64,000 nucleotides of DNA from Candidatus Poribacteria bacterium. Lineage in GTDB: Bacteria; Poribacteria; WGA-4E; PCPOR2b. Positions within the stretch are counted from its first letter, which is position 1. The number at the start of each line of letters is the position of its first letter. The stretch covers positions 4,320,001 through 4,384,000 of the forward strand of contig OZ220744.1 in NCBI GenBank assembly GCA_965116925.1. The letters are read 5' to 3'. The notes under the pieces were generated by a model, which ran no database searches, was not told where the DNA came from, and was given only the letters and a program-made list of their open reading frames with translations. Positions 1-64,000 of the stretch are shown here, piece after piece. A program made the translations under genes and the position numbers.

Positions 1-953
1 TCGAACAGTTCACACCCCGGACGCTCGCTTTCGGGATGATTACCTCGCCAGCAAACGTCAGCGCAATTAGTCTAGTGGGGGTCCAACCACCGACAGAACG
101 GTTTTTATCTCAAATCGATGACGCAATTACGGAAGGGGCATACTTTGAAGGGAACAATGACCGCGATATTGTGATTGGCGTGAAGCTGGCAGAGCTGCTT
201 GAGGTCACTCTCGGCAATCGGGTCGTCGTCACCGTCGCTCAGTCGGAGACAGGTGATCTGTCCCAAGAGATGTTTCGGATTTCAGGGATCTATCATCTCA
301 GCGGTGATGCAATGAGCGGGGGTATGGCATTTGTGCGGCTGGGAAAAGCCCAGGAGATGCTTGCCATCGGTTCCGGTGTCCATGAAATTGCGGTCAAATT
401 TACTGACACAAAATACGGACGGGATACAGATCTTCCATTTTGGGAGCACTATTCACAACATGACAACGAAGCATTAGGCTGGACGGAAATTCTACCTCAA
501 TTACAAGCCATGTTTGAGATGTCCAAGTATAGCAAATACATCATGGGAGTTATTCTCTTTGGTGTTGTTGTATTCGGGATTATCAACACGCTTTTCATGT
601 CGCTGTATGAACGAATGTTCGAGTTTGGCGTATTGCGTGCCGTAGGGACGCGCCCTTTTGGGATGGCACGACTGATCCTATTTGAAGCTGGAGCATTAGC
701 GATTGTGAGTATCGTCCTCGGTGCTATCCTCGGTTTCGTCTTGACGTGGATATTCACAAAGGTCGGCATTGATTACACCGGTATTGAAATGATGGGCGTG
801 ACGATACAGGAGCTTATCTACCCTATCATGACGATTGAACCGTTCATCTTGTATCCGATCTGGGTGTTTATCTTCACCATTATCACTGGGTTGTACCCGG
901 CTCGATACGCGGCGAAGATAGCCCCGGCGACTGCGATGCGTCGGAGTTTCTAA
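1..953 (+). CDS. ABC transporter permease, FtsX/LolE/MacB-like (5' end outside window)
   Basis: C-terminal FtsX-like motifs (INTLFMSLYERMFEFGVLRAVG; YPARYAAK), several TM segments, directly upstream of an ABC ATPase. Confidence 0.9.
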   Translation, partial: EQFTPRTLAFGMITSPANVSAISLVGVQPPTERFLSQIDDAITEGAYFEGNNDRDIVIGVKLAELLEVTLGNRVVVTVAQSETGDLSQEMFRISGIYHLSGDAMSGGMAFVRLGKAQEMLAIGSGVHEIAVKFTDTKYGRDTDLPFWEHYSQHDNEALGWTEILPQLQAMFEMSKYSKYIMGVILFGVVVFGIINTLFMSLYERMFEFGVLRAVGTRPFGMARLILFEAGALAIVSIVLGAILGFVLTWIFTKVGIDYTGIEMMGVTIQELIYPIMTIEPFILYPIWVFIFTIITGLYPARYAAKIAPATAMRRSF

Positions 954-1027
954 GTCAGCAGGGGCGGTGGAAGAAAAGAGCAGAGGGATCTGTTTCACGG
1001 ATTAGGTTTTGTGCGAGGAGTTTAACA

Positions 1028-1720
1028 TTGACGAATACCGATGTGATTGTCATAGAGAGCATTACGAAGGTATATGAAGGAAATGGTGTGCCCGTCGAAG
1101 CCCTTCGTGGAGTTGATTTGACGATTCAATCAGGGGAGTTCACGGCATTGGTGGGACCGTCTGGGTCAGGGAAAACGACGCTGCTCAACATCATTTCTGG
1201 GTTGGATGCGCCGACAGAAGGGAAGGTCTGGCTATCAGGCAAGCTGCTGTCGGGGATGAGTGGCAATGAGCTGTCCGATTTTCGCCGAGACAACATCGGC
1301 TTCATCTTTCAGGCGTACAACCTCATCCCCGTGCTGACGGTGGAAGAGAACGTGGAATACATTATGCTCTTGCAGCGCGTGTCCAAAGCAGAACGGCATC
1401 GACGCGTTGCCGCAATGCTTGAGGAGGTTGGGCTGGCGGGATTTGCAGACCGAAACCCACCGCAGCTCTCAGGTGGTCAACAACAGCGTGTCGCCATTGC
1501 GCGGGCGATGGTCTCTGAACCTGCGATTATCCTTGCTGATGAACCGACTGCAAACCTCGATTCGAGAACGGGGGCAGACCTACTCGATATGATGAGTCAC
1601 CTCAATACGCAGACAAACATGACGTTCGTATTCTCAACCCATGATCCAATGGTGATGGAGAGGGCGAGACGTTTGATAACGCTGAAGGACGGGCAAGTTG
1701 AGAGTGACGTGGTGAAATAG
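1028..1720 (+). CDS. ABC transporter ATP-binding protein, LolD/MacB-like
   Basis: Walker A GPSGSGKT, signature LSGGQQQRVAIARA, Walker B IILADEPT, H-loop STHD; GAGGAG RBS before TTG. Confidence 0.95.
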   Translation: MTNTDVIVIESITKVYEGNGVPVEALRGVDLTIQSGEFTALVGPSGSGKTTLLNIISGLDAPTEGKVWLSGKLLSGMSGNELSDFRRDNIGFIFQAYNLIPVLTVEENVEYIMLLQRVSKAERHRRVAAMLEEVGLAGFADRNPPQLSGGQQQRVAIARAMVSEPAIILADEPTANLDSRTGADLLDMMSHLNTQTNMTFVFSTHDPMVMERARRLITLKDGQVESDVVK

Positions 1721-1734
1721 CGATTTCGCTTTTT

Positions 1735-2007
1735 TCAGTCGTAATGCCCTCTGCATGCCGAAATGATGATTCTACCTTCTTCAACTCTGTAAACAATGCG
1801 ATTCGCCCGATCGATTCGTCTTGACCAGAAACCTGATAAATCGCCTTTCAGTGCCTCTGGTTTTCCTGTTCCACGAAAGGGATCTCGCTGAATTTCCCGA
1901 AGCAGATTGAGGATACGTCGGGTTTTCTTGCGGTCTTGCTGAATCCACCACGCAAGGTCTTCAAACGCTTCGGGTTCAAATTCCAAGTTTCTTGCGGACG
2001 ATCTCAT
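1735..2007 (-). CDS. yoeB: Txe/YoeB family mRNA interferase toxin
   Basis: Motifs AFEDLAWW, PFRGTGKPEALKGDLSGFWSRRID, C-terminal CRGHY; overlaps the end of the upstream small gene. Confidence 0.92.
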   Translation of the reverse strand: MRSSARNLEFEPEAFEDLAWWIQQDRKKTRRILNLLREIQRDPFRGTGKPEALKGDLSGFWSRRIDRANRIVYRVEEGRIIISACRGHYD

Positions 2008-2218
2008 AAGGAATTTCTTCGGTACTGTTTCGGGGTTTCAAAAGTCGATCCCTCATTTTCGGATCACTCAACAGGTATTCCGTTTCTTTTTCTGCGCTTT
2101 CCGATGCGTCCCTGACCATTTCCTCAATGATTTGAGCGACAGTCAGCCCCCGTTGTTCTGCCTGAACGGATAACCATTCGTAATCTTCATTGTTGATCTG
2201 AATAGGAATTGTCTTCAT
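1976..2218 (-). CDS. Antitoxin: RHH/CopG-like N-terminus with YefM-like C-terminal segment
   Basis: Likely start MKTIPIQI at 2218; ETEYLLSDPKMRDRLL resembles the YefM toxin-binding segment; upstream of and overlapping yoeB. Confidence 0.8.
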   Translation of the reverse strand: MKTIPIQINNEDYEWLSVQAEQRGLTVAQIIEEMVRDASESAEKETEYLLSDPKMRDRLLKPRNSTEEIPYEIVRKKLGI

Positions 2219-2410
2219 TTTTTGTTTTCCAGTGGAAACTTCCACACCGTTAGGGAGGGGAAGCCACGCTTCTCCTGATATCGATTGGATTTTTTCTAAA
2301 GATACGCCCGACATACATTTATTATACCACAGTCCTAAACCCATGAGCAGGACTATTTTTAGGCATAGTGGATATAGGATTCATTTTCCTGAAACTGGAT
2401 TGAAAAAATC

Positions 2411-3634
2411 GTGAGAAAATTCCCCGTACTTACCGTCTTTCTGATTGTAACCGTGATCGCCGGACCCACCAATGCTGATCTTCAAATCAGTGGATATTAC
2501 AAAAACTTTTCCACGGGTTTGAATCCGCCCTTGCCGGACGAACCAATTATCGGTGCGGTGAACAACCGACTGCGGCTTAATTACGCTTACATCCCCACCG
2601 ATGCGCTTTCGTTTGACCTCTCCTACGATTTCGCGTCCCGTATTCAAGACCCGTCCCTGTTTTCTGATCCGCCAATCGCAGGTGCTGCGGGTTCACTCCA
2701 CCATCGCGTTGTGGATTTTGATACCGCTATCTATCCTGACGGAAATGATCCTGATAGTAGTTTTGGTCTCTTTCACAACCTTGATCGTGCTTCTATTGTG
2801 TATGGTGCTGATTTTGGCGACATCACAATTGGTCGCCAAGCTATCGCGTGGGGGAGTGCGCGGGTCGTGAACCCGACGGATGTCATTGCCCCCTACGCCT
2901 ACAATCAACTGGACACGGAGGATCGAATCGGCGTGGATGCGATTCGGGTTCAGATTCCGATTGGTGTGTTGGGAGAGTTCGATACCGGCTATGTTTTCGG
3001 CGAGAATTTGGCTTTTGAAAAGAGTGCCTTTTTCCTTCGGAGCCAACTGAATGCGCTAGAAACGGACTTCTCAATTTCGCTGTTGGGATTTCGTGAACAT
3101 CTGATGGCAGGCTTTGACATAGCGCGGGGGATCGGTGGTGCCGGATTCTGGCTTGAAGCCGCTTATGTCTACACCAACGCATTCGATAGTAAAAACGGGG
3201 AAGCAGAGAACTATCTCCGGGCATCAATAGGCCTGGACTACAGTTTTAGCGGGGTGTCTTACGGGTTTATCGAATACCATTTCAGCGGCGCAGGGGCAGG
3301 GGAGCCGGGGGATTATCTCGACAACCTAGACCGACTGGCTTACACCGATGGAGCGGTCTACCTCATGGGCAGACACTACTTCGTCCCCGGGCTCACCTTC
3401 CAAATCACACCGCTTATCTCGTTGAGTGGTGTCGTGCTATCGAACGTTTCTGATCCTTCGGTGTTTCCCTCTCTACAGCTTGAATACAACTTCGCACAGG
3501 ATATTTACCTCTCCGCCGGTGGGTTCATCGGAATTGGCACACGTCCTGAAACTGAGGACGACGAAACACAATTCAGATCGGAGTTTGGGGGATACCCAAC
3601 CCTCTTTTTTTCATCGTTCCGGATCTATTTCTGA
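2411..3634 (+). CDS. Predicted outer-membrane beta-barrel protein associated with the ABC transporter cluster
   Basis: Signal peptide, alternating aromatic strands, GRQAIAWGS motif, C-terminal Phe (FRIYF). Confidence 0.7.
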   Translation: MRKFPVLTVFLIVTVIAGPTNADLQISGYYKNFSTGLNPPLPDEPIIGAVNNRLRLNYAYIPTDALSFDLSYDFASRIQDPSLFSDPPIAGAAGSLHHRVVDFDTAIYPDGNDPDSSFGLFHNLDRASIVYGADFGDITIGRQAIAWGSARVVNPTDVIAPYAYNQLDTEDRIGVDAIRVQIPIGVLGEFDTGYVFGENLAFEKSAFFLRSQLNALETDFSISLLGFREHLMAGFDIARGIGGAGFWLEAAYVYTNAFDSKNGEAENYLRASIGLDYSFSGVSYGFIEYHFSGAGAGEPGDYLDNLDRLAYTDGAVYLMGRHYFVPGLTFQITPLISLSGVVLSNVSDPSVFPSLQLEYNFAQDIYLSAGGFIGIGTRPETEDDETQFRSEFGGYPTLFFSSFRIYF

Positions 3635-3662
3635 ATCGCCCATGTTAAGAAATCGTGCAACA

Positions 3663-3698
3663 GAACCCGAGTTTTGAAGAAAAAAAACTCGGGTTCTC
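3663..3698. repeat. Palindromic hairpin AGAACCCGAGTTTT...AAAACTCGGGTTCT, probable terminator between convergent genes
   Basis: Long inverted repeat between convergent stops; related CCCGAGTTT...AAACTCGGG copy near 17097-17122. Confidence 0.7.
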
Positions 3699-3775
3699 TT
3701 CGTGCTTTGCACTTTCTTTTTATATGAGCCTTCTGAATCAGAGGACGATCTCGAATGAATCAGGGCATTGTATTT

Positions 3776-5242
3776 TTACGCCTCCCCCTCCCAACGCACG
3801 TTTTTGTAGGGCGAAATTAGAGGGGCTTCCGCCGGTGGGGAAACTAGGTCTCCATCTGTCACCCAGCCGCAATCCCGCGCTGCTAGTTCCGCAACCAAGT
3901 ATCCCTTCCATTTAGCGACTTCAGCCTGATATTCCGGGTGGTCAATCCGGTTATGACACTCTCCAGGATCTTCTTCAAGATCAAAAAACTGAAGTTCATC
4001 GATGCGTGGCAACCAAATCAACTTCCGTTTCCCATCGGTGACATATTGCATCTCTTGTTCATGGGAATAACAGGTACAATGTTCGCCGTGAATGTAAGGA
4101 CGCCAATTCGGGTCGGGCTGCTGTGTTAGCGGGACGACGCTCTGCCCATCAACAGTTTTTGGAACATCGACGCCAGCTGCATTGAGGATAGTCGGCATAA
4201 TGTCGCGCAGTTCGACTACTTCATCGGCTACTTTGCGGGAAGCTGCAGAACCGCGAGTCGGTGGGGTGACAATAAAGGGAATACGAGCACTGCCTTCGTA
4301 GGCGTAGGTTTTGCGCCACAGGTTATGGTCACCAAGCATTTCGCCGTGGTCGGAGGTAAAGATAAACCACGTATCCGCAAAAGTGTCCGGTTGGTGCCGC
4401 CGAAACCAGTTCATCAACCGACCAATTTGGGTGTCGATAAAGGAGATTTCACCGTAGTAGCCAGACCGTGCGCGATGGATTCGTCTTTCTGAGTGTTTTC
4501 CGCGCCATGCGTTGGGGTCAACCGCGACGTCTGGTCTGTCGTGACAGGTAGCCCAGTCGCCGACAGACGGAGACGGTGTCGTACCATTATGATACATCTC
4601 GAAATAGGGTGCGGGCGGTACAAAGGGAGAGTGTGGTCGAGCGAAGGAGATATTGAGGAAAAAAGGACGTTCCCGATCCCGTTGGGAGAGGAAATGGGTC
4701 GCACGGCTCATCGTCCATGACGTTGGATGCAGGTACTCTTCGGTGTGCCACGGGCGGGAAACCCAAGAGTTCCAATCAACGCCGTGGTCATCGGGTGTGA
4801 TGTCGCGCCGTTTTTCCGCATCAAACCAAGTGCGGTATTCGTCCTTCAGGCCGTGGCGCAACATCCGTCCGGATTCGTCTAACTCTTGGCTTTCAAACCC
4901 CATCTTGGCGCGTTGGGGAGTGAAGTGTCCTTTCCCGATGAGGTGCGTCCGGTAGCCTGCACCGGTCAATTCACCTGCCAATGTGTGTGGGAAGTCGTTT
5001 GGGATCGGTCCCTGTCCGCCCCCCATACCGAGGATGCCGGTATGCCATTGGTTCATCCCCGTCATCAGCGTTGCCCGCGCCGGGATGCAGGAAGGGGAGG
5101 CGGTATAAGCGTGTCGAAACCGGGTTCCGCGGGCGGCAAGGTAATCAAGGTTCGGTGTCTCAATATAGGTGTTGCCGTCAGCACCTATGCAATCACCGCG
5201 CATCTGGTCTACCATCATAAGAATGACATTAGGGCGGTTCAT
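3776..5242 (-). CDS. Arylsulfatase/choline-sulfatase-like S1 sulfatase
   Basis: FGly motif SCIPARATLMTG (CxPxR), PNVILMMVDQMR, GKGH, SDHGEMLGDH. Confidence 0.95.
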   Translation of the reverse strand: MNRPNVILMMVDQMRGDCIGADGNTYIETPNLDYLAARGTRFRHAYTASPSCIPARATLMTGMNQWHTGILGMGGGQGPIPNDFPHTLAGELTGAGYRTHLIGKGHFTPQRAKMGFESQELDESGRMLRHGLKDEYRTWFDAEKRRDITPDDHGVDWNSWVSRPWHTEEYLHPTSWTMSRATHFLSQRDRERPFFLNISFARPHSPFVPPAPYFEMYHNGTTPSPSVGDWATCHDRPDVAVDPNAWRGKHSERRIHRARSGYYGEISFIDTQIGRLMNWFRRHQPDTFADTWFIFTSDHGEMLGDHNLWRKTYAYEGSARIPFIVTPPTRGSAASRKVADEVVELRDIMPTILNAAGVDVPKTVDGQSVVPLTQQPDPNWRPYIHGEHCTCYSHEQEMQYVTDGKRKLIWLPRIDELQFFDLEEDPGECHNRIDHPEYQAEVAKWKGYLVAELAARDCGWVTDGDLVSPPAEAPLISPYKNVRWEGEA

Positions 5243-5523
5243 CGAAAAGCTCCTTTTATATTGATCCGTGCCTTATCAAGCGAGTCGTTAAATCGTTAGA
5301 ACAGTTTTGATCGGGTGCAACAGTGGTATGCACAACCCTATCGGGAAATTCGACGCCTATCTTCTTAGATTGAATCGGCTATGCCAATATAATCAACGCA
5401 TTTGTGGCGGATGTCAAGCAGATTTTCGATTGTTGGACACATTTTTGAAGAAAGTCGGTAATTGGGGCATAGGGCAAAGGTTTAATGGATTAGTGTGGAA
5501 TATCATAGCAGGGAGATGATACA

Positions 5524-5780
5524 ATAACCGAAGTTGCTACCATATTTTCCACTTGGAATTGGACAAAAAGTAACGCGCAATGAATTGCGCTACTACGAAC
5601 CTGTGCGTGCAATTATATGCTGCGAAGTAATCGCAGGTTAGCCTACCCCGGTTATATTGGTGGCAGGTATGCGCCGATCACAGATTAGGAAATCTGTGGC
5701 TACGAGAGCGATGGTTCAGGCATAGGGAGCCTCAGATTGGGATTCAAAGCAATATATCTATCACTAGCAACCTGCGTTAA
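5524..5780. repeat. Composite repeat: TAACNNAAGTTGCT-type shell enclosing REP-like hairpins
   Basis: Left arm ATAACCGAAGTTGCTA, right arm TAGCAACCTGCGTTAA; internal hairpins GCGCAATGAATTGCGC-TACTAC and CACAGATTAGGAAATCTGTG-GCTAC. Confidence 0.55.
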
Positions 5781-5834
5781 CTTAACCGAGTATTGACGTG
5801 AAATTGGGGTCTATCAGAAGCGAGGGAGAATTAT

Positions 5835-7289
5835 ATGACAGACAAGGGAACTGCCTATCTGTTTATTAACGATGCACACATAGAGAGCCTTGAGGGTGCT
5901 ACAAAAGGCGTTGTTCCGGCGCAGAAGGTGTCTGATGAGCCGTTGATTGAGAAAAGCGAACCTTGGGAGGATGAGTGGCGCATTGGCAGCTACATCAACG
6001 TGATCTACGACGACGAGGACGCCCTTTTCAAGATGTGGTATGGCGTGGGACGAAGATTAAGCGACGCTCGCGGCGAAGAAGCGGATGGACTCGCCTATGC
6101 TGTTTCACGAGATGGCTACCATTGGGAAAAGCCCATCCTCAACCTCGTCGAGGACAACGGGAGCAAAGCGAATAACCTCGTCTTTCCGATGTTCAGGTGG
6201 GGTGCGGGCACCGGAGTCATGAAGGATCCCATTGAGCTAGACCCCGCCAAGCGATACAAAATGCTCTTTATGTTCCAGAGTGCGTCAATGAGGTTTGCCG
6301 GGATCGTTCAGCCGGTTTGTGTTGCGTATTCGTCCGACGGGATTAATTGGAACGTTCCTAAATACTGGCTCAACCCGGTCATCCCAGAGGGGTCGGACAC
6401 GCATTTGGTCGCTTATTGGGATCCCCAACTCCATAAGTACGTTGTTTACCTGCGAGGTAGGCCGAACGTCCGGCTTATCTGCATGTCTGAGAGCGATGAT
6501 TTTGAAAGCTGGACGCCGCGAGAGATTATCGTCCAACCCGACGCACAAGATCCCCCGCAGGACCACGAGTTCTACGGTATGAGTTCGCTGGCGTATCGCG
6601 ATTTTCGGGTTGGATTCCTGTCTGTGTTCCACACACTCAACGAGGGTTGGATCGCCCAGAATCAGATTGAACCGTGGATGCCCGAATGGATGAACCAGAT
6701 GGACGTTCAACTTACGTACTCGAAGGACGGTCGGACGTGGCATCGTGCGGGTGCGCGTGAACGGATTTTGGTCTGTGGCCCGCGCGGCAGTTTTGATTCT
6801 GGGTGTGTTTATCCCCCACATGCTCCCTTTGTACGTGGCGAGGAGATCTGGGTCTATTATGGTGGTTCAAACGACCTACACGGCGAACCTCCTCGCCATG
6901 GTGAGCCGACCCGCCGCGGGATAAGCCTAGCTAAGATTCAGAAGGATCGATTGGTCTGTCTAAAAGCAGAGAAAGAGGGGCTTGTGACCACGACATCTCT
7001 CAGCATCAGGCCGGATTCGCTGTGGATAAACGCCGATGCTACGGGAGGGTCATTGCAGGTGGAGTTAGTAGATCCCTTTGACCGGGTGATCTCTGGTTTC
7101 TCCAAAGATGACTGTGTGCCTTTTACTGGCGATGAAACGGAACATCGGGTGATATGGAAGGACGATCGGAAGGCATCGGCAGGCACCGGCACTGACGGTC
7201 TTGAGGATAAGATGGTTTCTCAATCGGCAGGACTCTTCAAAGTCAGGGTCTACCTCAACAACGCCAAACTTTTTGCGCTTTATTCGTAG
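5835..7289 (+). CDS. Five-bladed beta-propeller glycoside-hydrolase-like protein (GH32/43 clan-like)
   Basis: Repeated S-x-D-G-x-x-W boxes (SRDGYHW, SSDGINW, SKDGRTW), YYGG motif, C-terminal beta-sandwich-like region; GGGAG RBS. Confidence 0.65.
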   Translation: MTDKGTAYLFINDAHIESLEGATKGVVPAQKVSDEPLIEKSEPWEDEWRIGSYINVIYDDEDALFKMWYGVGRRLSDARGEEADGLAYAVSRDGYHWEKPILNLVEDNGSKANNLVFPMFRWGAGTGVMKDPIELDPAKRYKMLFMFQSASMRFAGIVQPVCVAYSSDGINWNVPKYWLNPVIPEGSDTHLVAYWDPQLHKYVVYLRGRPNVRLICMSESDDFESWTPREIIVQPDAQDPPQDHEFYGMSSLAYRDFRVGFLSVFHTLNEGWIAQNQIEPWMPEWMNQMDVQLTYSKDGRTWHRAGARERILVCGPRGSFDSGCVYPPHAPFVRGEEIWVYYGGSNDLHGEPPRHGEPTRRGISLAKIQKDRLVCLKAEKEGLVTTTSLSIRPDSLWINADATGGSLQVELVDPFDRVISGFSKDDCVPFTGDETEHRVIWKDDRKASAGTGTDGLEDKMVSQSAGLFKVRVYLNNAKLFALYS

Positions 7290-7296
7290 TGTTGCC

Positions 7297-7397
7297 TATA
7301 GTGAGTCTTAGAATTAATGAGACACTCCAAACCGGTGCGGTTGGAAACCGCACCTACCGGGGGCGAAAGTGTCTATTTATTTTTTGAATTCACCATA
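7297..7397. mobile_element. MITE-like shell A, copy 1, carrying hairpin GGTGCGGTT-GGA-AACCGCACC-TAC
   Basis: About 28-bp imperfect terminal IRs TATAGTGAGTCTTAGAATTAATGAGACAC / GTGTCTATTTATTTTTTGAATTCACCATA; three more copies in the window. Confidence 0.8.
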
Positions 7398-7412
7398 AAT
7401 CGTTCCTAGAGG

Positions 7413-8447
7413 TCAGTCAGCGATTGTAACTTCCCTGCCCTTTTCGGCTGCCTCGTACAGCGCGTCCATCACCCGCTGCACATCGAGCATTTCACTGAAC
7501 CGAACAATGGGCGGACGGTTTTCCAGAATGCTCCGGCAGAAGTCTTGATAGACACTGCCAAACTGGCTTGCCTCATCGGTGCGGGGTGTCACATCTACAA
7601 TGCTACCGCCTTCCTCTAGCGCAACCCGTAGAGGCCTTAGGCTGGCAGTTCCCCAATCGCCCAAGATTTCGGCGCCACTAGGACGGGAGCGTGGGTGCAT
7701 CATCCAGTTGCTTTCCACCGCCATCGTCGAACCGTCTGCAAAGTGCACCAAACCGACATTGAAGTCTTCAATATCGCAGTCTGTCACTGATCCCTGCCAT
7801 GTGATGAGTGGGGTTTTCATCCTACGCACTTTCTGGTAGCTTGCCGCCGAGGCGCGTACCGGCTTCGGATTACCCAACGCCCAGAGGGTCGCGTCGAGAA
7901 GATGGACGGTTGTATGGAACAGCACGCCGCCGCCTGCTAGGGAACGCTTATACATAGTGGGGGTGCCGGGGATGTGCATCACATGCCCGTGCCAGAGCCG
8001 CGTGTGGTAAACGTTGCCTAGTTTCCCATCAGCAAGGAATTGACGCAACGCCTGCACTTCAGGATTGGCGCGATTTTGTAAACCCATTGACATCAGTTTC
8101 CCGCAGCGCTTTGCTGTAGCGGTCATCTCCTCCGCTTCGGCGAGATTCATCGCCAACGGTTTGGAGATCAGCACATTGGCACCCGCTTCAAAGGCAGCCA
8201 CCGCCGCGTTACGGTTGGCGGACGGTGGCAGGGCAAGACTAACAACGTCCAGTGGGTGACGCTTGAGCATTTCACGGTAATCGGTGTAATGGTATGGGAC
8301 ACCAAATTCGATAGCTGCCTCTCGCATCCTGTTTGGATTTACGTCTGCGACGGCGATAATCTCTGCTTCGGGAATCTCCATGTAGCCTTGAATATGCCCA
8401 CGTCCATGCGCCCCGCAGCCAATTATACCGACCTTGAGTTGATTCAT
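7413..8447 (-). CDS. Gfo/Idh/MocA family oxidoreductase
   Basis: GIIGCG Rossmann motif, SKP variant of EKP, GGGVLFHTTVHLLD. Confidence 0.93.
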   Translation of the reverse strand: MNQLKVGIIGCGAHGRGHIQGYMEIPEAEIIAVADVNPNRMREAAIEFGVPYHYTDYREMLKRHPLDVVSLALPPSANRNAAVAAFEAGANVLISKPLAMNLAEAEEMTATAKRCGKLMSMGLQNRANPEVQALRQFLADGKLGNVYHTRLWHGHVMHIPGTPTMYKRSLAGGGVLFHTTVHLLDATLWALGNPKPVRASAASYQKVRRMKTPLITWQGSVTDCDIEDFNVGLVHFADGSTMAVESNWMMHPRSRPSGAEILGDWGTASLRPLRVALEEGGSIVDVTPRTDEASQFGSVYQDFCRSILENRPPIVRFSEMLDVQRVMDALYEAAEKGREVTIAD

Positions 8448-8513
8448 ATCCTACCTTCCAAAAACGAAATTCAACAATAGGTGGCTTGAGTATGTCAACG
8501 TATTATAGATGGG

Positions 8514-9350
8514 TTAAAGTGTCCGACGCACTTTCTCAGCGTCGCTGAACAGAATCTCACGGACAGCGTTGGTCGCCTTCTCATGGAACTGAACCGCAGC
8601 AGGATCCATGTCTTTGGCTGGACGCGGAGCCTCCTTAAAATGGCCGAACCGATCCGTGCCACGCACAAGTGCTGCACTGTCCCATTCACCGATGGTCTGC
8701 TTGGTGCGGGTGGGCATATAGTGCATCGAAAGACCGATGCGTCGATCCGTTGACCGGTTGGGTCCCGATGCGTGTGCCAACCGTACATTGTGCAACGAGA
8801 TCTCACCCGGTTGTAGCGGCATTTCCACAGCCTCGACTTCATCGACCTCCACCGCGATTTCCTGTCCACGGGTCAAGAGGTTGTGCTGCTTATACTCATC
8901 CGCGTGGGGCAGGAGATCACCCTTATGGCTGCCCGGTAGGACTCGCATACAACCGGTCTCCGGTGTTGCCGGTGAAAGTGCCAACCAGACGCTGACCAAG
9001 TGGTCGGTATCAAGACCCCAATAGCGCAGATCTTGATGCCACGAGACAAAAGTCTCACTGAGTGGTTCCTTGATCCAGAAGAACGTGTTCCAGCAGAGGA
9101 TATCGGGACCGATCAGATCCTCGACCGCATCAAGAATTTTGTCATAGCGCATCAGATCGTCAACCCATGTAAAGAGCAGATGAGATTTGCTTCGCTGCGC
9201 TCCCGCAATGGGGCTGCCTTGATTGGCTTCAAATTTCTCAAGTTGTGATCGATTGGCTGCGACCTGTTCGGCGTCTAGTATCTTGACAGGGAAATAGTAC
9301 CCCTCCCGATTATATTGTGCGATAGCATTTTCGCTCAGAAGTTTCATCAT
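8514..9350 (-). CDS. Phytanoyl-CoA dioxygenase (PhyH) family Fe/2-oxoglutarate enzyme
   Basis: WHQD, VWLAL, PGSH, distal His in LAHASGPN, then DRR; start set at MMKLL after a GAGGGG RBS. Confidence 0.92.
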   Translation of the reverse strand: MMKLLSENAIAQYNREGYYFPVKILDAEQVAANRSQLEKFEANQGSPIAGAQRSKSHLLFTWVDDLMRYDKILDAVEDLIGPDILCWNTFFWIKEPLSETFVSWHQDLRYWGLDTDHLVSVWLALSPATPETGCMRVLPGSHKGDLLPHADEYKQHNLLTRGQEIAVEVDEVEAVEMPLQPGEISLHNVRLAHASGPNRSTDRRIGLSMHYMPTRTKQTIGEWDSAALVRGTDRFGHFKEAPRPAKDMDPAAVQFHEKATNAVREILFSDAEKVRRTL

Positions 9351-9530
9351 TTGAACCCCCTCTAGAATCACTGGTTGCCCGCTAGAATCTTAATCGAATC
9401 TAAGTGCCTAATCCTTTAGTGGATGCCGTAAACCCTCTCAACAGCTGCTTTATCAATCTTGCTGACTACAGCCCTATCCTTCAGGTTGGAGCTGTAGTCA
9501 GCCAACCCCTGTTAAGTGAATCAAAAAAGG

Positions 9531-9559
9531 TTGAAATTGTGGTCTGAATATGATATACT
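9531..9559 (+). promoter_or_regulatory. Sigma70-type promoter for the DUF971 gene
   Basis: TTGAAA, 17-bp spacer, TATACT with extended -10 TG. Confidence 0.55.
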
Positions 9560-9667
9560 CGCTTTGGGTTTCGTGGGAAGGTCTTACGCCACTGCGACAA
9601 ATGGTCCCTTAACACTAGGTGTCTACCACCATGCTAACCACAACAGATATCGCAGAATAGCCTGCAC

Positions 9668-9961
9668 ATGACACCTCAGCCAACCCAAATTCAACGCCTT
9701 CCAGACGCAATTAGTGTTCAATGGAACGATGGACACCAAAGCGAGTATTCCCATCAACTGCTACGTCAAAGGTGCCCATGTGCACGGTGCCAATCAGAGC
9801 AATCGGATAAAAACCCGCTACGCCTGTTACCCACCAACTCGTTATCCAAAAACCTTACACTCGTTGATATACAGCGTGTCGGTCGTTACGCGATCCGGTT
9901 GATTTGGGCGGACGGCCACAAGACAGGCATCTATACATTTGATTTTCTGCGCTCGCTTTAA
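9668..9961 (+). CDS. DUF971 / GBBH-like N-terminal domain protein
   Basis: WNDGH, LRQRCPCARC, GRYAIRLIWADGHKTGIYTFDFLR. Confidence 0.9.
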   Translation: MTPQPTQIQRLPDAISVQWNDGHQSEYSHQLLRQRCPCARCQSEQSDKNPLRLLPTNSLSKNLTLVDIQRVGRYAIRLIWADGHKTGIYTFDFLRSL

Positions 9962-10046
9962 CCAAGTCTGATAGGGACGGTGTCCGGTTGATGAACCCCT
10001 TTCATCAACTGATTCTCTCTCCTGTCACCTTTTCACGGATGGTTTG

Positions 10047-11048
10047 CTAATCATTTCCAGCAGCACTTTGATTGTCCACCTGTTCCTCCGATGAAAACAC
10101 CTTAAAATCACAGATAGCGTGCCGAAAAACAACGATTTTTGATTCGTTTTCTAAAATCATCTTAATCTCGTACCTGCTGACCCAATCCACCAATCCCCGA
10201 AAAACTTCTCCTTCCAGCATCGTGACTTCGATTGTGTGCCGAGCCCGCCGCGCTTGAACAATAGTTCGCGTATCGAGACTATAGCGTTTTTTTCGTTGTA
10301 TTATGGGTTTTAAGTTTTGTTCCTTAATTTCCTCGTTGTAGCGGATAATTGACTGTATGTCCGTAGCATCCTTCGCCTTGTAACAGTATTTGACATCGGT
10401 TTTCGGCAGTTCTTGTCTTTCTGCTTCCCCCCCGATAGGATTGGGATTCCGAGCAACTTGTAAAACGAAGTCGTATTTGGTGAATCCAGTGACTGTCACA
10501 GGTAGCAGCGTATGATTATACAATCCAAAAAACATGGGCGTTTGAAGACGGATCTGTTTCTGTGTGTAGAGATCGCCAAAGGTTGGCTGTTCATCAGGCG
10601 AGGAGGCTAGTTCTGGTTTGGGAGTGTGCGGAGGAGAAGGTTTCTGATCTGGGGGAGTATCAATCAATTCAGACGTTGCTGTTTTAACTCTTGGAGTTGA
10701 TAAAGCAGCCGGTGTGGGTCGAGTAGGACTTTGAGACGAGGCAAACGCCTCCTTCTCAGAACCATCTCTTGGCTGCTGAGGTGGGACATAGTTGCGAGGT
10801 ATCACTGCCTTACCTTGCCTCAATCGCTTCTGCTCAAGTGGGGTAAGCAGGATTTTGACGTTCTGGGCGATAGGACCTCTATCGCCAACAGCTACTTCGT
10901 ATCTGACATGCTGTCCTACGTGAATTTCGTCGTATCCACCCTGGATCGCGGAGATATGCATAAAAACATCTCCTTCACCGGTGTCTTGAGCGATGAATCC
11001 ATACCCTTTGTCTGAGTTATAATATTTGACTCGTCCCGTTAGCATCAT
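10047..11048 (-). CDS. Cold-shock domain protein fused to two Hfq/Sm-like domains
   Basis: CSD with RNP1 KGYGFI and RNP2 VFMHIS, Pro/Ser-rich linker, C-terminal Sm-like domain ending VVFRHAI. Confidence 0.75.
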   Translation of the reverse strand: MMLTGRVKYYNSDKGYGFIAQDTGEGDVFMHISAIQGGYDEIHVGQHVRYEVAVGDRGPIAQNVKILLTPLEQKRLRQGKAVIPRNYVPPQQPRDGSEKEAFASSQSPTRPTPAALSTPRVKTATSELIDTPPDQKPSPPHTPKPELASSPDEQPTFGDLYTQKQIRLQTPMFFGLYNHTLLPVTVTGFTKYDFVLQVARNPNPIGGEAERQELPKTDVKYCYKAKDATDIQSIIRYNEEIKEQNLKPIIQRKKRYSLDTRTIVQARRARHTIEVTMLEGEVFRGLVDWVSRYEIKMILENESKIVVFRHAICDFKVFSSEEQVDNQSAAGND

Positions 11049-11093
11049 TTTTTCTCCGTTGGATTAAAGATTTCCGATTGGAATGCGAGCGAT

Positions 11094-11915
11094 TTAGTAA
11101 TAGCACGGAAGATTCCTACCTTGGATGGGATCAACATATTTTGTTAAGTCACGCAGGGAAATAACAGTACAGTCGCTGTCGTGAAGATAATCCATGTAGG
11201 CTTCAAATGTTTCGGGATCTGTGTTGACCCAAGGGTGCTCAAGTGCGGGTACACCGTGAAAGGTCAAGACGGCAATCTGTCCATCTCTTGCCCCCTCAAC
11301 TGCCCACACCAAGTCGTCAAAGGTCCAGTGCGGTCCCGAAGCACCTGTCGTCGGGATGAGCAGCGGATGATGTTTCGCTGGGTTGTATGCGGGTCCTCGT
11401 CCTCCCTCTGAATCGCAGGTAAACTCCGGTGCAATGCCGCGTCGTGCAAAGAGGAATCCTTTCTCAGTCAAGACTTTCACAGCTTCAGGTCCGTTAGAAT
11501 AACCCGGATAACAGAATGTCTCAGGTACAGGGATATTGTATTCCTTGCAACGTAGATCGATGTGTCGCAGGTCAGCGAGCAACTCTTCGCTCGATTGGTT
11601 GTTCACGTTTTTGTGATGGCGGGTGTGGTTGCCAATTTCAAAACCGGCTTCGTGCAGTTCCTTAACCTCTTCCCATGTTACATAGCGGTCTTTGTTTTTG
11701 AGAAAGTTGAGTCCTTCAGTGATGAAAAAGGTCCCACCGAAACCGTAACTCTTCAGTAAGGGTGCTACATAGGTGGCATCCGACTTATTGCCGTCATCGA
11801 AGGTCAAGACAATCAGCCGGTCGGGAATGGGTTGGAGATCTTGGGAGGCGGATATATTCCTATCGTTATCATAAACACGTGATTCGTTCATCGGCTTCCT
11901 TTCAGCGGGACTCAT
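11094..11915 (-). CDS. Polysaccharide deacetylase (NodB/CE4) family protein
   Basis: LTFDDG, EIGNHTRHH, FCYPG, LTFH motifs. Confidence 0.92.
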   Translation of the reverse strand: MSPAERKPMNESRVYDNDRNISASQDLQPIPDRLIVLTFDDGNKSDATYVAPLLKSYGFGGTFFITEGLNFLKNKDRYVTWEEVKELHEAGFEIGNHTRHHKNVNNQSSEELLADLRHIDLRCKEYNIPVPETFCYPGYSNGPEAVKVLTEKGFLFARRGIAPEFTCDSEGGRGPAYNPAKHHPLLIPTTGASGPHWTFDDLVWAVEGARDGQIAVLTFHGVPALEHPWVNTDPETFEAYMDYLHDSDCTVISLRDLTKYVDPIQGRNLPCYY

Positions 11916-12979
11916 TAGCTGGTTTCCAAGAACTCCCAGAGTCGGTCAAATTGCGCCCCTGTAACAGGTTGATGGCGCAGGATGGTATTGGTATCCTTTC
12001 GCTCCATGTAGCTCGGCGCAAACTCCAATCCCGCGCGAAGTTCGTCGCGGCTTATGCCTACCTCCCTTGGTCGGCGGCGCACTTTGCATCTGTCTAGTCG
12101 ATTCGTCAGAATCTCTGGATGCTCGTCACATTGCCAAGCGATGATAATTGCGCTGAACGCGACCATCTCTCCATGGATGTAGCTTGTGTTATGCTTTTCT
12201 TCTAGGGCAAGCCAGAAATCGTGGTCTCCGCTTGCAGCCTCCGGTCGTTGAATCCAGCGAGAATCGCGTTCTTGTACACTTTTCATGATGTGCCGCACGC
12301 TTTTCCCTGTCAAGTTTCCGTGCGTATCAAGAGTGGCTTCAAATCCTCGGGTAATCTCTTCATGGTGGCTGAGGACATCCGCAATTACTGTTTCGTCGCA
12401 AGGGGGGCCTATGCCGTTTTTGGCACGCCAACGCCATTCTACGGGTGCCGCATACCCGCATAGTATATCACCGAGTCCAGCGGTATTCAGATAATAGGGT
12501 GCTTCGAGAATCAGGTCGTCATCCACCAAAACATGGTCGCAGTCCACCCAGAGCCAATCATCGAGTGCTCCAACGATTTTCCGCCCTTCCCATTTCGCTA
12601 CAACTCCATGGATGATCGCTCCCGTTGATACAATCGTTGGCACCATGACAAGCGGCAGGTCTTTATCTAACGCTACGAACTTTGAAGCATCTAGTGCCCG
12701 TCCGCCGCCCAGCCCAACCACTAACTCCGCGTCATCAGCTAAACTATCGCTTATTTCCTTTTGATGTTTGGAATCCAACCACATCGCATGGGCTACCCCT
12801 GCGGGCGGTTTGGATAGATAGGGTTGTGCTGTTCTGTATGCAGTCGGTGTGGATACCATTAAGTAACGTGGCCACCCGGCACTCTCCTTTTTCAGCAGCC
12901 CTGAATCGTAGCGAATATCATATTCCGCTGCCGGCTTCATCTGACTTGCATGGGACCAGCCGCGCCCTGCTTTATTCAT
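11915..12979 (-). CDS. Glycerol-1-phosphate dehydrogenase-like metal-dependent alcohol dehydrogenase
   Basis: GLGGGRALDASK, VPTIVS, AGLGD, SGDH and HGEMVA motifs. Confidence 0.75.
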   Translation of the reverse strand: MNKAGRGWSHASQMKPAAEYDIRYDSGLLKKESAGWPRYLMVSTPTAYRTAQPYLSKPPAGVAHAMWLDSKHQKEISDSLADDAELVVGLGGGRALDASKFVALDKDLPLVMVPTIVSTGAIIHGVVAKWEGRKIVGALDDWLWVDCDHVLVDDDLILEAPYYLNTAGLGDILCGYAAPVEWRWRAKNGIGPPCDETVIADVLSHHEEITRGFEATLDTHGNLTGKSVRHIMKSVQERDSRWIQRPEAASGDHDFWLALEEKHNTSYIHGEMVAFSAIIIAWQCDEHPEILTNRLDRCKVRRRPREVGISRDELRAGLEFAPSYMERKDTNTILRHQPVTGAQFDRLWEFLETS

Positions 12980-13006
12980 GTTTCCTACCTCTCTTTTTCA
13001 GCGTTT

Positions 13007-13230
13007 TATAGTGGACCTTAGAATTAATGAAACACTCCAAATCGGTGCGGTTACATGAAGATAAAAAAAACAGTTCGGTAATTTGCTAGCGACACCGGCG
13101 CGGGGGAAAACCGCGCCTACCGTGTGTTTCGAGGAAAATCGAGATTACCGATTTAAATACTTAAATCTCATCAAACCGCACCTACCAAGTGAGGGGCGAA
13201 AGTGTCTATTTATTTTTAGAATTCACTATA
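13007..13230. mobile_element. MITE-like shell A, copy 2, with a nested insertion of about 118 bp (13056-13173) in the hairpin loop
   Basis: Same arms as 7297-7397; hairpin split into GGTGCGGTTACA and AACCGCACCTACC by an insert carrying its own REP hairpin. Confidence 0.8.
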
Positions 13231-13466
13231 GTACTATGGATTATCTAGCACGTTTTCTATTTTGAGTTTGAACAGGAGCTCTCTCATTCTTGACCGGGTA
13301 TTGAAAACACTCCCTGCATTTTATCCAATTCCGTTTCGATTTTCAAGCCTTTTCTAATCTGGGAAGCGGTGCCAAACTTACAACCCAACCTTTAGAAGGG
13401 GCAAGCGTCAAATCTGTTGTCATCTAGATATGGAATCGCCACTGTTTCAACAAGTAGGATACCACA

Positions 13467-15278
13467 ATGAAAGATATGATTATTTCAGATCTAAGCCAGT
13501 GTCAACCAACTCACTGTCTTGACCGGGACTATCGGCACGGCACTTGGCGGTTGATTGACTATGAAACCGAAGAGTTTGCTGGCACAATGATCTATTCTGG
13601 TCCTGGGATGAATTCCGAACCGCTGACATTGTCCTTAAACTGTGAAGGCTACCATGCAATATATGTGGGCGTCCATTACCCGGGCCAGTTTGGGGATGCT
13701 CATGCGCGCCTCCGTTTGACCGATGATCCGGCATACACTCTCGTGAGGGCAGAGACGCAATCTGGAAAGGACCTCAACGGCATTCCACTGGAACTGCGAT
13801 GGAGCCACACAACGAAGGCATTCTCAGATTACCAAGTTTCTGAGGCTTTCTGGAAGGTCGCGGATCTCACCGGGGTTGACCTCATCATTAGTCGCTTCAA
13901 CGAGGGTGGTCGGGGAGGTAGTTACGGCGAGATATACAGCAACTTGGTCTATGTACGACTCGTCCCCCTTTCTGAAGCGGAGATCGAGGAATACCAGCAG
14001 GAATTGCCTCGGAGGGATACCAAACGCCTTGTGGCTATGAACGATGCCGGTATTTTCTCCGAACTGCGCACGAAGGAAGATATCTGGGCGCAATTTGAGC
14101 CGTATCGGGACAGCGATGTGGAGATTATGCTGTGGGCGACCTTCAAAGGCGAAAATTGTACCTATCGCAGCCGCATTGGGCGCACACTGACCGACAGTGA
14201 CAATCCCTTTGATCGCTTCGCTGCTCACGAACGTTGGGACGTGACGCTTGAGAAGTTAGAGGAACAGGGGGTTGACTTTATGACAGAGGTGGTACAAGCT
14301 GCCCATGCGCTTGGCATACGCATCTTCCCAAGCCTCCGTCTACAGGGACCGAAAGCGGTGCCGTTAGAGATGGAAAAGGGAAGCTTCTATGAACGGCATC
14401 CCGAATTTCGTTGCAAGGATAAGCACGGTAGGGGGATAGCGCATCTCAGTTTGGCTTTTCCTGAAGTCCGGCAGCTGTGGATTTCTCTCCTCTGTGAAGC
14501 ACTGGAATACGGATTTGATGGGGTGCATGTGATTTTTTGTCGCTCCCAGCCGTTTGTGTTATATGAAGCACCGGTGATTCAGCAATTTCGTGAGGAATAT
14601 GGAGAAGATCCCCGTGACTGTCCGGACGACGACCCACGTTTCTGGAGAGTTCTGTCCATCTTTGTTACCCAATTTGCGCGTGAACTCAGGGCGGCTGTCG
14701 ATGCCATGGGCGAAAAAATGGGGCGGAAGCTCGAAATTGCCTACAATATTACCTCGACAATGGAAAGTCGGCTTCGGGCACCGGGGGTTGATCCGACTTC
14801 TAGACCAGAAGTCGCTGGCGGCACTGGTAAATATAATCTTAGCGAGGTCATGCAAAGTAATATGGTATGGGGAATTGATGTTGAGACTTTGGTGCAAGAG
14901 GGCTTGGTAGATTACTTGATGCCCCATCCAACTTTTGCAACGAACGCGGCAGAATGGATTCGACCGATGGTGGAATTGGTGAAGGACACGCCGGTGAAGT
15001 TGTATCCAGACCTTTATCCCCGCCGTCAACCTCCAGCCGCCTCCCTGTACTCCGCGCAAACCTTATATGAATTGGGCTGTGATGGTCTCACCTTGTGGGA
15101 CACCTATTCTCGGGTGTTCCGGATCTCTGAATGGGCGATGATGAAACGTCTAGGTCATCGGGAAGTGTTGAAAGATTGGCGCGAGAGTAGCAAGGGCGAC
15201 GACTACTTTCGCGTCCTGAATTTCAAATGGATTGGCGATCGGAGTGGTGATCCACGCTATTATCAAACCAATGGATAA
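13467..15278 (+). CDS. Glycosyl hydrolase-like family 10 (GHL10) TIM-barrel protein with extra N-terminal domain
   Basis: AAHALGIRIFPSLR, FYERHPEF, LAFPEVRQLW, YGFDGV, EGLVDYL patterns. Confidence 0.65.
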   Translation: MKDMIISDLSQCQPTHCLDRDYRHGTWRLIDYETEEFAGTMIYSGPGMNSEPLTLSLNCEGYHAIYVGVHYPGQFGDAHARLRLTDDPAYTLVRAETQSGKDLNGIPLELRWSHTTKAFSDYQVSEAFWKVADLTGVDLIISRFNEGGRGGSYGEIYSNLVYVRLVPLSEAEIEEYQQELPRRDTKRLVAMNDAGIFSELRTKEDIWAQFEPYRDSDVEIMLWATFKGENCTYRSRIGRTLTDSDNPFDRFAAHERWDVTLEKLEEQGVDFMTEVVQAAHALGIRIFPSLRLQGPKAVPLEMEKGSFYERHPEFRCKDKHGRGIAHLSLAFPEVRQLWISLLCEALEYGFDGVHVIFCRSQPFVLYEAPVIQQFREEYGEDPRDCPDDDPRFWRVLSIFVTQFARELRAAVDAMGEKMGRKLEIAYNITSTMESRLRAPGVDPTSRPEVAGGTGKYNLSEVMQSNMVWGIDVETLVQEGLVDYLMPHPTFATNAAEWIRPMVELVKDTPVKLYPDLYPRRQPPAASLYSAQTLYELGCDGLTLWDTYSRVFRISEWAMMKRLGHREVLKDWRESSKGDDYFRVLNFKWIGDRSGDPRYYQTNG

Positions 15279-15367
15279 ATAGCTTTTTGCTTCGTCATTA
15301 TCCCTATTGTACAAGCGAATCGTTATTGAAAAACTGCAACAGAGTAGTAGGATCATTTAATGCTTCG

Positions 15368-15395
15368 GGCGGGGCAAGATGCCCCGCCTACGATG
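15368..15395. repeat. GTAG-type REP hairpin GGCGGGGC-AAGAT-GCCCCGCC-TAC
   Basis: 27 bp (15369-15395) identical to 59912-59938. Confidence 0.8.
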
Positions 15396-15543
15396 AGTAG
15401 ATTCTTGACTGTATGGGATTGGTTATGCTACGATAATCTTCGTGATTTACCTCTTTTCGATTTGGTTATGGTTGACCGGACAGATACTCAGGCGACGAGA
15501 GGTTCAGATACAATCTAATGAGCAGATTGGTAGTTTTTAACCC

Positions 15544-16932
15544 ATGACAGACCACCACCAGCGAAACAGCAATATACTCCAGCGTTGGGGAGCAGTGCTA
15601 ACAACTTGGACCGAAAGATGGATTCCAGATGCCCTCGTAATTGTTTGGATACTGACCGCAGTTTGCTTTATTTTCGCCCTCGTTTGGGGAGACGCTTCCC
15701 CGGTGTCAGCGGTAAAGGCGTGGGGCAATGGGTTTTGGGTGTTGCTTGAGTTTGGGATGCAGGTCTGTCTGACGATGATGACAGGGTATATTCTCGCTAG
15801 TGCACCGATTGTCAGACGCATCCTTCAGAAGCTGGCGTCGTTACCAAATCCGGATAAGCCGACGCAATCAATTATTCTGATGAGTCTGTTTTCGATGGTT
15901 ACTGCTTGGCTCAGTTGGGCTTTCAGTCTGATTGCAAGTGCGCTGTTTGCCGTGTTCTTGGTGCACCGAAATCAGAAGGTCGATTATCGGCTGCTTGTGG
16001 CAGCAGCTTATCTCGGACTTGGGTGTACGTGGCACGCCGGATTGTCCGCTTCCGCGCCGCTTTTGGTGAATACGCCCGATAACTTCCTAATCCAAGGTGG
16101 GATTCTCCAGACTACGATTCCAGCGAACGAAACCATTTTTAGCCTTTTTAACATTATCTTGCTTGTGTTGGTGATCCTTGTGGTAACCGCACTGATGGCG
16201 GTGATGCACCCTTCAGCAGAAAACAGTTACCGGATCAAACCCGAACTTTTAGAACAGTTGCAACTGTTCGAGGCACCTGAAAAACCACATTTGATGTCAC
16301 CATCAATACGGCTGAATTGGTGGCCCGGTTTTAACTTGATTGTCGGAATGGCTGGACTGGCTTGGCTTTTTGGCAACGTTGTCCGTTTAGGCTTCGCCAA
16401 TGCTATTACCCTGAATACCGTCAATTTCTTTTTTCTGATGCTCAGTATTCTCCTACATTGGTATCCGTGGCGATTTCTTAAAGCAGCAGAAAACGCAGGC
16501 AAAATTGTGTGGGGTGTTATTATTCAGTTCCCATTCTACGCCGGTATCTTTGGGCTGTTCAAATTTACCAATCTTGCGACTGCGTTCACCCAAGCCTTCA
16601 TTGCCATAGGAAGCAAAAACACGTTCCTGTTGATTGCTTATTGGTATGCCGGTATTTTGAATTATTTTATTCCCTCCGGTGGCTCAGAATGGGCGGTTAC
16701 AGCACCATACCTTATACCCGCGGGTAACGCGCTCGGTGTTGATGCCTCAAAGATAGTTGTTGCATACGCTTGGGGCGATATGATGACTGACATGATTCAG
16801 CCCTTCTGGGCGATTGCAATGCTTGCCATTGTTAAACTGGAATTTAGAGAGATTATGGGTCGCCTATTACTGGTTTTCTTTGTGTATTTTGGGGTGACAT
16901 CGACGGCGTTTCTTGTGTGGCCCTTGTTGTAG
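15544..16932 (+). CDS. atoE: Short-chain fatty acid transporter (AtoE/TIGR00366 family)
   Basis: DYRLLVAAAY, WHAGLSASAPL, QFPFYAGI, FIPSGGSEW, AWGDMMTDMIQPFWA. Confidence 0.9.
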   Translation: MTDHHQRNSNILQRWGAVLTTWTERWIPDALVIVWILTAVCFIFALVWGDASPVSAVKAWGNGFWVLLEFGMQVCLTMMTGYILASAPIVRRILQKLASLPNPDKPTQSIILMSLFSMVTAWLSWAFSLIASALFAVFLVHRNQKVDYRLLVAAAYLGLGCTWHAGLSASAPLLVNTPDNFLIQGGILQTTIPANETIFSLFNIILLVLVILVVTALMAVMHPSAENSYRIKPELLEQLQLFEAPEKPHLMSPSIRLNWWPGFNLIVGMAGLAWLFGNVVRLGFANAITLNTVNFFFLMLSILLHWYPWRFLKAAENAGKIVWGVIIQFPFYAGIFGLFKFTNLATAFTQAFIAIGSKNTFLLIAYWYAGILNYFIPSGGSEWAVTAPYLIPAGNALGVDASKIVVAYAWGDMMTDMIQPFWAIAMLAIVKLEFREIMGRLLLVFFVYFGVTSTAFLVWPLL

Positions 16933-17217
16933 ACGGATAGGGTGGCACTGCATTTAAAGAAAAGAACGTTTGGAGACCACAGAATCGGATATATTGACAT
17001 GGCTCATGTAACAAGAAAATGCAAAACGGATGAGCGTGAAACGTGATGCGTGAAACGTGAAAACCATCAAAAAGAAAGTACAAAATGCTAGGAGCCCCCG
17101 AGTTTGTCCGAAAAAACTCGGGATCTGTTGCACCATTTCTTAACATGAGCGATTGACATAACCGTGAATAATCTTTTGGGAATATTATTTTTTTCACGAT
17201 CCATGGAGAGTTCAACA

Positions 17218-18288
17218 ATGACAAGGCACTTTGATTTTATTTGGCTGTTTGCGCTGCTTCTACTCCTTCCAACTGATGGATACGCTCCTTGTGTTGTGTT
17301 TGCGCCACCGGAGGAGGAATTAAACGGTACCGGGCAACGTGCGTTCATCGCTTATAATCCGCAAACACAACAGGTCAATCTCGTTCCTAGTATCAACATC
17401 AGCGGTGAAGTAACAGAGTTTGCTGTCGTCATCCCGACACCATCCATCCCTAAACTTGACACAGTAGATCGGCGGATCTTTAGGGAGTTGAATGACCTTA
17501 CAATGCCAGTAACCCGATGGCGCGGGGGCGGCGGAAGTTCGGGGTGTAACGTTTTCACAACAGAGGACAGTGACGGCATCGCTGTATTTGATAGTGCTAG
17601 CGAAGAGGAGGGGGTTACTGTCATCTCTGAGCAAGAGGTGGGGGCTTTTGATACCGCTATTCTCACCGCCGATAATCCGATGGCACTAACCGATTGGCTT
17701 GACGAACACGGCTATCGTCATTCCATTGACGACAATTTAATACTACAGGGCTACATCGATCAGAAATGGGTATTCACCGCTATGCGATTGCGCGTGGAGT
17801 TTACGGATGGTGCGCGTCGGTCAGCCCGCTTTTTCGACCAGCCCATTGATCCAATCTTATTGACATATAGGGCGGAGCGGTTAATCTACCCGTTGCGCCT
17901 AACCTCGATTAGTGCGCGGGAGGGCGCGGATGTTACCGTATACATTCTTACCCCGAATAAAATGGACTTTCCGAGCGCGAAAGTTGAGTACGCCAACTGG
18001 ATTACCGACAGTGAGCGCGATGCGATTCGTCTACGTCATCCAACACTCGGCAGCTTTATCGGAGAGTCACGTTATTTAACTCGTTTGCGTCGTATCTTTG
18101 CCCGAACCGAGATGGATATAGATTTTGAGTTAGTTCGTCACCAGGACAACCAAGAATTTCGCCGCGTCCGGTATATGGGGATTACTTTTCTTCCCGACCT
18201 CCTGCTCGTCGGTTTGATGGCAGCTGGCTACTCTGCATGGAGAAGGATACGATCGTTGAGACGTTGGTCGCAAACCGGAAAAGACTGA
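17218..18288 (+). CDS. DUF2330 family secreted protein with C-terminal TM anchor
   Basis: FAVVIPTP, VGAFD, LTDWLDEHGY, YPLRLTS; start moved to the ATG after GGAGA. Confidence 0.8.
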   Translation: MTRHFDFIWLFALLLLLPTDGYAPCVVFAPPEEELNGTGQRAFIAYNPQTQQVNLVPSINISGEVTEFAVVIPTPSIPKLDTVDRRIFRELNDLTMPVTRWRGGGGSSGCNVFTTEDSDGIAVFDSASEEEGVTVISEQEVGAFDTAILTADNPMALTDWLDEHGYRHSIDDNLILQGYIDQKWVFTAMRLRVEFTDGARRSARFFDQPIDPILLTYRAERLIYPLRLTSISAREGADVTVYILTPNKMDFPSAKVEYANWITDSERDAIRLRHPTLGSFIGESRYLTRLRRIFARTEMDIDFELVRHQDNQEFRRVRYMGITFLPDLLLVGLMAAGYSAWRRIRSLRRWSQTGKD

Positions 18289-18307
18289 ATCAAAGGAGAT
18301 CGATTGA

Positions 18308-18940
18308 ATGAATTCCCAACGTCATAGATTGATTATACTTTTTGGTCTTATATGTATGGCTCTCATTTTTCCATCTGTTTCGTCTGCTAGATTCCAAGAG
18401 GGCTTCGGACTGTATGGAGGATTCCATAGCCCATCAGAGGCTAGCACTGATGGCATTTACGGAAGTGGACCAATGTTCGGGGCGCAGTATAAACTCGCAG
18501 TTTCAACTCACACGGGGTTAGCATCATCAATTGGTGTTCTACAGAAGCAGGGCGATCCCTACAATGATAACACCTTCATCGGTACGGATCCATCATCTAG
18601 TGTAACGTTTGTGCCTGCTGAAATCAGTTACATTATCAATCTCATATCAAATCTACCCGAAACGGAGCGGCGGATTCACAGTTTATACATTGGCGTCGGT
18701 GTCAATCATATTTGGACCCGTGAACGGGCACCCGGATCGCCCCTTGCCAAAGGTAATGCCTTTGGCAATCAGCTTTTGGCTGGCACGACTTTCTCGATAT
18801 CGAAGGATTTTGTTTTGGGCTTAGAGTTCAAATATCTGAGAAATCGACCGCTCATGAAACTGGATTCGGGCCGCACCTATCGTGTACAGCTCGATGGCAC
18901 ACAGGCTCAAATGACGTTTATGTGGCATTTCGGGAATTAA
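18308..18940 (+). CDS. Small outer-membrane beta-barrel protein (OmpA/OmpW-like)
   Basis: Signal peptide, YIGVGVN, LGLEFKY, terminal MWHF strand; AAGGAG RBS. Confidence 0.7.
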   Translation: MNSQRHRLIILFGLICMALIFPSVSSARFQEGFGLYGGFHSPSEASTDGIYGSGPMFGAQYKLAVSTHTGLASSIGVLQKQGDPYNDNTFIGTDPSSSVTFVPAEISYIINLISNLPETERRIHSLYIGVGVNHIWTRERAPGSPLAKGNAFGNQLLAGTTFSISKDFVLGLEFKYLRNRPLMKLDSGRTYRVQLDGTQAQMTFMWHFGN

Positions 18941-19094
18941 TGTGACTTGGGGGATAAAACTACTGCTTAACTGATAGCGGATAAGCACTTAACCCCCCTA
19001 CCCTCTTATCAGGGGGGAATTAGCGGTCTTGTTAATGTCACATTTACTGGTAAGTGTCTACTTATTTCTGGACTTCACCATAAGAAGGAGTGTT

Positions 19095-20534
19095 ATGCCT
19101 AAAATCATCGTTGCCAATTATTTCCAAGAAACCAATTCGTTCCATCCGAATCCCACTACGTATGAGGATTTTAGCGTCCACCTGGGCCAGGATTTATTTA
19201 ACGCTGGTCGTGAGGATATCAACGGTGCGCTGAATATTTTTTCTCAACGGTCCGACTTGGAGGTTGTGCCCACTTATGGGGCGAGCATGGGCGCGGGTGG
19301 CACAATCACTCACGAATGTTTTGAGCGAATCACCGGAGAATGCTTGGAAGCGATTGAGAAAAACAGTGCTGGGGCAGACGCGCTGTTTTTCGCTATGCAC
19401 GGGGCAATGGCTGCCGAGGTAGAGAAGGATCCAGAAGGCTACATCCTTCAAGAAACCCGTAAGATTTTGGGGCCGGATGTCCCCATTGTTATCTCTCTGG
19501 ATATGCACGGCACTGTCACCCGGCGTATGTTGGAGATTATGGACGGAGCCGCCATTCTGCATACCTACCCGCACATTGACTGGTATCAGTTGGGCGAACG
19601 GACTGCCACAATGCTACTGAGTATCCTTGATGGCGCGAAGCCAATTATCGGCAGCGTGTACACGCCCACCATGGTGCGTGGAGACGAGCTCAAGACCGCG
19701 ACCGGTGTGCACGGCACGTTCATCAGGCATCTTGAACGGCTTGAAGAACGGGATGATGTCTTAGCAGCGGGGATTATGTTGGGTCATCCACCTACAGACT
19801 GTCCGGAGCAGGGATCTCGAATCATCGTTGTCACCGACAGTAACAGGGAATTGGCTGAGCGGGAAGCGATGCGAATCGGTCAGAACTTCTGGGACATGCG
19901 TGAACGGATGCAGTGCGTTCTGTACAGTGTGGAGGAGGCGATTGAAAACGCAAAGAAAGCGGACGGCGCGGTTGTTTTTTCAGATGCTGCCGACGCCACC
20001 AGCTCTGGCGCGCCGGGTACTAGCAATGCGATTTTAAGAGGATTTTTAGAGAGCGACTACGTAGGACGGGTTCTTTTTCCTATCCGAGATGAGCCGGCGA
20101 TTGAGAACGCGATGGAAGCGGGTTTAGGCAGCACTATCACCGTACCACTCGGCGGCACGAAAGACCCCCGTTTTACCCCGATAGATGTAGAGGTGACAGT
20201 GGAAGCCCTCGCGATAAGAGACAATGTGCCGATAGCTGTTCTCAGGGCTAGCAACATCACTATCGTCGCCGCTACCCAAGGCGGTATACTATGCGATCGG
20301 TGGCTGTATCCCGCTGTTGGCCAAGACCCAAAAACGTTTGACGTCATTATTCAGAAGTTGCCGCATACACCCTATGAATTTTATGACGAGTGGGCTGTCC
20401 GAAATATGACTATTGATGTCCCGGGCGCAGCAAGTCCCAACATTAAGACGCTAGGTCACAAGCTGGTCCGGCGACCGATTTACCCGCTCGATGAAGACAT
20501 GTCCTACACCCCGCAAGTTGAGATATTTGAGTAG
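19095..20534 (+). CDS. M81 metallopeptidase (MlrC family)
   Basis: QETNSF, MHGAM, SLDMHG, YPHID, DAADATSSGAPG; AAGGAG RBS before ATG 19095. Confidence 0.92.
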   Translation: MPKIIVANYFQETNSFHPNPTTYEDFSVHLGQDLFNAGREDINGALNIFSQRSDLEVVPTYGASMGAGGTITHECFERITGECLEAIEKNSAGADALFFAMHGAMAAEVEKDPEGYILQETRKILGPDVPIVISLDMHGTVTRRMLEIMDGAAILHTYPHIDWYQLGERTATMLLSILDGAKPIIGSVYTPTMVRGDELKTATGVHGTFIRHLERLEERDDVLAAGIMLGHPPTDCPEQGSRIIVVTDSNRELAEREAMRIGQNFWDMRERMQCVLYSVEEAIENAKKADGAVVFSDAADATSSGAPGTSNAILRGFLESDYVGRVLFPIRDEPAIENAMEAGLGSTITVPLGGTKDPRFTPIDVEVTVEALAIRDNVPIAVLRASNITIVAATQGGILCDRWLYPAVGQDPKTFDVIIQKLPHTPYEFYDEWAVRNMTIDVPGAASPNIKTLGHKLVRRPIYPLDEDMSYTPQVEIFE

Positions 20535-20654
20535 TGGATCGCGGCAAAGATAGGTTTGAATTAATTTTCTTGTCATTTTGTCATTAGGTCATGATATAAT
20601 TTTGCTCAGTTTTAGTATGCCTCGGATTATTTTTAACAGGGGAGGGCTCCATAA

Positions 20655-22316
20655 ATGGTAGACGATAGCAGAGAAGAACACCGAATGATCATTTTTGGCA
20701 ATGACAGTGACCCCGTCCAAGAGCACCTAATTCGAGAAGACGGTGCAGACAGAGGATTTTCTACGCAAAACGGGATTTTAGAGCGGAAAATTCATGCCGA
20801 ATCCTATACAGTCACTCTGTATGCGTTACTGAAAGATTACGGTCTAATCCCTGTTTTTCGGATTAAGCCGAGGATACGATTCCGCCGATTTAACTACGAT
20901 AACCAAGCTTCGAGCGCGCCGCTCCGTTACAACTTAAATGACATTGTTGATTTTGCCGAAGTCAAACGTGGTATTGAATCGGGCGAACCTGTAGATAGTG
21001 CGCTTCAGGAGCAGGTCTTCGGAGATGCTCCCACCCTTGAAGATTTGTCTGATGATCCTGCGCTAAAGCTGGTTTCTCAGCGCGATCTGTTTTTACGCAA
21101 TCCGCCTTTTAAGACCAAGACCAAGGTCTTCGGCGGCGAGGAGGGTGATGCACACGGGATTCCAATCGGAAAATTCCTTGATGCTCTCAACCATCCCGCA
21201 CAAACTCAATCTATTTTCAAACCCTTTCCTCAAGGTTCATCGTTTGCCACGGATCTCTTGGAAGCCTTAGAACCTTTTCATCACTTGGAATTTCAGTTTG
21301 GTGTTTATTCACGCTATGAAAGACGAGACTGTGTGCTAGCAGGTGATATCTCTAAAGCCGCGGGCGGATACCGTACCACTTTTGATCCGTGGACAGTATT
21401 GGGGTATATCCACTCTGATGGTCAGATGCAGCAGCTCCAGATACTTGCCCATGAAAGAGGCACACGGTGGGAACATAAAATTATGATTGAGGATATGGAC
21501 GCGCCTACACTTGAACTGATTTCTCAAGAGATACGCACGTTACGACAGGATAATCTTATTGGTCGGGTTTTGTCCAAAAGTCAGACAGGCTTATCGCTCC
21601 TAGCAAACACACAAGAAACACGGGTCAATGCAACGAATGATCTGTTTGTAGATTATGAGTTGAAAGTGGAAACGTCCATTCCGAACAACCGGTATGCAGA
21701 CATTGAATGCCGAAGAAGATTACGCCGTGTTTTTAACTCAAATGGTCAATACCAGCTTCATCCTCTTAATAAGGATATTGTTGAAAGACATCTTAACCTT
21801 GCAAAAGGTGTCAACAGTGGTGTGGTATATACTCTGGATAATGTCTATCTGATGCAGGGACCGGCTCCGCAAAAGGTCCAAGAGGCGGATTTGCTCATCA
21901 CAAGAACCCCGATTCGCGAAAGAGTCGTTATGCGGTCGGCACGGGACCTGAGGGAACGGATGCCAACAAATGGATTTGAGAAATGCTGGAATGAGTCTAT
22001 TGATGAGGCAGGATATACGATTGTCAACAAGGCAAGTGGCAGATGCTATACCGTCAGTTACGGTAGAAGGAAAACTGGAAATATCCTTGATGGTACAGTG
22101 CAAACACAACCCTTGGAACATTACCTCTCAGTCAAATATCTAGGAATCGTTCCTGACCGTTACGGAGATTTTATCTCTAAGACTTCCGCAGGCACCACGA
22201 GGAAGCGGGATATTCCACCGCGGGTGCTGTTTGGAATGATGTCCACAAGGGAAAACAGAGTTATTCAAGAGATGAAAAGTCTGGTGGTGCATCTAAAAAA
22301 TAACGGATTGGTCTGA
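20655..22316 (+). CDS. Hypothetical protein with VTC/CYTH (triphosphate tunnel)-like motifs
   Basis: 553-aa ORF with GGAGG RBS; ordered motifs REEHR, YTVTLY, KPRIRFRRF, FAEVKR, RYERR, RTTFD, WEHK. Function is inferred. Confidence 0.55.
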   Translation: MVDDSREEHRMIIFGNDSDPVQEHLIREDGADRGFSTQNGILERKIHAESYTVTLYALLKDYGLIPVFRIKPRIRFRRFNYDNQASSAPLRYNLNDIVDFAEVKRGIESGEPVDSALQEQVFGDAPTLEDLSDDPALKLVSQRDLFLRNPPFKTKTKVFGGEEGDAHGIPIGKFLDALNHPAQTQSIFKPFPQGSSFATDLLEALEPFHHLEFQFGVYSRYERRDCVLAGDISKAAGGYRTTFDPWTVLGYIHSDGQMQQLQILAHERGTRWEHKIMIEDMDAPTLELISQEIRTLRQDNLIGRVLSKSQTGLSLLANTQETRVNATNDLFVDYELKVETSIPNNRYADIECRRRLRRVFNSNGQYQLHPLNKDIVERHLNLAKGVNSGVVYTLDNVYLMQGPAPQKVQEADLLITRTPIRERVVMRSARDLRERMPTNGFEKCWNESIDEAGYTIVNKASGRCYTVSYGRRKTGNILDGTVQTQPLEHYLSVKYLGIVPDRYGDFISKTSAGTTRKRDIPPRVLFGMMSTRENRVIQEMKSLVVHLKNNGLV

Positions 22317-22376
22317 GATGATTCTAATCCTCCCTTGAGGGTTTAAGTCATTGCACACATAGGAGTGGGCAAACCG

Positions 22377-23504
22377 ATGATTGAGATTCGCGGGACAGGT
22401 CACATCTACCGTAACCCGAAGCCGCATCTTCGCGCTCGACATGCGTGGCACCCAACTTTGGTGGTCATTGACGAAAACGAACTCATTGCCGCGTTTGACA
22501 TCGGTGAGGCGGTTGAGAGTTTGGATTACCGGACCTATATCAGTCGCAGCGATGACGGTGGACAAACTTGGGACGCACCGGTGCCGATGCTCCCCGATAA
22601 TCTAATCCAGTATCCGACGCGGCGCACCACACACATCGGGCGACCGAGACGGATGTCGGACGGCGAACTGGTCGCATTCGTCGCTCGTTTTTACCGCGAT
22701 GATCCCGAACAAGGCATCTGGAATCCGGACACGACAGGCTTAGTTGAGATGGATTTGATGGTAGCGCGGAGCACGGATGACGGTTTGACTTGGGGACAAC
22801 CCCAGCACATCTCACCGCCTCTGGTGGGGCAACCCTTTGAGGTCTGTCATACGATTGTCGAGTTAGCGGACGATCGATGGTTGGCTCCGGTGTCATGCCT
22901 GCGATGTTGGGACGGCGCAGCTCCCAACGGTCTGAAGGTTATCGGGTTGGTTTCCGCCGATCAGGGGGTGACTTGGCCCACATACGTTGACATCCTCGAC
23001 GACTTTGCCAACGGGGTTGTCCATTTTGAGCAGTCAGTTGTACAGTTGGCAGATGAACGACTGCTCGCTGTTGGCTGGGGGTTCGATGAACGCATCGGCA
23101 AGACAAAGGCGGTCAACTACGCGGTCAGTCAGGATGGCAAGACGTTTTCGACTCCACCACGTCCGACGGGCTTGAATGGGGAGACTAGTAAGCTCTTAGC
23201 ACTGCCGGATGGGCGTGTCGTTTGTGTTTATCGTGGCATTGACCCGCCGGGGCTGTGTGGTACTATCGCGCATCTTGACGGAGAGGAATGGAGACACGAC
23301 GAACCACAGGTTCTATGGCAGGGTGATAGGCTCACAAGAATGTTCGGGGAAGCAACCGCTACAGAGGAACTGCGCTCGTTAAAGCTCGGTTGTCCTAACC
23401 TTGCCCTGCTGCCCGATGGCGATGTGCTGGTCGCGTTTTGGTGCCACGAGGATGAGGTCTACAACATCCGCTGGGTACGGCTTGTGGTCGGGGGCTTTCT
23501 TTAG
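22377..23504 (+). CDS. Sialidase/BNR-repeat family protein
   Basis: Asp-boxes SRSDDGGQTW, RSTDDGLTW, SADQGVTW, SQDGKTF. Confidence 0.85.
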   Translation: MIEIRGTGHIYRNPKPHLRARHAWHPTLVVIDENELIAAFDIGEAVESLDYRTYISRSDDGGQTWDAPVPMLPDNLIQYPTRRTTHIGRPRRMSDGELVAFVARFYRDDPEQGIWNPDTTGLVEMDLMVARSTDDGLTWGQPQHISPPLVGQPFEVCHTIVELADDRWLAPVSCLRCWDGAAPNGLKVIGLVSADQGVTWPTYVDILDDFANGVVHFEQSVVQLADERLLAVGWGFDERIGKTKAVNYAVSQDGKTFSTPPRPTGLNGETSKLLALPDGRVVCVYRGIDPPGLCGTIAHLDGEEWRHDEPQVLWQGDRLTRMFGEATATEELRSLKLGCPNLALLPDGDVLVAFWCHEDEVYNIRWVRLVVGGFL

Positions 23505-23818
23505 TGCCAATTAGGGAGACTTTCACCATATAGCGAATTAGTAATATTGACCGGCTTCGCCCCGTCTTTGTTTATCACAAAGATGTCTGTATTTCCGTCC
23601 AAGTATCTCTCATAGGCTATCCGCTGCCTATCAGGCGACCACGTGGGGCGACGACTATCTCCTTGAAATAGGGTGAGGTTGTTCTGGTTCGAGTTGTCGG
23701 TGTTCATGACGGAGATATCCCACTCCCCTTCACGGTGCGACATACAGGCGATTTGCTTGCTATCGGGCGACCAGTCCGGGTATTCCTCGTCGGACAGATA
23801 ATCAATCAAACGCTTCAA
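23501..23818 (-). pseudogene. TolB-like PD40-repeat fragment, probably truncated
   Basis: PDWSPD and PTWSPD repeats, only about 2.5 blades, no RBS or signal peptide. Confidence 0.6.
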
Positions 23819-23827
23819 GAGAAGGAA

Positions 23828-24169
23828 TTAAGCAAGATAGTCGAGGCTTCGGAACTCGTCATGGAGTGATCGCGCCAATTCTTGGAGAGCATCCGCCTGC
23901 ATATCAGAAGTTTTGGCGAATTCATTCATTCCGGCGTTGATAAAATCGTGTCCGACTAAAACTTGTTTATATCCCCATTCAACCATTGCACGTCCCTTAT
24001 TATAGGTTGCATGTGCATGGTTTGGGTTTAAGCGGAGTGCCGCGTTGAAATCGGCAATACCTTCTTCATAATCTTGGTTACGGCATTTGTCAATGCCATT
24101 GTTGGTAATGAGATCTGCATCTGTTCTCGGAATATCAATTTCCCTATAGTCAGGTAGTTGGTAATTCAT
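23828..24169 (-). CDS. Small TPR-repeat protein
   Basis: DYEEGIADFNAALRLNPNHAHATYNKG; GGGAG RBS. Confidence 0.75.
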   Translation of the reverse strand: MNYQLPDYREIDIPRTDADLITNNGIDKCRNQDYEEGIADFNAALRLNPNHAHATYNKGRAMVEWGYKQVLVGHDFINAGMNEFAKTSDMQADALQELARSLHDEFRSLDYLA

Positions 24170-24224
24170 ATCATTCTCCCTTTGGGGGAAGTGGGTGTCC
24201 AGTCTCCACTAGACCCCCGGTTGT

Positions 24225-24572
24225 TCAGGTTAGCTTTTGAAAGGGTTTCCCATAATCATTTTCTCCATCTGTGCCTTTTATAAGCCCACACATGATGAAA
24301 ATATAGAAAGTTCCTATTATCGGTATTAAGCCTGCCAAACAATACCAACCAGATCGATTAGTATCGTGCAGACGTTTTACGACAACAGTAATATCTATGA
24401 AGAGTAAGATAAGGAACGAACAGAATGCTATAATTGGACCACCTGGCTTGCCTGCATTTTCATTTATTAGAAAAATACAGAATATGACTATAGCACTAAC
24501 AATGGTACAACCCCAAAACAAAGTTCTGTTAATCCTCCCCTTAAAGGAAAAACAGAATTGTGCAAACGTCAT
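24225..24572 (-). CDS. DUF805 family membrane protein
   Basis: FSFKGRINR, VKRLHDTNRSGW, GENDYG. Confidence 0.92.
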   Translation of the reverse strand: MTFAQFCFSFKGRINRTLFWGCTIVSAIVIFCIFLINENAGKPGGPIIAFCSFLILLFIDITVVVKRLHDTNRSGWYCLAGLIPIIGTFYIFIMCGLIKGTDGENDYGKPFQKLT

Positions 24573-24633
24573 GACAAAATTTCCTTTTCATAAAAAGTTT
24601 AATGGCACACCAGACTATACTGGCTGCGATAGG

Positions 24634-25092
24634 TTATCGCACATTTAGGCTGTCAGGAAGATGCCCTTTAACTTCTCCCGATTTATCAGCGACAGTTATT
24701 ATTCCCATTCCTTCATACATACTCATGAGGACTCCACCTTTCCCTGGACCGCCAGAGAGCAATATATTTCCTCCGTATTCATTGACAACCAAATCAACTT
24801 TACCGTTTCGTTTTTGATCAACGAGGTATAAGGCTGGCTTTTTTTTCTCTGTAGTCAATGAAGCGATGAAGTTCTCCGTTTTGTCCATGATAGCTAAGGT
24901 GCCCCCCTCTTGGTTGGCAGTTAAAAGAATGCGAGGCTCTCCCGTCTCATCAACTACCGCCAACGAGGTGCATACAATATCCGTTCCCTTTTGTGCTGTA
25001 ACGGGTGGGGCAATGGTACTGCCAAACAACATACCTACAAGGGCGAGCAATGCCCCAAACAGCGTGTATACCAACTTCTGTCTAAAATTCAT
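24634..25092 (-). CDS. Hypothetical secreted or membrane-anchored beta-rich protein
   Basis: AAGGAG RBS, N-terminal hydrophobic helix, repeated short beta-hairpin pattern. Confidence 0.7.
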   Translation of the reverse strand: MNFRQKLVYTLFGALLALVGMLFGSTIAPPVTAQKGTDIVCTSLAVVDETGEPRILLTANQEGGTLAIMDKTENFIASLTTEKKKPALYLVDQKRNGKVDLVVNEYGGNILLSGGPGKGGVLMSMYEGMGIITVADKSGEVKGHLPDSLNVR

Positions 25093-25305
25093 CTATATTC
25101 TCCTTTACATTGCTCAAATGTTCTATTGAGCGTCTTTGGCTTCGACAAGCGCATGCTTGTGTGCAATCGCTGGATACGCATTGTGGTCAGTTGAAGTTGA
25201 GATGGTGACTGCCATTAAATGAGTGAAAAATCTGTATGAATACAGAATGCCTGTCCCCGAATACCAGCCATTAGGAGCAAAATACTGGAATCCCGAACGG
25301 TATGG

Positions 25306-26385
25306 TCATGAATAGGATCGCCCACCGGCATATATGCCATCGACAATAGCCTGATCCGTCCACATCTCCTTCGGTGTGATGAGCGGTGACGTTTTGCCGA
25401 GTGCACAATCGATAAAATGTAGTGCTTCGGTGCGGGTTCGCACCCTCGGGTTATCTTGGAATGTTTCAGCGATGCCGGGGGCTACGTCCTCCGTCACATC
25501 TACGTAATCGCCGTCCTGCCACGTCAATAACCGAAACGGCGACAATGAAGCGAAACCCTCCGTTCCCCACACATCAACACCGCTATCCCTCGCTTTCGGG
25601 GGTGCCAACCACATACTCTCAACCGACAACGTAATATCATCGGCAAAGGTCACATAGCCGCTCACCAAATCCTCAACATCGTAGGTGTCTCGGACTGCTT
25701 CCAGATCGGGGGGCAACGTGGAGAGATCTCCAAAACGTGCGCTCGCCCGGCCTTCTACGGAGAGGAGAGTGGGGCAACCGAGGAACCAAACCCCTAGATC
25801 CAGTGTATGCACACCGGTGCTGGCGAGTGAGCCACCTCCGGACCGGGACTTGATGTAATGTGGTCCCCAAACCGGGACGCTTTCCGCGTGTATCCACGTG
25901 CGTGCGAAGCGAGGTGTTCCCAATCCGCCGCTACGGATGAAGTTGTGTGCCGCCTGTGCATCTTTACGGAAGCGAAAATTGTAACCGACCATCAGCATTC
26001 GGTCTGCCCGCTCCGCCGCTTGAAGCATCGCTTCTGCGTTGGTGAGTGAGGGTGCCATCGGCTTGGCTGCTAGCACATGGGCACCGCTGTTGAGTGCGGC
26101 AATGGTCACAGTCGGCCGGACATCCGCCATTGTGCCAACCATGACGACATCAAGAGATTCTTGATCGAACATCTCTTGATAATCCGTGTAAGTTGCTGCA
26201 CGTGGTCGCTGTGGGTGTGCGTCAAACAGCTCGCGGGCGACTGTTTCGGCGCGTTCTTCATCGACATCGCACACTGCAATCAGATTGGCGTCTGGGTGAT
26301 TGACTACGTTGTCTGAGTATGCGTGGCGGCCGAAGGAGCCGCAGCCGACGACACCGACGCGCAATGGACGAGAGATGTTATTCAT
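25306..26385 (-). CDS. Gfo/Idh/MocA family oxidoreductase
   Basis: GVVGCG, AKP variant, GYNFRF, GGGSLASTGVHTLD. Confidence 0.93.
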   Translation of the reverse strand: MNNISRPLRVGVVGCGSFGRHAYSDNVVNHPDANLIAVCDVDEERAETVARELFDAHPQRPRAATYTDYQEMFDQESLDVVMVGTMADVRPTVTIAALNSGAHVLAAKPMAPSLTNAEAMLQAAERADRMLMVGYNFRFRKDAQAAHNFIRSGGLGTPRFARTWIHAESVPVWGPHYIKSRSGGGSLASTGVHTLDLGVWFLGCPTLLSVEGRASARFGDLSTLPPDLEAVRDTYDVEDLVSGYVTFADDITLSVESMWLAPPKARDSGVDVWGTEGFASLSPFRLLTWQDGDYVDVTEDVAPGIAETFQDNPRVRTRTEALHFIDCALGKTSPLITPKEMWTDQAIVDGIYAGGRSYS

Positions 26386-26496
26386 GTTGCCTCCTCAGAA
26401 TTTAGGATATAGTATTACAATCAAGATCGGCAATAACCTCTGGTGCTAGTTTAATGAGAAAATTTTTCCACATTGTTCAAGAGTTCATTGGTTTAT

Positions 26497-26829
26497 TATG
26501 GTAGATTTCAGAATTAATCAGACACTGTGAACAAGCAAGATCAATAACCTTGTTCGTAGAGTTACGGCACACGGAGTGTGCCTACTACTTTTTGTGTCTA
26601 TTTATTTTTAGGATACACATGTCGCCCCGCTGGGGTTTTCGGTTACTTGTTTACCCGTGTACGATAGACATGTCGCCCCTCTGGGGCTAAATGAACTGCT
26701 AAACCAATGCAAACTACCACCATTGATTATAGTAGATTTTAGAATTAATGGGACACGCCAAACCGGTGCGGTTACAAACCCCACCTACCGGGCGGCGCAA
26801 GTGTTTCTTTATTTTTTGAATTCACTATA
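26497..26829. mobile_element. Repeat cluster: shell A copy 3 (26497-~26618, different cargo), tandem family-C hairpins (26614-26687), shell A copy 4 (26728-26829)
   Basis: Shell arms match 7297-7397; cargo is GGCACAC-GGA-GTGTGCC-TAC in copy 3 and GGTGCGGTTACAAACCCCACC-TAC in copy 4. Confidence 0.78.
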
Positions 26830-26865
26830 ATATGATGTTATCATACTTTGCGAAATAGGTGATCG

Positions 26866-27687
26866 TCATACTTCCACCGACCCCGGGGCATCAAAGTAGC
26901 CGACTTCTGTCAGGCGGTCAATCCAAAATTGACGAGTTAAGCTGCCCTGCGGATTGGACATCCATCGTTTCGAGTATAAATACTGCCGTTTGGGATTAAA
27001 TGCCTTGACCCCGGCTTGGGCGTTACCTTCGCCTTGCCTACGGAGTGCTTCAATTTCCTCGGGGATCTTGGGATTTGCATAATAGACGACTGTGCACATA
27101 CGGCGGTCATTGCTTCCCCCATAAGAGGCGTGCCACATGCGAAGGTCAAATGCAACCACGTCTCCCGGCTCAGAAGCGAGTGCGGTACACGGTACTTGCT
27201 CCAGCGGCAGTGACCGGACACCATCGGCGAACTCGTCATCATTAGGGAGTCGATGGGCACTAGGAATGACACGCAACGCTCCTGTATTCCCGTCTACCGG
27301 TTCTAAATAAAACGCAAACTTCACGCCGTACTGATGAACCGTACCGGTGTCACGGTGCCAACGTGTGTTACCGGTATAGCGATTGGCGTCTGTGCCGATA
27401 CCGAGCACATCGTCACCGTACAACTGTTTAGCAACAGTCAAAAAACGGGGGTCCTCCATCAGGCTCGCAAAGAAAGGCGTTTCCTCGTCCGTCATCGGTG
27501 CCCAGTGTCGCTCTGTACCATCGTATGGTTTGTGTGCGTATTGCTCTGCCATGGTAGTATCAAATTCTTGGTGGATTGTTGCGAGTTCATCGGCTGAGAA
27601 TAACCCCTTCAGTACCGTATAACCGAACGTCTTGTGGAAATCTATCTGATCCTCAGTGAGCCCTACTGTATCAGTGGTTTGATTCAT
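26866..27687 (-). CDS. PhyH family Fe/2-oxoglutarate dioxygenase
   Basis: WHRD, GALRVIPSAH, PGDVVAFD, WHAS, DRR. Confidence 0.9.
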   Translation of the reverse strand: MNQTTDTVGLTEDQIDFHKTFGYTVLKGLFSADELATIHQEFDTTMAEQYAHKPYDGTERHWAPMTDEETPFFASLMEDPRFLTVAKQLYGDDVLGIGTDANRYTGNTRWHRDTGTVHQYGVKFAFYLEPVDGNTGALRVIPSAHRLPNDDEFADGVRSLPLEQVPCTALASEPGDVVAFDLRMWHASYGGSNDRRMCTVVYYANPKIPEEIEALRRQGEGNAQAGVKAFNPKRQYLYSKRWMSNPQGSLTRQFWIDRLTEVGYFDAPGSVEV

Positions 27688-27718
27688 GTTCTTATCTCCT
27701 TTCTGTAGGTTGGGTGAG

Positions 27719-27744
27719 TAGGGAACGCAGATCTGCGTTCCCTA
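27719..27744. repeat. Perfect 26-bp palindrome TAGGGAACGCAGATCTGCGTTCCCTA (REP)
   Basis: Self-complementary and begins within GTAG; second copy at 30298-30321. Confidence 0.85.
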
Positions 27745-27759
27745 TAATCTGAAGTTCAC

Positions 27760-28806
27760 CTAGGGAACCTCCACGCCTAGCGATGTTGCTGTCTCGGTGA
27801 CGGACTGCCATATATCTTCGGCGATGGGGATACCGTCGCGTTGACGGGCGGCGCGTGTCCGAACCTCTGGATCGCCGGGCATCAGGACTTCATCGAAGCC
27901 GGGTGCCGGTGGAATCGCCCGGACGCGATGTCCCATTTCATCAGCGCGATCCGCATAATCCGAGAAGGGTTGGAACAGATCCGCTTTGAAAGCGATAAAT
28001 GTTACACCTTGATGCCGCATAATCGGACCGCCGTGTTTGGGATCAACAAAAGCATCCGCTCCTGTGAAGATTCGCCCTAGGAACTCTGTTGCCATCATCA
28101 AGGCATAGCCCTTGTGCCCGCCAAACGGGACATGCCCACCGCCATTAACGAAATCGTTCGCATCCGTGCTGGGATTCCCATCTTTGTCGACAATGCAGTT
28201 GGGCGGTAACGGCTCCCCTCTGCGCTGGGCGTTGAGAACTTTGACACCGGAAACTGCTGCTGTTGCAAAGTCGAACATCATTTGCGGCGCATCGCCGGAG
28301 GGAAATCCCATTGCTAGTGGATTGGTATGGAGAACCGTTTTGCTGCCACCGTAGGGAACGGTTGCGGGTTCTTCTTCAGAGTATCCTCCCGCCCAAACCA
28401 TAGCGATTAGTCTTTCAGATGCAGCCATCTCCACATAATGACCTAGTCTCCCGATATGATCTGCCTGAACAAGTCCGACCACGGCAATGTCATTCTCTTT
28501 CGCTTTTGTTATGGCGACTTCTATCGCATATTTGGCAGCGACTTGACCGAAGGTCCAATTTCCTGTTATTTGGGCACTTGTGGCGGTCTCGTTTAGAATT
28601 TCCGGATGGGCTGTTGCTACAATCTCACCGGATTTGGAGGATTCCACATAACGCGGTAAATGCCAGATACCGTGTGTATCAACGCCGCTAAGGTTTGCCA
28701 GAACTAGATGCTCTGCTACGTCTTCTGCGTTTGGCTCATCGGCACCTGCGGCCAAGAGAACGTTCTTGACCAGTTGATGAAGTTCGTCCCCTGTCTTGAT
28801 TATCAT
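27760..28806 (-). CDS. Ldh_2 family oxidoreductase (malate/L-lactate/ureidoglycolate dehydrogenase-like)
   Basis: GVDTHG, HIGRLG, TNPLA, DFAT, FGGHKGYAL; AGGAG RBS before ATG 28806. Confidence 0.92.
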   Translation of the reverse strand: MIIKTGDELHQLVKNVLLAAGADEPNAEDVAEHLVLANLSGVDTHGIWHLPRYVESSKSGEIVATAHPEILNETATSAQITGNWTFGQVAAKYAIEVAITKAKENDIAVVGLVQADHIGRLGHYVEMAASERLIAMVWAGGYSEEEPATVPYGGSKTVLHTNPLAMGFPSGDAPQMMFDFATAAVSGVKVLNAQRRGEPLPPNCIVDKDGNPSTDANDFVNGGGHVPFGGHKGYALMMATEFLGRIFTGADAFVDPKHGGPIMRHQGVTFIAFKADLFQPFSDYADRADEMGHRVRAIPPAPGFDEVLMPGDPEVRTRAARQRDGIPIAEDIWQSVTETATSLGVEVP

Positions 28807-28832
28807 TGTTTTCTCCTGGATCTGTGTGTGGG

Positions 28833-30076
28833 GGTAGCACTGCACTAAAGTGTGGAGTAATCACTTGACAAGTAGGGGATCCGTTGACTATCTTTATGTA
28901 TCCCAACAATAAGGAGAGTCAACCAATGGATCCCCCACAGATATTTTGTCATAATCCCGACTGCCCGGCAAGTGGAAAAGTTGACCGGGGGAATATAGGA
29001 GTTCATAGTCGCAAGCCCGAGCGTTACATCTGTCATGAGTGCAAGACGACGTTTACGCCGAGCAAAGGGACTGCGTTCTATCGCCTTCGCTATTCAGTTG
29101 AGTTTGTCACCCAAGTCATCACGCTATTGGCTTATGGGTGTCCGCTTCAGGCGATTGTTGCTGCGTTTGGCATAGATGAACGAACCGTAGCCAATTGGCA
29201 GCAGCGCGCCGGTGTCCACTGCGAGCAGGTTCATCAGCATTTGGTGCAGCACCCACATGACTTAGGTCAGGTACAGGCTGATGAGATACGGGTCAAATAC
29301 CAGGGGGGCATCGCTTGGCTGGCTCAAGCCATTGCTGTTCCCACTCGGTTGTGGCTCGCCGGTGTCGTCAGGGGTCGGCGTGACGGTGCATTGATTCGGT
29401 GTCTTATTCAACAGGTGTATCAATGTGCGTTGTATCGACCGTTATTGTTGTGCGTTGATGGTTTGGCTGCGTATGTTTCGACTATCAAGGAGGTCTTTCG
29501 CACCCCCATTTGCACCGGCAAACGGGGACGTCCGCACCTTCGTCTGTGGCGACATCTGTGCATTGTACAGGTCATCAAGCAGCATTCTCAAAAGCAACCC
29601 AGGCGCGTGATGGGAGTCATCAGACGCATTGTCTGTGGCACATCACAACAGGTACAGACCTTGATAGAACAGACACAATCGACCCCCACTGCCCATGTGA
29701 GTTACATCGAGCGGCTTAATGGGACATTTCGCGCACGTTTAGCGATGCTAGTCCGTCGGGGACGGGGAGTGGCACGGCGGCTGCAAACGCTTGAGCGAGC
29801 GATGTATCTAATGGGGTGTGTCTACAACTTTTGTACACCGCATCAGAGTCTCCGGCTGGTGTTGTACCTGCCCAATAATCGGCGGCGATGGGTAGAAAGA
29901 ACACCCGCGATGGCGGCGGGAAGGACTGACCATGTTTGGACAGTGGGACAGCTGCTCGGTTATCAAGTGCCACCCCCACCGTGGCAACCCCCTCGACGAC
30001 GCGGAAGACCGGCTGCCAAAATTAAGGCTCTTATTCAACGCTATCTCTTATGACCACACTTTACTGCGGTGCTACC
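28833..30076 (+). mobile_element. IS1-family insertion sequence, 1244 bp
   Basis: 23-bp TIRs (28833-28855, 30054-30076; 2 mismatches) flanked by 8-bp TSD TGTGTGGG (28825-28832, 30077-30084). Confidence 0.92.
28926..30053 (+). CDS. IS1-family DDE transposase, single ORF
   Basis: Zn ribbon CHNPDC...CHEC, HTH region, QADE, CVDG, YIERLNGTFR, YNF, RTPAMAAG; AAGGAG RBS. Confidence 0.88.
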   Translation: MDPPQIFCHNPDCPASGKVDRGNIGVHSRKPERYICHECKTTFTPSKGTAFYRLRYSVEFVTQVITLLAYGCPLQAIVAAFGIDERTVANWQQRAGVHCEQVHQHLVQHPHDLGQVQADEIRVKYQGGIAWLAQAIAVPTRLWLAGVVRGRRDGALIRCLIQQVYQCALYRPLLLCVDGLAAYVSTIKEVFRTPICTGKRGRPHLRLWRHLCIVQVIKQHSQKQPRRVMGVIRRIVCGTSQQVQTLIEQTQSTPTAHVSYIERLNGTFRARLAMLVRRGRGVARRLQTLERAMYLMGCVYNFCTPHQSLRLVLYLPNNRRRWVERTPAMAAGRTDHVWTVGQLLGYQVPPPPWQPPRRRGRPAAKIKALIQRYLL

Positions 30077-30170
30077 TGTGTGGGAGCGAGGGAGCGGATG
30101 TGTGAGGCAGCGGGGAATGTGTCGTGTAGTAGGGTGGTGTTCCTAGCTTGCTCCAAGCTGCTCGATAATT

Positions 30171-30369
30171 TGTAGGGCGGGTGTCCTCGCCCGATTCAAT
30201 ACTTCGGTTATTATAACCCAAGTTGCTAGACAGTTATGATACACCTGTCGCTCCTCTGGAGCTAATGAAACATAATAAGTAATGCGTCAGAAGAAGCGGA
30301 ACGCAGATCTGCGTTCCCTACGAATTAACCTGACTAGATCGGCGGGGTCGGGCAGGATGCCCGACCTAC
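30171..30369. repeat. Cluster of different REP-like hairpins
   Basis: GTAGGGCGGG..., ATAACCCAAGTTGCTAG arm, TACACCTGTCGCTCCTCTGGAGC (30240), palindrome 30298-30317 plus CTAC, GGTCGGGCA-GGA-TGCCCGACC-TAC (30346-30369). Confidence 0.75.
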
Positions 30370-30391
30370 GGGTACGTGTATATTTGGGTTA

Positions 30392-31897
30392 TTATAGACT
30401 ATACAACTCTCCGTACTTTGACCGCAGATAGTGGATATACGGTTCGATGCGTAACGATCCGCCGGTAACGCGCTCAATGAGTTCGGGTGTGGTGTATTTG
30501 CTGCCGTGCTGATAGATGTTCTCTTTGAGCCAGTCGTGTAAGGTGCTGAATTCCCCCATTTCAATCTCGCTTGTAATCTCAAGGTGTGCTTCCAAAGCGG
30601 TCGCAAAAAACTGTGCTCCCAGAATATTGCCCAATGTATAGCCCTGAAAACCACCGCCAATCGAGCCACCATACCAGTGGACATCTTGCAGCACCCCATC
30701 GCGGTCATCTGGTGGGACGATTCCAAAATCCGCTTGAAATCGCTCACGCCACGCTTCGGGGAGATCTTTCACAGCGAGTTTCCCCTCAAGCAGGTCGAGC
30801 TCAAAATCGAACCGGAGCATAACGTGGAGGTTGTAAGTGACCTCGTCGGCATCTGTGCGGATAAGTGAACGTTCCACTTTGTTAATCGCACGGTAAAAGG
30901 TATCTATGGGCACACTCCCAAGTTGGTCTGGGAAGGTTGATTGGAGCTTCGGGTAGAAAAAGTTCCAGAAGCCTCGGCTTCGCCCGACGACGTTTTCCCA
31001 GAGACGCGATTGGCTTTCATGAATCCCTGACGACGGTCCACCGTCGAGGGGAAGCCCTTCATAGTCCGTGCAGGTCCCTTGCTCGTACAGTGCGTGTCCG
31101 GCCTCATGCGTCATGCTGAATAGCCCTTCGCTCAAGTCATCTTCCTTTGTCCGGATGGTGATACGTACATCGCCAATTGAGAATTTTGTCATGAACGGAT
31201 GGTGGGTCATATCGCGTCGGCCGCGTTCAAAGTCATAGCCGAAGCGTTTGATGACGTCATCGGCGAATTCTAGTTGTTGTGCCTCCGGGAAGGTCTGGCG
31301 TAGGCAACTGTCGTCGGCGGTTGGTTGGGCGGTGATGGCGTTCATAATCGGGACGAGTTGTTCGCGGAGTTCGGCAAAGAGTGGACGAACAACCGAGGCT
31401 TTCATGCTCTCGTCGGCAAAGTCGATCAGGGGATCCGCGATATGTTCGTAGCCGGGAAAGAAATCGGCGAGTTGGCGGCTTAGATCGAGTGTCTTTTCGA
31501 GGTAGGGCTGCACGGCAGCGAAGTCGTTTTCCGGTCGCGCAGTCGTCCAGACCTGATACGATTCGGCTGCGTGGTTCTGGAGTTCTGCCATGAACGAAGA
31601 GGGTACTTTTGTGGCTTTCTCATATCCGCGTCGTGTGACACGAATCAGGCTGGCATCATCAGAGTCGTAGGGAAGACTTTCTTCGGAAGGTTGTAAATCA
31701 TCAAGGAGTTTCCCTATCTTTGGATCGGTGAACTTTTCATGCGCGAGGCGACTCAATGTGGCAAGTTGACGACCCCGCGCAGCTGCACCGCCCGGCGGCA
31801 TGTAGGTGGTCTGGTCCCAGTGGAGGATCGAAGCTGCTGATCCCAAGTCGTTGATTTCCATCAGGTGTGTTTTGAGTTCTTGAAGTTTGGATTCCAA
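30392..31897 (-). CDS. Carboxypeptidase Taq (M32 family)
   Basis: HPF, HEAGHALYEQ, IHESQSRLWEN, IRTDADE, QDVHW, YTLG; GGAGG RBS, TTG start. Confidence 0.95.
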   Translation of the reverse strand: MESKLQELKTHLMEINDLGSAASILHWDQTTYMPPGGAAARGRQLATLSRLAHEKFTDPKIGKLLDDLQPSEESLPYDSDDASLIRVTRRGYEKATKVPSSFMAELQNHAAESYQVWTTARPENDFAAVQPYLEKTLDLSRQLADFFPGYEHIADPLIDFADESMKASVVRPLFAELREQLVPIMNAITAQPTADDSCLRQTFPEAQQLEFADDVIKRFGYDFERGRRDMTHHPFMTKFSIGDVRITIRTKEDDLSEGLFSMTHEAGHALYEQGTCTDYEGLPLDGGPSSGIHESQSRLWENVVGRSRGFWNFFYPKLQSTFPDQLGSVPIDTFYRAINKVERSLIRTDADEVTYNLHVMLRFDFELDLLEGKLAVKDLPEAWRERFQADFGIVPPDDRDGVLQDVHWYGGSIGGGFQGYTLGNILGAQFFATALEAHLEITSEIEMGEFSTLHDWLKENIYQHGSKYTTPELIERVTGGSLRIEPYIHYLRSKYGELYSL

Positions 31898-31919
31898 ATG
31901 TACCTCCTCCTATAAAGAG

Positions 31920-32054
31920 AAAACGGGAAGACGGGAAAACCTGAAAACGGGAGAGCGTGTGTGAGGCGGCGAATGTTTGATTCGCCGCCACGCGCCCACA
32001 CCCCCAGCCTTCCTCGTTCTCTCGCTTTCTCGCCTGTTCGTTTTCCCGTTTTCA
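31920..32054. repeat. Inverted arrays of degenerate 8-bp repeats around a central hairpin
   Basis: Hairpin GGCGGCGAAT/ATTCGCCGCC at 31965-31989; outer IR TGAAAACGGGA (31942) / TCCCGTTTTCA (32044). Confidence 0.7.
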
Positions 32055-32055
32055 C

Positions 32056-35000
32056 TCAGGCTGATGCTATGAATGCTTTCCGCAGAAACCGTCCCGTATG
32101 AGATTCCTCTGTAGCCATGATCTCCTCTGGTGTCCCCATGGCGACGACTTTCCCACCTTCAGCCCCGCCATCGGGACCTAGATCAATGATCCAATCGGCG
32201 GATTTGATCACGTCCATGTTGTGTTCAATGATGACAATTGTGTTGCCTTTGTCTACCAAGCGGTTGAGTACCATCAGTAGCTTCTGTACATCATCGAAAT
32301 GTAAACCTGTTGTCGGCTCGTCCATGATGTAGATAGTTTTACCGGTGCTCCGCTTTGAGAGCTCACGCGCCAGCTTGACCCGTTGAGATTCACCGCCAGA
32401 GAGTGTTGTCGCCGCCTGACCGAGTTCAATGTAATCCAACCCAACGTCGTACAGCATCTGCAGCGGTCTATAGATAGTCGGTATGCTTTGGAAATGTTCT
32501 AGTGCTTCCTGCACTGTCATCGCCAGAATATCAGCGATGTTTTTGCCCTTGTAGCGGATTTGTAACGTTTCGTGGTTATAGCCGGTTCCCCCACAGGTTT
32601 CACATTTTACCCACACATCCGCGAGAAAGTGCATTTCAACCTTATTGAAGCCGTGCCCACGACATGTTTCGCACTGTCCTGTTTTCTGATTGAAGCTGAA
32701 TCGACGGGAATCGAAACCGTGGACCTTAGCGTCCGGCAGATCGGCGAAGAGGTAGCGGATTTTGGTGAATAGGTCGGTGTAGGTGGCAGGATTTGACCGT
32801 GGGGTATCCCCTATTGGCTGTTGATCGATGTTAATCACTTTGTCGAGATATTCCAACCCATAAATCGATCGATACTTTCCTGCCCGCATCCGCGTTCGGT
32901 TCAGATTAGACACAAGCACAGGATACAGCGTCTCCTCAATCAATGAGCTCTTTCCTGAACCGGACACCCCCGTTACGCATGTCAGTGTCCCCAACGGGAT
33001 CTCGACATCAATATTCTGCAAGTTATTGGTTCGGACGCCTATCATCTCAATCCATTCGCCTTTGCCCTGACGTCTTTGCGGCGGGACTTCAATCTTGAGT
33101 TTCCCTGTGAGATAGCCACCCGTCAACGAATTTTCGCTCTGCTGGATTTCAGTCGGCGAACCGGCGGCGACAATCTCACCGCCAAACTTTCCTGCGCGGG
33201 GACCAAAATCGAGAATGTGATCCGATGCCAACATAGTTTCCAGGTCATGTTCAACAACTAGGACACTGTTACCGAGATCTCGAAGTCCTTTCAATGCGTT
33301 CAAGAGTCGTTCCTGATCTCGCTGGTGTAGTCCGATACTCGGTTCATCGAGGATGTACGTCACTCCTGTGAGTCCGCTGCCCAGTTGGCTTGCCAGACGG
33401 ATGCGCTGCATCTCTCCGCCTGAGAGACTAGGGGCGGGTCGATCTAGCGTCAGGTAGTGCAATCCAATATCGACGAGGAATCGGAGTCGTTGTTGGATCT
33501 CTTTGAGCAGTGTTCCGCCGATTTCCATCTGATGTGTTGATAGATCGAGGTGTTCAAAGAAGTCGGCAGTCCTACCAATCGGCATCGCTGTCGCTTCGGC
33601 GATGGTTTCCCCGCCCAACGTTACGCCTCTTGCTAGGGGTTGAATGCGCGTGCCCTCGCACTCCTGACAGGTATACAAACGTTGCCCGATTGTTCCAATA
33701 CCTTCGCACGCCGGACATTGACCGATAGAGCTGTTGAATGAGAAGTGACGGGGTGTCAGTTCAGGGAAACTCAAACCGCACGGGACACAGGCGAAGTGCT
33801 CGCTGAAGACATGATGTGTAATCTCCGATCTTCTACCCGCTCGCTTCCCTTCATTTATCACTCCCACCGCTACGGTGCCACCGCTCTGCTGTGTTGCTGT
33901 TTCAACCGCTTCTGCTAGGCGTCCCCGTTCATCGGGTTCAAGGGCGAGGCGATCGACGACAATTTTGACATCGTGTCGGATACTCTTTCCAATCTTCGGT
34001 GCCCGATCAATCGGGTGAACCTCCCCGTCAATTTCGACGCGAGCGTAGCCATCACGCTGTAAGCGCTGGAAAGCATCGGGATAATCCTCATTAGGTCGCA
34101 GCACCAGAGGGGACAAGACGTAAAGCCGAGCCCCACCTGCCAATGCCACGATTTTGTCAACGATTTGCTGTACGGATTGAACGCTGATTTCCGACCCGCA
34201 TTGCGGGCAGTGAGCCGTTCCGACTCGTGCATAAAGCACACGCAGATAGTCGTAAATTTCTGTGACTGTCCCGACCGTAGACCGTGGGTTTTTACTCGGA
34301 GCCTTCTGCTCAATCGCAATTGCTGGCGAGAGTCCCTCAATCTTCTCAACTTTTGGCTTCTCTAACTGTCCTAAAAATTGTCGTGCATACGCTGAAAGGG
34401 ATTCGACGTAGCGTCGTTGTCCTTCTGCATAGATTGTGTCCAATGCCAGCGACGATTTCCCAGAACCACTCACACCGGTGAATGTTGTGAACTTCCGGTG
34501 AGGAATATCTACGTTGATGTGCTTCAGATTGTGTTCATGCGCTCCGTGCACGGAGATGTATTTGGCATCTTCGGGCAGGTCATTACTCTGGGCAAGTTGA
34601 TAATTCCCTTCTGACTCATGAAGTTGGTTGGCAGGTTGGAAGATTGGAAGATTGGAAGATTGAGAGATTACCTTCCCAGCCTTCCCCCCTTCTCTCCTTT
34701 TCGGCTCTAGCACTGGTTGCAAAGCTATCCCTGTATACGATTCCTCAACGGCTGCTACCTCTTCCGGTGTCCCTGTTGCAACAACATAGCCCCCCTCTTC
34801 ACCCCCTTCGGGACCGAGGTCAATAAGATAGTCCGCTGTTTTTACTACCTCCAAGTTGTGCTCAATAACAATAACGGTATTACCCACACCGACAAGTTGG
34901 TGCAACACCTCTAGAAGTTTTTTCACATCGTCGAAGTGCAACCCGGTTGTTGGTTCATCGAGAATATAGAGGGTTTTGCCTGTGTTACGTTTAGCAAGCT

Positions 35001-37593
35001 CCCGTGCCAGTTTAATCCGTTGCGCTTCGCCACCAGAGAGCGTCGGTGCTGGCTGCCCAAGTTTTATGTAGTCCAAACCGACATCGTGCAGGGTTTGCAA
35101 AATCTTCGCAATTTTCGGAATGTTCACAAAGTGTTCTAACGCTTCTTGCACATCCATGTTGAGCACATCGGAAATATTGGCTCCCCGGTATTCAACTTGT
35201 AGCGTTTCGTCATTGTACCGTTTTCCTTGACAAATATTGCACTTTACCCAGACATCAGCGATGAAGTGCATTTCGATCCGCTTTGAGCCGTTGCCGTCGC
35301 AGGCTTCGCACCGACCACCCTTGACATTGAAACTGAAACGCCCCGGTTTATAACCACGCAGTTTCGCCTCAGCCATATCAGCGTAAAGCGCGCGGATCTG
35401 ATCAAACACTTTGGTGTATGTGGCAGGATTTGATCTCGGGGTGCGCCCAATCGGTGACTGATCAATGTCAATCACTTTATCGATGACTTCGTCAATTGGA
35501 GCTGAAGATGCACATTGTGTATGATCGCTCGAAGATTTTTCCTCTGTAGTGAACACCCGTATGAGATCATATTCTCCCGGTTGTGCATGTGCCTTCATCA
35601 GGTCGCGGGCAAGTGCTTCGTATAGAATATCGTTGATGAGCGAACTTTTGCCGGATCCACTGACACCGGTCACGCAGGTAAAAACTCCGAGTGGAACTCG
35701 CACATCAATATCTTTGAGGTTGTTGTGACGCGCGCCACAGACCTCGATCCATTGACTGCCAGTTGCACGACGTTCAATGGGAATTTCGATCTGTTGTTCC
35801 CCACGGAGATATTGTGCTGTCAGGGAGGTTGAATCCTTGGCAATCTCTTGCGGTGTGCCGATTGCCGCGATCTCACCGCCCTTGATTCCGGGTCCCGGTC
35901 CGAAGTCAACGATCATATCTCCCGCCCACATTGTATCTTCGTCATGTTCGACAACGATTACGGTGTTGCCTTGGTCTCGGAGATGCTTGAGCGTCGTGAG
36001 AAGGTGCTGATTATCGCGCGGATGCAAGCCGATACTCGGCTCGTCGAGGACGTAAACTACCCCTCGCAAGCCCGCTCCGATTTGACTGGCTAACCGAATC
36101 CGTTGCGATTCGCCGCCGGAAAGTGTGGGTGCGGTCCGATCTAAGGTGAGGTAGTGCAGCCCAACATTCATCAAGAACCAGAGGCGTCCCTGAATCTCTT
36201 TCAGCAGATCAGTCGCAATGAACGTCTCACGCTCCGGTAGTTGGAGTTTTTCAAAGAACTTGGAACAATCCCCTACTGCCATCTCAACGACATCAAGGAT
36301 GGATTGTCCGTCGATTGTCACGGCCTTGACCTCTGGCTTGAGTCGTGTCCCGTTGCAATCTGAGCATGTGCCGGACACCATGTATTTTCCGTAGTAACGT
36401 TTCACAAGTTCTGAGGTCGCTTGGAAATACTTCCGTTCTTCGGGGGGAATCACGCCTTCAAATGCGGCTTGGTATTTGTAGTGGCGATTGCGGCGGGAGC
36501 GATAGACGAAAGGAATCTGCTCTTTTCCAGTGCCATAAAGGATAGCGTGTTGGTGCTCCTCGCTCAACTGTTCCCACGGTGTATCAAGGCTAAAGCCGAA
36601 GTGTGCTGCCAAACTCTCGGCGTGATGTCGCGTCTGTAGGGTGCCGAGCTGCCCCCAAAAGACAATCGCCCCTTCCCGAATTGATTGCGTTGAATCAGGG
36701 ACAACCGTATCGGGATCCATCTTCGTTAGTGTTCCGAGTCCTTTACAGGTTGGGCACATCCCCGCAGGACTGTTGAAGGAGAAGTTTCGGGGGGCAGGGG
36801 GTTCGTAGCTGATGTTGCAGTGCACGCAGGTGTAATCCACCCCGAATAAGAGATCTCCCGCGTCCGGTTCTCCTTCGACAATGTTCACAATCAGGCGGCC
36901 CTCTCCCATACGCAGCGCGGTTTCAACCGCTTCTGCAACCCGGCTGCGAACATCAGGTTTGATGACGATTCGGTCAACGACGATTTCAATGTTATGTCGC
37001 TGGTTACGGTCAAGTTGAACTTCAGCCGGCAGGTCGTAGATCTGTCCATCAATTCGGGCCCGGACAAACCCCGCCTTGAGCGCGTCCTCAAGGTGCTCAC
37101 GATACTCTCCACGACGCCCACTGACAATTGGAGCAAGGATTAAGATGCGGGTCTGCGGTGGTAGGTTGACGATTTGGTCAATAATTGCTTCTGTGGTTTG
37201 GGCGCCCACCGGCGCGCCGCACTCTAGACAGTGCGGTGTGCCCACACGCGCAAACAGGACGCGCAGATAGTCATAAATCTCTGTGATCGTTGCGACCGTT
37301 GAGCGTGGGTTGTTCCCGCCTGACTTCTGATCAATCGAGATGGATGGGGAGAGACCACCGATGAAGTCAACGTCGGGTTTTTCCAATTGTCCAAGGAATT
37401 GGCGGGCGTAAGCGGAGAGCGATTCGATGTAGCGGCGTTGGCCTTCAGCGTAGACTGTATCGAATGCTAGCGATGATTTTCCGGAACCGCTGACACCGGT
37501 GAAAACGATGAGGTTGTCTTTAGGGAGTTTGAGATCGATGTTTCTGAGATTATGTTCGCGTGCGCCGCGGATATCAATGAATTCTTCCGGCAT
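32056..37593 (-). CDS. uvrA: Excinuclease ABC subunit A, double-length (two UvrA modules)
   Basis: Four GVSGSGKSS Walker A motifs, four LSGGE signatures, repeated NPRSTV and PRSNPATY; start [10 protein letters not shown] after AAAGG. Confidence 0.96.
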
Positions 37594-37790
37594 AGATTTT
37601 CCTTTGGCTGAAGATCTCTCCGTAATTATAGGCGATTCGATTTGGATCGAGTAATCGATGAGTCCCATTTTACCATAGATCCGAGGTGTCAGCAACACCG
37701 TTTTTCATGGTAATTGGAAGGACTAGTCGCGGCCGGTGGGCAGCCAATCAAATAAGTCCAAAGACATATATTTGTAATTCCATGAGGTTT

Positions 37791-37819
37791 AATATAGCAC
37801 ATATACGTTAAGTGGTCAA
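37791..37819 (-). promoter_or_regulatory. Sigma70-type promoter for uvrA
   Basis: Minus strand TTGACC, 17-bp spacer, TATATT with extended -10 TG. Confidence 0.55.
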
Positions 37820-37837
37820 TACAAAATTGGTCACTAA

Positions 37838-39159
37838 TAGGGTCATTTAGTTTTTCCCGTTGATTAAGTTAAAAGCGTGTAGTGGGTGTGCGGCGCAATA
37901 GCGCATTGTTTGTGTGATACTATTGTATCCAGCAAATCGCAACACCGCTAGTGCGGTATTGCGCAAAGCACTCATTACCTGCGGAATCACACCGGAGCGC
38001 ACTTGAGAGGCATCTTCGCCTAAAACCACATCACGCACCCAATGAGACTGATTTTCAATGGTCCAATGTCCGCGTCGCAAAGTGAGTAAGTCCTTTGCTG
38101 ATGCCTCGGTTGGAGTTAGACTCGTTATCCCGTATTGGGTCTTTTGCTTCACTTGACCGGTTGATATGTCAATCCGTTCGTAACAACACTCAAACACTTG
38201 CTCAACTCCAGGCCACTGTATGTAATCGTTCAGTGCGGTACTTGCTGTCAACGTTCGTGTCTCAATGCGCCCATGGCTTTTTTCAACGGTTTGATAGGTA
38301 TCAAGCGTTTGGTTCAATTCGGTGTGCATCTGCTGAAGCGCGTTGTCAGTCGGTTGAGTTGCACTTATATCTGTCGGTGGGTCAAACAAACAGCGAATAT
38401 CGTGATGTAACTGTTTGTGATTCAATCCCACCGGCACCACATAATCGGCGTCCAAAGCACATACTTTTTGACAAAAGTCACGCTGTGTCAGCAGCGCATC
38501 CGTCGTTACGATTTTGCCTTTGACGTCAAAGGCGGAAAGTATCTCAGTGGAGATAGGGATTTCATTGGTTTTGGTATCGACTGCCTTTTGGGTAATCGTT
38601 ACCCCCAGTTGATGACTGACGACCGAGAGCAGATGGCTCACTGAGGCGTTTTGCTTGGCACTGCCACGAAGCGTTTTGCCATCAATAGCCACAGCCATTG
38701 AGCCTGACGCACCGGACACGCTTTGAAGGGTTTGAGTCACCCATTGGCTCAACACTGCCTCCAACTTGCCGATGTCCAATCGCTTAAACAGGTTATGTAA
38801 CGTCGCCGCACAAGGCGTTTGAGCGCGCGTAAAGCCAAGGGCTTGGATTAACGCAGGTGAATAGGTACGTCCCCATTGGGCTATCGCACTATAACTCCGA
38901 TACCCACACATGATTGCAATCACCGACAAGGCAAGAATCGCACACAAAGGGTGCCGCTTCCCTTTGGCGTTGCGGGGATCCGTAACTTCTGCTAAAATAT
39001 CTATCAAGTGACCAGACTTTGTTTGGGTCATATTTCACCTCAAAGGTTGTGGGAGATTTTTAAGGTGAAGTATAGCAAGTGCGGCATCAAATGTCACGCC
39101 GCACTTTCACTAAAAACATGGACATACACAAACAAAAGGCCGAAAACTAAATGACCCTA
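37838..39159 (-). mobile_element. ISAs1-family insertion sequence, 1322 bp
   Basis: Perfect 17-bp TIR TAGGGTCATTTAGTTTT (37838-37854, 39143-39159) and 9-bp TSD GGTCACTAA (37829-37837, 39160-39168). Confidence 0.93.
37847..39031 (-). CDS. ISAs1-family transposase
   Basis: DPRNAKGKRH, AIDGKTLRGS, KTNEI, TTDALLTQ, HGRIETR, RGHWTIEN, HWVRDV. Confidence 0.95.
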   Translation of the reverse strand: MTQTKSGHLIDILAEVTDPRNAKGKRHPLCAILALSVIAIMCGYRSYSAIAQWGRTYSPALIQALGFTRAQTPCAATLHNLFKRLDIGKLEAVLSQWVTQTLQSVSGASGSMAVAIDGKTLRGSAKQNASVSHLLSVVSHQLGVTITQKAVDTKTNEIPISTEILSAFDVKGKIVTTDALLTQRDFCQKVCALDADYVVPVGLNHKQLHHDIRCLFDPPTDISATQPTDNALQQMHTELNQTLDTYQTVEKSHGRIETRTLTASTALNDYIQWPGVEQVFECCYERIDISTGQVKQKTQYGITSLTPTEASAKDLLTLRRGHWTIENQSHWVRDVVLGEDASQVRSGVIPQVMSALRNTALAVLRFAGYNSITQTMRYCAAHPLHAFNLINGKN

Positions 39160-39166
39160 GGTCACT

Positions 39167-39198
39167 AAAAAACCTTGTCCCGATTATGCGAGACAAGG
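39167..39198 (-). terminator. Intrinsic terminator after the LptD-like gene
   Basis: Minus strand CCTTGTCTCG-CATAAT-CGGGACAAGG followed by TTTTTT. Confidence 0.75.
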
Positions 39199-39339
39199 CG
39201 TTATATTATGGCGTATCTCGGTGATTATGTTACGCAAACTCTTGATTCCTGAGTGAAAAAAGGAGAGCATCTCTCAAGAGACACGAGGGATCACCGCTAA
39301 GCCGGAGAATTAGTCGTTTTTCGCACTGCGGGTTTGGCA

Positions 39340-42300
39340 TTAGAAGTAAGAGCGTCCAAGTGAGTTTCCAACCCCGAAGGAGTCGTAAGGAACGCCAGCG
39401 GGCAGGGTGCGGAATCCCCACGTGTCTGTTGTGGCATCATAGCCAACTCCGACTGAAGCGGCGGGTTCTGCAATCAGGTTAATCTGAAAGGTGAAGTCTT
39501 GTCGTACATTATCGAAGGGAGGTTCTCGCTTAATCCCGATGCGGTGCCATCGAATCGTCATGTTCCAATTGTGCAAGTTTCGCCGTAGCATTATACTTTG
39601 CGAGTAGAACTGTTTTTCGATCCAGTCATAATTGACACTAAGGTTCAATTCAAGTAATTGGCTTGGACGAAATCGAAAGCTACCTGTGAGACTTCGAGAG
39701 GCGTATTGCGTCCTTTTGGTAAAGGAATTTCCGAACGATATATTCCATTTATCGCGGCGATAACTGACGTTGGACCGGAAACCAACCTGTTTGAGTCGTT
39801 TTCCATCGAGGCGCGATTCGTTCGGGTCATGTGTCGACCTGAACGTGATATTCAGGTTTCGGCTCGCTAGCGGAACTATCGTCATTCTACTTTCAATCGG
39901 TACATATCGACGTTCACCCAACGCCTCAAATTTGGTGAAATCCGCTGCGATTCGTGTGCTAAAATTAAGCACGCGGAGTGCAGATCTACTGCCACGGGTT
40001 TTAACCTCAATACTGGTATCGAAGTTATAGGCGAGGTTTTTTCGTTCAAAGAAGTAGACACTAGGACCAAAAGGATAGAGTTGGGGAGCATCTTCTCTGT
40101 CAACAGGCGGTGAGTAATCAAATGATACCCTTGAGTTGATTTGGTGGCGCATCCGACGCGCCCCCGGAATGAAACTGATGTCATAGATCCGAAACAGCAG
40201 GTTGCTGGCAGACAACCGCGTACTGTATATACCCCGAAAAATATTCGGATTTCCCTCTCGGTCTTTGTCATGCCAGATGAGGTTTGTGTCGAGATCCGCG
40301 TCGAAGCGCAATTCTCGATTCGGCATTATTTGCAGTACCGACTGCTTACGAAGATCAAAACCGAGATCCATGGTTTGCAAGTAGACATCCTCTTCGTCTC
40401 GAAACCGTTCACGGAAAAAATTACCGAGATTCACATCTAAGTCAAAACTGGTGCTCTCAAGTGTTGGAAAAGCGAACATCGAAAGAATTGGGAGATCTGT
40501 GTGCAGCGCATCAGCAACCTTGGTTAGCCTAGAATTAATAGTTTTGAAAACAGGCAGCCGATCTAAACGCATACGTGAGAGCGCAAGTTCGAGTACAGGT
40601 AATTTTTGCAAGTTTGTTGTTCCTTCGCCGGTGAAGTCTAAAGTATGATTAACCTGTAGTCGTCCCAAGAACTCCCCGATTGTCTTGCTTGAAAATCTTA
40701 GGTTTCCCTCCTCATCTCTATCTTCCTGATCCAGTGCAGAATAGGAGGTTCCCCATGTGAGCACACCAAAAGAATTAACCATAGATTCATTGATTCCAAA
40801 TCCCTCCTCTTCAAAATCTTTTGCTCGCCACGCGACACGTCCCACAAAACTCACGGGTCGTCGTTGCCTCACTCGGTTATCCCAAGGGGTATAGAAGGTG
40901 TGCCGGTGCCCCCACCGCATATTCCATCGTCTCCCAGTTTTGAATGGCTGTCGGCGATCGAAAGAAAATTCATCATTGGTATAGAAGTAAAAGTCTCCCC
41001 TATAAGTTCGTCTTTTATCGATCTTAATTAGACGATACCCTTTACGGGTCTTGATTATTCCGGTATGCTCACCGCTATAGAGTCGCTGGGCTTGTGTGTA
41101 GATTACGGTCGGCATCTCCCAGCGCCCCCGGTAATCGTATTGTTGGTAGATCTGCACCTTCTCCGATTCTTCTGAGGGATCTACCACTTCACCGTCCCCA
41201 ATTTGATCGGGGTTCAAAGGAATTTGTGCACTATCTTCTGGTGTGCCTATATGGCTCTGCGCTTCCATTCTTTCCTCGTGCCCATTTATCTCTTTATCAC
41301 CCTGTCCCTCCGTTCCTTCTTCCAACTGTTCAATTCCAGTTTCTTCTGTCGGTGCAGCTTTCCCGAATTGCGCTTCCATCACCGCCCACTCCGCTTCAAA
41401 TTGACGTGCAATTTCTTCAAAGGTCGGGGTCGGCTCCCTTTCGATTAACTCAAGGATATAGACGCCTCGCTCGGTATTTATGGGCCAGGTTACCTCTCCA
41501 GGGCCCTCTAGTCGGGTTACAGGGTGTTTCCAACGTCGATCCATTTCATTCAACAGAAACCCTGCGCCTTCATTGGCTTCAGACAGTTCAACTCCCTCAT
41601 ATTGCCCTACTAACTCTTGGAGAACCTCCCCTGCTTCTGCGCGCTCTTGAATTTCCTTAGCGGTGGTTTGGATTGCGTTACGGGTCTCCTCGCTTGGTTC
41701 AATTGCTATATCAATTCGACGGATCTGGAGTTCTCGTTCACCATATACATCAAGCACACGATCAACCATTAAAATGTGGAAACCAGATTCCGTTCTCAGA
41801 ATCGGCGTGATTTCGCCGGGTTCTAGTTGAAAGACTGCCTCTTCAAGGATAGGATCCAGCCGCAGTTCATCTTCCTCATCGCGCTCTCCGCGCACCAAAA
41901 ATCCCATGTCGCCCCCCTGATAGCGCGTGTCCTGATCGGTCGAGTCAGCTTTTGCAATCTCTGCAAAGTCCCCGTTTGCTTCCTGTAGTTGGGCATGGAT
42001 GTTTTCTACCTTTTCACGAGCAGCGGCGATATCTTCTTCAGAGATTTGATATTCCAGAAACAGTTGTCGCAGCTTATACCGGTCATACTCGCCCTCCAGC
42101 CGATCCGCTAACTCCTGTGCTTTTTCCTCTAGTTTCGTCCGTTCACTTGGCGTTGCATTGGGAGGAATAGGTACAATGATTTCTTGGAACTTGGCATCAT
42201 TTACACGGTATTTGCCGTCAGCACCGAGCCCACTTCCTCGACGAGCAGAATGATCAAACAGCAGGGCACTGTCATATCGAAATCGGCGTGCAAGTGGCAA

Positions 42301-43314
42301 AATTACGCTCAGGAATACCCCCTGATAGCTACTTGTTCCGATTTTGACGATTACCTTGGCGACTTTGTCTTCTTGGCGAAGATCGCGACGGTAGGCGGGA
42401 AAATAGAAGAGGGGAACACCACCAACTCTCAGAACAATATTCTTGGCGATCAACTCTCTGTTTATCCTGACGATAATCTGCGATGCACTGAAGTAATAAT
42501 GGGGATGCTTGAGAGAGCATGTTGTCAAAGCCCCACCCCGGATGTAAGACTCATCATCTTCAATCTTAAAGATTTCGGTGCCGCGGTAGTACCACGGGTC
42601 GCTGAAACTGAATCCCTCGCGAATAATTCCTTTTTTTGTTTCAATGTTGTAAAGGAGCTCGTTTGCATAGGTTTCTTCGTTTCCGACGAGAAGATGCACG
42701 TTTCCCGATGCCCGCATCATATTTTCATCGAAATCCGCCCAGATATGATCTGCGTAGAGCACAACCTCGTCGTATTTGATCAGTCCGTTGCCGTGAATCT
42801 GAATCAGGTTCTCGTGAAAGGTAAGATTGTCGCCTTTTGCAAGCAGGTCTCCTGCTTCAGGTAACATATTCTCTGGATCGAGTTTTCGACTGGCTTGGGT
42901 GGGTTCTTCAGGTGTAGGTGAACCTGCCGCTGGTGGGGTTTCTGACGTTTCTTCAGGAGGTTCTGTGGGTGGTTCTCCATCGTTGGGCACTTCGGGAGCA
43001 GGTGGATCTTCAGCTGTCGAAGTTTCTGATGACACCTCAGCCTGTTCGTCCGAAGCCGTTTGCTCGGCAGCGGGAGCAGGGTCGGTTTGGGCGGCTAATT
43101 CGCCCGCGGACAAAATTAAATTAAGCGTGAGAATCGTAGGTAATAGGAGATGAAGGGTAAAACGATATACCCAGGGAGCAAGACGTGAAACGTAAAGTAC
43201 GTCCCCCCAAAAACGATCAAGGGATCGGAAACAAGGTAGGTTGGGCAACCGGGGGTTTGATTTCTTCCCGTTGCCTACTGTTTTCTGCCAGTTCCGTTTT
43301 TCCCTCCTTGCCAT
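39340..43314 (-). CDS. lptD: LptD-like LPS-assembly protein with inserted parvulin (PpiC-type) domains; start uncertain
   Basis: OstA-like N-domain (LYADHI...ASGNV...TTCSLKHPHY...GGVPLFYFP), barrel C-terminus (LRRNLHNW...FTFQINL), internal rotamase motifs (DFAEIAK...GGDMG...GFHIL). Confidence 0.8.
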   Translation of the reverse strand: MARREKRNWQKTVGNGKKSNPRLPNLPCFRSLDRFWGDVLYVSRLAPWVYRFTLHLLLPTILTLNLILSAGELAAQTDPAPAAEQTASDEQAEVSSETSTAEDPPAPEVPNDGEPPTEPPEETSETPPAAGSPTPEEPTQASRKLDPENMLPEAGDLLAKGDNLTFHENLIQIHGNGLIKYDEVVLYADHIWADFDENMMRASGNVHLLVGNEETYANELLYNIETKKGIIREGFSFSDPWYYRGTEIFKIEDDESYIRGGALTTCSLKHPHYYFSASQIIVRINRELIAKNIVLRVGGVPLFYFPAYRRDLRQEDKVAKVIVKIGTSSYQGVFLSVILPLARRFRYDSALLFDHSARRGSGLGADGKYRVNDAKFQEIIVPIPPNATPSERTKLEEKAQELADRLEGEYDRYKLRQLFLEYQISEEDIAAAREKVENIHAQLQEANGDFAEIAKADSTDQDTRYQGGDMGFLVRGERDEEDELRLDPILEEAVFQLEPGEITPILRTESGFHILMVDRVLDVYGERELQIRRIDIAIEPSEETRNAIQTTAKEIQERAEAGEVLQELVGQYEGVELSEANEGAGFLLNEMDRRWKHPVTRLEGPGEVTWPINTERGVYILELIEREPTPTFEEIARQFEAEWAVMEAQFGKAAPTEETGIEQLEEGTEGQGDKEINGHEERMEAQSHIGTPEDSAQIPLNPDQIGDGEVVDPSEESEKVQIYQQYDYRGRWEMPTVIYTQAQRLYSGEHTGIIKTRKGYRLIKIDKRRTYRGDFYFYTNDEFSFDRRQPFKTGRRWNMRWGHRHTFYTPWDNRVRQRRPVSFVGRVAWRAKDFEEEGFGINESMVNSFGVLTWGTSYSALDQEDRDEEGNLRFSSKTIGEFLGRLQVNHTLDFTGEGTTNLQKLPVLELALSRMRLDRLPVFKTINSRLTKVADALHTDLPILSMFAFPTLESTSFDLDVNLGNFFRERFRDEEDVYLQTMDLGFDLRKQSVLQIMPNRELRFDADLDTNLIWHDKDREGNPNIFRGIYSTRLSASNLLFRIYDISFIPGARRMRHQINSRVSFDYSPPVDREDAPQLYPFGPSVYFFERKNLAYNFDTSIEVKTRGSRSALRVLNFSTRIAADFTKFEALGERRYVPIESRMTIVPLASRNLNITFRSTHDPNESRLDGKRLKQVGFRSNVSYRRDKWNISFGNSFTKRTQYASRSLTGSFRFRPSQLLELNLSVNYDWIEKQFYSQSIMLRRNLHNWNMTIRWHRIGIKREPPFDNVRQDFTFQINLIAEPAASVGVGYDATTDTWGFRTLPAGVPYDSFGVGNSLGRSYF

Positions 43315-43443
43315 ACTACCTTTCCTCTGCTACACTGCAAAATCGAGTCATCGAGAGCAGTAGAACTTATCCGAGAATCGCCTCCCTCTGCTTCAGTTTT
43401 CACTGTCAGTCAAGCGATTCTGATAGGAGGGTACAGCTTACTC

Positions 43444-44742
43444 CTATTTAAGTTCCTCTTTGATTTTTATAAAGGAATTTTCCTTGAGCAGATCCGTGTA
43501 AATTTGCCATTCCTCTTGGAATTTTTGCTGACGCAGCATCATCCGAATCTGGTCTTTTTCAGCGTCGCCCAATTCAGGAGCCGTGCGACTATCGATCTTG
43601 AAAATATGCACGCCATACGTTGTTTTAAGGGGCGTGCTATGTGCTCCGATGGAAAGTCCTTCGATAATTTTTCGGGTTTCGGGATTTAACTCGCTGAGCG
43701 AACGAATCCCGAGATCACCACTATTAGCTTTCGTCTGCGAATCGTCGGAGTATTGTTGTGCAAGCGCGTTGAAATCTTCACCTTGATTTAACCGCTGCAA
43801 GAGGCTATCTGCACGTTCATAAGCAGCTTCAATCGCTTGCTCACTCGGCTTCAAACTGACAACGAGATGACGAAACGCTATGGTCTGATCATCTTTACGT
43901 TCAACTTTGAAAAGGTAAAACCCATCATTGCCTTCAACCGGTTCACTGATCCCGCCGGTGTTGAGCCCTGAAAGTGTATTGCGGAAGGTAGCTGAAAGGT
44001 TGTCCATCTCTGCAATCGGCAGTTCGTTTAATGCCCCAATCCCTGCTTGTCTATACTCATCGTCAGCATAACGTTGCGCGAGTTCCTCAAAATTTTTTCC
44101 AGCCGCTAATTCCTGACGAATTGTATCGATCTTCTCAAGGGCTAGCTTGCGGTCTGACTCGCTTGGCTTGAAAGCGACGAAGATGTGTCGAAGATGGACT
44201 CTGTCTGTCTTAGTTGGCAATTGCGAGCGGTTTTCTTCAAAAAACTTCTGTATGTCCGAACCTCGAATTTGGAGTCTAGGGAGGATACGTTGCATGACAA
44301 GTCGTTCCGCCATCAGGTTACGTTTAGCTTGTTCACGGAAAGACATCAGGGTGTACCCCTCCTTTTTTAACGCTTGAGCAAGTTCCTCTTCAGTCTCAAT
44401 CTTGTACTGATCCTTGAAGTTTTGCATATACTGCTCCACTTCAGCCTCAGTGATTTCAATTTTTAGCGTTAATGCTGTTTCGACGAGAAGCATTTGGCGA
44501 ATCAACTGATCGAGGAGTGCAGCCCGTTCCTGTTCCGCCTTTTCCATCGCTTCGCGCTCACTGAACCGGTAGACTTGCTGCAGTTCTACTGCTTTTTGCT
44601 TCACAACACTGTCGAGCTCCCATTTGGTGATCACATCTTCGTTGACATAAGCGATGATCTGATCAAATCTTCGTGCAGCAACGGGATTGATTCCAAAATG
44701 AAGGATCAATAGAGCTAGGACGCAAAAACGCAATATCTTCAT
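43444..44742 (-). CDS. surA: SurA-like periplasmic chaperone with two parvulin domains
   Basis: SurA N-domain (DQIIAYVNEDVIT...LLDQLI) and two rotamase domains (LRHIFV...FEELAQRY; FNALAQQYSDD...GDLG...YGVHIFK). Confidence 0.85.
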   Translation of the reverse strand: MKILRFCVLALLILHFGINPVAARRFDQIIAYVNEDVITKWELDSVVKQKAVELQQVYRFSEREAMEKAEQERAALLDQLIRQMLLVETALTLKIEITEAEVEQYMQNFKDQYKIETEEELAQALKKEGYTLMSFREQAKRNLMAERLVMQRILPRLQIRGSDIQKFFEENRSQLPTKTDRVHLRHIFVAFKPSESDRKLALEKIDTIRQELAAGKNFEELAQRYADDEYRQAGIGALNELPIAEMDNLSATFRNTLSGLNTGGISEPVEGNDGFYLFKVERKDDQTIAFRHLVVSLKPSEQAIEAAYERADSLLQRLNQGEDFNALAQQYSDDSQTKANSGDLGIRSLSELNPETRKIIEGLSIGAHSTPLKTTYGVHIFKIDSRTAPELGDAEKDQIRMMLRQQKFQEEWQIYTDLLKENSFIKIKEELK

Positions 44743-44778
44743 TTAGAGGTATGCCTCCTTAATTCAAGGTTCGACGTT

Positions 44779-45822
44779 TTACGGTTCTGTTTCAGGTTCG
44801 GTGGGGGTGTCACCATCATCAGGCGATTCGCTTTCCCCTTCCGCTTCAGCAGGAGCGTCACCATCATCAGACGATTCGCTTCCCCCTTCCTCTTCGACCT
44901 CCTCCGGTGCATCGGGGATTCGATCTGAAAAGGTCTTGACCTTCGCCTGTTCGTGGAGTCGGATCAGCCAATCAGTCATAAGTTCTTCGCGTTTCTGATT
45001 CTCTACGTGTCTTTCCACATTGCGTCGTACACTTTGTTCTTCAAGCGTTTGTTGGCGTGCTGGCTGGGCTTCCTCCTTACGGAATATTAGGTAATAGTTT
45101 TCCCCGTCGAGTTCAATGTGGAGAATCTCTTCGTTCATTTGACCGACTTCCAGTTCAAACGCCGCATCGCTAAACGGTTTTGCGCGCCGCGAATACATCG
45201 TGTTATCGAAAAAGTCGGTGTCACCGGGGATTTCGTTATTTGATCCAGGACCGATTAATTCCCCGTTTGCGGATAATTCTGTAGCGAGGGCAGCGATGTC
45301 TTCCCCATCTTTAATTCGTTGAAAAATTTCTTTTGCTCGTTCCTCATTCATGAGGGTTATGCAGGTCAGCCGCACCTGTTCCAGCTCAACATAGTCTTCC
45401 TTATTTTCTTCATAATAAAGCTGGTAATCTTCCTCAGTTGGTTTAAGTTTCTGATCCACTTCGATATCTGTGATCTTATCAACGAGCAGTTCGTGGTAAT
45501 AGTCCTGCACTTTTTTAAGCACCGTAGGATCCTCGTCAAGTTTCCGATCCTTGGCGAGACAAAGTATGAGACGGCTTTCTGCCATTAGGTTCATGTATTC
45601 CTCATACCCGCCCTCTGCTTCTTGGTACTGTGGTTGTTTATACGAAGGGAGTTCACTTATCTCTTGTAGCATCTCCTCAAGCGTTATGTGGTGTTTTCCA
45701 TTCCATTCAAATTCAGCGATCACAGTGCCCTCAGCTCCGGCTTTTCCGCCACAACCATTCAACGAAACGCTAACAGCAACGGCACCAATTAAGATAAAGC
45801 TAATAATTCCCAATAATTTCAC
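44779..45822 (-). CDS. PrsA/PpiC-like peptidylprolyl isomerase, probable lipoprotein
   Basis: Lipobox-like LNGC, parvulin-like core, acidic tail with a 48-bp tandem duplication. Confidence 0.75.
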   Translation of the reverse strand: MKLLGIISFILIGAVAVSVSLNGCGGKAGAEGTVIAEFEWNGKHHITLEEMLQEISELPSYKQPQYQEAEGGYEEYMNLMAESRLILCLAKDRKLDEDPTVLKKVQDYYHELLVDKITDIEVDQKLKPTEEDYQLYYEENKEDYVELEQVRLTCITLMNEERAKEIFQRIKDGEDIAALATELSANGELIGPGSNNEIPGDTDFFDNTMYSRRAKPFSDAAFELEVGQMNEEILHIELDGENYYLIFRKEEAQPARQQTLEEQSVRRNVERHVENQKREELMTDWLIRLHEQAKVKTFSDRIPDAPEEVEEEGGSESSDDGDAPAEAEGESESPDDGDTPTEPETEP

Positions 45823-45926
45823 AGTAATACCTCCTTAAATTTTGTGTGATGTACAATTGTTCGACTGTTACAACCATTTCTCAGCGAATTTCTGAACGCG
45901 ATGACTCTAGCCTATGTTGTGTTCCC

Positions 45927-46889
45927 CTACTGCTCCGATTTCTCGTTTTCTGGATCTTCTTCCTCTTCGGGCATCACAGGTGGAGGGAGCAGTTCTGGAT
46001 ACGTTTTGAGTTTGCCCTCGGCAGTAAGCATTTCCAACCATTTTAGGATACGCTTCCGCTTCATCTCACGTTTTAGGGGATACTCAAGCCTTGGCTTGAC
46101 CTCTTCAAAGGTCTGCTGGCGCTCTGGCTGATGTTCTTCCTTTCGGAAAATCATATAATAGGTATCTTCCTCAACGTCTTGTTCAAAAACCTCATCAGTC
46201 ATTTCGCCGACCTCCATTGCAAAAACCGCGTCAACGAATGCTTGGGCTCGTGCAGAAACGTCTCGGGCAAAGAAGCCTGTATCACCGGGATCTCCCGGAT
46301 TTGAACCAGGTCCTGTCAATACCCCTTTTTCCGAAAGTTCTTTTACTGCATCAAAGATGTCCTTACCGGCTTGAATCTCCTCCAGTGTGGTCTGTGCGAG
46401 TTCTTTATCGAATACCGTGATGCAGGTTGCCCGCACTTTTTCCTCATCAACATACGTATCTTTATTTTCTTCGTAATACTGCCGAAGTGTTTCCTCGGTG
46501 ATGGCAATTTTTTCATCGACCTCAATTTCGGTCAAGCGTTCAACCATCAACTGATGCTTATAATCGTCCGCTTTTTTAAGGAACTCCTCATTTTTGTCGA
46601 ATCCTACCTCAGCAGCTGCGAGGAGCATTAGCCTTTGGTTGATGAGGTCTTCCAGAAATATGAGTTTACCAGCTTTGGACTGATAGCCCTTCTGTTTATA
46701 TTCTGATAGTGCTGCTATTTCCGCATTAAGTGTTGCAAGCGAAATTTCGTGTATGCCGTTCCATTCGTACCGCGCCACAATAATCTGGCTCTCATCCATT
46801 GGGCCGGCTACATCTTGCGATTGGACAATCTGCCAACTGCTTAAACCGATTGCCGCCGTCACGACGAAAATTATCAACTTTTTTTTCAT
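45927..46889 (-). CDS. PrsA/PpiC-like peptidylprolyl isomerase, paralog of the adjacent gene
   Basis: Signal peptide; shares EWNG, TCIT, GPGSN, PGDT and YYxIFRKEE with 44779-45822. Confidence 0.75.
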   Translation of the reverse strand: MKKKLIIFVVTAAIGLSSWQIVQSQDVAGPMDESQIIVARYEWNGIHEISLATLNAEIAALSEYKQKGYQSKAGKLIFLEDLINQRLMLLAAAEVGFDKNEEFLKKADDYKHQLMVERLTEIEVDEKIAITEETLRQYYEENKDTYVDEEKVRATCITVFDKELAQTTLEEIQAGKDIFDAVKELSEKGVLTGPGSNPGDPGDTGFFARDVSARAQAFVDAVFAMEVGEMTDEVFEQDVEEDTYYMIFRKEEHQPERQQTFEEVKPRLEYPLKREMKRKRILKWLEMLTAEGKLKTYPELLPPPVMPEEEEDPENEKSEQ

Positions 46890-47016
46890 TGGTGTATATC
46901 GTTCCTTTCAGATTGATAGGTAGATTGCAAAGACATCATCTTCGCAGTTAGTAATGTATTCGTACTGTTAAAGGATAAGTATGTCAAAAGCGCAGTTATG
47001 CAATACGCATCACGGT

Positions 47017-50000
47017 TCACATTAGTTTCCCTAAAACACGCTTGAGCTCAAACAAGAGAGCCTTTCCCTCCAATCCTTTCAAACGGATCGTCATACGTAC
47101 AGGGGGAGTAATTGAGATTCGCCGATCCTGCTCAATCAGCCGAATTAGCTTGCGGGGATCAAGGCTTGTTTTGGTTTCATCAAATGTGACCTTAATGCTT
47201 TCCTCGCCTGCGGCGATTCCATCAACCCCAAGCTGTTGACTGAGTTGTTTTAAGTCGGCTATTTCGAGGAGCATCTCAACAGGTTCGGGAATCTTGCCAT
47301 ACCGGTCGACCATCTCCTCTTCAAGTTCTTTCCGATCTACTACCGTTTCTAGGGCAGCGATCTTTTTATAAAGTGCGACCTTCTGCCTGCCGTCGGGGAC
47401 ATATTCATCAGGCAGATAGGCTTCAATGGGAAGGTTAATCCGGGTTTCGACCGTTTCTTCGACCTTCTCACCCTTGAGTTTTTGTACCGCTTCCTCAAGA
47501 AGTTTGCAGTACATGTCGTAACCCACGGCGATGATATGACCGTGCTGCTCTGAACCGAGAATATTGCCTGTTCCCCGAATTTCAAGGTCGCGGAGGGCAA
47601 TCTTAAACCCGGAACCGAGGTCAGTGAATTCTTCAATGACGCGTAGACGTTTTTGAGCACCTTCTGTAATTGCCCATCCTTGCGGGTAGAACAGATAGCC
47701 GTAAGCCTGATACTGATCGCGCCCGACTCGTCCGCGTAGCTGGTAAAGTTGGGCTAACCCAAACGCGTCTGCACGATTGATCAGAATCGTGTTGACGGTT
47801 GGAATATCTACGCCAGACTCAATAATCATGGTGCAAACCAGAACGTCATGTTTGTGGTTGACGAATTCCATCATCACTTTTTCGAGTTGACGTTCAGGCA
47901 TTTGCCCGTGTGCCATACAGACTCTAGCGTGCGGCACGAGATCTTGGATTGTGGCAGCAATGCTTGCGATACTCTGGACACGGTTGTGCACAAAAAAGAT
48001 CTGTCCACCCCGTTCCATCTCTCGCAAGATCGCATCTCGAACCACATCGGGATTATACTCCATGACGTAAGTTTCAATTGGCAGGCGATTTTCCGGGGGC
48101 GTATTGATTACGCTGAAGTCGCGGATGCCGACGAGGGACATATGAAGTGTACGCGGAATCGGTGTTGCTGTCAAGGTTAATACGTCAACCGTCTGCTTCA
48201 TCTGTTTAATCTTCTCTTTGTGCTTCACCCCGAAACGATGTTCCTCGTCAACGACGAGCAAACCGAGTTCCCGGAACTTAATATTTTTTGAGAGCAAGGC
48301 GTGGGTGCCGATAACGATATCAACTGTGCCATTTGCCAATCCCTCTACAACCCTTTTTGCTTCTTTATCCGTTCGGAAGCGATTCAACATTTCTACCTGA
48401 ACAGGAAAAGGGGCAAAACGCTGTTGGAATGTATTAAAATGTTGCAACGTGAGAATTGTTGTCGGGGCAAGCAGGGCGACCTGTTTTCCTGCCATCACCG
48501 ATTTGAACGCCGCACGGAGTGCTACTTCGGTCTTTCCGTATCCGACATCTCCGCAGATTAGCCGATCCATGGGTCGGAGGCGTTCCATGTCCTGTTTGAC
48601 CTCTTCGATTGCTTTCTGCTGGTCCGGAGTTTCTTCATAAGGGAACAGTACCTCAAACTCTTTCTGCCAAGGCGTATCTGTTGGGAAGGCATAACCCTCA
48701 CGAGATTCACGAATCGCATACAATTCCAGTAATTCCTCTGCCATCTGCTCTATGGAGGCTTTGGCTTTGGCTTTGACCCGTTCCCATGACGTTCCGCCGA
48801 GTTTGTCTAGACGTACCCTTCCCTCCTCTTGGCCGCCAATATACTTCTGCACGAAGTCAATTTGATAGGTCGGCACATATAACCTACCTGCGTCTGCATA
48901 GTCTAGTGCGAGGAAGTCCTGCGGTTTCCCATCAATGTCGAGGCGGCGAATCCCTGCGTAACGACCGATTCCGTGTGAGACATGCACCACATAATCCTTT
49001 TCCTTGAGGTCAATTAAACTCAGGATAGGAGTGCCTTCCTTAAAAGTGGTCTTGCGGTGCCGACGATGCTCGCGTCCAAACAACTCATCTTCAGATAGTG
49101 TGATGAGCTTGAGCGTTTCGCTGATAAATCCTTCGCTGATGCTACCAATATTCACTGCCGTCTGGGTTACAGGTAAATCCCTATCTGCTAAAATATCGTG
49201 TAGCCGATCTGTGCTCTTTAGGTTATCACAGAAGAAGTTGACGAAATAGCCCTCGTCGGTCCACCCTTTGATCTGATCCATAATCATCTGATAATTGCTG
49301 CGTGGAAGACCGAGCGGACGCATACCGAACGCAATCTCTTCAACCGGTTCCTCTGTATTGAGTGTTGGCGGAGTCAACGAGGTGCGAACGAAGGGACAGG
49401 TCTGCAAATCAGAGATTACCCGTTCAAACGACACAAACGTCTCATTGGGTGACACCATAAACTGATCAAATGCTAGTTTTCGTTCATAAAGATCTTTCGT
49501 ATTTTCAATAAGTTGAGTCGCCTCACGCGCCATCCAAGCAGACTCAATCATGAGAACCACAGTCTGCGGGGATAGATAATCCATGAGGGTACTACTATCT
49601 TCGTATAACATCGGAAGTAAGGCTTCTAGCCCTTCCGGATTTGTCTCTGTTTCGAGGCGGTGCGTAATCTCGTTGACTGCGTTTCGATACTTGGGCGATT
49701 CGTTGTTTTGAATCAGTGTTTCTGCTCGAATTTTCCATAGATTGAGGGTTTCGGGGGACAGGATGATTTCTCGAACTGGACACAGCGTAATTGCTTCGGT
49801 GTCGTCATCAATTCCATCGGGAACAGAGCGTTGTGAAGCCGGATCAAACAACCGAATAGCGTCGATTTCGTCGCCGAAGAACTCAATCCGGATGGGCGCA
49901 TCGGTAGTCAACGGGTAAACGTCGAGTATGTCACCACGACGCGCTAATTCGCCCTTGGCCTCTACGAGATCTACGTGCTGATAACCGTTGTGCAGCAGTT

Positions 50001-50505
50001 GGTCAACCACTTTGTCGGGGGCAATCTCATCGCCGATGCGGAGGGTCAGGAAGGCAGATTCTACAACGGATTGGGGCAGAATCTTATGCATCAGCGCCTG
50101 GATCGATGTAACAATGAACGTGCGGTCTCCCTGCAACAGCTGATACAAACAGATTAGCCGCTCTGCGACAACATTTTTTGTTGGGGAAATACCGTCATAA
50201 AGGAAATTTTGCCATTGCGGAAAGAGATAGGGATCTTCAAAATGATAGGCGGGTAGATCTTGGATGATTTTCTCGGCTTCGTGCTGCGTGGGCACAACAA
50301 CGAGAAACGATTTGTCGGCGAAATCGGCTGCCAATGCACTGAGCAGGTAAGCAGTAGACGCGCCATGCAGACCGCGTAACCACGGTTTGGGACGATCTAT
50401 TTGCTGATTTAACGAGGTTGGGGCACACTCCCCCCCTGAAAACTGAGCGGTCAGGGTTTCAACAAGCGATTGATAGGTATTTGACTGCTGCAGAAGATCT
50501 ATCAC
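47017..50505 (-). CDS. mfd: Transcription-repair coupling factor
   Basis: UvrB-homology module, RID (VVHVSHGIGRY), CGDVGYGKTEV, DEEH, QLRGRVGR, TRG motif, C-terminal TRCF domain. Confidence 0.97.
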   Translation of the reverse strand: MIDLLQQSNTYQSLVETLTAQFSGGECAPTSLNQQIDRPKPWLRGLHGASTAYLLSALAADFADKSFLVVVPTQHEAEKIIQDLPAYHFEDPYLFPQWQNFLYDGISPTKNVVAERLICLYQLLQGDRTFIVTSIQALMHKILPQSVVESAFLTLRIGDEIAPDKVVDQLLHNGYQHVDLVEAKGELARRGDILDVYPLTTDAPIRIEFFGDEIDAIRLFDPASQRSVPDGIDDDTEAITLCPVREIILSPETLNLWKIRAETLIQNNESPKYRNAVNEITHRLETETNPEGLEALLPMLYEDSSTLMDYLSPQTVVLMIESAWMAREATQLIENTKDLYERKLAFDQFMVSPNETFVSFERVISDLQTCPFVRTSLTPPTLNTEEPVEEIAFGMRPLGLPRSNYQMIMDQIKGWTDEGYFVNFFCDNLKSTDRLHDILADRDLPVTQTAVNIGSISEGFISETLKLITLSEDELFGREHRRHRKTTFKEGTPILSLIDLKEKDYVVHVSHGIGRYAGIRRLDIDGKPQDFLALDYADAGRLYVPTYQIDFVQKYIGGQEEGRVRLDKLGGTSWERVKAKAKASIEQMAEELLELYAIRESREGYAFPTDTPWQKEFEVLFPYEETPDQQKAIEEVKQDMERLRPMDRLICGDVGYGKTEVALRAAFKSVMAGKQVALLAPTTILTLQHFNTFQQRFAPFPVQVEMLNRFRTDKEAKRVVEGLANGTVDIVIGTHALLSKNIKFRELGLLVVDEEHRFGVKHKEKIKQMKQTVDVLTLTATPIPRTLHMSLVGIRDFSVINTPPENRLPIETYVMEYNPDVVRDAILREMERGGQIFFVHNRVQSIASIAATIQDLVPHARVCMAHGQMPERQLEKVMMEFVNHKHDVLVCTMIIESGVDIPTVNTILINRADAFGLAQLYQLRGRVGRDQYQAYGYLFYPQGWAITEGAQKRLRVIEEFTDLGSGFKIALRDLEIRGTGNILGSEQHGHIIAVGYDMYCKLLEEAVQKLKGEKVEETVETRINLPIEAYLPDEYVPDGRQKVALYKKIAALETVVDRKELEEEMVDRYGKIPEPVEMLLEIADLKQLSQQLGVDGIAAGEESIKVTFDETKTSLDPRKLIRLIEQDRRISITPPVRMTIRLKGLEGKALLFELKRVLGKLM

Positions 50506-50514
50506 TTTTCTTCT

Positions 50515-51309
50515 CTAATCCAAAAAATCAACTTTCTCCAATACACCAACTAGCTTACCGATACGCGGGGTCTTGGCTTCGATCTTAACGGGAATACGGC
50601 GCTCATCGTTCGTGAGCCACATCAGATAGCCGTGTGAGGTGCGTAGCATCAGTGTTTCCACACGACCCAATGCTTTGGTTTTTATCACTTCGCGACGGAG
50701 GATTTCAAGGGTCACATGCTCACACTTATCCTTGACTATCACTGGAAATGCGTAGGTGTGACCGACCTGCAACTCCTTTGAACGCAGAAAGTAAATCATC
50801 GACAGATCATCCTGTGTCCCGATTGGGATGTCCAAAGCCTTGTTAGCTGAGTTTTTGGTGTATTGAGCCGTTCCCTCGCCATGATCAAAATCAATTTCAA
50901 CGCGTGCTCGATATTTCTGATCCTCTAAATTCCTAACATATTTTAGTGGGTATAGCTGATCCGTTGTGACGTAACTTTCTGTCTGGTCGTGGAAATGGTA
51001 CAACTTTCCAAGAAGACTTCCGGTCTGCCTTTCCGATCTGAAACGATAGACGTGCCGATCCGCCAGCCTCGTTTTTTCAACGACCTTTGTAACTTGTGTT
51101 CCAGCAGGCAATCCTTTAATTTTAACGCTGTAGGTCAGTACCTCGCCGATCTGAATAGGCACCTGATCGAGATTCTTGATGTCAAGCAGCGAATAGGTTG
51201 CTGAAATAGCCAGAGAGAAGGTCAGAAAGATGAAACAACTAACAAACAGAATTTGGATGACTCGCACGGTGTAGATTTCCTTGTCTAATGAAACCTTCGG
51301 GAGGTTCAT
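50515..51309 (-). CDS. DUF3108 family exported protein
   Basis: GEVLTYSV, DDLSMIYFLR, WLTNDERRIPVKI. Confidence 0.82.
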   Translation of the reverse strand: MNLPKVSLDKEIYTVRVIQILFVSCFIFLTFSLAISATYSLLDIKNLDQVPIQIGEVLTYSVKIKGLPAGTQVTKVVEKTRLADRHVYRFRSERQTGSLLGKLYHFHDQTESYVTTDQLYPLKYVRNLEDQKYRARVEIDFDHGEGTAQYTKNSANKALDIPIGTQDDLSMIYFLRSKELQVGHTYAFPVIVKDKCEHVTLEILRREVIKTKALGRVETLMLRTSHGYLMWLTNDERRIPVKIEAKTPRIGKLVGVLEKVDFLD

Positions 51310-51416
51310 TTGGGGTCTGAGATGCGCAACAAGCGGCTGGTTTCACATCAAAAAATTATAAGTTATCAGGTGGATTCCTCTCCGAGGGCTATCACCTGAC
51401 CACTTTGATACACCCG

Positions 51417-52079
51417 CTAAAAGCGGCGGTTAATTGTTAAATAAGGTTCTCCATATATACTTTGTTGCGCCTGCACTGGAAATCTTCGGTCATTATACTC
51501 GTCGACTGTTTTGGCTGCATCAAAAATATTCCAAATGTAGATACCAATTCCGCTTGCCAGAAAGAGCGCCCCAAATTGGGCATGACCTCGCGCCTTGACA
51601 CGCCCTTGATCCGCTGTCAGCAAGCTGTCGCCATGCGGGTCGTCAAATCCTGTGTTGAAACGATCTGATCGGTCACTATAAGTTATGGCACGGTCCAAAT
51701 GGAATCCCCCTGCTGCGATCAATCCAATCCCGGCCGCGAGAAAGGCTACGCCTCTCGCGGGACGACCGGAGTAGGCTTGTCCTAAACCGGGCAACGTCGC
51801 CGATAGAAGTATAGCTGTTCGGGCGGTTTTCTGAGGATAATACTTGGGCGCGTGTGGTCGAAAGAGGGCATAATTTGGCGAATCCGTTTGGCGATTTGGA
51901 TCGCGGGGGATGACGGTTCCTCCTAGAGTTAGAGAGGTTGGTGATTCCCCGGTCTTTGCGTTCGCTTGTGTCTCTGCTGGGACCGTAGGCGTCTCATCAG
52001 CAGTTGATTCAGCCGATATAGTATTCCAAGCTGTCGCGAAACTGAGAAAGACAATAAGCGCGAAAAGGCACTTTTTCAT
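51417..52079 (-). CDS. Exported or membrane hypothetical protein (DUF5683-like)
   Basis: Signal peptide, AILLSATLPGLGQAY, YIWNIFDA. Confidence 0.7.
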   Translation of the reverse strand: MKKCLFALIVFLSFATAWNTISAESTADETPTVPAETQANAKTGESPTSLTLGGTVIPRDPNRQTDSPNYALFRPHAPKYYPQKTARTAILLSATLPGLGQAYSGRPARGVAFLAAGIGLIAAGGFHLDRAITYSDRSDRFNTGFDDPHGDSLLTADQGRVKARGHAQFGALFLASGIGIYIWNIFDAAKTVDEYNDRRFPVQAQQSIYGEPYLTINRRF

Positions 52080-52093
52080 TTTTGTAAGACTCC

Positions 52094-52918
52094 TTATCTG
52101 CTTGGTTCGCTAATTGCGCGGGCAGCGGGGGCAAGCTGTGGGTTACCCGGATCTATTTGGTACGCCCAATCAAAAGTGACCGCCGCATTGGAAACAGCAA
52201 TGATGTGAATCTTGGCGAAGTGTCCGTCAGGAGTCAATAGTACATACACATGTCCCTCAATAAGTTCAACGAATTCAGTTGTGAAACCTCGCACAGGTGA
52301 AACATCGACCTCATCGAAGTATTCATGGTAGCCCATGTCCTGCATTTCTGTCAAATTATCCGAATAGAGGTACGGAACGTTGACCACGGTATCAAATCCA
52401 AAATAGACATCGGTTGCAGACAAATCCCAAGTAATGGCACCCCTTGCCGGCTGCGAAAAATCAAATCCGCTTCGGTTAGGAGCTAGGTTAAAGTCATTCA
52501 AGATTGTGTTGTTTCCCGATGGACGGGGCGTATCAAGGACCTGTTCTGGGCTCAAGTCGCTTTCATTGCCATCGTAATCAACGGCAGAGATTGCATAAGA
52601 GTATGTACGTCCATTGATGACCTCCTCATCCACAAAGGCAGAGGAATCTGCTGAAACCTCCGCAAGCAGGTCAAATTCTTCATCACCATTGTCGTCACGC
52701 CAGATGTCATACCCAGCGAGATCGGCTTCGCCATTCGGGAACCATTCAACTATCACTTGACCGTCACCGGTGATGCTTTTCACGCCTCTTGGTGTCGCCG
52801 GTGGTTCGGTGTCCGCTTGAACTGGAGTTTCATCTTCAGAACCACAACCTAAAATTAAGCAGAACAGTGTTATGATACAAAGAAATGCTGTGATGGATCG
52901 GTATATTTGCGTAAACAT
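52094..52918 (-). CDS. Lipoprotein with fibronectin type III domain
   Basis: Lipobox ILGC; Fn3 pattern PPATP...GDGQVIVEW...EADLAGY...YSYAISAVD...ES. Confidence 0.8.
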   Translation of the reverse strand: MFTQIYRSITAFLCIITLFCLILGCGSEDETPVQADTEPPATPRGVKSITGDGQVIVEWFPNGEADLAGYDIWRDDNGDEEFDLLAEVSADSSAFVDEEVINGRTYSYAISAVDYDGNESDLSPEQVLDTPRPSGNNTILNDFNLAPNRSGFDFSQPARGAITWDLSATDVYFGFDTVVNVPYLYSDNLTEMQDMGYHEYFDEVDVSPVRGFTTEFVELIEGHVYVLLTPDGHFAKIHIIAVSNAAVTFDWAYQIDPGNPQLAPAARAISEPSR

Positions 52919-53386
52919 GAACTTTCTCCTTCCAAATTATCAGTTGTTATCAAAACCGCTCAATCTAACGAAACTGATTATAAGATTCCTGAAGTTAAAA
53001 ACCATTAGGCTAATAGTCCGCAGCAAACTTTGTGCCAGCTTTAGAAGAGAGAAAGTCAGTTAATTATGGAAAGCGTAGAGCATACCTACAAAATAACCGT
53101 GCTATCGTAACATTTGACCATCATCCGGGGCTTTCATTTACCTTTGAATATCTAGAGCATTCAAAAAGTTTTAGACGCTGTTACTCCGGTTCAGTTGAGT
53201 TGTTTTTGATACTCGATTGTTGTAATTCTGCAACAACGACGTCAGGTTCTTCTCGTATTTCAGAACAAAACCGCAAAATAATATCACAAATGGTTGCGTT
53301 CTTCAAGGATGAATTTCGTTCTATTTCGAGTAGCACACGATGTGATAGCAGCTGCAGTTCACATAAATTGGGTTCTGTATTTGGGC

Positions 53387-53415
53387 TTGACAAACATTCC
53401 CTTCAAAGGTATCAT
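53387..53415 (+). promoter_or_regulatory. Near-consensus sigma70 promoter for accD
   Basis: TTGACA (53387-53392), 17-bp spacer, TATCAT (53410-53415). Confidence 0.7.
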
Positions 53416-53475
53416 GTGCATACAAATTAGCAACTCCATAAAACCTTTTCCTACACACAGATGGAGCGTACAGAC

Positions 53476-54258
53476 ATGGCGACTTCAGCGGTAATCACCT
53501 GTCAAAGTTGCAGCACAGAGATTCCTGAGGAAACATTTTTAGATGCACATAAGGTTTGTCCAAAATGCGGCTATCACTACCCGATGACCGCCTATGAGCG
53601 GCTTGACCTGCTGGTTGATGGGAACAGTTTTGATGAACATGACGCCGGTCTGTATTCAACTAACCCTTTAGATTTCCCAGACTACGAAGAGCAGCTTGCA
53701 CGAGATTACGCAAAAACGGGTCTCAAGTCGGAGATCCTTACCGGTGAAGCGAAAATCGGTGGACAGCCTGTCGCGATTACGATTAGCGATTTTGGGGTTA
53801 GAGGCGGTACAATGGGAGCGGTTGTGGGAGAAAAGGTTACTCGTAATATTGAATATGCCACCCAGAACAAATTGCCCTTAATCATCGTCTCGCGGAGCGG
53901 CGGGATGCGAATGCAAGAAGGCACGCTATCGCTGATGCAGATGGCGAAGACTTCAGCGGTTTGTGTGAAACACGCAGAAGCAGGACTCCCCTATATCTCC
54001 GTGATGGCAGACCCAACCTTTGGCGGATCTACTGCGAGTTACGCCTCGTTGGCGCATATTATTCTCGCAGAACCGGGTGCCCGGATTGGCTTCGCCGGTC
54101 CCCTCGCTACTGCAAGCATCAAACAGCAACTCCCTGACAATTTCCAAAAGGCAGAGTTCCTGTTAGAACACGGGATGATCGACCGAATTGTTCAACGGAG
54201 CGAGATGCGCTCCCTGTTGATTGATCTGTTGGATTTTTGCGTGGATTTGCGGCACTGA
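53476..54258 (+). CDS. accD: Acetyl-CoA carboxylase carboxyltransferase beta subunit
   Basis: Zn finger CQSC...CPKC, GGTMGAVVGEK, SGGMRMQEG, PTFGG, FQKAEFLLEHG. Confidence 0.93.
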   Translation: MATSAVITCQSCSTEIPEETFLDAHKVCPKCGYHYPMTAYERLDLLVDGNSFDEHDAGLYSTNPLDFPDYEEQLARDYAKTGLKSEILTGEAKIGGQPVAITISDFGVRGGTMGAVVGEKVTRNIEYATQNKLPLIIVSRSGGMRMQEGTLSLMQMAKTSAVCVKHAEAGLPYISVMADPTFGGSTASYASLAHIILAEPGARIGFAGPLATASIKQQLPDNFQKAEFLLEHGMIDRIVQRSEMRSLLIDLLDFCVDLRH

Positions 54259-54306
54259 CCATCATGATCGCGAGGCGTTCACTCATTCAATACAGAGAGA
54301 CATAAT

Positions 54307-55104
54307 ATGACAACCCACAATGCAGAGCAGATTAAAGCAATCGTCCGTGAACATTACGCAGATCTGGTAAAAAGCGGTGAATCTTGTTGTACATCTTCTA
54401 ATTGCTGCGATACAGAAATCGATATTGAAGCCTCTCTCACAGGGGAATCCGCAAATCCGAACGGATATACCGACGCGCAGCTTTGCAGTATCCCCCCCGA
54501 TGCGGTTGAAAATTCCTTCGGTTGTGGCAATCCGCTGATGTACGCTGATATTTGTGAGGGTGATGTTGTCCTAGACCTCGGCTCAGGGGCGGGCATTGAT
54601 GTGTTGCTTGCGGCATCCCTCGTCGGTGAAAGCGGGAGAGCGATTGGCGTTGATATGACGCCGGAAATGATCGAAAAGGCACGAAATAATGCGGAGGAAG
54701 CGGGCGCAAAAAATGTTGAGTTCCGATTAGGCGAGATTGAGTCGATGCCGGTCGAAAATGAAAGCGTTGATTGGATTATCTCTAACTGCGTGATTAACCT
54801 CGCACCGGATAAGGATATAGTTTTTAGGGAAGCGTATCGCGTCCTGAAGCCGGGCGGGAAGTTATTGGTGTCGGACATTGTCGCAAACCATCTGCCCAAG
54901 TGGTTGAGATCAACGATTAGCAATTGGGCGAATTGTATTTCCGGGGCACTGCCTGAAGACCAATATCTGGACTCAATCCGTCGGGCAGGCTTAGAGGAAG
55001 TTCAGGTATTCAGCAAATCCCCTTATGCCAAAATTGGGAAGGTAGAGGTTGCGAGTATTAAGGTAGGCGCACTTAAACCAAATAGGACTTACGCCCTTCA
55101 GTAA
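54307..55104 (+). CDS. arsM: Arsenite S-adenosylmethionine methyltransferase
   Basis: N-terminal CC pairs, SFGCGNP, LDLGSGAGID, ISNCVINL, WANCISGA. Confidence 0.88.
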   Translation: MTTHNAEQIKAIVREHYADLVKSGESCCTSSNCCDTEIDIEASLTGESANPNGYTDAQLCSIPPDAVENSFGCGNPLMYADICEGDVVLDLGSGAGIDVLLAASLVGESGRAIGVDMTPEMIEKARNNAEEAGAKNVEFRLGEIESMPVENESVDWIISNCVINLAPDKDIVFREAYRVLKPGGKLLVSDIVANHLPKWLRSTISNWANCISGALPEDQYLDSIRRAGLEEVQVFSKSPYAKIGKVEVASIKVGALKPNRTYALQ

Positions 55105-55127
55105 ATCCGTCTGCTAAGGAAAAAACT

Positions 55128-55460
55128 ATGACCACCGAACAGGAACGCCAAGCCGCATTGCTCTTGAAGGACCAGATTCTCGCTGGAACGGATCAGCCGA
55201 TACGCCAGATTATCCTATATGGCTCACGGGCGCGAGGGCGAGGACGCCCCGACAGCGATTTTGATTTGTTGGTGGTGGCAGCCGATCCGGTGGCCAAGCG
55301 CGACGAAAGGCAGCGACTGCGAGCGTGTTTAACGGACGTACCATACGAGGTGGATATATGGGTCATGGGGGAGATGGAGTTCGAGGAAACCAAAGCGGTC
55401 ATCGGAGGATTGGCTTTTCCGGCGCACAAATACGGAGTGGTTTTGCATGAGGCATCCTGA
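55128..55460 (+). CDS. Minimal nucleotidyltransferase (MNT) antitoxin
   Basis: LYGSRARG...DSDFDLLVV; overlaps the downstream HEPN gene. Confidence 0.9.
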   Translation: MTTEQERQAALLLKDQILAGTDQPIRQIILYGSRARGRGRPDSDFDLLVVAADPVAKRDERQRLRACLTDVPYEVDIWVMGEMEFEETKAVIGGLAFPAHKYGVVLHEAS

Positions 55461-55848
55461 GCAGGTAGTGGCGGATTTTGTACAACAGTGGTTGAAAAAA
55501 GCTAACTTGGATCTTCAGGCGGCGAGACTTCTTTGTGCAGGCGAGCTAGACGACTATTTCGTCAGTGGATTCCACGCCCAGCAAGCTGTTGAGAAATATA
55601 TCAAAGCATTTTTGGTGCGCTATCAGATTGAATTTCCCCAAACCCACGATATTAGACGATTGCGGCAGTTAGTAGCGCGTCAAAATGCCACTTTGGCCGA
55701 ACGATTGGAGAGTGCCGATGTATTAACGCCATACGGGGTGGATATGCGCTATCCTGAAGAGTTCGAGGTAGTTTCACAAAAACGTGCAGAGCAAGCAGTA
55801 GCCCTGGCCGAATGGGTCAAGGCAGAGATACTCGCAGAAATCATCTAA
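55447..55848 (+). CDS. HEPN domain protein
   Basis: WLKKANLDL, FHAQQAVEKYIKAFL, THDI, RYP. Confidence 0.9.
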   Translation: MRHPEQVVADFVQQWLKKANLDLQAARLLCAGELDDYFVSGFHAQQAVEKYIKAFLVRYQIEFPQTHDIRRLRQLVARQNATLAERLESADVLTPYGVDMRYPEEFEVVSQKRAEQAVALAEWVKAEILAEII

Positions 55849-55920
55849 TGGGGCACAACATCGTGGATTCACGATCTCCATAGAAGCATAATCAATTACA
55901 CTACGCCCAAAGGTAGAAAA

Positions 55921-56730
55921 ATGTCAGAGTGCCAAAACACGTCGGTTAGAATCGAGGAACGCTTTCTCTTTGATCTCAACGGCTTTCTGATCCTCCGAAA
56001 TGTCCTCTCTTCTGAGGAGTGTGCGGAGTACTTGGAAACCTTGAGCAAACTTGAAAGCCAGACCTATGAAGATAAGTGGATGGAAACTGTCGGACCGGGG
56101 CGACCCACTCGCGAAACTCGGCGAATCCATCAGATTCGGCTCAACGGTCTGCCCCGACTGCACAGCATCTTCGATCGACTTATTGACCATCCGCGTATCC
56201 TGCCCTATCTGTATGAATTTGTGGGAGAACCGCAACTTATCAACACTTGGTCCATCTCTAAATTCTGTGGGGCGGAACAGGGTGGCTGGCATCGCGGCGT
56301 TCCTACCACAGATTATTCGTATAGCAACGGTGTTATCCGAAGCCGTATGTTCAACGTCGTGTTCTTTCTCACAGATAATGGTGCACAGGACGGGTGCATC
56401 GTTGCACTACCCGGCTCCCACAAAAGTAACTTCGATCTGACTTGGAAGGACTACCAAGGCTTAGAGATGCCCGGTGCTATCGCTGTCACCGGGAAAGCGG
56501 GCGATGTCCTGATGTTCTCTGAAACTGTCATCCACGATGGCTTACCTAAAACCACACAGCCCGTTAGAGCGAACCTCTACTATAACTACGTCCACGCGCA
56601 TTACAACGTGATGACTCGTGAGCGTGGAAACTGCCATCATTTCTATTTTCCGCCGGAGATTCGAGAACGCCTTACACCGACGCAGCGCGAACTTACCGCT
56701 TGGATGGAGCTGGCTCGGTGGGATTATTGA
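55921..56730 (+). CDS. PhyH family Fe/2-oxoglutarate enzyme with HxG motif
   Basis: FDLNGFLIL, WHRG, FFLTD, PGSHK, AGDVLMF, distal His in VIHDG. Confidence 0.85.
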   Translation: MSECQNTSVRIEERFLFDLNGFLILRNVLSSEECAEYLETLSKLESQTYEDKWMETVGPGRPTRETRRIHQIRLNGLPRLHSIFDRLIDHPRILPYLYEFVGEPQLINTWSISKFCGAEQGGWHRGVPTTDYSYSNGVIRSRMFNVVFFLTDNGAQDGCIVALPGSHKSNFDLTWKDYQGLEMPGAIAVTGKAGDVLMFSETVIHDGLPKTTQPVRANLYYNYVHAHYNVMTRERGNCHHFYFPPEIRERLTPTQRELTAWMELARWDY

Positions 56731-56924
56731 TAACGCAAGTTGCTCCCTATCGTTTTGAGTCGTGGTGATGCGTTCTAGTTGTACACATTGCGCTCCTCTG
56801 GAGCGCGGAGATTGGACGTATTGCTTTCTATAGACATATCGCTCCGCTGGAGCGAAAGATAAAGGCCTTCACCTTTAGCAGAAAATTGATGACCTTTCAA
56901 CGACTAGTAACTTAGGTTATTAAT
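56726..56924. repeat. TAACNNAAGTTRCT-type shell enclosing tandem CGCTCC-NCT-GGAGCG hairpins
   Basis: Arms ATTGATAACGCAAGTTGCT / AGTAACTTAGGTTATTAAT; hairpins at 56790-56806 and 56839-56855. Confidence 0.7.
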
Positions 56925-56948
56925 AACGCAGATGAGATGTGAAAATTC

Positions 56949-58535
56949 TCACATTTCTTGTGCTACGCTTTCGACTAGCGCAAGCGGCTGTGGGAAATCA
57001 GGCATTTCCATAATCCCCATCGCATCCTCAACGTATTCTTCGCGTTTCATTCCGTTCAGGACAACGGACACCCCCGGCGATGAAGCCACGAAGTTTAAGG
57101 CTCGCTGAGAGAGGCTTAACGTCCCCTGTTCATCGGAGAGGTGTTGGTTCAAAGCCTGAGAGATTGGTTCAACCTTCTCCGCCTCCATACGGTTAAAGAT
57201 TTCCGTTATGATTACGAACAGGGTGTTGAGTGCCTGTACATATTCAGCGAGTAAGCCTTCCCACTCCGTTTGATGTTGATTCATACAAGCGACTCCGGTT
57301 TGGCGCAGATAGGCATTAATCTGTGGAATCAGGTGCTGCTGTAAAATTTGTTCCCAGTGATTGCGATCTTGGACACGCGGCATAAATCCACCGAGTTGTT
57401 GGGCGACATCGAAAAAGAGCTGAACATTCACCTGATTTTGTACCGAATCGAAAATCCCCCAACCTTTCAGTGTGCTCTCCAACCTTGTTTCGATTTGGGT
57501 TAATGCGCCTTCTGCTAGGGACATCATTTGAGGATAATCGGCGTTTGGACGGTGATCATACTGTGCCAAACGGGTCATCTGATTGTCCTTGAAAGCGTTC
57601 AGGGGACGATTCACGAGAACGCCAAGTCCAAGCGACTGTGCTGCTTCAAGGACAGTCGTGCGTTTTCCGTCGATTTCGTTGTTTGCTTCGGTCAACGCCT
57701 CGGATTCAAGCAGATTGTACGGAAGTTGGATGACCTTGAAATGGTTCACTGCATGGTCTCCGTACACAGTTTCTGCTGCTTTGGTAGCCGCTTGGTAAAC
57801 GCGAGTGAGGGAGACGTACTCAAAGTCGGTTTGTGAGGAAGGGAAGGTGTTTGACGAAACACCGTAGTAGCGGATCTTTCCATCGGCTACGAACTGTTCC
57901 ATTTGGACAAATGCGCGATAGATACGGTCATAGAAGGTATCTCGAATTGTGTCCCAACTAGATAGAGAAGATCGGTTTTTGGCGTCGGACAGGAAGTATT
58001 CCGGATTGTGTAGTAGATAAATATCAATAGTCTCCAATCCCAGTCGATCTGTGCTACGCTTCCACTGGTCGGTCAGAAAATCAGGGTGGATACAGTGCCA
58101 GCAGCCCTCCATATATTTAACCACATCCTCCCACGGGTTGCCTGACGCCTCCCGTTGTTGGGCTTGTTCGAGGTTTTGTCCTTGCATGTAGCCAACTTTG
58201 GAGGCAAGGATAATCTCTTCCCGTTGAATCTTGCTGGCGGAAATCATTTTTTGCAGGACATTGCCGATTAAGGTTTCGCTGCCGCCATCGGTGTAATTGC
58301 TGGAGGTATCAATCAGGTTACACCCCGCTTCGATTGCGGTTTCGAGCGTTTCAACTTGTGTTTCATTCTGGTCGTGCACGCGGTACGTGCCGTAACCGAT
58401 TTTGGACGTTATCAGATCTGTGCCGGTGAGTCGGCGATACGCATTTGCCTCGAAGGAGGAATTTTGTGCGTTCATCCGATCGGCGAAGGCTTGTGTCGCT
58501 TGTGATGTTGCATGTCCGGTGATCTTGGAATTCAT
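56949..58535 (-). CDS. Aldo/keto reductase family protein with helical insertion
   Basis: IGYGTY, DTSSNY, SKVG, DIYLLHNPE, GKIRYYGVSSN, IQLPYNL. Confidence 0.88.
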   Translation of the reverse strand: MNSKITGHATSQATQAFADRMNAQNSSFEANAYRRLTGTDLITSKIGYGTYRVHDQNETQVETLETAIEAGCNLIDTSSNYTDGGSETLIGNVLQKMISASKIQREEIILASKVGYMQGQNLEQAQQREASGNPWEDVVKYMEGCWHCIHPDFLTDQWKRSTDRLGLETIDIYLLHNPEYFLSDAKNRSSLSSWDTIRDTFYDRIYRAFVQMEQFVADGKIRYYGVSSNTFPSSQTDFEYVSLTRVYQAATKAAETVYGDHAVNHFKVIQLPYNLLESEALTEANNEIDGKRTTVLEAAQSLGLGVLVNRPLNAFKDNQMTRLAQYDHRPNADYPQMMSLAEGALTQIETRLESTLKGWGIFDSVQNQVNVQLFFDVAQQLGGFMPRVQDRNHWEQILQQHLIPQINAYLRQTGVACMNQHQTEWEGLLAEYVQALNTLFVIITEIFNRMEAEKVEPISQALNQHLSDEQGTLSLSQRALNFVASSPGVSVVLNGMKREEYVEDAMGIMEMPDFPQPLALVESVAQEM

Positions 58536-58601
58536 AGAAGTTCCTTATTTGTTGAGGCTCATATAAAAAGAGAGCAAAGCACAAAGAGAGTCTAATACGA
58601 T

Positions 58602-58626
58602 GGGCAACCACGGGGGTTGCCCCTAC
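58602..58626. repeat. GTAG-type REP hairpin GGGCAACC-ACGGG-GGTTGCCC-CTAC
   Basis: 8-bp stem followed by CTAC, between divergent genes. Confidence 0.75.
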
Positions 58627-58647
58627 AGGAATCAGTTGGGATCCTAT

Positions 58648-59856
58648 ATGATTTTACGTGCAAAGTATGTAATGCCAGATAGCCGCACGGTTATTGAGAA
58701 CGGTGCTGTCGCCATTCAAGGTTCAAAGATAGTCGATGTTGGACTTTATCCGACGGTTCGGAGCAGCGGCATTTCTCCGACACACGACCTCGGCGAAGCG
58801 GTGCTCACCCCCGGCTTGGTAAATGCACATACCCACCTTGATCTAACAAGCAGTGCCGATTCAGTTCAGCGTACCCCCAAATTTACCGATTGGGTATTTC
58901 AAATCGTTGGGAAGCGGACCCCTTCAGCAATAGGACCATCTGTTCGTCAAGGAGTGCAGCAAAGTCTAGCCGGTGGTGTGACGACAGTGGGAGATATCGA
59001 CGGAACCGGGAGATCCGCACAGGTTCTACGGGAGACTCCGATTCGGAAGGTGGTTTTCTTTGAGGTACTCGGTTTTTCCGGCGAACACGCTGCCACGGGG
59101 CTCGCTCGACTTGCGACGTATTTGGGTGCTCCCCCTGTTTCAGATTCGCTGTTTACGGCTGCATTGTCCCCACACGCCCCCTATTCTACATCGGCTGAGG
59201 TTTATCGTCAATGTGTCGCATCTGGCTTGTCGGTTTGCACGCATATCGCGGAAACCAAGGATGAACTTGAATTTCTCTCCAGCGGTACGGGTGCGTTTGT
59301 GGGCTACCTAGAAGCGTTTGGCATTTCAACGGCTGGGTGGCACCCTCCGCAAGCAACACCAATGCAGTATATGAAAACGTTGGATGTCTTGCACAAAAAT
59401 TCGCTCTTAGCCCACTGCAACTATCTGACTGACACAGATGTGACAACCCTCGCTGAAAGTGGTGCATCTGTGGTGTTCTGCCCGCGGAGCCACCACTACT
59501 TCTATCATGCCGATCATCCTGTCGTGCAACTGATTGAAAGCGGAATCAATGTCGCCATCGGGACGGATAGTCTAGCGAGTAATTGGTCTCTGAGTCTACT
59601 CGATGAGTTGAGGTTCCTCGCAAGTACCCAACCGTATATCCGGCCTGAAATGTTATTCGACATGGTGACCTGTAACGGCCCAAAGGCACTTGGCTTGACA
59701 CAGGTCGGACGATTGGAAAAGGATTGGCAGGCGGATATCATTGCAGTGAAAATTCCAAACGATAGTCGCCCGGCTATTGAACAGATTCTTGATAGCTCTT
59801 CTGAAAACCTATTGACGGTTGTTGGTGGACAAGTCTGTTATACATCAGATCACTAG
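58648..59856 (+). CDS. Metal-dependent amidohydrolase (nucleoside deaminase-like)
   Basis: PGLVNAHTHL, PHAPY, HIAE, AHCN, CPRS, GTDS; start moved to MILRAK. Confidence 0.88.
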   Translation: MILRAKYVMPDSRTVIENGAVAIQGSKIVDVGLYPTVRSSGISPTHDLGEAVLTPGLVNAHTHLDLTSSADSVQRTPKFTDWVFQIVGKRTPSAIGPSVRQGVQQSLAGGVTTVGDIDGTGRSAQVLRETPIRKVVFFEVLGFSGEHAATGLARLATYLGAPPVSDSLFTAALSPHAPYSTSAEVYRQCVASGLSVCTHIAETKDELEFLSSGTGAFVGYLEAFGISTAGWHPPQATPMQYMKTLDVLHKNSLLAHCNYLTDTDVTTLAESGASVVFCPRSHHYFYHADHPVVQLIESGINVAIGTDSLASNWSLSLLDELRFLASTQPYIRPEMLFDMVTCNGPKALGLTQVGRLEKDWQADIIAVKIPNDSRPAIEQILDSSSENLLTVVGGQVCYTSDH

Positions 59857-59859
59857 AAT

Positions 59860-60011
59860 AGGACTTACGCAGTTGAATGCTGAGTTTGTAGTTCAATGCT
59901 TTATCCCCAATGCGGGGCAAGATGCCCCGCCTACGATGGGTGTGGGTTCTGCCGATGCCCCGATACGCCCGATGAATCGGGCGACTACAATATGAGGTGC
60001 GTGTAAGTCCT
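59860..60011. mobile_element. MITE-like shell B (TIR AGGACTTAC/GTAAGTCCT) enclosing two REP hairpins
   Basis: Perfect 9-bp terminal IR; cargo GCGGGGCAAGATGCCCCGC-CTAC and GCCCGATGAATCGGGC-GACTAC. Confidence 0.7.
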
Positions 60012-60072
60012 GTGGCAGTGTGTAAGCCTTCCCGCTAATTCATACACAAATCACAAAAAATGGAGGAAATTG

Positions 60073-60414
60073 ATGAAAGTAAATTGGATGTTTTTTAGAA
60101 ATAGCTGAACGTCTTGTCGAAAAGCGCAAGAGTTTCTTGACGCAAACAACATTCAGGTAGACAGTCGAACGGATGCCCGTAAGCAGAAGTTGAATTCGAC
60201 CGAGGTTTGGGAGCGTATCAAAACCGCCCAATCCATTCATGTTGCTAAGGGCAAAAAGGTTGATGTTTTCGACCCAAATGCCGATTCACAAGACACCATC
60301 CTCAAGGCGATTATGGGACGAAGCGGCAATCTACGTGCACCCACGCTACAGATCGGAGATAGGTTTTTCGTTGGATTCAATGCGTCGTTATACGATGCGA
60401 TTCCAACGGCATAA
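60073..60414 (+). CDS. ArsC/Spx-like thioredoxin-fold selenoprotein (UxxC), 113 aa with Sec at codon 12
   Basis: GGAGG RBS at 60062, ATG 60073, in-frame TGA 60106-60108: MKVNWMFFRNS-U-TSCRKAQEFL...GRSGNLRAPTL...VGFN; in frame with track ORF 60190-60414. Confidence 0.88.
60124..60143 (+). promoter_or_regulatory. Candidate bacterial SECIS hairpin
   Basis: GCG-CAAGA-GTT-TCTTG-A-CGC; G-led loop starts 23 nt after the UGA. Confidence 0.6.
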
Positions 60415-60577
60415 ACGCTGCGTGATACAAACCCACGAGAACGATGGATTTCAACGAAATTGAGCGTCCAAGAGACAATTGTATCATCCGTCCCACCTGA
60501 ATACCAGCAATTTTGTGATAAAAAATCCTGACCATATCGTCTTACGTTGTTGAATCTTAAAAGGATGGATATCCACC

Positions 60578-62254
60578 ATGAAGATTGAACCTTTCAATGA
60601 GATTGACCTTGTCCGACAGACGTTAGAGGGCGATACGTCGGCGTTTGATCGGTTGGTCAAGATACACCGAACAACAATCTATGCGCTGGTCATTTCATAT
60701 ATCAAAGATCCGGCGGATGCCGAAGATCTCACACAACAGATATTTATTCGGGCATACGAGCGGTTGGCAACCTTGCGGGAGTTAGATCGCTTTCGACCGT
60801 GGCTTCAACAGATTGCACACAACACCTGCAAGGATTGGTTCCGGCGGCGAAGCGATTCGACAACCCACTTTGAGGCGGCTAACGACACAGATTTCGCTGA
60901 AGCCGCTCCATCCCCTGAAGATATTGTACTGAAGGCTGAAATTGAAACTGTTGTTCGACAGGCAATCAGTACCCTACAGGAAACCGACCGTCGACTGATG
61001 GAAGCCCGTTACATTGAAGGGGTAAGTTACGATCAGCTGCGGGTCGAATCCGGTTTATCGTATGCAGCGGTTGCCAACCGCCTCAAGCGTGCGAAGCAGG
61101 AGGTTCGCGGCCGAATCGAAAAACTGTTGGGTGGTGTCGTGATATTGCCGGGTCGAACATTTATTTTGGGGGGTATAGAAGCCGTGAAATTCTCAATGAA
61201 AGCAAAATTCGCAGCAGTCGGGGTTGCGGCGGTTATCGGAGTGAGTGGGGGTGGTGTGTTGTACCACCAGGCATTTGAATCAAATCCCGCTGCAGTAAAC
61301 GAACAGGCAATTTTAACAGCAAACGCTGTTACAGGGGATTCATCCACGAAGGGTGTACATTGGACAGATACAGTGTCGGGTAATAGTTTCCCAATGAATG
61401 GTACATCTATGCTTGAAAAGGGTGGGGCGAATCGTTCTGAAGTTTCAACAGATAGCGAAGTCGTTAATATCAAGGATATACGCAAACTGTCGAAAGGGGA
61501 TTTGCGAGAATTACCAGCGGAGGTTCTTCAACGCATAATAGAAGCCCTAGAAAACCATACTGGCAAGCCAATGACTTGGACGTTTGAAGATAGACTCGGA
61601 AAAACCATTTTCATAGAGAAGGGGTTAGAGCAGGAAATCGCGAGTAACGAACTTATTATCCCACCTCCATTGACAGAGGAGGAGTTAAAGCAGAAAATCG
61701 CAAATGGAGAAGTTACCCAGGTCACAATTAAGGGTGAGAACGGAGAAGTCACGCAGAGTTTGTTCATGCCAAAGTCCACACAACTGACAGATGAGGAAGT
61801 AGAGCAGAGAATCGCAAGTGGAGAATTAATCCGCCTACCCACCGCGGGCACTACGCCATCTACATCAACAGAGTCACAGCCAAATTCCACTCATTCTGTA
61901 TTAACCCCGTCCGATCCATCGGTTGAGTCTGTGACTACCTACCCTGAAATACCGACCCAATTTTCATCAGATGACGAGTGGGCAGAATTTGAGGAACTGT
62001 TAAACGAATTCTCAGATGAAGATTGGGCAGAATTGGAGAGACTGCTGAGAACCGCCTCGGAAGGGGAAGTGCTACAACGGGAAGAGCGGGCACCGCTCAA
62101 TGTTCAACCGCAGCAGCAGATTGAAGAAACTATCGAGGAGCCGCCTGTTGATCCATCCGTGCGACAAAAGATACAGCACCAACGGCGTCTCCCCCTTGAA
62201 AACGATACCCACGCGCTGCCCCCGAAGACAGATAGGAACATGGGGCGAAAGTAG
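60578..62254 (+). CDS. ECF sigma factor with TM helix and long C-terminal extension
   Basis: Sigma2 (DAEDLTQQIFIRAY...FRPWL), sigma4 (SYDQL...NRLKRAK), then TM AVGVAAVIGVSGGGVLY and an acidic repeat-bearing tail. Confidence 0.88.
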   Translation: MKIEPFNEIDLVRQTLEGDTSAFDRLVKIHRTTIYALVISYIKDPADAEDLTQQIFIRAYERLATLRELDRFRPWLQQIAHNTCKDWFRRRSDSTTHFEAANDTDFAEAAPSPEDIVLKAEIETVVRQAISTLQETDRRLMEARYIEGVSYDQLRVESGLSYAAVANRLKRAKQEVRGRIEKLLGGVVILPGRTFILGGIEAVKFSMKAKFAAVGVAAVIGVSGGGVLYHQAFESNPAAVNEQAILTANAVTGDSSTKGVHWTDTVSGNSFPMNGTSMLEKGGANRSEVSTDSEVVNIKDIRKLSKGDLRELPAEVLQRIIEALENHTGKPMTWTFEDRLGKTIFIEKGLEQEIASNELIIPPPLTEEELKQKIANGEVTQVTIKGENGEVTQSLFMPKSTQLTDEEVEQRIASGELIRLPTAGTTPSTSTESQPNSTHSVLTPSDPSVESVTTYPEIPTQFSSDDEWAEFEELLNEFSDEDWAELERLLRTASEGEVLQREERAPLNVQPQQQIEETIEEPPVDPSVRQKIQHQRRLPLENDTHALPPKTDRNMGRK

Positions 62255-62403
62255 GTGAGAATGTCATCTTTTACCATTTTAGGGGCAAAACCAACCGATT
62301 TTGAGGACATTTACTCGTAAAATGATAACTTTCAGAGATTAATTTGGATTTTTCAAACAGGTTCTTAGTGAAAATTCTCAAAATTGCTATAAAGGAGGAA
62401 ACA

Positions 62404-63309
62404 ATGCGATTTGTAATTGTTAGTATGCTCGGTTTAATCCTGCTTGGGTTAGGATTTCTTCTTCCCATCCAGTCTCATGCCAGCCAGTCTCATAAATTGG
62501 AGAAAACTATACCGCAGAACCAGTCTGACGTGCATAGTCCTCCTGAACCATCCCACTCTAGTACTCAGGTTACTATGAAAAAGATGTTCACTGCATTTAG
62601 GTCACCCCTTGAGAAGATAGCTCCGGACGCGGCGCGTTCCGAAATTCTTACCATTGCGAAACACCTATTCGGAGACCATCCGCTCGTTGATGAATGGGTT
62701 CTACTTTGTTTCCAACTAAGGCGCGATGGAAAAGGATCGTTTTTGGAATTGAAACGTTTTGCTGAATTGCAAATTCAAATGCTGTCAGACCTTGACGCTG
62801 AAAAACATATCCAAGAAATTGAGGCTTATCAAGTTGCCTTGGAAGAGCTAGATCGGGTCTCTCAAATTTACAAACAGGCCAAAGGAGTAAACCTCCCATT
62901 ACGTTCTCCTGAGGAACTAACTGCCTCAACTCACGGCTGGGATTCGGAAGCATTAAAGCAGCTCGTTAAATTCAACTCACTTAAGAAGACAAATCCGGAG
63001 GCAGCACGTGCCAAACTTTCGGAAATTGCCAAAATCCGGTTCGGAACTCATGACCTTATTGATGAATGGATATCACTCTATTTCCGTTTAAGTCGTGAAA
63101 AAAAAGGGGTGATTTCAGATGTGAAACGTGTGTCTGAATTGGAAATTCAAATGTTTACTGACGCTTCTGCCGAAAAGCATGCGGAACCGATAGAACAGCA
63201 TCGAAAAGCACTGAAACAATACGATGAACTTGTGAAAATACTCAAAGAACAGGGTCAAAATCCTGAAAAGGTCAAAGTGGATTTTAAATCAATCCTTAGC
63301 TATCATTGA
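62404..63309 (+). CDS. Secreted hypothetical protein with an internally duplicated helical domain
   Basis: AAGGAGG RBS, signal peptide, two copies of P.AAR..L..IAK..FG.H.L.DEW..L.F.L.R...G.....KR..EL.IQM..D..AEKH. Confidence 0.8.
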   Translation: MRFVIVSMLGLILLGLGFLLPIQSHASQSHKLEKTIPQNQSDVHSPPEPSHSSTQVTMKKMFTAFRSPLEKIAPDAARSEILTIAKHLFGDHPLVDEWVLLCFQLRRDGKGSFLELKRFAELQIQMLSDLDAEKHIQEIEAYQVALEELDRVSQIYKQAKGVNLPLRSPEELTASTHGWDSEALKQLVKFNSLKKTNPEAARAKLSEIAKIRFGTHDLIDEWISLYFRLSREKKGVISDVKRVSELEIQMFTDASAEKHAEPIEQHRKALKQYDELVKILKEQGQNPEKVKVDFKSILSYH

Positions 63310-63615
63310 CAGTCAATCAGTCGAAACGACCAAACTAGCAGCTAGTAGAGGCAGGGTTATTAACAGAAGTCTTTAGTTGGCATATAATCTGTGCTGATGC
63401 TGGCTATCGCGGAGAATTAGGCGGCTGGTTATATATGATGCATCAGTGTCGATTGGAATCCCGATATATCGGGACAGGATTTGTCGTCGTCCCCTTACGT
63501 TGGATTGTGGAGCGCACCTTTTCTTGATTCGGTTGCTTTCGCCGATTGACTGTGGACTATGAACGTTCTGCTGAAACCGCTGAAGTAATGGTGTACATTT
63601 TGAAACACCAGTCAT

Positions 63616-64000
63616 TTAAATATTCGATTTTGACTGACAACCATCGACGTTGAGACACGCACCGGTGACGAGGCCTGCACGGTCAGAGGCGAGGAACACC
63701 ACCACATCCGCTACCTCTTCAGGTTTTCCAAACCGACCTAGCGGCATATCGCTTTCGACGAATGCAGCGATCCCTTCTGGATCTTCGTTTTGCCGCCGCT
63801 CCCAGCCGCCGCCGGGGAATAGAATTGAACCGGGGGCAACGCTGTTGACGCGGATGTTATCCTTGGCAAGCTCACCCGCGAGAGACTTCGACATGCTGAT
63901 CTCTGCTGCCTTTGCCGCATTATAGGTGATATGTCCACCGCCCTCTCGTCCGTAAATTGATGAGATGGTGATGATAACGCCGCCTCCTTGCGCCTGCATT
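63616..64000 (-). CDS. Short-chain dehydrogenase/reductase (5' end outside window)
   Basis: YNAAK catalytic motif, IRVNSVAPG, PLGRFGKPEEVA, VDG. Confidence 0.93.
   Translation of the reverse strand, partial: MQAQGGGVIITISSIYGREGGGHITYNAAKAAEISMSKSLAGELAKDNIRVNSVAPGSILFPGGGWERRQNEDPEGIAAFVESDMPLGRFGKPEEVADVVVFLASDRAGLVTGACLNVDGCQSKSNI

Follow-up and report, generated by a model that had tools for sequence, protein, structure and literature searches.

Hfq and the cold-shock proteins are two of the principal RNA chaperones of bacteria, each usually a small protein of its own. The Poribacteria locus considered in the present work raises the question of whether they have been joined in a single chain: an initial annotation of the window, by which is meant the whole 64,000-nucleotide stretch of DNA that was analysed, had read one of its open reading frames as a cold-shock domain (CSD) fused to two Hfq/Sm-like units. 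The question divides into whether the chain is a real gene, whether its C-terminal units are relatives of Hfq, and what kind of particle they would form.

A natural fusion of a CSD with Hfq would offer a direct test of whether melting and annealing become linked once the two parts are tethered, and a tandem Sm protein with one degenerate half would illustrate the evolution of a homo-oligomeric ring into a pseudo-heteromeric one, a step that the eukaryotic Sm/Lsm rings made through separate paralogues. The family of proteins that contain the two-unit module is also much wider than the Poribacteria fusion, and recognizing it would allow RNA regulators to be better annotated in uncultured phyla. 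Among the 59 near-full-length loci of this gene, Poribacteria are represented by metagenome-assembled and single-cell genomes only, and insight into their post-transcriptional regulation must therefore come from proteins of this kind, studied heterologously.

A conserved gene with a composite architecture

Positions 10047 to 11048 of the minus strand form an intact open reading frame of 333 amino acids plus a stop codon, which begins with ATG and whose product is designated P0001. From the N to the C terminus the order of the parts is CSD, conserved basic helix, disordered linker, a first Sm-like unit (unit 1), connector, a second Sm-like unit (unit 2) and acidic tail. The features are listed below; the conservation figures, here and throughout, are mean pairwise identities and residue counts over 96 family sequences.

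11054..11057, minus strand: Shine-Dalgarno sequence GGAG, read directly from the sequence, with a 5-nt spacer to the ATG at 11048
10047..11048, minus strand: whole open reading frame of P0001, with 195 homologues at E <= 1e-3 and 59 near-full-length loci in species genomes
10851..11048, minus strand: cold-shock domain, residues 1-66, recognized by Pfam, PDB profile matches and Foldseek; identity 0.74
10791..10850, minus strand: conserved basic segment after the CSD, residues 67-86, LLTPLEQKRLRQGK.VIPR; net charge +4; helix at 70-77 in the model
10593..10790, minus strand: disordered P/S/Q/T-rich linker, residues 87-152; pLDDT < 50; identity 0.33
10374..10592, minus strand: unit 1, degenerate Sm/Hfq-like domain, residues 153-225; helix 157-167 followed by five strands; loop 198-210
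10272..10373, minus strand: helical connector, residues 226-259; short helices in the model; identity 0.59
10095..10271, minus strand: unit 2, Hfq-family Sm domain, residues 260-318; rim-like ARRAR on the helix, then EGE.F.G, VDW..Y and FRHAI
10050..10094, minus strand: acidic C-terminal tail, residues 319-333; variable; net charge -4; pLDDT < 50
9668..9961, plus strand: small GBBH-like_N (DUF971) protein, the convergent neighbour; Pfam E 2.7e-25

The full architecture is kept in the 195 homologues, and full-length orthologues are found in 59 species genomes, 55 of which are titled Poribacteria. Because these homologues keep the layout and both units are under constraint (mean pairwise identity 0.71-0.76), the chain of a CSD and tandem Sm folds is a real, conserved Poribacteria gene whose architecture stands above the level of chance.

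The cold-shock domain and its tether

The Pfam CSD model (PF00313) matches residues 4-65 at E 7.8e-19 with 67.8 bits, above its cut-off of 27, and PDB profile matches to CspA and CspB are found at about 1e-19. Five strands arranged as an OB-type barrel are predicted for the domain in the full-length model, and Foldseek pairs it with CspE, CspC, CspA and CspB at target TM-scores of 0.84-0.92, the rmsd to CspE, CspC and CspA being 1.0-2.0 A. The domain carries KGYGFI at residues 14-19 (RNP1-like) and VFMHIS at residues 28-33, of which VFMHI (28-32) is RNP2-like; we take these to be the RNP1- and RNP2-type motifs of strands 2 and 3. Residues K14, F18, I19, D27 and F29 are invariant in the 96 sequences. 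The fold, the RNP motifs and the length of these 66 residues are those of CspA, CspE and CspB, but the Csp proteins are stand-alone chains of about 70 amino acids, whereas here the CSD heads a protein of 333. The best-scoring models for the domain are the RNA chaperones and antiterminators CspE and CspA.

The basic segment that follows is the most conserved of all regions (mean pairwise identity 0.80), with T69, Q78, G79, K80, I83 and R85 invariant in the 96 sequences, and the linker beyond it is the least conserved. Across the family the linker ranges from 44 to 110 amino acids and is rich in proline (17.7%) and serine (13.3%); in the window protein its 66 residues include 15 P, 9 S and 7 T. 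The layout that had been read from the letters alone, which comprised an intact CSD with the two motifs quoted above, a long Pro/Ser/Thr linker and two similar beta-rich units, is thus borne out by the Pfam match, by the composition and low pLDDT of the linker, and by the location of the units at residues 153-225 and 260-318, where they had been placed.

The last unit is a diverged Hfq domain

Taken alone, the window protein scores under every curated Hfq cut-off. In Pfam, unit 2 is matched by Hfq_1 with 21.0 bits (E 3.8e-4) and by Hfq with 18.0 bits (E 2.3e-3), both below the cut-off of 27; in NCBIfam it is matched by TIGR02383 with 19.7-21.5 bits against a cut-off of 61.7, and by NF047718 (Hfq_rel_Cyano) with 21.1-23.6 bits against a cut-off of 52. 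The wider family matches more strongly. The Pfam Hfq cut-off of 27 bits is exceeded by 6 of 32 distant relatives (for example P0211, with 44.3 bits), Hfq and Hfq_1 are found at E <= 1 in 52 and 51 of 58 family members, respectively, and TIGR02383 matches 14 of 16 members that lack the CSD, at a best E of 5.1e-13. When a profile of the module was compared with the PDB, 37 of the 45 matched sequences were Hfq or Hfq-like (best E 1.5e-5).

Structural comparison of the C-terminal half gives the same answer. The top PDB matches of the module model in Foldseek are Hfq crystal structures, with target TM-scores of 0.75-0.88 and an rmsd of 1.0-2.7 A over about 60 residues; the best E is 1.1e-3, with none at E <= 1e-3, and the table of matches does not specify which unit is aligned. 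The full-length model returned the CSD only among the matches listed, and it was the module-only model that gave Hfq.

Residue conservation was followed at the contact positions of Hfq by mapping the counts through an alignment to Caulobacter Hfq. The Sm1 glycines G280 and G285 are present in 96 of 96 sequences, and the Sm2 motif is nearly as constant (F308 in 96, R309 in 94, H310 in 95, A311 in 94 and I312 in 91 of the 96). Residues Y293, R309-H310 and R267/R268/R270, which we take to be the uridine-pocket and rim residues that contact RNA in Hfq, would thus be retained in unit 2, and of these Y293, R309, H310 and R267 are kept in 87-96 of the 96 sequences. Where Hfq has the helix Gln of its uridine pocket, the aligned residue is D or N. 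T276, E281 and V282 occupy the distal-face positions, and E279 and E281 are invariant; an A-rich binding face of the E. coli type is therefore unlikely.

Unit 2 is a diverged Hfq-family Sm domain. It shares with Hfq (PF17209, TIGR02383; PF21979, NF047718) the Sm fold, the Sm1 glycines, the pocket aromatic, the [YF][KR]HAI motif and the basic helix patch, but Hfq is a single domain of about 60-100 amino acids that forms a homohexamer, while unit 2 is the second half of a CSD-fused tandem, has distal-face residues unlike those of Hfq, and has no miaA/hflX neighbourhood. The best sequence models for unit 2 of the window protein are of the cyanobacterial/archaeal type (Hfq_1, Hfq_rel_Cyano, MJ1435). 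This "mobile" type of Hfq comprises PF21979 Hfq_1, NF047718 and M. jannaschii MJ1435 (2qtx, 5dy9), and at least one of its members binds RNA poorly.

A degenerate copy precedes it

Both units are predicted to consist of one helix and five strands, with pLDDT above 90 (AF2; module mean pLDDT 92.8, pTM 0.88). Aligned with hhalign, the profiles of units 1 and 2 score 90.3% (E 1.5e-6) and stay in register between the helix and strand 4, while the CSD scores 10.8, reversed unit 2 scores 16.7 and 40 column shuffles score at most 14.0. The signal required that distant relatives be added, for profiles built from Poribacteria only give no match between the units (E 0.71). None of 13 unit 1 fragments is significant when searched alone in Pfam, and a weak match to the Hfq structure 6xyj (E 0.33) extends across the whole unit.

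Unit 1 lacks the Sm1 glycines, having H179 and V184 in their place; P-K-T-D-V replaces the Sm2 motif, and the His is absent. Of the pocket it retains just an aromatic residue, Y192, and a lysine, K216, and therefore at most every second site would be complete. In Sm folds, loop L4 connects strands 3 and 4. The sole length-variable loop of unit 1 (residues 198-210; 4-39 amino acids in the family) is found between the same strands, and the available text of PMC3710371 describes L4 as highly variable in length. The profile comparison and the predicted topology indicate that the fold of unit 2 recurs in unit 1 as an older, degenerate copy. The initial annotation had proposed both that the last unit resembles Hfq, down to a FRHAI-type Sm2 signature, and that the preceding unit is a degenerate copy of it, and on both points it agrees with the relatives above the Pfam cut-off, the profile and Foldseek matches to Hfq, the near-constancy of R309 and H310, and the controlled alignment of the two units.

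The module as a family of its own

What the earlier reading overlooked is that the two-unit module also exists without a CSD. The module, of about 165-170 amino acids, occurs alone, with one CSD, with two CSDs, or with a C-terminal helix-turn-helix (HTH) domain. An XRE-type HTH_3 is found at the C terminus of 4 of 32 distant module proteins (P0123, P0125, P0144 and P0151), and one relative, P0131, has a DnaJ_C-like region; Pfam and the homologue search found no HTH in the Poribacteria CSD-fusion family. The connector is 34 amino acids long in 96 of 96 sequences, and R255 is invariant across the CSD-less set. The two units and the connector are thus a self-standing module family that evolves as a unit. 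Acidic residues outnumber basic ones in the C-terminal tails of 64 of the 96 sequences.

Searches with tblastn gave one chance-level match of the module in plasmids (E 0.5, under a CBS-domain gene) and no match in phages, and there is therefore no sign that the module is mobile. Among viral predicted structures Foldseek found no tandem analogue; only small single-domain Hfq-like phage proteins superpose, and the long viral alignments, with an rmsd of 10-20 A, were set aside as meaningless.

The only names that module members carry in public records are "cold shock domain-containing protein", "hypothetical protein" and "Hfq", and the JGI label of P0123 reads cold shock CspA family protein/DNA-binding XRE family transcriptional regulator.

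Relation to known tandem and fused Sm proteins

Two Sm-like domains in one polypeptide are not in themselves new. A natural tandem Hfq, with 60% identity to E. coli Hfq, is described in Zymomonas mobilis (ZMO0347) and in six other Sphingomonadales in the available text of PMC2877685, which asks explicitly whether three tandem chains would form a ring. The Poribacteria protein shares this two-domain organization, but it has a CSD and a long tether, both of which the Sphingomonadales proteins lack, and its unit 2 is a remote relative of Hfq and its unit 1 is unrecognizable to Pfam, whereas ZMO0347 is close to the E. coli protein. The NCBIfam model NF010691 is named "RNA chaperone Hfq" and has a length of 176 and a cut-off of 270. 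NF010691/PRK14091, which we presume may model the Sphingomonadales tandem Hfq, aligns weakly along its length with 12 of 12 distant members at 11.8-26.4 bits against that cut-off; unit 2 aligns to either half of NF010691, unit 1 of P0161 aligns weakly to the first half, and the window fragment gives no match at E <= 10. The CSD-fused module family is separate from the Sphingomonadales tandem Hfq, and the two are probably separate duplications.

Precedents for Sm modules with N- or C-terminal partners, namely zinc-finger-Hfq on Thermococcus plasmids, SmAP3 and MscS, are given by Mura et al. 2013 (PMC3710371), in the available text of which neither a CSD partner nor a chain with two Sm domains is described. 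In the literature searched, neither the CSD fusion nor the module family is described. The earlier statement that no characterized protein has this architecture consequently stands for the CSD fusion and falls for the tandem Hfq part, which the available text of PMC2877685 already reports. The chain of a CSD and tandem Hfq-like units is an uncharacterized combination of known RNA-chaperone parts.

Possible assemblies and functions

The best explanation, which on sequence and modelling grounds we regard as having about an even chance of being correct, is that the gene encodes a predicted multi-domain RNA-binding protein with a net function in RNA chaperoning or post-transcriptional regulation. 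The two-Sm module would be an Hfq-type RNA-binding platform in which the units most likely lie next to each other in the manner of adjacent Sm subunits, and it would either close a six-unit ring from three chains or stay a two-unit platform. The tethered CSD would hold or melt single-stranded RNA near this platform, and the acidic tail, like the C-terminal tip of Hfq in E. coli, may be a competitor for the basic rim. Weighing against this explanation are the Hfq scores of the window protein below every curated cut-off, the modest best Foldseek E, the failure of unit 1 alone in Pfam and its lost glycines and His, the altered Gln and distal-face positions of unit 2, the cyanobacterial and archaeal type of its best models, and the missing miaA/hflX surroundings. 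A trimer prediction with three copies of residues 153-321 gave a score of 0.00 (mark 0.42; controls not run) and counts neither for nor against the ring.

A bolder form of this explanation, which we consider distinctly unlikely as a whole, is that Poribacteria and scattered other bacteria use the two-Sm module instead of classical Hfq, that three chains form a pseudo-hexamer, as the initial annotation had suggested, and that melting and annealing take place in one particle. Complete pockets from unit 2 and degenerate pockets from unit 1 would then alternate round the ring, three CSDs would stand above it on tethers of 44-110 residues, and a single particle would melt RNA structure as well as keep the strands in place to anneal, while the acidic tails would serve as gates to the rim. 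In that case the CSD-less and HTH-bearing forms of the module would represent a broad new bacterial Sm branch, which might include the FljA repressors.

The principal rival dispenses with the ring. The units would pair within the chain as a closed two-barrel platform, and the protein would act as a monomer or dimer in the site-specific regulation of mRNA translation; this is unlikely, but it retains an appreciable share of our confidence. The module model is compact and rigid by itself (pTM 0.88), the conserved connector has a fixed length of 34 amino acids, and half of the pocket residues are gone from unit 1, so that a six-fold symmetric binding surface is impossible. Eukaryotic Sm-like proteins such as Gemin6/7, Edc3 and Scd6 form no rings and serve as precedents. 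FljA, a repressor of fliC mRNA translation, supplies a further argument, because the language-model neighbours of the module are Flag1_repress (FljA) clusters of 135-179 amino acids, at scores of 0.91-0.93 with 198-207 shared features. The FljA proteins are similar in size and nearest in language-model features, but several observations make this likeness a lead only. The window protein has no Flag1_repress (PF03614) match at E <= 10; the family is not among the 25 most frequent of the 70 Pfam families in 58 members, although HMMER filters may hide very weak matches; and the FljA model is absent from the 25 NCBIfam families matched by 16 members. The two language-model queries are moreover 53% identical and hence not independent, and scores of at least 0.9 arise by chance in 4-10 of 100 cases. 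Against the ring-free reading as a whole, the edges formed by strands 4 and 5 are conserved in both units, and a ring would need these too.

That the protein is instead a nucleoid-associated or transcription factor, with the CSD binding single-stranded DNA and the Sm module oligomerizing or binding DNA, is improbable. The idea draws on the HTH_3 domains in 4 of the 32 distant module proteins and the XRE-regulator name of P0123, on the Pfam title of the CSD ("Cold-shock DNA-binding domain"), and on the binding of double-stranded DNA by E. coli Hfq (5uk7, which is among the Foldseek matches; available text of PMC7144919). Against it, the Poribacteria family has no HTH, the conserved residues of the module fall at the RNA-pocket positions of Hfq, and the CSD gives its highest scores with CspE and CspA, which are RNA chaperones and antiterminators. 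It is still less probable that the Hfq-like module no longer binds nucleic acid and has become a protein-binding scaffold, leaving the CSD as the sole RNA binder, since the slight preference of unit 2 for cyanobacterial models (Hfq_1 21.0 against Hfq 18.0 bits; Hfq_rel_Cyano 23.6 against TIGR02383 21.5 bits), the invariant acidic EGE at distal-face positions and the DnaJ_C-like region in P0131 are offset by the retention of R-H-A-I, the pocket aromatic and the basic patch (87-96 of 96 for Y293, R309, H310 and R267), which would be difficult to account for if there were no nucleotide site, and by the classical Hfq models being best across the wider family (TIGR02383 best E 5.1e-13).

Genomic neighbourhood

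Classical hfq lies near miaA, hflX, hflKC and mutL, according to the available text of PMC11607428. The miaA/hflX neighbourhood was not found around the window gene, and miaA, hflX and mutL are absent from the 36 flanking open reading frames at 10 distant loci. A function based on an operon was considered and rejected: the upstream metabolic genes are common to only 8 of the 59 loci and are therefore uninformative on function. Rfam gave no match at the gathering score in the entire window, which therefore contains no cspA-type thermosensor or other known RNA, and a sigma-70-like promoter was not detected on the minus strand of the interval that separates the gene from the upstream open reading frame. 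The neighbours in the window belong to the GFO_IDH_MocA, PhyH, GBBH-like_N, Polysacc_deac_1 and Fe-ADH families, and the GBBH-like_N gene, a conserved neighbour by position, is present at 49 of 59 related loci.

Architecture of the CSD-Hfq protein

The CSD-Hfq gene is an intact open reading frame with a ribosome-binding site (GGAG) 5 bases ahead of its ATG, and the G+C content of its region (0.47-0.51) is similar to that of the remainder of the window. The anatomy of its product was drawn from an alignment of 96 homologues (A2), two AlphaFold models and region statistics, and it bears out the initial annotation's description of an intact cold-shock domain (CSD) accompanied by two beta-rich units.

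Features of the CSD-Hfq gene and protein (all minus strand)
10047-11048: CSD-Hfq open reading frame, intact, 333 codons
Residues 1-66 (10851-11048): cold-shock domain; Pfam E 7.8e-19, identity 0.74
Residues 67-86: basic segment containing a short helix; net charge +4, identity 0.80 (maximum among the regions)
Residues 87-152: linker; pLDDT < 50, identity 0.33, length 44-110 aa
Residues 153-225: unit 1, a helix and five strands
Residues 198-210 (10410-10454): strand 3-4 loop, the sole loop of unit 1 that varies in length
Residues 226-259: connector of short helices; exactly 34 aa in 96/96 homologues
Residues 260-318: unit 2, a helix and five strands; identity 0.73
Residues 319-333: acidic tail; net charge -4, acidic residues outnumbering basic ones in 64/96

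The CSD aligns with CspE/CspA/CspB at target TM 0.84-0.92 (Foldseek), and the linker is rich in P (17.7%), S (13.3%), Q (9.4%) and T (8.7%). Both units and the connector, together termed the module, are predicted to form one rigid body because the model of the module alone (residues 153-321, built from the diverse alignment A3) has a mean pLDDT of 92.8 and a pTM of 0.88. In unit 1, the strand 3-4 loop ranges from 4 to 39 aa; two proteins of alignment A1 (P0052 and P0072) have an insertion there of about 20 residues, rich in Ser, Asp and Glu.

Assignment of unit 2 to the Hfq family

Taken alone, the protein encoded in the window falls short of all curated cut-offs (Hfq_1 21.0 and Hfq 18.0 bits against 27 in Pfam; Hfq_rel_Cyano 21.1 and TIGR02383 19.7 bits in NCBIfam), and it is through its relatives that the link to Hfq becomes solid. 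Pfam Hfq and Hfq_1 match 52 and 51, respectively, of 58 family members at E <= 1, six of 32 distant relatives exceed the 27-bit cut-off (maximum 44.3 bits), and TIGR02383 matches 14 of the 16 members that have no CSD (best E 5.1e-13). A module-only profile found 45 PDB sequences at E <= 10, of which 37 are Hfq or Hfq-like (best E 1.5e-5 to 9e-4) and the remaining eight are NusA (E 0.37-0.53). The Foldseek comparison of the module model likewise places Hfq crystal structures on top (Staphylococcus, Listeria, Synechocystis, Caulobacter, Bacillus, E. coli, Aquifex and Thermotoga; target TM 0.75-0.88, rmsd 1.0-2.7 A across some 60 residues), with modest E-values, the best being 1.1e-3 and none at <= 1e-3. 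Unit 2 is thus an Hfq-family Sm domain, as had been proposed from its motifs.

Unit 1 is a degenerate copy of the same fold

The preceding unit had been described as a degenerate copy, and profile comparison upholds this description. Profiles built from Poribacteria alone align unit 1 with unit 2 at E 0.71, and profiles that include distant relatives do so with a probability of 90.3%, E 1.5e-6 and a score of 31.2 (hhalign), in a register that holds from the N-terminal helix to strand 4. Control comparisons of unit 1 scored 10.8 against the CSD, 16.7 against reversed unit 2 and at most 14.0 against 40 column shuffles of unit 2, none of which attained 31.2. No unit 1 fragment of the 13 scanned had a significant Pfam match, the lone match to Hfq_1 having E 0.052.

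Weak but independent hints in favour of an Sm fold for unit 1 come from its variable strand 3-4 loop and from two further alignments. The solved Hfq 6xyj aligns weakly (E 0.33) over the entire unit, and unit 1 of the related protein P0161 aligns, also weakly, with the first half of NF010691, a 176-position Hfq model which we take to represent the tandem Hfq of Sphingomonadales. The Sm loop joining strands 3 and 4 is L4. PMC3710371 describes the length of L4 as widely varying.

Conserved Hfq features

Features were mapped by combining an alignment to Caulobacter Hfq, the hhalign register between the units and column counts (n=96); the RNA-contact roles assigned to individual positions presume the contact residues that we understand Hfq to use. 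Unit 2 has both Sm1 glycines (G280 and G285, 96/96), the pocket aromatic Y293 (87/96) and the Sm2 motif F-R-H-A-I (F308, R309, H310 and A311 in 94-96/96; I312 in 91/96). Its helix bears a basic patch where Hfq has its rim arginines (R267 in 95/96, R/K268 in 82/96, R270 in 48/96), N or D stands where the uridine-pocket helix glutamine of Hfq aligns, and the positions of the distal-face adenine site are occupied by T276, E281 and V282, inside an invariant E-G-E. Of these features unit 1 retains just two, the aromatic Y192 and a lysine, K216 (96/96), in the basic position of Sm2; Thr replaces the Sm2 His, and both Sm1 glycines are missing. Should the two units pack next to each other in the manner of Hfq subunits, complete sites would alternate with incomplete ones.

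The module family and its precedents

An exhaustive whole-protein search returned 14068 proteins at E <= 1e-3, the majority through the CSD, and at least 35 carry the module. The initial annotation had proposed a survey of domain architectures; among the 32 module proteins scanned against Pfam, some are stand-alone (152-204 aa), 12 have an N-terminal CSD (two CSDs in one of them), four have a C-terminal XRE-type HTH and one has a DnaJ_C-like region. The arrangements seen include CSD-module-HTH_3, module-HTH_3, CSD-module-DnaJ_C-like and two CSDs with the module (P0123, P0125, P0144, P0151, P0131, P0133). Few names are attached to the module proteins: 'sRNA-binding regulator protein Hfq' (JGI), and cold-shock or hypothetical proteins (one MAG each of Pseudomonadota, Deltaproteobacteria and Acidobacteria). 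The two-Sm module constitutes a separate family, wider than the CSD-Hfq protein and hitherto unrecognised.

The initial annotation knew of no characterised protein with this architecture, a claim that stands only in part. Yang et al. 2010 report two Sm-like domains in Z. mobilis Hfq and in the Hfq of six other Sphingomonadales, and raise the question of whether three such chains would make up the ring (PMC2877685); therefore the pseudo-hexamer idea is already in print, for a different and far more canonical tandem Hfq. The CSD-Hfq family is separate from that group, scoring 11.8-26.4 bits with NF010691 against a cut-off of 270. No CSD-Hfq fusion is described in the publications searched, which also yielded no later work settling the Zymomonas Hfq oligomer, and the text of the supplement to PMC11607428 contains no CSD, tandem or fused forms. 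The CSD plus tandem-Sm protein is a conserved, uncharacterised protein.

Possible role

We give an even chance to the CSD-Hfq protein being a composite RNA chaperone or regulator. An Hfq-type platform would come from the tandem module, the tethered CSD would capture or melt single strands and, on the model of the E. coli Hfq tail (PMC5606850), the acidic tail may act as a gate on the basic rim. A three-chain pseudo-hexamer that couples melting with annealing, as put forward in the initial annotation, is a conjecture.

It is rather unlikely, but the best of the alternatives, that the module is instead a non-ring, two-barrel platform recognising specific mRNAs. The degeneracy of unit 1 favours such a platform, as do the ESM Atlas neighbours of the module (10086-10592, minus strand, residues 153-321; P0130), which are annotated as FljA-type repressors (0.91-0.93): the nearest clusters are Flag1_repress (PF03614, FljA family; 135-179 aa), and in one cluster the label Flag1_repress (15%) occurs together with Hfq (13%). 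The FljA link failed every sequence-profile test run, and the Atlas results come from two mutually related queries. An action of the CSD-Hfq protein on DNA appears improbable; its support lies in the HTH-bearing relatives, whose architecture suggests that some of them regulate transcription. Least probable is that the module is a protein scaffold without RNA binding.

Distribution and genomic context of the composite RNA chaperone candidate

A survey of one genome per species gave 80 loci, of which 59 contain near-full-length CSD-Hfq orthologues (55 titled Candidatus or uncultured Poribacteria, four 'uncultured bacterium') and 21 match through the CSD only. In the window the gene is flanked by metabolic genes of ordinary kinds (GFO/IDH/MocA oxidoreductase, PhyH dioxygenase, polysaccharide deacetylase, Fe-ADH-like protein), and the upstream ones are common to just 8/59 orthologue loci. 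Two neighbours recur.

Recurrent neighbours of the CSD-Hfq gene
9668-9961, plus strand: small GBBH-like_N (DUF971) gene, convergent to the CSD-Hfq gene
Same gene in other genomes: L007:7682-7996, L014:7604-7915, L019:8573-8905, L023:7541-7909
Downstream gene of about 190-215 aa in other genomes: L007:7018-7635, L014:6896-7540, L019:6971-7537, L027:6926-7531

The GBBH-like_N gene is kept in 49/59 loci, far above every other neighbour, which may reflect either synteny across the phylum or a functional link. The downstream gene lies directly 3' of the CSD-Hfq gene on the same strand in 46/59 loci and matches Pfam CxxCxxCC (PF03692, putative Zn/Fe-chelating domain) in four of nine copies scanned; it has been lost in the window and its nearest relatives (L001-L006, L008, L035), and tblastn detected no remnant in the window. 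Classical hfq characteristically lies beside miaA, hflX and mutL (PMC11607428, section 7), and none of the three occurs among 36 flanking ORFs across 10 distant loci. Within the window no second Hfq-like ORF was found, and Rfam reported no known RNAs.

Residues 5-66 of the CSD match the NCBIfam retron Se72 effector model (E 1.9e-11, 43.7 bits; cut-off 82), most likely through generic CSD similarity, and no retron-like features were seen near the gene. At one 'uncultured bacterium' locus (L054:5665-7101) the longest ORF has 479 aa and its CSD begins at residue 115, reflecting either an N-terminal extension or merely an upstream in-frame start. An 11-pair hairpin at 9985-10011, in the 85-bp gap separating the CSD-Hfq gene from the convergent gene, could be a terminator for both; it is called terminator-like in the plus-strand reading only, and the region has three terminator-like sites, near the shuffle mean of 1.8.
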